Positions 1 through 7,158 of a stretch of DNA of 7,158 bases are shown one piece after another. Positions within the stretch are counted from its first letter, which is position 1; each line of letters starts with the position of its first letter. The notes below the pieces were generated by a model, which had not been told where the DNA came from, ran no database searches, and saw only the letters and a program-made list of their open reading frames with translations. Source of the DNA: a virus (taxonomy: Duplodnaviria > Heunggongvirae > Uroviricota > Caudoviricetes); IMG/VR virus record IMGVR_UViG_2541047701_000004; one strand, given 5' to 3'. Position numbers and translations under genes: made by a program.

Positions 1-402
<402 letters not shown>

Positions 403-414
403 TTCATTTGCTAA

Positions 415-996
415 TTACTTGTTTTTGCCATGCTTATCCTGAGCGATAAGTTCATCCATAAGGCTGTCTGCCTTCCCGGCAAACCTAATGTAGCACTCAT
501 GTCTATAGCTTTCAGGGATAACGAAACGGTCGGTATCAGGATATCCAACAGCAGGAGGCCTTCGAACGAGGAGTCCTTTTTTGAGCAATGAAATTGATTC
601 CTGAGCGCCCTTTTCCGTTTGTAGCTGGTTATTAGCGGCTACAGCGAATGCCAAATACGCTCTTTCTCCAAGAGTTAACGAATCAAACAAATCTTGCACA
701 TATTTTTCTTCTTTAGATTTGCGCTTCTGAGCAGCGAATACCTCAATTCTTTCAGTCACAGCGTGATAAGCGGAATTAACAACGCCGTTAAGCACATAGC
801 TAACGCAAAACAACAGGATGTAATACATCCAGTAATGAGGAAGGATTTCTGGATTATGCAGGTTTATCCATTCTTTTACGCTTACCGGCATAACAATAAT
901 CAATATGATCAGGATGATTAGCATATGAATCAACTGTTTAAGTGTCATTCCTTGCAGGAAAAAATGCATTAGTTCCTGCCACCATGAGTTGTTCAT
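415..996 (-). CDS. sieB: Superinfection exclusion protein B (SieB-like), membrane protein
   Basis: A 193-aa ORF on the strand opposite to ral, with a hydrophobic N-terminal region (LIHMLIILIILIIVMPV, YWMYYILLFCVSYVL). Its size, its position between the ral side and the expected N side, and its divergent orientation match lambda sieB. The sequence matches my recollection of lambda SieB. Confidence 0.8.
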   Translation of the reverse strand: MNNSWWQELMHFFLQGMTLKQLIHMLIILIILIIVMPVSVKEWINLHNPEILPHYWMYYILLFCVSYVLNGVVNSAYHAVTERIEVFAAQKRKSKEEKYVQDLFDSLTLGERAYLAFAVAANNQLQTEKGAQESISLLKKGLLVRRPPAVGYPDTDRFVIPESYRHECYIRFAGKADSLMDELIAQDKHGKNK

Positions 997-1139
997 CGGC
1001 GTTTCTCTTTTGCTCTCTGTAGGGGTGAATAGAGTTTATCCGATTTCTCGTTGTAGGGGTACACGAGAACCACCGAGCCTGATGTGGTTAAAAGACAGGC
1101 ACAATCTTTACTACCGCAATCCACTATTTAAGGTGATAT

Positions 1140-1226
1140 ATGGAAGAAGAATTTGAAGAGTTCGAAGAGCATCCTCAAGATGTGATGGAACAATACCAGG
1201 ACTATCCGTATGACTACGACTATTGA
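1140..1226 (+). CDS. Small acidic/aromatic peptide (28 aa, MEEEFEEFEEHPQDVMEQYQDYPYDYDY), lambda orf28-like
   Basis: ATG at 1140 is preceded by AGGTGA (1133-1138) with a very short 1-nt spacer. The 28-codon frame ends at TGA 1224-1226 and overlaps the ral start at 1210. A 28-aa ORF is annotated at this position in lambda (recollection). Expression is unproven. Confidence 0.35.
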   Translation: MEEEFEEFEEHPQDVMEQYQDYPYDYDY

Positions 1227-1410
1227 TACAAATCAATGGTGTGGACAATTCAAACGATGCAATGGATGCAAGCTGCAATCGGAATGCATGGTTAAGCCTG
1301 AAGAAATGTTTCCTGTAATGGAAGATGGGAAATATGTCGATAAATGGGCAATACGAACGACGGCAATGATTGCCAGAGAACTTGGTAAACAGAACAACAA
1401 AGCTGCCTGA
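1210..1410 (+). CDS. ral: Restriction alleviation protein Ral (anti-restriction, modulates type I R-M)
   Basis: A 66-aa ORF (MTTTIDTNQWCGQFKRCNGCKLQSECM...) whose length and sequence match lambda Ral as I recall it. It sits in the expected position upstream of ea10. Confidence 0.85.
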   Translation: MTTTIDTNQWCGQFKRCNGCKLQSECMVKPEEMFPVMEDGKYVDKWAIRTTAMIARELGKQNNKAA

Positions 1411-1546
1411 TAGTGGCCTTTATTTTTGGCATAAATAACAGAATAAACACTGCACTGTGTATTCATTCCAACGAGTGAATACACGGAGCAATGTCGCTCG
1501 TAACTAAACAGGAGCCGACTTGTTCTGATTATTGGAAATCTTCTTT

Positions 1547-1573
1547 GCCCTCCAGTGTGAGGGCGATTTTTTA
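1547..1573 (+). terminator. Candidate rho-independent terminator/attenuator upstream of ea10
   Basis: Stem GCCCTC (1547-1552), loop CAGTGT, stem GAGGGC (1559-1564), followed by GATTTTTTA. In lambda, pL transcription would read through such sites with N antitermination. Confidence 0.5.
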
Positions 1574-1592
1574 TCTATGAGGATATGAATAG

Positions 1593-1961
1593 ATGTCAAA
1601 CATCAAAAAATACATCATTGATTACGACTGGAAAGCATCAATAGAAATTGAAATTGACCATGACGTAATGACAGAGGAAAAACTTCACCAGATTAATAAT
1701 TTCTGGTCAGACTCTGAATACCGACTCAATAAACACGGCTCTGTATTAAATGCTGTATTAATCATGCTGGCGCAACATGCTCTGCTTATAGCAATTTCAA
1801 GCGACTTAAATGCATATGGTGTTGTGTGTGAGTTCGACTGGAATGATGGAAATGGTCAGGAAGGATGGCCTCCAATGGATGGTAGTGAAGGAATAAGAAT
1901 TACCGATATCGATACATCAGGAATATTTGATTCAGATGATATGACTATCAAGGCCGCCTGA
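1593..1961 (+). CDS. ea10: Ea10 early protein (lambda Ea10-like)
   Basis: A 122-aa ORF with SD TGAGGA at 1578-1583. Its length and sequence match lambda Ea10 as recalled, and it lies between ral and cIII. Confidence 0.85.
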   Translation: MSNIKKYIIDYDWKASIEIEIDHDVMTEEKLHQINNFWSDSEYRLNKHGSVLNAVLIMLAQHALLIAISSDLNAYGVVCEFDWNDGNGQEGWPPMDGSEGIRITDIDTSGIFDSDDMTIKAA

Positions 1962-1986
1962 GCGCGGCGTTACCGCATACCAATTA

Positions 1987-2007
1987 CGCTTCACTCGAGG
2001 CGTTTTT
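1987..2007 (+). terminator. Candidate hairpin plus U-run between ea10 and cIII
   Basis: CGCTTC (1987-1992), loop ACTC, GAGGCG (1997-2002, with one G-U pair), then TTTTT (2003-2007). It could be a terminator or a structure in the cIII leader. Confidence 0.4.
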
Positions 2008-2033
2008 CGTTATGTATAAATAAGGAGCACACC

Positions 2034-2198
2034 ATGCAATATGCCATTGCAGGGTGGCCTGTTGCTGGCTGCCCTTCCGAATCTTTACTTGAACGAATCA
2101 CCCGTAAATTACGTGACGGATGGAAACGCCTTATCGACATACTTAATCAGCCAGGAGTCCCAAAAAATGGATCAAACAATTATGGCTATCCAGACTAA
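2034..2198 (+). CDS. cIII: CIII (FtsH inhibitor that stabilises CII)
   Basis: Absent from the ORF track because it is under 60 aa. ATG at 2034 follows a strong SD TAAGGAG (2021-2027). The 54-aa translation is [54 protein letters not shown], matching lambda CIII. The stop TAA is at 2196-2198, overlapping the kil start. Confidence 0.9.
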   Translation: MQYAIAGWPVAGCPSESLLERITRKLRDGWKRLIDILNQPGVPKNGSNNYGYPD

Positions 2199-2310
2199 AT
2201 TCACTATCGCCACTTTTATTGGCGATGAAAAGATGTTTCGTGAGGCCGTCGACGCTTATAAAAAATGGATATTAATACTGAAACTGAGATCAAGCAAAAG
2301 CATTCACTAA
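2167..2310 (+). CDS. kil: Kil (host cell-division/FtsZ inhibitor)
   Basis: The 47-aa product [47 protein letters not shown] matches lambda Kil. The track's 89-aa ORF (2041..2310) is only the in-frame upstream extension; the true start is inferred as ATG 2167 by homology and by overlap with cIII. Confidence 0.85.
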
Positions 2311-2385
2311 CCCCCTTTCCTGTTTTCCTAATCAGCCTAGCATTTCGCGGGCGATATTTTCACAGCCATTTTCAGGAGTTCAGCC

Positions 2386-2682
2386 ATGAACGCTTATTAC
2401 ATTCAGGATCGTCTTGAGGCTCAGAGCTGGGCGCGTCACTACCAGCAGATCGCCCGTGAAGAGAAAGAGGCAGAACTGGCAGACGACATGGAAAAAGGCC
2501 TGCCCCAGCACCTGTTTGAATCGCTATGCATCGATCATTTACAACGCCACGGGGCCAGCAAAAAAGCCATTACCCGTGCGTTTGATGACGATGTTGAGTT
2601 TCAGGAGCGCATGGCAGAACACATCCGGTACATAGTTGAAACCATTGCTCACCATCAGGCTGATATTGATTCAGAGGTATAA
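2386..2682 (+). CDS. gam: Gam (RecBCD/SbcCD nuclease inhibitor), short GamS form
   Basis: The 98-aa ORF is near-identical to the C-terminal 98 aa of lambda Gam, with about four substitutions. The upstream extension that gives the 138-aa long form in lambda is out of frame here (see findings). Confidence 0.9.
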
Positions 2683-2687
2683 AACGG

Positions 2688-3473
2688 ATGAGTACAGCAC
2701 TCGCAACGCTGGCAGGGAAGCTGGCTGAACGTGTCGGCATGGATTCTGTCGACCCACAGGAACTGATCACCACTCTTCGCCAGACGGCATTTAAAGGTGA
2801 TGCCAGCGATGCGCAGTTCATCGCATTGTTGATCGTCGCCAACCAGTACGGCCTTAATCCGTGGACGAAAGAAATTTACGCCTTCCCTGATAAGCAGAAC
2901 GGCATTGTTCCGGTGGTGGGCGTTGATGGCTGGTCCCGCATCATCAATGAAAACCAGCAGTTTGATGGTATGGACTTTGAGCAGGACAATGAATCATGTA
3001 CATGCCGGATTTACCGCAAAGACCGCAATCATCCGATCTGCGTTACCGAGTGGATGGATGAATGCCGCCGCGAACCATTCAAAACCCGCGAAGGCAGAGA
3101 AATCACGGGGCCGTGGCAGTCGCATCCCAAACGGATGTTACGGCATAAAGCCATGATTCAGTGTGCCCGTCTGGCCTTCGGATTTGCTGGTATCTATGAC
3201 AAGGATGAAGCCGAGCGCATTGTCGAAAATACCGCATACACTGCAGAACGTCAGCCGGAACGCGACATCACTCCGGTTAACGATGAAACCATGCAGGAGA
3301 TTAACACTCTGCTGATTGCCCTGGACAAAACATGGGATGACGACTTATTGCCGCTCTGTTCCCAGATATTTCGCCGCGACATTCGCGCATCGTCAGAACT
3401 GACACAGGCCGAAGCAGTGAAAGCTCTTGGATTCCTGAAACAGAAAGCCACTGAGCAGAAGGTGGCAGCATGA
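2688..3473 (+). CDS. bet: Bet (Red beta single-strand annealing protein)
   Basis: The 261-aa ORF is essentially lambda Red beta ([38 protein letters not shown]...). Its stop overlaps the exo start as ATGA. Confidence 0.95.
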
Positions 3474-4150
3474 CACCGGACATTATCCTGCAGCGTACCG
3501 GGATCGACGTGAGAGCTGTCGAACAGGGGGATGATGCATGGCACAAATTACGGCTCGGCGTCATCACCGCTTCAGAAGTTCACAACGTGATAGCAAAGCC
3601 CCGCTCAGGAAAGAAGTGGCCTGACATGAAAATGTCCTACTTCCACACCCTGCTGGCTGAGGTTTGCACCGGTGTGGCTCCGGAAGTTAATGCTAAGGCG
3701 CTGGCGTGGGGAAAACAGTACGAGAACGACGCCAGAACCCTGTTTGAATTCACTTCCGGCGTGAATGTTACTGAATCCCCGATCATCTATCGCGACGAAA
3801 GTATGCGCACCGCCTGCTCTCCCGATGGTTTATGCAGTGACGGCAATGGCCTTGAGCTGAAATGCCCGTTTACCTCCCGGGATTTCATGAAGTTCCGGCT
3901 CGGTGGTTTCGAGGCCATAAAGTCGGCTTACATGGCCCAGGTGCAGTACAGCATGTGGGTGACACGAAAAGATGCCTGGTACTTTGCCAACTATGACCCA
4001 CGAATGAAGCGTGAAGGCCTGCATTATGTCGTGGTTGAGCGGGATGAAAAGTACATGGCGAGTTTTGACGAGATGGTGCCGGAGTTCATCGAAAAAATGG
4101 ACGAAGCACTGGCTGAAATTGGTTTTGTATTTGGAGAGCAATGGCGATGA
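3470..4150 (+). CDS. exo: Exo (Red alpha 5'-3' dsDNA exonuclease)
   Basis: The 226-aa ORF is essentially lambda exonuclease ([40 protein letters not shown]...). It is translationally coupled to bet upstream and to orf60a downstream. Confidence 0.95.
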
Positions 4151-4329
4151 CCCATCCTCACGATAATATCCGGGTAGGCGCGATCACTTTCGTCTACTCC
4201 GTTACAAAGCGAGGCTGGGTATTTCACGGTCTTTCTGTTATCCGAAATCCGCTGAAAGCCCAGCGGCTGGCTGAGGAGATAAATAATAAACGGGGGGCGG
4301 TATGCACAAAGCATCTCCTGTTGAGTTAA
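4147..4329 (+). CDS. Orf60a-like protein of the lambda exo-xis region
   Basis: ATG at 4147 overlaps the exo stop as ATGA, giving a 60-aa product ([29 protein letters not shown]...). Its position and length match lambda orf60a. The track's 62-aa ORF starts two codons earlier. Confidence 0.8.
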
Positions 4330-4493
4330 GAACGAGTATTGATTTGGCACATAGCCTTGCTCAAATTGGAGTCAGGTTTGTGCCAATACCAGCAGAAACA
4401 GACGAAGAATTTCATACGTTAGCCACATCCCTTTCACAAAAGCTGGAAATGATGGTGGCGAAAGCAGAAGCAGATGAGAGAGACCAGGTATGA
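4302..4493 (+). CDS. Orf63-like protein of the lambda exo-xis region
   Basis: A 63-aa ORF overlapping orf60a by 28 nt, the same geometry I recall for lambda. The product is acidic and helical ([26 protein letters not shown]...). Confidence 0.8.
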   Translation: MHKASPVELRTSIDLAHSLAQIGVRFVPIPAETDEEFHTLATSLSQKLEMMVAKAEADERDQV

Positions 4494-4573
4494 CAACCAC
4501 TGAATGCATTTTTCTGGCAGCGGGCTTCATATTCTGTGTGCTTATGCTTGCCGACATGGGGCTTGTTCAGTGA
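4490..4573 (+). CDS. Candidate 27-aa hydrophobic peptide (MTTTECIFLAAGFIFCVLMLADMGLVQ)
   Basis: ATG at 4490 overlaps the orf63 stop as ATGA, a classic coupling arrangement. The product is a single predicted transmembrane helix. No homolog is recalled, so this is speculative. Confidence 0.25.
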   Translation: MTTTECIFLAAGFIFCVLMLADMGLVQ

Positions 4574-4686
4574 CACCTCAGCAAGAAAACGCCCTTCGCA
4601 GCATTGCCCGTCAGGCTAATTCTGAAATCAAAAAAGTCAGACAGCAGTTTCCAAAAACGTCAATGACATTTGCCGTAGCGTACTGA
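4504..4686 (+). CDS. Hypothetical protein, possibly orf61-like (Cys/His-rich N-terminus)
   Basis: A 60-aa ORF in the position where lambda carries orf61. An upstream in-frame ATG at 4474 is cut off by TGA at 4501-4503. The assignment and start are uncertain. Confidence 0.3.
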   Translation: MHFSGSGLHILCAYACRHGACSVTPQQENALRSIARQANSEIKKVRQQFPKTSMTFAVAY

Positions 4687-4803
4687 AGAAGCACCGCGAA
4701 ACGGTAACGCTGAAGGGATTCACACCGACTCATTTAAGCCTGGCAATCGGCATGTTAAACGGCGTCTTTAAGGAACGATGAACATGAAAAGCAAAATTAT
4801 CAG

Positions 4804-4824
4804 GGAGCTACAGGCTCCTTTTTT
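4804..4824 (+). terminator. Candidate rho-independent terminator
   Basis: GGAGC (4804-4808), loop TACAG, GCTCC (4814-4818), followed by TTTTTT (4819-4824) then ATT. Confidence 0.45.
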
Positions 4825-4879
4825 ATTGTTCGCATTCACCCTCAAGCGTATTAACCAACAGTTCAGGGATTAATGAAAG

Positions 4880-5101
4880 ATGGCAGACATCATTGATTCA
4901 GCATCAGAAATAGAAGAATTACAGCGCAACACAGCAATAAAAATGCGCCGCCTGAACTACCTGGCTGTATCTGCCACTCATTGTTGTGAGTGTGGCGATC
5001 CGATAGATGAACGAAGACGCCTGGCCGTTCAGGGTTGTCGGACTTGCGCCAGTTGCCAGCAAGATCTGGAGCTTATCCGCAAACAAAGGGGGATTAAGTG
5101 A
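4880..5101 (+). CDS. DksA/TraR-family C4 zinc-finger protein (lambda Orf73-like RNA polymerase-binding regulator)
   Basis: The 73-aa ORF has a Cys-x2-Cys-x17-Cys-x2-Cys motif (CCEC...CASC) that matches the DksA/TraR zinc ribbon. Its size and its position in the exo-xis region match lambda orf73. Confidence 0.85.
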   Translation: MADIIDSASEIEELQRNTAIKMRRLNYLAVSATHCCECGDPIDERRRLAVQGCRTCASCQQDLELIRKQRGIK

Positions 5102-5427
5102 TGGCTAACCTGCAACTTGCTGTTAAAAGTGAATACTTCGATGCCATGATTCGCGGAGAGAAAACGGAAGAGTATCGCTTGTGTAATGACTACTGGAATA
5201 AGCGAATTATGTTCCGGGAATATGACCGCCTGATTATCACAAAGGGATATCCGAAGCGCGACGATTCCAGTCGCAGAATTGATGTTCCGTATGACGGATA
5301 TGAAGTGAAGACAATCACACATCCGCACTTTGGCGATAAACCGGTAAAGGTGTTCGCTATAAAGGTGAATATCAGCACTGAATATCAATCCGCACAACAC
5401 AAGGTCAAGAATGTTCAGAGTGATTGA
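5101..5427 (+). CDS. ASCH/PUA-like domain protein (DUF3850-like), function unknown
   Basis: The N-terminal segment AVKSEYFDAMIRGEKTEEYRLCNDYW resembles the ASCH-type signature (kPEYFeai.sGkKTfEiRkND) as I recall it. The likely start is ATG 5101, overlapping the orf73 stop as TGATG; the track begins at GTG 5098. There is no counterpart in lambda as I recall it. Confidence 0.7.
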   Translation: MANLQLAVKSEYFDAMIRGEKTEEYRLCNDYWNKRIMFREYDRLIITKGYPKRDDSSRRIDVPYDGYEVKTITHPHFGDKPVKVFAIKVNISTEYQSAQHKVKNVQSD

Positions 5428-5650
5428 CCCTAACACCTGGTACGTCGACCACCACGGCACTCCCTGCAAAATCCTGCGTTCTACCCACAACAAAGTTCAC
5501 TACATCCGAAAAGGCAGAACATGTATCGCCAGCATGTTCCGCTTTAATCATGACTTTGAACCTGTGAATAAAGCTGATGCAGATCGGATAGCAGAAGAGA
5601 TCGAAACGGCAGAACACATTAAGAAGTTACGTGACATGCGCAGGAAATAG
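5411..5650 (+). CDS. Hypothetical 79-aa protein (His/Cys-containing N-terminal half, basic helical C-terminus)
   Basis: ATG at 5411 lies 6 nt after AAGG (5401-5404) and overlaps the preceding gene by 17 nt, on the same strand as its neighbours. It occupies the position of ea8.5 in lambda but I do not recognise it as Ea8.5. Confidence 0.6.
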   Translation: MFRVIDPNTWYVDHHGTPCKILRSTHNKVHYIRKGRTCIASMFRFNHDFEPVNKADADRIAEEIETAEHIKKLRDMRRK

Positions 5651-5789
5651 AAAAATTGATAAATTCAATACTGCATTTCTCAGCATTAAATTTATCTCTA
5701 TGACCAGTCAAGAGATGTACCTGCCATGAGCTTAATATCATGTCAGATATATCGGTCACAAACTCCCTCAGCAGCTAAGAGGAGGACAA

Positions 5790-6026
5790 ATGTCTCGACT
5801 AATCACTTTACAGGACTGGGCTAAAGAAGAATTTGGGGACTTAGCACCAAGTGAGCGAGTTCTGAAAAAATACGCGCAAGGGAAAATGATGGCCCCACCC
5901 GCTATAAAAGTTGGTCGCTACTGGATGATTGACCGAAATTCCCGTTTTGTAGGAACGCTTGCAGAACCGCAACTCCCAATAAACGCAAACCCAAAACTCC
6001 AAAGGATAATCGCTGATGGCTGCTAG
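5790..6026 (+). CDS. xis: Excisionase (lambda Xis-like winged-helix protein)
   Basis: Strong SD AAGAGGAGG (5777-5785). The 78-aa product begins MSRLITLQDWAKEE...PPAIKVGRYWMI, parallel to lambda Xis MYLTLQEWNARQ...PPPVKDGREYLF. It overlaps int by 11 nt. Confidence 0.85.
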   Translation: MSRLITLQDWAKEEFGDLAPSERVLKKYAQGKMMAPPAIKVGRYWMIDRNSRFVGTLAEPQLPINANPKLQRIIADGC

Positions 6027-7158
6027 ACCCCGATCTCACAAAATCTCTATACCCAATTTATATTGCAAATTAGATAAGCGAACCGGAAAGGTATATTGGC
6101 AATACAAACATCCACTATCCGGTCGTTTTCATAGCTTAGGAACTGATGAGAATGAAGCAAAACAAGTTGCTACTGAAGCAAATACCATTATTGCTGAACA
6201 ACGTACCAGACAAATATTAAGCGTCAATGAGCGTCTGGAAAGAATGAAAGGCAGGCGCTCAGACATTACGGTGACAGAATGGCTTGATAAATATATTTCT
6301 ATCCAAGAGGACAGGCTGCAACATAATGAACTAAGACCCAACTCCTATCGGCAAAAAGGCAAACCCATTCGTCTTTTCCGTGAGCATTGTGGAATGCAAC
6401 ACCTCAAGGATATTACCGCACTTGATATTGCCGAAATAATTGATGCTGTAAAGGCTGAAGGTCATAACAGGATGGCGCAAGTCGTGAGAATGGTGTTGAT
6501 CGACGTCTTCAAAGAAGCACAACACGCAGGACATGTTCCGCCAGGATTTAACCCAGCGCAGGCAACAAAACAACCGCGAAATCGAGTAAACCGCCAAAGA
6601 TTGTCACTGCCCGAATGGCAGGCAATATTTGACAGCGTAAGCAGACGGCAGCCCTATTTAAAATGCGGCATGCTACTTGCTCTTGTTACTGGACAACGTT
6701 TAGGCGATATCTGCAATTTGAAATTCTCTGATATATGGGACGACATGTTGCACATTACTCAGGAAAAAACCGGTTCAAAACTTGCTATTCCGCTTAACCT
6801 GAAATGCGATGCTCTGAATATTACCCTTCGTGAAGTTATATCTCAGTGCAGGGATGCTGTTGTTAGTAAATATCTGGTCCATTACCGTCACACTACCTCT
6901 CAAGCAAACAGAGGAGACCAGGTTTCTGCGAATACTCTGACAACGGCTTTTAAAAAGGCCCGGGAAAAATGTGGCATAAAATGGGAGCAAGGAACTGCGC
7001 CCACATTTCATGAGCAGCGATCTCTGTCAGAACGGTTATATCGGGAACAGGGTCTGGATACGCAAAAGTTGTTAGGCCATAAATCCAGAAAAATGACCGA
7101 CCGATACAATGATGATCGTGGTAAAGACTGGATTATCGTAGATATCAAAACAGCATAG
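6016..7158 (+). CDS. int: Tyrosine integrase (lambda Int family)
   Basis: A 380-aa ORF with the conserved lambda-Int C-terminal signature ...TFHEQRSLSERLY...LLGHKSRKMTDRYNDDRGKDW (compare lambda ...TFHELRSLSARLY...LLGHKSDTMASQYRDDRGREW). The stop codon is the last three bases of the window. Confidence 0.95.
   Translation: MAARPRSHKISIPNLYCKLDKRTGKVYWQYKHPLSGRFHSLGTDENEAKQVATEANTIIAEQRTRQILSVNERLERMKGRRSDITVTEWLDKYISIQEDRLQHNELRPNSYRQKGKPIRLFREHCGMQHLKDITALDIAEIIDAVKAEGHNRMAQVVRMVLIDVFKEAQHAGHVPPGFNPAQATKQPRNRVNRQRLSLPEWQAIFDSVSRRQPYLKCGMLLALVTGQRLGDICNLKFSDIWDDMLHITQEKTGSKLAIPLNLKCDALNITLREVISQCRDAVVSKYLVHYRHTTSQANRGDQVSANTLTTAFKKAREKCGIKWEQGTAPTFHEQRSLSERLYREQGLDTQKLLGHKSRKMTDRYNDDRGKDWIIVDIKTA

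Follow-up and report, generated by a model that had tools for sequence, protein, structure and literature searches.

Positions 4494-5789 of the window (the whole 7,158-nucleotide stretch of DNA that was analyzed) are very probably the variable stretch that closes the early-left (pL) operon on the attP side in a phage-21-like lambdoid prophage at icd, an assessment that covers identity and evolutionary history and excludes the biochemical predictions made below. This is an ordinary operon end, previously sequenced and annotated, and its arrangement was already known. It is bracketed by exo (3470-4150) and xis (5790-6026), and every ORF is on the plus strand, as in the pL-transcribed exo-xis region of lambdoid phages; the positions of orf63, the orf61-like ORF, orf73/TraR, the ASCH-like gene, the 79-aa ORF, xis and int agree with those in the initial annotation (Table 1).

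Table 1. Features between orf63 and int in the window.
Feature	Position	Strand	Remarks
orf63	4302-4493	+	from the ORF list
Decayed orf61 homolog (from sequence comparison)	4474-4686	+	lambda-type start at 4474, in-frame TGA at 4501
Frameshifted C-terminal 71-aa orf61-type coding region	4570-4781	+	PGAP pseudogene 'cell division protein ZapA, frameshifted'
31-aa peptide ORF MNMKSKIIRELQAPFLLFAFTLKRINQQFRD	4778-4873	+	common to lambda and phage 21
Terminator-like hairpin	4802-4830	+	8-bp stem, then T-run; within the 31-aa ORF; also in lambda
orf73, TraR/DksA-type C4 zinc-finger, 73 aa	4880-5101	+	Pfam zf-dskA_traR E 6.7e-9; PHROG 54
Mosaic breakpoint	5091-5092		lambda and Phi24B similarity both stop here, 10 nt upstream of the orf73 stop
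ASCH-fold gene, 108 aa (predicted fold)	5101 (ATG)-5427	+	109 aa if GTG 5098 is used
DUF4222 (RgdR-family) gene, 79 aa	5411-5650	+	Pfam PF13973 E 3.6e-19
AT-rich spacer	5651-5789		imperfect inverted repeat 5658-5696; moves together with the 21-type xis-int module
Phage-21-type xis (5790-6026) and int (6016-7158)	5790-7158	+	prophage at icd

Identity and Distribution of the Segment

The chromosome of E. coli MS15236 is 100% identical to the window, and positions 402-7158 recur at 100% identity in IHE3034, APEC O18 and PMV-1 with icd adjacent, which places the prophage at icd in E. coli. An IS100 insertion lies upstream in the window's strain (PGAP annotation). Phage 21 shares 97.6% nucleotide identity with positions 2800-7158 and has the same gene order (OL657228, CPT_21_36 to CPT_21_40): orf63, an orf61-type gene, a small peptide, TraR/orf73, ASCH, DUF4222, xis and int, with attP at icd. 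Its ASCH protein is 100% identical to that of the window, the ORF being present already in the 1991 xis-int record M61865, and its DUF4222 protein is 88.6% identical, with the changes clustered in the C-terminal helix. Phages ev207 and PhiR63_2 match the arrangement at 99.8-100% identity. Of 5426 complete E. coli genomes, 655 have both the ASCH and the DUF4222 gene and 2980 (~55%) have one or both; RefSeq already annotates the two genes (the former as 'ASCH domain-containing'). A reading of the cargo as unusual is contradicted by the phage 21 arrangement, by the hundreds of complete E. coli genomes that contain it and by the same names in RefSeq. A literature search found no functional study of the phage 21 exo-xis region.

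Lambda Backbone and Mosaic Breakpoints

Alignment to lambda and other lambdoid phages, as the initial annotation had suggested, mapped the main breakpoint to 5091. Window positions 1017-5091 are 97.1% identical to lambda 34480-30402 (blastn), with no similarity past 5091; the similarity to the Stx phage Phi24B, which shares the exo-to-orf73 block, ends at the same nucleotide, and further blocks of similarity are bounded at 5084-5391 and from 5407 onward. The window is collinear with the lambda exo-xis region (orf60a, orf63, orf61, orf73, ea22, ea8.5, orf55) from upstream of ral through orf73. The collinearity described earlier as running from sieB through orf63 thus stands from position 1017 but fails for sieB itself (415-996, minus strand), which is not lambda-like (BLASTP E 0.6). 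The retention of a TraR-like orf73 was borne out, its product being 92% identical to lambda Orf73 in addition to the Pfam match.

Beyond orf73 the contents differ from lambda. Ea22, Ea8.5 and orf55 were not found in the window by tblastn, and lambda has no ASCH or DUF4222 homolog anywhere (tblastn, best E 0.24), as the initial annotation had anticipated; lambda's three genes are replaced by the two unrelated ones, although in both phages the gene that follows begins at the orf73 stop and the position in the pL operon is the same. From the orf63 stop to the xis start lambda has 1926 bp and the window 1296 bp, so that the earlier estimate of a segment about 0.6 kb shorter (630 bp) was accurate. 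Conservation from exo to orf73 with variable genes thereafter has been described before (PMC4195576, PMC8614690). The published conserved block orf60a-orf63-orf61-orf73-ea22 (PMC8614690) is incomplete in the window, which has orf60a, orf63 and orf73 but only a frameshifted orf61 and no ea22. Phage 21 also lacks ea22, and the 'conserved block' therefore stops at orf73 in 21-type phages.

The module downstream is of the phage 21 type, its Xis and Int being 21 and 35% identical to those of lambda. The spacer preceding it occurs at 100% identity beside other upstream genes in other genomes (H54, H55). The element consists of a lambda-type backbone up to the last 10 nt of orf73 and of phage-21-type sequence thereafter. 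In the evolutionary account that we favor, the cassettes were probably assembled by recombination at conserved gene-boundary sequences. One proposed recombination site is the 3' end of orf73, the switch point common to lambda, Phi24B and the window element.

The orf61 Homolog and Adjoining Small Features

The orf61 region, called uncertain in the initial annotation, is explained by decay. Lambda Orf61 matches the window with 94% identity across 54 aa (tblastn), and differs from lambda by a G>T nonsense change producing the in-frame TGA, a 1-nt deletion in an A-run and a 4-nt deletion. An ATG at 4504 opens a 60-aa orf61-like ORF (4504-4686), the final 14 residues of which are out of frame. As read from these changes, the orf61 homolog is inactivated via frameshift. 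The corresponding 71-aa orf61-type region is intact in phage 21, in the E. coli A5 prophage and in Phi24B (whose Orf61 is intact at 93 aa), in contrast to the window copy with its 4-nt deletion. Its match to Pfam ZapA was sub-threshold (18.5 vs 23.8 bits).

Phage 21 has an annotated 29-aa version of the 31-aa ORF that follows (CPT_21_39), and ribosome profiling identified a 31-aa peptide in the corresponding region of lambda (PMC8614690), to which the window ORF is presumably equivalent. The hairpin within it has a fold energy of -10.2 kcal/mol; a promoter and terminator consensus scan returned no more sites than shuffled sequence, and the hairpin should accordingly be read as a consensus match only. 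The sole match in an Rfam scan, at 2021-2079 and so not within the segment, was to the thermoregulator already known from lambda cIII.

The ASCH-Fold Protein

The 108-aa protein comprises a core of ~93 aa and a terminal read-through extension of ~14 residues. At the sequence level its relation to ASCH proteins is faint: Pfam ASCH (PF04266) scored 14.3 bits against a gathering cut-off of 21.2 and spanned just 23 residues, NCBIfam gave no match, phmmer against PDB sequences gave none at E <= 10, a 40-sequence profile searched against PDB retrieved only spurious matches (xylosidase, ribosomal protein L15), and hhalign of the profile to E. coli YqfB returned a probability of 0.1%. The AF2 model is confident, and its predicted beta-barrel with flanking helices can be superimposed on solved ASCH domains, with weak Foldseek E-values (0.039). 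An octapeptide G19-E-K21-T-E-E24-Y-R26 conforms to the ASCH definition (GxKxx[E/T/S]xR near the N-terminus), its four motif residues are invariant in 40 homologs, and they occupy the same positions as those of YqfB. Glu rather than Thr at position 24 places the protein in the GKER class. ASCH-type clusters number 654 across Enterobacterales, 33 columns are invariant in the 40-sequence sample of several genera, and the dN/dS of the core is 0.14.

The protein is predicted to be a minimal PUA-like beta-barrel, with an octapeptide of the 'GKER' class, and most likely a putative RNA binder acting on a modified nucleoside. Removal of N4-acetylcytidine (ac4C) from host tRNA is the best current model of its predicted activity, offered tentatively and with rather less than even confidence. 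The E. coli ac4C amidohydrolase YqfB, TthASCH, ZmASCH and E. faecalis 3iuw have no significant sequence similarity to it; its core is shorter than theirs, and it has Glu, not Thr, at position 24. Nor does every ASCH protein hydrolyze ac4C as the free nucleoside; ZmASCH, for example, is a ribonuclease (PMC5615036). A different reading, that the protein reads modified DNA bases in the manner of the PUA-like domains of EVE, SRA and YTH type and counters modification-dependent restriction rather than acting as an RNA enzyme, appears improbable. Our literature search found no functional study of prophage ASCH-domain proteins.

The DUF4222 Protein

The 79-aa protein had been described as unrelated and as standing in place of ea22 and ea8.5. 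The replacement is confirmed by the absence of both from the window, but the protein is no orphan: residues 4-53 match PF13973 with 68.5 bits (gathering cut-off 27), where RgdR itself scores 82 bits. RgdR (ECs1581), from the EHEC O157:H7 prophage CP-933C/Sp7, is likewise small, basic and prophage-encoded, and is a distant relative at 24% identity across 68 aa (BLASTP, E 7e-6). The Phi24B homolog vb_24B_1c, which is not discussed in PMC10789677, is 38% identical (E 2e-14) and conserved over its full length, and the homologs of other lambdoid phages are 33-45% identical. A phmmer search against PDB gave 0 matches, and an exhaustive search of 1.84 billion representatives recovered only 47 short proteins and no informative domain fusion. 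Few substitutions underlie the dN/dS values of 0.46 and 0.94, which are not clearly low.

In the AF2 model (pLDDT 87) a beta-barrel (residues 10-52) is followed by a helix (residues 54-78). The protein, with a pI of 9.6, is thus predicted to be basic and to combine an SH3/Tudor-like barrel with a helix at the C-terminus. Its pI and barrel would be compatible with the control of host transcription and the non-specific DNA binding associated with the RgdR family. A metal site formed by conserved C19 and C38 was considered and rejected, C19 not being conserved in RgdR. RgdR is 99 aa long and has an N-terminal extension holding an RGD motif shown to be important for T3SS activation; no RGD motif occurs in any of the 79 aa of the window protein, in which P-N-T is aligned upstream of Y11. 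The gene contexts also differ, that of rgdR being a P4-like element in which it adjoins a primase gene. RgdR's LEE1/T3SS target would presumably not be expected in the window's host background. The likeliest role predicted by this kinship is that of a small pleiotropic transcription modulator like RgdR, which would bind nucleic acids with low specificity or contact the transcription machinery; it is put forward as a suggestion that may well prove wrong.

Separate Cassettes and Alternative Explanations

The close packing of the three genes was correctly described at the outset, with the TGATG that overlaps the orf73 stop and the ASCH start readable at 5099-5103 and the 17-nt ASCH/DUF4222 overlap at 5411-5427. 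The conclusion drawn from it, that orf73, ASCH and DUF4222 form one co-adapted functional module, for example an anti-defense or host-takeover unit with interdependent parts, is quite unlikely, although the pair co-occurs in the 655 genomes given above and also in phages 21, ev207 and PhiR63_2. At least one of the genes is found in far more genomes than the pair. In an icd prophage that otherwise hardly differs from this one (L005), DUF4222 comes straight after orf73 and ASCH is missing, and ASCH is found with other neighbors and a lambda-type orf55-xis-int (L006), its neighbors elsewhere including DUF4752, DUF551 or DUF550 and lambda-type int. Each gene thus occurs without the other and the mosaic boundaries lie at gene borders, which leaves a single module unsupported, and the 17-nt overlap is the product of a change (TAA>TAT) that removed the stop codon usual for the ASCH gene. 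The suggestion of anti-defense cargo also found no backing: PADLOC at E <= 0.1 gave no match for the orf61-like, orf73, ASCH or DUF4222 proteins, and no paper reporting an anti-defense role for the segment's genes was found; since PADLOC models defense and not counter-defense, this null is absence of evidence only. That the prophage is cryptic and both ORFs mere filler, decaying or without function, is less likely still, and very remote. The frameshifted orf61 homolog next to them, the upstream IS100 and the DUF4222 dN/dS, not clearly below 1, would fit such decay, but both ORFs are intact and identical in the inducible or plaque-forming phages ev207, PhiR63_2 and phage 21, the ASCH core is constrained in its dN/dS and invariant columns, DUF4222 is conserved at full length in Phi24B, and the AF2 models of both proteins are confident.

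The position of DUF4222 raises the alternative that its product is an accessory factor for site-specific recombination or for xis/int expression and not a general regulator. In 8 of 8 contexts (window/phage 21, E. coli A5, Phi24B, YYZ-2008, POCJ13, Klebsiella phage 2b and ASU11) the gene has the orientation of xis and is separated from it by one gene at most, even though the Xis/Int types differ and protein identities are only 33-45%. In Phi24B, vb_24B_1c is immediately upstream of xis; between it and orf73 lie the gene for an Ea22-like DUF550/DUF551 protein and four further ORFs, there is no ASCH gene, and the integrase is different from that of the window. That DUF4222 is itself the excisionase in POCJ13 and Klebsiella 2b was rejected, as an unannotated HTH-type xis ORF precedes int in both, between the DUF4222 gene and int. 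We regard the accessory-factor reading as unlikely: RgdR, the sole member studied, lies ~2 kb from int and regulates host genes, a gene just ahead of xis is simply at the distal end of the pL operon, a place taken in lambda by the unrelated orf55, and the eight contexts were not chosen at random. The account we prefer is that of two small accessory genes that are separate mosaic cassettes, followed by a 21-type xis-int module. Both would be expressed in the delayed-early phase that follows infection or induction, from anti-terminated pL transcripts, and ASCH translation would be coupled to the orf73 stop via the TGATG.

Significance

As a discovery the segment carries little weight, given the classical phage 21 arrangement, the identical annotated public copies and the published mosaicism of the exo-xis region. 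What it adds is that the block described as conserved from orf60a to ea22 ends at orf73 in the 21-type, that a single nucleotide marks the switch in lambda, Phi24B and phage 21 alike, and that two very common accessory genes of E. coli prophages now have concrete predicted functions. The synteny of DUF4222 before xis ties the EHEC virulence regulator RgdR to a wider lambdoid early-gene family. It is a long shot that either protein has a specific unrecognized role, ASCH as an eraser of RNA modification or DUF4222 as a tuner of lysis-lysogeny or excision. If so, the phage's ASCH protein would, after induction, remove N4-acetylcytidine from tRNA, or some other modification from RNA, and in this way reprogram translation in the host or disarm a tRNA-directed defense. 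DUF4222, which stands last or next-to-last before xis in each of the eight divergent lambdoid contexts, could be a conserved Tudor-like factor in contact with RNA polymerase or with the excision machinery, through which it would influence excision or the choice between lysis and lysogeny.

The orf63-to-xis segment compared with lambda

A single collinear blastn match linked the window to the lambda genome (NC_001416), with window 1017-5091 corresponding to lambda 34480-30402 at 97.1% identity; beyond 5091, the window had no blastn match in that genome except 60 nt inside int. The orf63 stop and the xis start were 1296 bp apart in the window versus 1926 bp in lambda, and this 630 bp difference is in line with the approximately 0.6 kb estimated in the initial annotation. 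In tblastn searches, Ea22, Ea8.5 and orf55 were absent from the window, and neither of the two cargo proteins was encoded in the 48.5-kb lambda genome. Since the ORF map, blastn, interval length and tblastn all agree, the original observation that this segment carries cargo different from that of lambda was confirmed, as were the ORF positions, the TGATG junction and the 17-nt overlap reported with it. The accompanying view that the region from sieB through orf63 is lambda-like held for the collinear part but not for sieB, which is unrelated. Because nucleotide identity to lambda starts only at 1017, a further mosaic breakpoint lies between sieB and ral.

Features of the window, with coordinates and the observations attached to each
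Feature	Position	Strand	Remarks
sieB	415-996	minus	annotated superinfection exclusion protein B; allele unrelated to that of lambda (BLASTP E 0.6)
orf63	4302-4493		ORF map and sequence
orf61-type region	4474-4781		compared with L003 (lambda) 3340-3525 and L009 (Phi24B) 2051-2332
orf61-like ORF	4504-4686		ORF map and sequence
31-aa peptide ORF	4778-4873		conserved with lambda and phage 21
Terminator-like hairpin	4802-4830		GC-rich, 8 bp, then T-run TTTTTTATT; within the 31-aa ORF; common to lambda
orf73/TraR	4880-5101		ORF map and sequence
108-aa ORF (ASCH-like)	5101-5427		ATG overlaps orf73 TGA as TGATG
79-aa ORF (DUF4222)	5411-5650		17-nt overlap with the 108-aa ORF
AT-rich spacer before xis	5651-5789		139 nt; only 39 nt at this position in lambda
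xis	5790-6026		ORF map and sequence
int	6016-7158		ORF map and sequence

The Rfam element Lambda_thermo (cIII thermoregulator) was found at 2021-2079 (88.5 bits), an expected finding given the lambda-type cIII. In the gam region (window 2265-2682), the short 98-aa ORF (2386-2682) was the sole intact form and is the one annotated by PGAP; the upstream ORF needed for lambda's annotated 138-aa Gam lies in another frame, with a stop at 2417 (ORF map).

Mosaic structure of the variable segment

The breakpoint mapping against lambda and other lambdoids proposed in the initial annotation placed the switch at 5091, 10 nt before the orf73 stop, the one nucleotide where sequence similarity ends for both lambda and the Stx phage Phi24B. 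The next gene begins at the orf73 stop in lambda, Phi24B and the window element alike, so that the conserved orf73 3′ end acts as a common exchange point. Two units follow. The ASCH cassette (window 5084-5391) was 93.5% identical to a ybhC prophage (L006), where a DUF4752 gene lies upstream of it and lambda-type orf55-xis-int downstream. From 5407 onward, the DUF4222 gene, spacer, xis and int were 98.7% identical to another icd prophage (L005), in which the DUF4222 gene comes after orf73 with no ASCH gene in between. Some of 5092-5789 was present in 2980 of 5426 complete E. coli genomes, and the ASCH and DUF4222 genes occurred together in 655.

The tight coupling of these genes had been taken to suggest one functional module, an idea not supported by comparison with L005 and L006, where each gene is found without the other. 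Most ASCH homologues are 93-96 aa long; in the window, the usual TAA stop reads TAT, and the ORF therefore continues 14 codons into the DUF4222 gene. Loss of the stop codon thus explains the 17-nt overlap, which is no evidence for a designed module. The pre-xis spacer, which holds an imperfect inverted repeat with a 16-bp stem (5658-5696), belongs to the 21-type xis-int module, since it is present at 100% identity beside unrelated upstream genes in other genomes (matches H54 and H55). The segment is a variable pL-operon end of the 21 type, in which independently exchangeable cassettes meet at gene borders; the general picture, in which variable genes come after a conserved exo-to-orf73 block, is already in print (PMC4195576, PMC8614690).

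Orf61 region and small ORF

The uncertainty first expressed about the orf61 region was well founded, and RefSeq lists a 'frameshifted' pseudogene here. The common orf61-type form has 93 aa in Phi24B; in phage 21 and E. coli A5, its C-terminal 71 aa are annotated. In lambda, an A-run contains one extra A and Orf61 is truncated (PMC8614690). The A-run of the window is of the phage-21 type, but an independent 4-nt deletion and an in-frame TGA (4501) are present; the best ORF left has 60 aa, only 46 matching the family, and judging from the sequence the gene is most likely inactive. Given the extra A in lambda and the deletion plus nonsense codon in this prophage, the family was inactivated at least twice independently. 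Intact copies are named 'cell division protein ZapA' by PGAP, with Pfam ZapA below threshold (16-18.5 bits vs a cut-off of 23.8). The 31-aa ORF is probably the 31-aa peptide of lambda ribosome profiling (PMC8614690), and the hairpin may be among the predicted terminators common to lambda and Phi24B (PMC4195576).

Predicted functions of the ASCH-like and DUF4222 proteins

The ASCH-like protein scored 14.3 bits against Pfam ASCH (cut-off 21.2), had no match among PDB sequences, was negative in hhalign against YqfB, the E. coli ac4C amidohydrolase, and falls in PHROG 625, a function-unknown group. Its family is nonetheless sizeable and well conserved, comprising 654 clusters at 90% identity, with 33 invariant columns in a 40-sequence sample (Escherichia, Salmonella, Klebsiella, Enterobacter, Citrobacter, Erwinia and others) and a dN/dS of 0.14. 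The octapeptide that defines ASCH proteins, GxKxx[E/T/S]xR, reads G19-E-K21-T-E-E24-Y-R26 here; it does not vary within the family, and its residue numbering matches that of YqfB. In a 2026 preprint, GKTR- and GKER-class ASCH proteins are both reported to strip ac4C from tRNA, the Lys and Glu being essential. By fold and motif, the protein is therefore accepted as a member of the ASCH superfamily. Its activity is predicted to be RNA-directed, ac4C removal being the leading candidate; other activities exist in the ASCH fold, ZmASCH being a ribonuclease.

The 79-aa protein belongs to a known family (Pfam PF13973, 68.5 bits; PHROG 285). The full-length family is narrow, with 47 representatives (50% identity) among 1.84 billion proteins, all short. 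Its sole studied member, RgdR (ECs1581) of EHEC prophage CP-933C, is a non-specific DNA-binding protein that activates LEE1 and type III secretion and represses motility (PMC3378721, PMC10877973). RgdR taken from the Sakai genome matched PF13973 at 82 bits and was 24% identical to the window protein (E 7e-6), which lacks the RGD motif. The window protein is basic (pI 9.6) and was modeled (pLDDT 87) as a small barrel of five strands (residues 10-52) with a helix of 25 residues C-terminal to it.

In every context examined (window/phage 21, E. coli A5, Phi24B vb_24B_1c, YYZ-2008, POCJ13, Klebsiella phage 2b and ASU11), the DUF4222 gene was last or next-to-last before xis, an order kept despite differing Xis/Int types and just 33-45% protein identity. 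In POCJ13 and Klebsiella phage 2b, an unannotated HTH-type xis-like ORF sits between the DUF4222 gene and int. Such persistent synteny could indicate a link with excision, a minor alternative; it may instead reflect only the distal operon end, where lambda holds the unrelated orf55. Missed annotations were located at 1994-2458 / 2076-2282 in POCJ13 and at 1798-2040 and 2053-2388 in Klebsiella phage 2b, where the DUF4222 gene itself is unannotated.

Source prophage and proposed role

In E. coli MS15236, isolated from CSF, the chromosome matched the whole window at 100% identity, and the window there makes up the left arm of an icd-integrated lambdoid prophage; 402-7158 was found at 100% identity in IHE3034, APEC O18, PMV-1 and others. 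Among phages, window 4300-6100 shared 100% identity with PhiR63_2, 99.9% with ev207 and 97.6% with classical phage 21. RefSeq names the segment genes 'TraR/DksA family transcriptional regulator', 'ASCH domain-containing protein' and 'DUF4222 domain-containing protein', and the ASCH ORF is already contained, unannotated and at 100% protein identity, in the 1991 phage 21 xis-int record M61865. The initial observation is correct, and the feature is ordinary and already known.

Window 1-401 is the 3′ end of IS100 (IS21 family), including the end of the istB helper ATPase ORF (43-336), inserted immediately left of sieB. Among the complete genomes listed as best matches, only MS15236 matched 1-401; related ST95-type strains matched at 100% from 402 onward. 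Because IS100 lies between the pL-proximal genes and the remainder of the early-left operon, pL-driven expression of the whole window may be blocked.

The ASCH gene start has a GGGGG Shine-Dalgarno-like run in addition to the TGATG junction, and the DUF4222 gene start a weak AAGG. Both genes would be expressed as delayed-early products after infection or induction. One product may act on RNA and the other modulate transcription, jointly tuning host physiology, and such roles fit the pleiotropy that exo-xis regions have been reported to show (PMC3824215, PMC10789677); no supporting evidence was found for an anti-defence role of the segment genes. Two very common prophage accessory genes, ASCH and DUF4222, thereby gain specific functional predictions.

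Follow-up and report, generated by a model that had tools for sequence, protein, structure and literature searches.

The ASCH domain superfamily (PF04266), reportedly described by Iyer, Burroughs and Aravind in 2006, includes small stand-alone proteins. ZmASCH acts as a single-strand RNase, and modified bases are read by other domains of the PUA clan; the EVE and YTH readers rely on aromatic cages. YqfB of E. coli (PDB 9kyf, 1te7), an N4-acetylcytidine amidohydrolase, hydrolyses its substrate via K21, T24, R26 and E74 (PMC9599836). EOLA1, a member of the TRIP4-like clade (EOLA1, TRIP4) that carries K21, E24 and R26, has been reported to deacetylate free ac4C (bioRxiv 10.64898/2026.08.01.741249). 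DUF3850 (PF12961), a minimal ASCH-like family represented by 3iuw from Enterococcus faecalis, is common in phages.

The gene analysed here, a 108-codon open reading frame, shares its operon with counterparts of the accessory genes of the lambda exo-xis region (orf60a, orf63, orf61, orf73, ea22, ea8.5 and orf55) and lies in the same slot, between orf73 and xis. Like them it is small, early, dispensable and mosaic; it is not homologous to ea22, ea8.5 or orf55. Lambda Orf73 is an RNA-polymerase-binding protein that reprograms transcription in the host (PMC9239242). In lambda, ea22 comes directly 3' of orf73. The outline and section 5 of a modelling review of the exo-xis region do not cover the gene described here (PMC8614690).

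The window, by which we mean the whole 7,158-nucleotide stretch of IMG/VR virus record IMGVR_UViG_2541047701_000004, is the leftward early (pL) arm of a lambdoid prophage of the phage-21/ev207 type. From position 402 to its end it is 99.8% identical to Escherichia phage ev207 (genus Jouyvirus), and in the 1-kb stretch around 5101-5427 the identity is 100% to ev207 and 97% to phage 21. The following features were found, in order:

415-996, minus strand: sieB
1210-1410: ral-like open reading frame
1593-1961: DUF2528 gene
2021-2198: cIII and its Rfam thermoregulator
Inside 2041-2310: kil
2386-2682: gam
2688-3473: bet
3470-4150: exo
4141-4329: orf60a (DUF1317)
4302-4493: orf63 (DUF1382)
4504-4686: orf61
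4802-4830, plus strand: terminator-like hairpin with a T-run, between orf61 and orf73 (consensus scan)
4880-5101, plus strand: orf73, a lambda-Orf73-type TraR/DksA C4 zinc-finger protein of 73 aa (Pfam, PHROG)
5101-5427, plus strand: the 108-codon gene, encoding a predicted minimal ASCH-fold protein of 108 aa (PHROG 625, RefSeq name)
5411-5650, plus strand: DUF4222 gene of 79 aa (Pfam PF13973, E 3.6e-19)
5790-6026: xis
6016 to the window end: int

Three accessory genes of this arm, sieB, the ral-like gene and gam, share the operon with the 108-codon gene. The latter lies in the exo-xis segment, after orf73 and before the genes preceding xis, in the slot where lambda has ea22. A consensus scan of the plus strand from the hairpin at 4802-4820 to the xis/int overlap found no sigma-70-like promoter, the nearest being at 6035, and the gene is probably co-transcribed with orf73, the DUF4222 gene, xis and int. 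Because the terminator-like hairpin stands upstream of orf73, we infer, by analogy with lambda, that these five genes would need antiterminated pL transcription for their expression. We also considered a promoter or an RNA element inside the 108-codon gene itself and rejected both: Rfam returned no element within the gene, and the scan gave a single promoter-like site, weak and on the minus strand.

The public annotation already includes the gene, its PHROG 625 family and the ASCH label; the RefSeq/PGAP name for the exact protein is 'ASCH domain-containing protein'. The reading frame runs from ATG at 5101-5103 to TGA at 5425-5427, giving 108 aa, and an alternative GTG at 5098 would extend it to 109 aa. 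Base 5101 belongs both to this ATG and to the TGA of orf73 (5099-5101), so the description of a 108-aa open reading frame overlapping the stop of a TraR homolog was accurate, with an overlap of one base. The start region and the features that bear on the extent of the frame are as follows:

5086-5093, plus strand: Shine-Dalgarno-like AAGGGGGA, within the 3' end of orf73 and 8 nt before the ATG (read from the sequence)
5029-5493, minus strand: antisense open reading frame of 154 aa spanning the whole gene, judged non-coding (dN/dS, frame interruptions)
5383-5385, plus strand: TAT (Tyr95), where 94-aa relatives have a TAA stop (DNA alignment with relative L023)

This is a genuine gene under strong purifying selection. 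It matches PHROG 625 at E 2e-51, has 654 homologs at E<=1e-3 in a 90%-identity cluster database and 750 homologous representatives of 50%-identity clusters, and shows a median dN/dS of 0.10 against 59 sequence variants, and we therefore do not regard the frame as a chance one. The possibility that it is spurious and that the antisense frame is the true gene was rejected, since dN/dS in the antisense frame is 0.89 (vs 0.10); that frame is also broken in 20 of 74 variants.

The 108-aa product is a lineage-specific, stop-loss form of a protein of about 94 aa. Most relatives are 91-96 aa long, and the closely related loci described below fall into classes of 94, 108 and 110 aa. With TAT in place of TAA at 5383-5385, residues 95-108 form a read-through tail of 14 residues, which overlaps the DUF4222 gene by 17 nt. 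Within this tail, residues 100-108 have low pLDDT in the AlphaFold2 model.

We then asked what the protein is. The preliminary description had called it a small ASCH/PUA-like protein, and that assignment holds on structure prediction and motif, with sequence profiles that are not significant. Pfam ASCH (PF04266) scored 14.3 bits against a gathering score of 21.2 (E 0.067), over residues 6-28 only. Sub-threshold matches at E<=0.01 were given by five of 54 family members for ASCH (best E 0.003) and by two of the 54 for DUF3850, with a further weak one from member P0236. NCBIfam gave no match for the protein, the precomputed Pfam assignment was empty for all of its close homologs, and searches of PDB sequences with phmmer and with hmmsearch (54-sequence profile) returned nothing relevant; the only match, ribosomal protein L15 at E 0.11, was judged to be noise. 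Profile-profile comparison (hhalign) of the 54-sequence alignment with YqfB, or with a 15-sequence YqfB alignment, reached a probability of 0.5% and E ~0.1 over 16-18 columns, and the YqfB-clade profile is shallow because the YqfB matches listed were all at least 83% identical. The non-significant stretch nevertheless sets G19, K21, E24 and R26 of our protein against G19, K21, T24 and R26 of YqfB.

The family alignment used for both motif and model contains 54 sequences of 38-95% identity. The AlphaFold2 model built on it has a pLDDT of 87 and a pTM of 0.77, with most of the core above 90. In a Foldseek search against the PDB, 3iuw ranked top with a probability of 0.95. In a second fold search the top 14 matches were all PUA-like, with the sister EVE and YTH folds interleaved among them; EVE and YTH score below the ASCH matches. 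ZmASCH (5guq/5gus) was present in both fold searches, and BFVD matches outside the family included phage proteins named 'DUF3850', 'ASCH' and 'Activating signal cointegrator' at probabilities of ~0.8-0.99. Two conserved segments stand out:

5155-5178, plus strand: ASCH 'GxKxxExR' octapeptide, codons 19-26, G-E-K-T-E-E-Y-R (G19, K21, E24, R26)
5320-5331, plus strand: H-P-H-F, codons 74-77, in the loop between strands 5 and 6 (residues 73-81)

Across the 54 sequences K21 is invariant and G19, E24 and R26 are at least 90% conserved, and W32, R35, G49-Y50-P51, G66, H74 and F77 are also nearly invariant. The octapeptide follows helix 1, and H74 and F77 are candidate pocket residues. The conserved core comprises about 90 residues, and the protein is basic (pI 9.0; family median 9.3). 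Structure prediction, fold search and the conserved GxKxxExR together led us to accept the fold: the protein very probably adopts a stand-alone, stripped-down ASCH/PUA-like fold, and in the model it appears nearest to the DUF3850/3iuw type in size and shape. The ASCH label thus rests on fold and motif and not on significant sequence scores.

The comparison with described ASCH proteins gave both shared and missing features. The protein is a small stand-alone one, as others in the superfamily are, and it is shorter (the ~90-aa core), without the helical insert before the last strand. Identity to DUF3850 proteins is ~16-23%. With the TRIP4-like clade it shares K21, E24 and R26 at the same numbering, whereas the Ser/Thr7 stated to be universal in that clade is Ala7 here and Ala, Pro or Asn in the family (bioRxiv 10.64898/2026.08.01.741249). 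Lys21 and Arg26 are common to YqfB; Thr24 of YqfB is Glu24 here, the helix bearing YqfB Glu74 has no equivalent (position 74 of this family is its own His), and the acidic character of YqfB contrasts with the basic one of the family. The EVE and YTH modified-base readers, in contrast to our protein, are without GxKxxExR.

The upstream neighbour had been taken for a TraR homolog, and the profile searches bear this out. Orf73 matches Pfam zf-dskA_traR (PF01258) at E 6.7e-9 with 36 bits against a cut-off of 24.9, and PHROG 54, 'DksA-like zinc-finger protein'; with TIGR02419 it reaches 55.1 bits, under the cut-off of 59.7. From its sequence it can be assigned as a bona fide TraR/DksA-type zinc-finger protein of the same class as lambda Orf73. 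The preliminary description went further and read the two genes as a two-part early regulatory or anti-defence unit. In such a unit, translational coupling would keep the two products at a fixed ratio, and they would act together on RNA polymerase or its transcripts. Several observations are consistent with such a unit: the orf73 stop and the start of the 108-codon gene share one base, no promoter-like site lies between them, and the arrangement is common in E. coli, where 568 records are at least 99% identical and the sampled ones have an adjoining TraR. The last of these reflects the commonness of the phage-21-type prophage. Among 81 close loci in IMG/VR (at least 88% protein identity), orf73 lies directly upstream in 24 and 1-2.5 kb away in six more.

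The pair is not conserved, however. Phage 1H12, which belongs to the ev207 genus, and phage 4A7 share this orf73, with the DUF4222 gene immediately after it; both lack the 108-codon gene as a clean indel of ~280 bp from the orf73 end to the DUF4222 start. Among phage records with a match to the 1-kb region, only 4 out of 292 have the complete orf73-ASCH-DUF4222 arrangement. In Stx2 II the gene after orf73 is ea22, and 2.4 kb separate orf73 from the ASCH gene downstream, which follows a DUF551 gene. An orf73 homolog went undetected in 51 of the 81 close loci within the available sequence (up to ~4 kb upstream), and more than 20 different genes, many of them DUF551/Eaa-like, stand upstream of the gene in this set. 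Upstream proteins other than Orf73 mostly have '...QEVNRG' at their C-terminus, and their genes share 8 nt with the ASCH start; since the start also overlaps unrelated upstream genes, the tight overlap belongs to the cassette junction and not to a partnership with TraR. Lambda Orf73 also acts alone, both in vitro and in vivo (PMC9239242).

More distant loci gave the same picture. In phiV10, a virulent Jerseyvirus and the P2-like Ralstonia phage RSA1, the annotation of the 3-kb flanks on both sides includes no TraR, and an orf73 homolog was not detected in them. In 39 genomes of alpha-, beta- and gammaproteobacteria plus four phages, zf-dskA_traR was found in none of the 43 upstream and none of the 43 downstream neighbours. 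A phmmer search of all flanking ORFs in these loci returned one clear orf73 homolog (that of Stx2 II) and one weak match, and Pfam showed no recurrent partner among the 43 upstream and 43 downstream neighbours, the commonest being DUF551 (3), PemK (3) and HNH (2). Neighbours annotated in E. coli genomes include TraR, DUF551, eaa, DUF4752 and dATP/dGTP pyrophosphohydrolase. This non-conservation of the gene pair, which the preliminary description had itself named as grounds for rejection, largely refutes the two-part unit, and we regard it as very unlikely. TraR does sit directly upstream in ~30% of the close loci and in roughly 40% of the E. coli records sampled, so a functional link confined to this lineage is formally still conceivable. 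Adjacency aside, the 108-codon gene is independent of the TraR-like regulator, and its position next to TraR is an accident of lambdoid mosaic gene order. The link being accidental, work on lambda-type Orf73 should not be planned around it.

The gene is an optional, mobile and dispensable accessory early gene. It is present in 1599 of 5426 complete E. coli genomes (~29%), its homologs occur in 333 phage records, including a virulent Jerseyvirus, the P2-like Ralstonia phage RSA1 and a jumbo Klebsiella phage, and they span alpha-, beta- and gammaproteobacteria. No informative Pfam domain was found in 20 longer homologs (170-478 aa), many of which perhaps have mis-called starts. Like many other abundant early genes of phages, the family has a fold that can be recognised as nucleobase-binding. 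No experimental work on it was found in the literature searched, in agreement with the earlier statement that its function in phages is not established.

Our preferred explanation is that the gene is an accessory pL cassette, independent of TraR, whose product uses an ASCH cleft to bind a nucleobase, a nucleotide or single-stranded nucleic acid. We put this account as a whole at slightly better than even, a rating that comes mostly from the fold and the TraR independence and much less from the ligand. Recombination would place the self-contained cassette behind many different upstream genes, and the one-base overlap with the TraR homolog would reflect operon packing and translational coupling. 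The K21-E24-R26 octapeptide, together with W32, R35, Y50, H74 and F77, may form the usual ASCH cleft. The predicted cleft could accept a nucleobase or nucleotide, possibly modified, in free form or flipped out of an RNA or DNA single strand. The protein would bind this ligand, and hydrolysis of a substituent might follow. Of this account, the ligand, possible catalysis and a possible gain for the phage are what we infer.

Other functions were weighed against this accessory base-binding cassette. If the protein were a small amidohydrolase like YqfB or EOLA1, its substrate would be N4-acetylcytidine or a similar N-acylated base, which it would deacylate for nucleoside salvage or to remove a modification during infection. 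The differences noted above speak against it: the YqfB nucleophile Thr24 is Glu, the insert carrying Glu74 has no counterpart, and position 7 is Ala, Pro or Asn instead of the TRIP4-like Ser/Thr. The family (median pI 9.3) is moreover basic where YqfB-type enzymes are rich in acidic residues (PMC9599836), and profile-profile comparison with the YqfB clade gives no significant match. The activity of EOLA1 is itself disputed: bioRxiv 10.64898/2026.08.01.741249 cites a separate study in which the murine protein was inactive. We consider an amidohydrolase unlikely, and because of Glu24, the missing Glu74 helix, the basic protein and the lack of a profile match we rejected the label of YqfB-type enzyme. 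The protein might also, like ZmASCH, be a ribonuclease specific for single strands or a factor that binds RNA, with host or phage transcripts as its targets in early infection. This would fit the recovery of ZmASCH in both fold searches, the basic protein and the name 'RNA-binding protein' that some records give to relatives. A Tn-seq study describes an ASCH gene of a Dickeya prophage (Dickeya dadantii Dda3937_01763), a possible homolog, as an essential 'endoribonuclease' (PMC13566846). We hold this reading to be quite unlikely.

A role in conflict between phages, prophages and hosts was also considered, either as a counter-defence protein that would bind or destroy a modified nucleotide or base serving the host as immune signal or mark, or as a prophage-encoded exclusion factor that would read modified DNA of invaders. 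The gene shares its operon with accessory genes of such roles (sieB, the ral-like gene and gam), is patchy, mobile and optional, and occurs in virulent phages too; in the literature, PUA/ASCH-clan domains sense modified nucleotides within defence systems. Against this, PADLOC protein models gave no match at E<=0.1 for the protein, Orf73 or the DUF4222 protein, the gene showed no conserved association with genes for defence, modification or nucleases, and the case comes purely from context, with no support found in the literature; we judge such a role rather improbable. The narrower proposal, that the K21/E24/R26 pocket of a conflict factor captures or deacylates a modified nucleotide or base, is in our view highly improbable. 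Such a factor might weaken host defences that modified nucleotides trigger or that read such nucleotides, for example PUA-domain m6-dAMP sensors, or might instead read or remove a mark carried by RNA or DNA. Were it true, it would explain why a small optional gene is scattered across the early regions of temperate and virulent phages of Proteobacteria. For the accessory cassette that we favour, ev207 (gene present) and 1H12 (gene absent) form a natural plus/minus pair of phages.

The junction upstream of the ASCH gene was analysed in close relatives that have no TraR-like gene directly upstream of it. In most of these loci (IMG/VR loci L026-L081), unrelated genes upstream of ASCH share the same C-terminal peptide, ...(P)QEVNRG, at approximately locus position 4001, and run 8 nt into the beginning of ASCH. 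The ASCH start codon at these junctions appears to be GTG, lying inside CGTGGCTAA. The junction looks like a conserved site of recombination and translational coupling, bearing the ribosome-binding site of the ASCH cassette.

Neighbours of ASCH homologs from diverse loci were examined in a set of 43 upstream genes, drawn from four phage loci (L083-L086) and from genome loci (L087-L128). PemK/MazF-like toxins accounted for three of the 43 (best E 5.7e-11) and HNH proteins for two. The three toxin-like neighbours may correspond to the Pseudomonas loci L117, L119 and L120, which are nearly identical to one another and have 358 nt between the ASCH gene and the ORF preceding it. A protein with a dATP/dGTP pyrophosphohydrolase domain (MazG-like) is annotated upstream in some E. 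coli prophages (H97, H98), giving the ASCH gene a neighbour from nucleotide metabolism.

Further features of the window were assigned as follows.

1-401, right end of the IS21-family element IS100kyp, with the junction near 402
43-336, ORF for the istB C-terminus, part of IS100kyp
2021-2079, lambda cIII thermoregulator (Rfam, 88.5 bits)
2034-2198, 54-aa ORF, cIII, assigned from the Rfam thermoregulator
4802-4830, coding strand, hairpin AGGGAGCTACAGGCTCCTT with a T-run behind it, resembling a terminator, within the 190 nt that separate orf61 from orf73
5029-5493, minus strand, antisense 154-aa ORF spanning the whole ASCH gene

IS100kyp meets the prophage immediately after the 3' terminus of sieB, at the place that gene N occupies in phage ev207. 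Among 5426 complete E. coli genomes this junction was found in a single one, that of MS15236 (NZ_CP082094.1). From the position of the element at this junction, pL and N are therefore cut off from the remaining pL operon in this host. The insertion probably impairs normal expression of the ASCH gene and its neighbours.

Because the thermoregulator matches at this site, cIII is the 54-aa ORF. For ev207, RefSeq annotates an 89-aa 'Kil' CDS (window 2041-2310) that overlaps cIII in a different frame and looks over-extended; the true kil is probably the C-terminal ~47 aa of that CDS, beginning MDQTIMAIQ.

Further downstream, orf61 (4504-4686) gave a weak Pfam match to ZapA, below threshold (E 0.0025), and its homolog in Stx2 II (L001, 4912-5034) carries the RefSeq name 'cell division protein ZapA'. 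The RefSeq record of ev207 has no coding-strand orf61 and annotates a small hypothetical CDS on the opposite strand at that site. The hairpin that follows orf61 likely belongs to the terminators of the pL operon that are read through by N antitermination.

The antisense ORF was considered as a gene and rejected, because its dN/dS of 0.89 is neutral and 20 of 74 variants carry an interruption of its frame.

A prophage gene annotated by name as 'ASCH domain-containing protein' (Dda3937_01763) was listed as essential in a Tn-seq study of Dickeya dadantii 3937, whose authors suggest that it prevents virion production (PMC13566846). The family of the ASCH gene studied here is present in Brenneria (L090, L095), a genus related to Dickeya.
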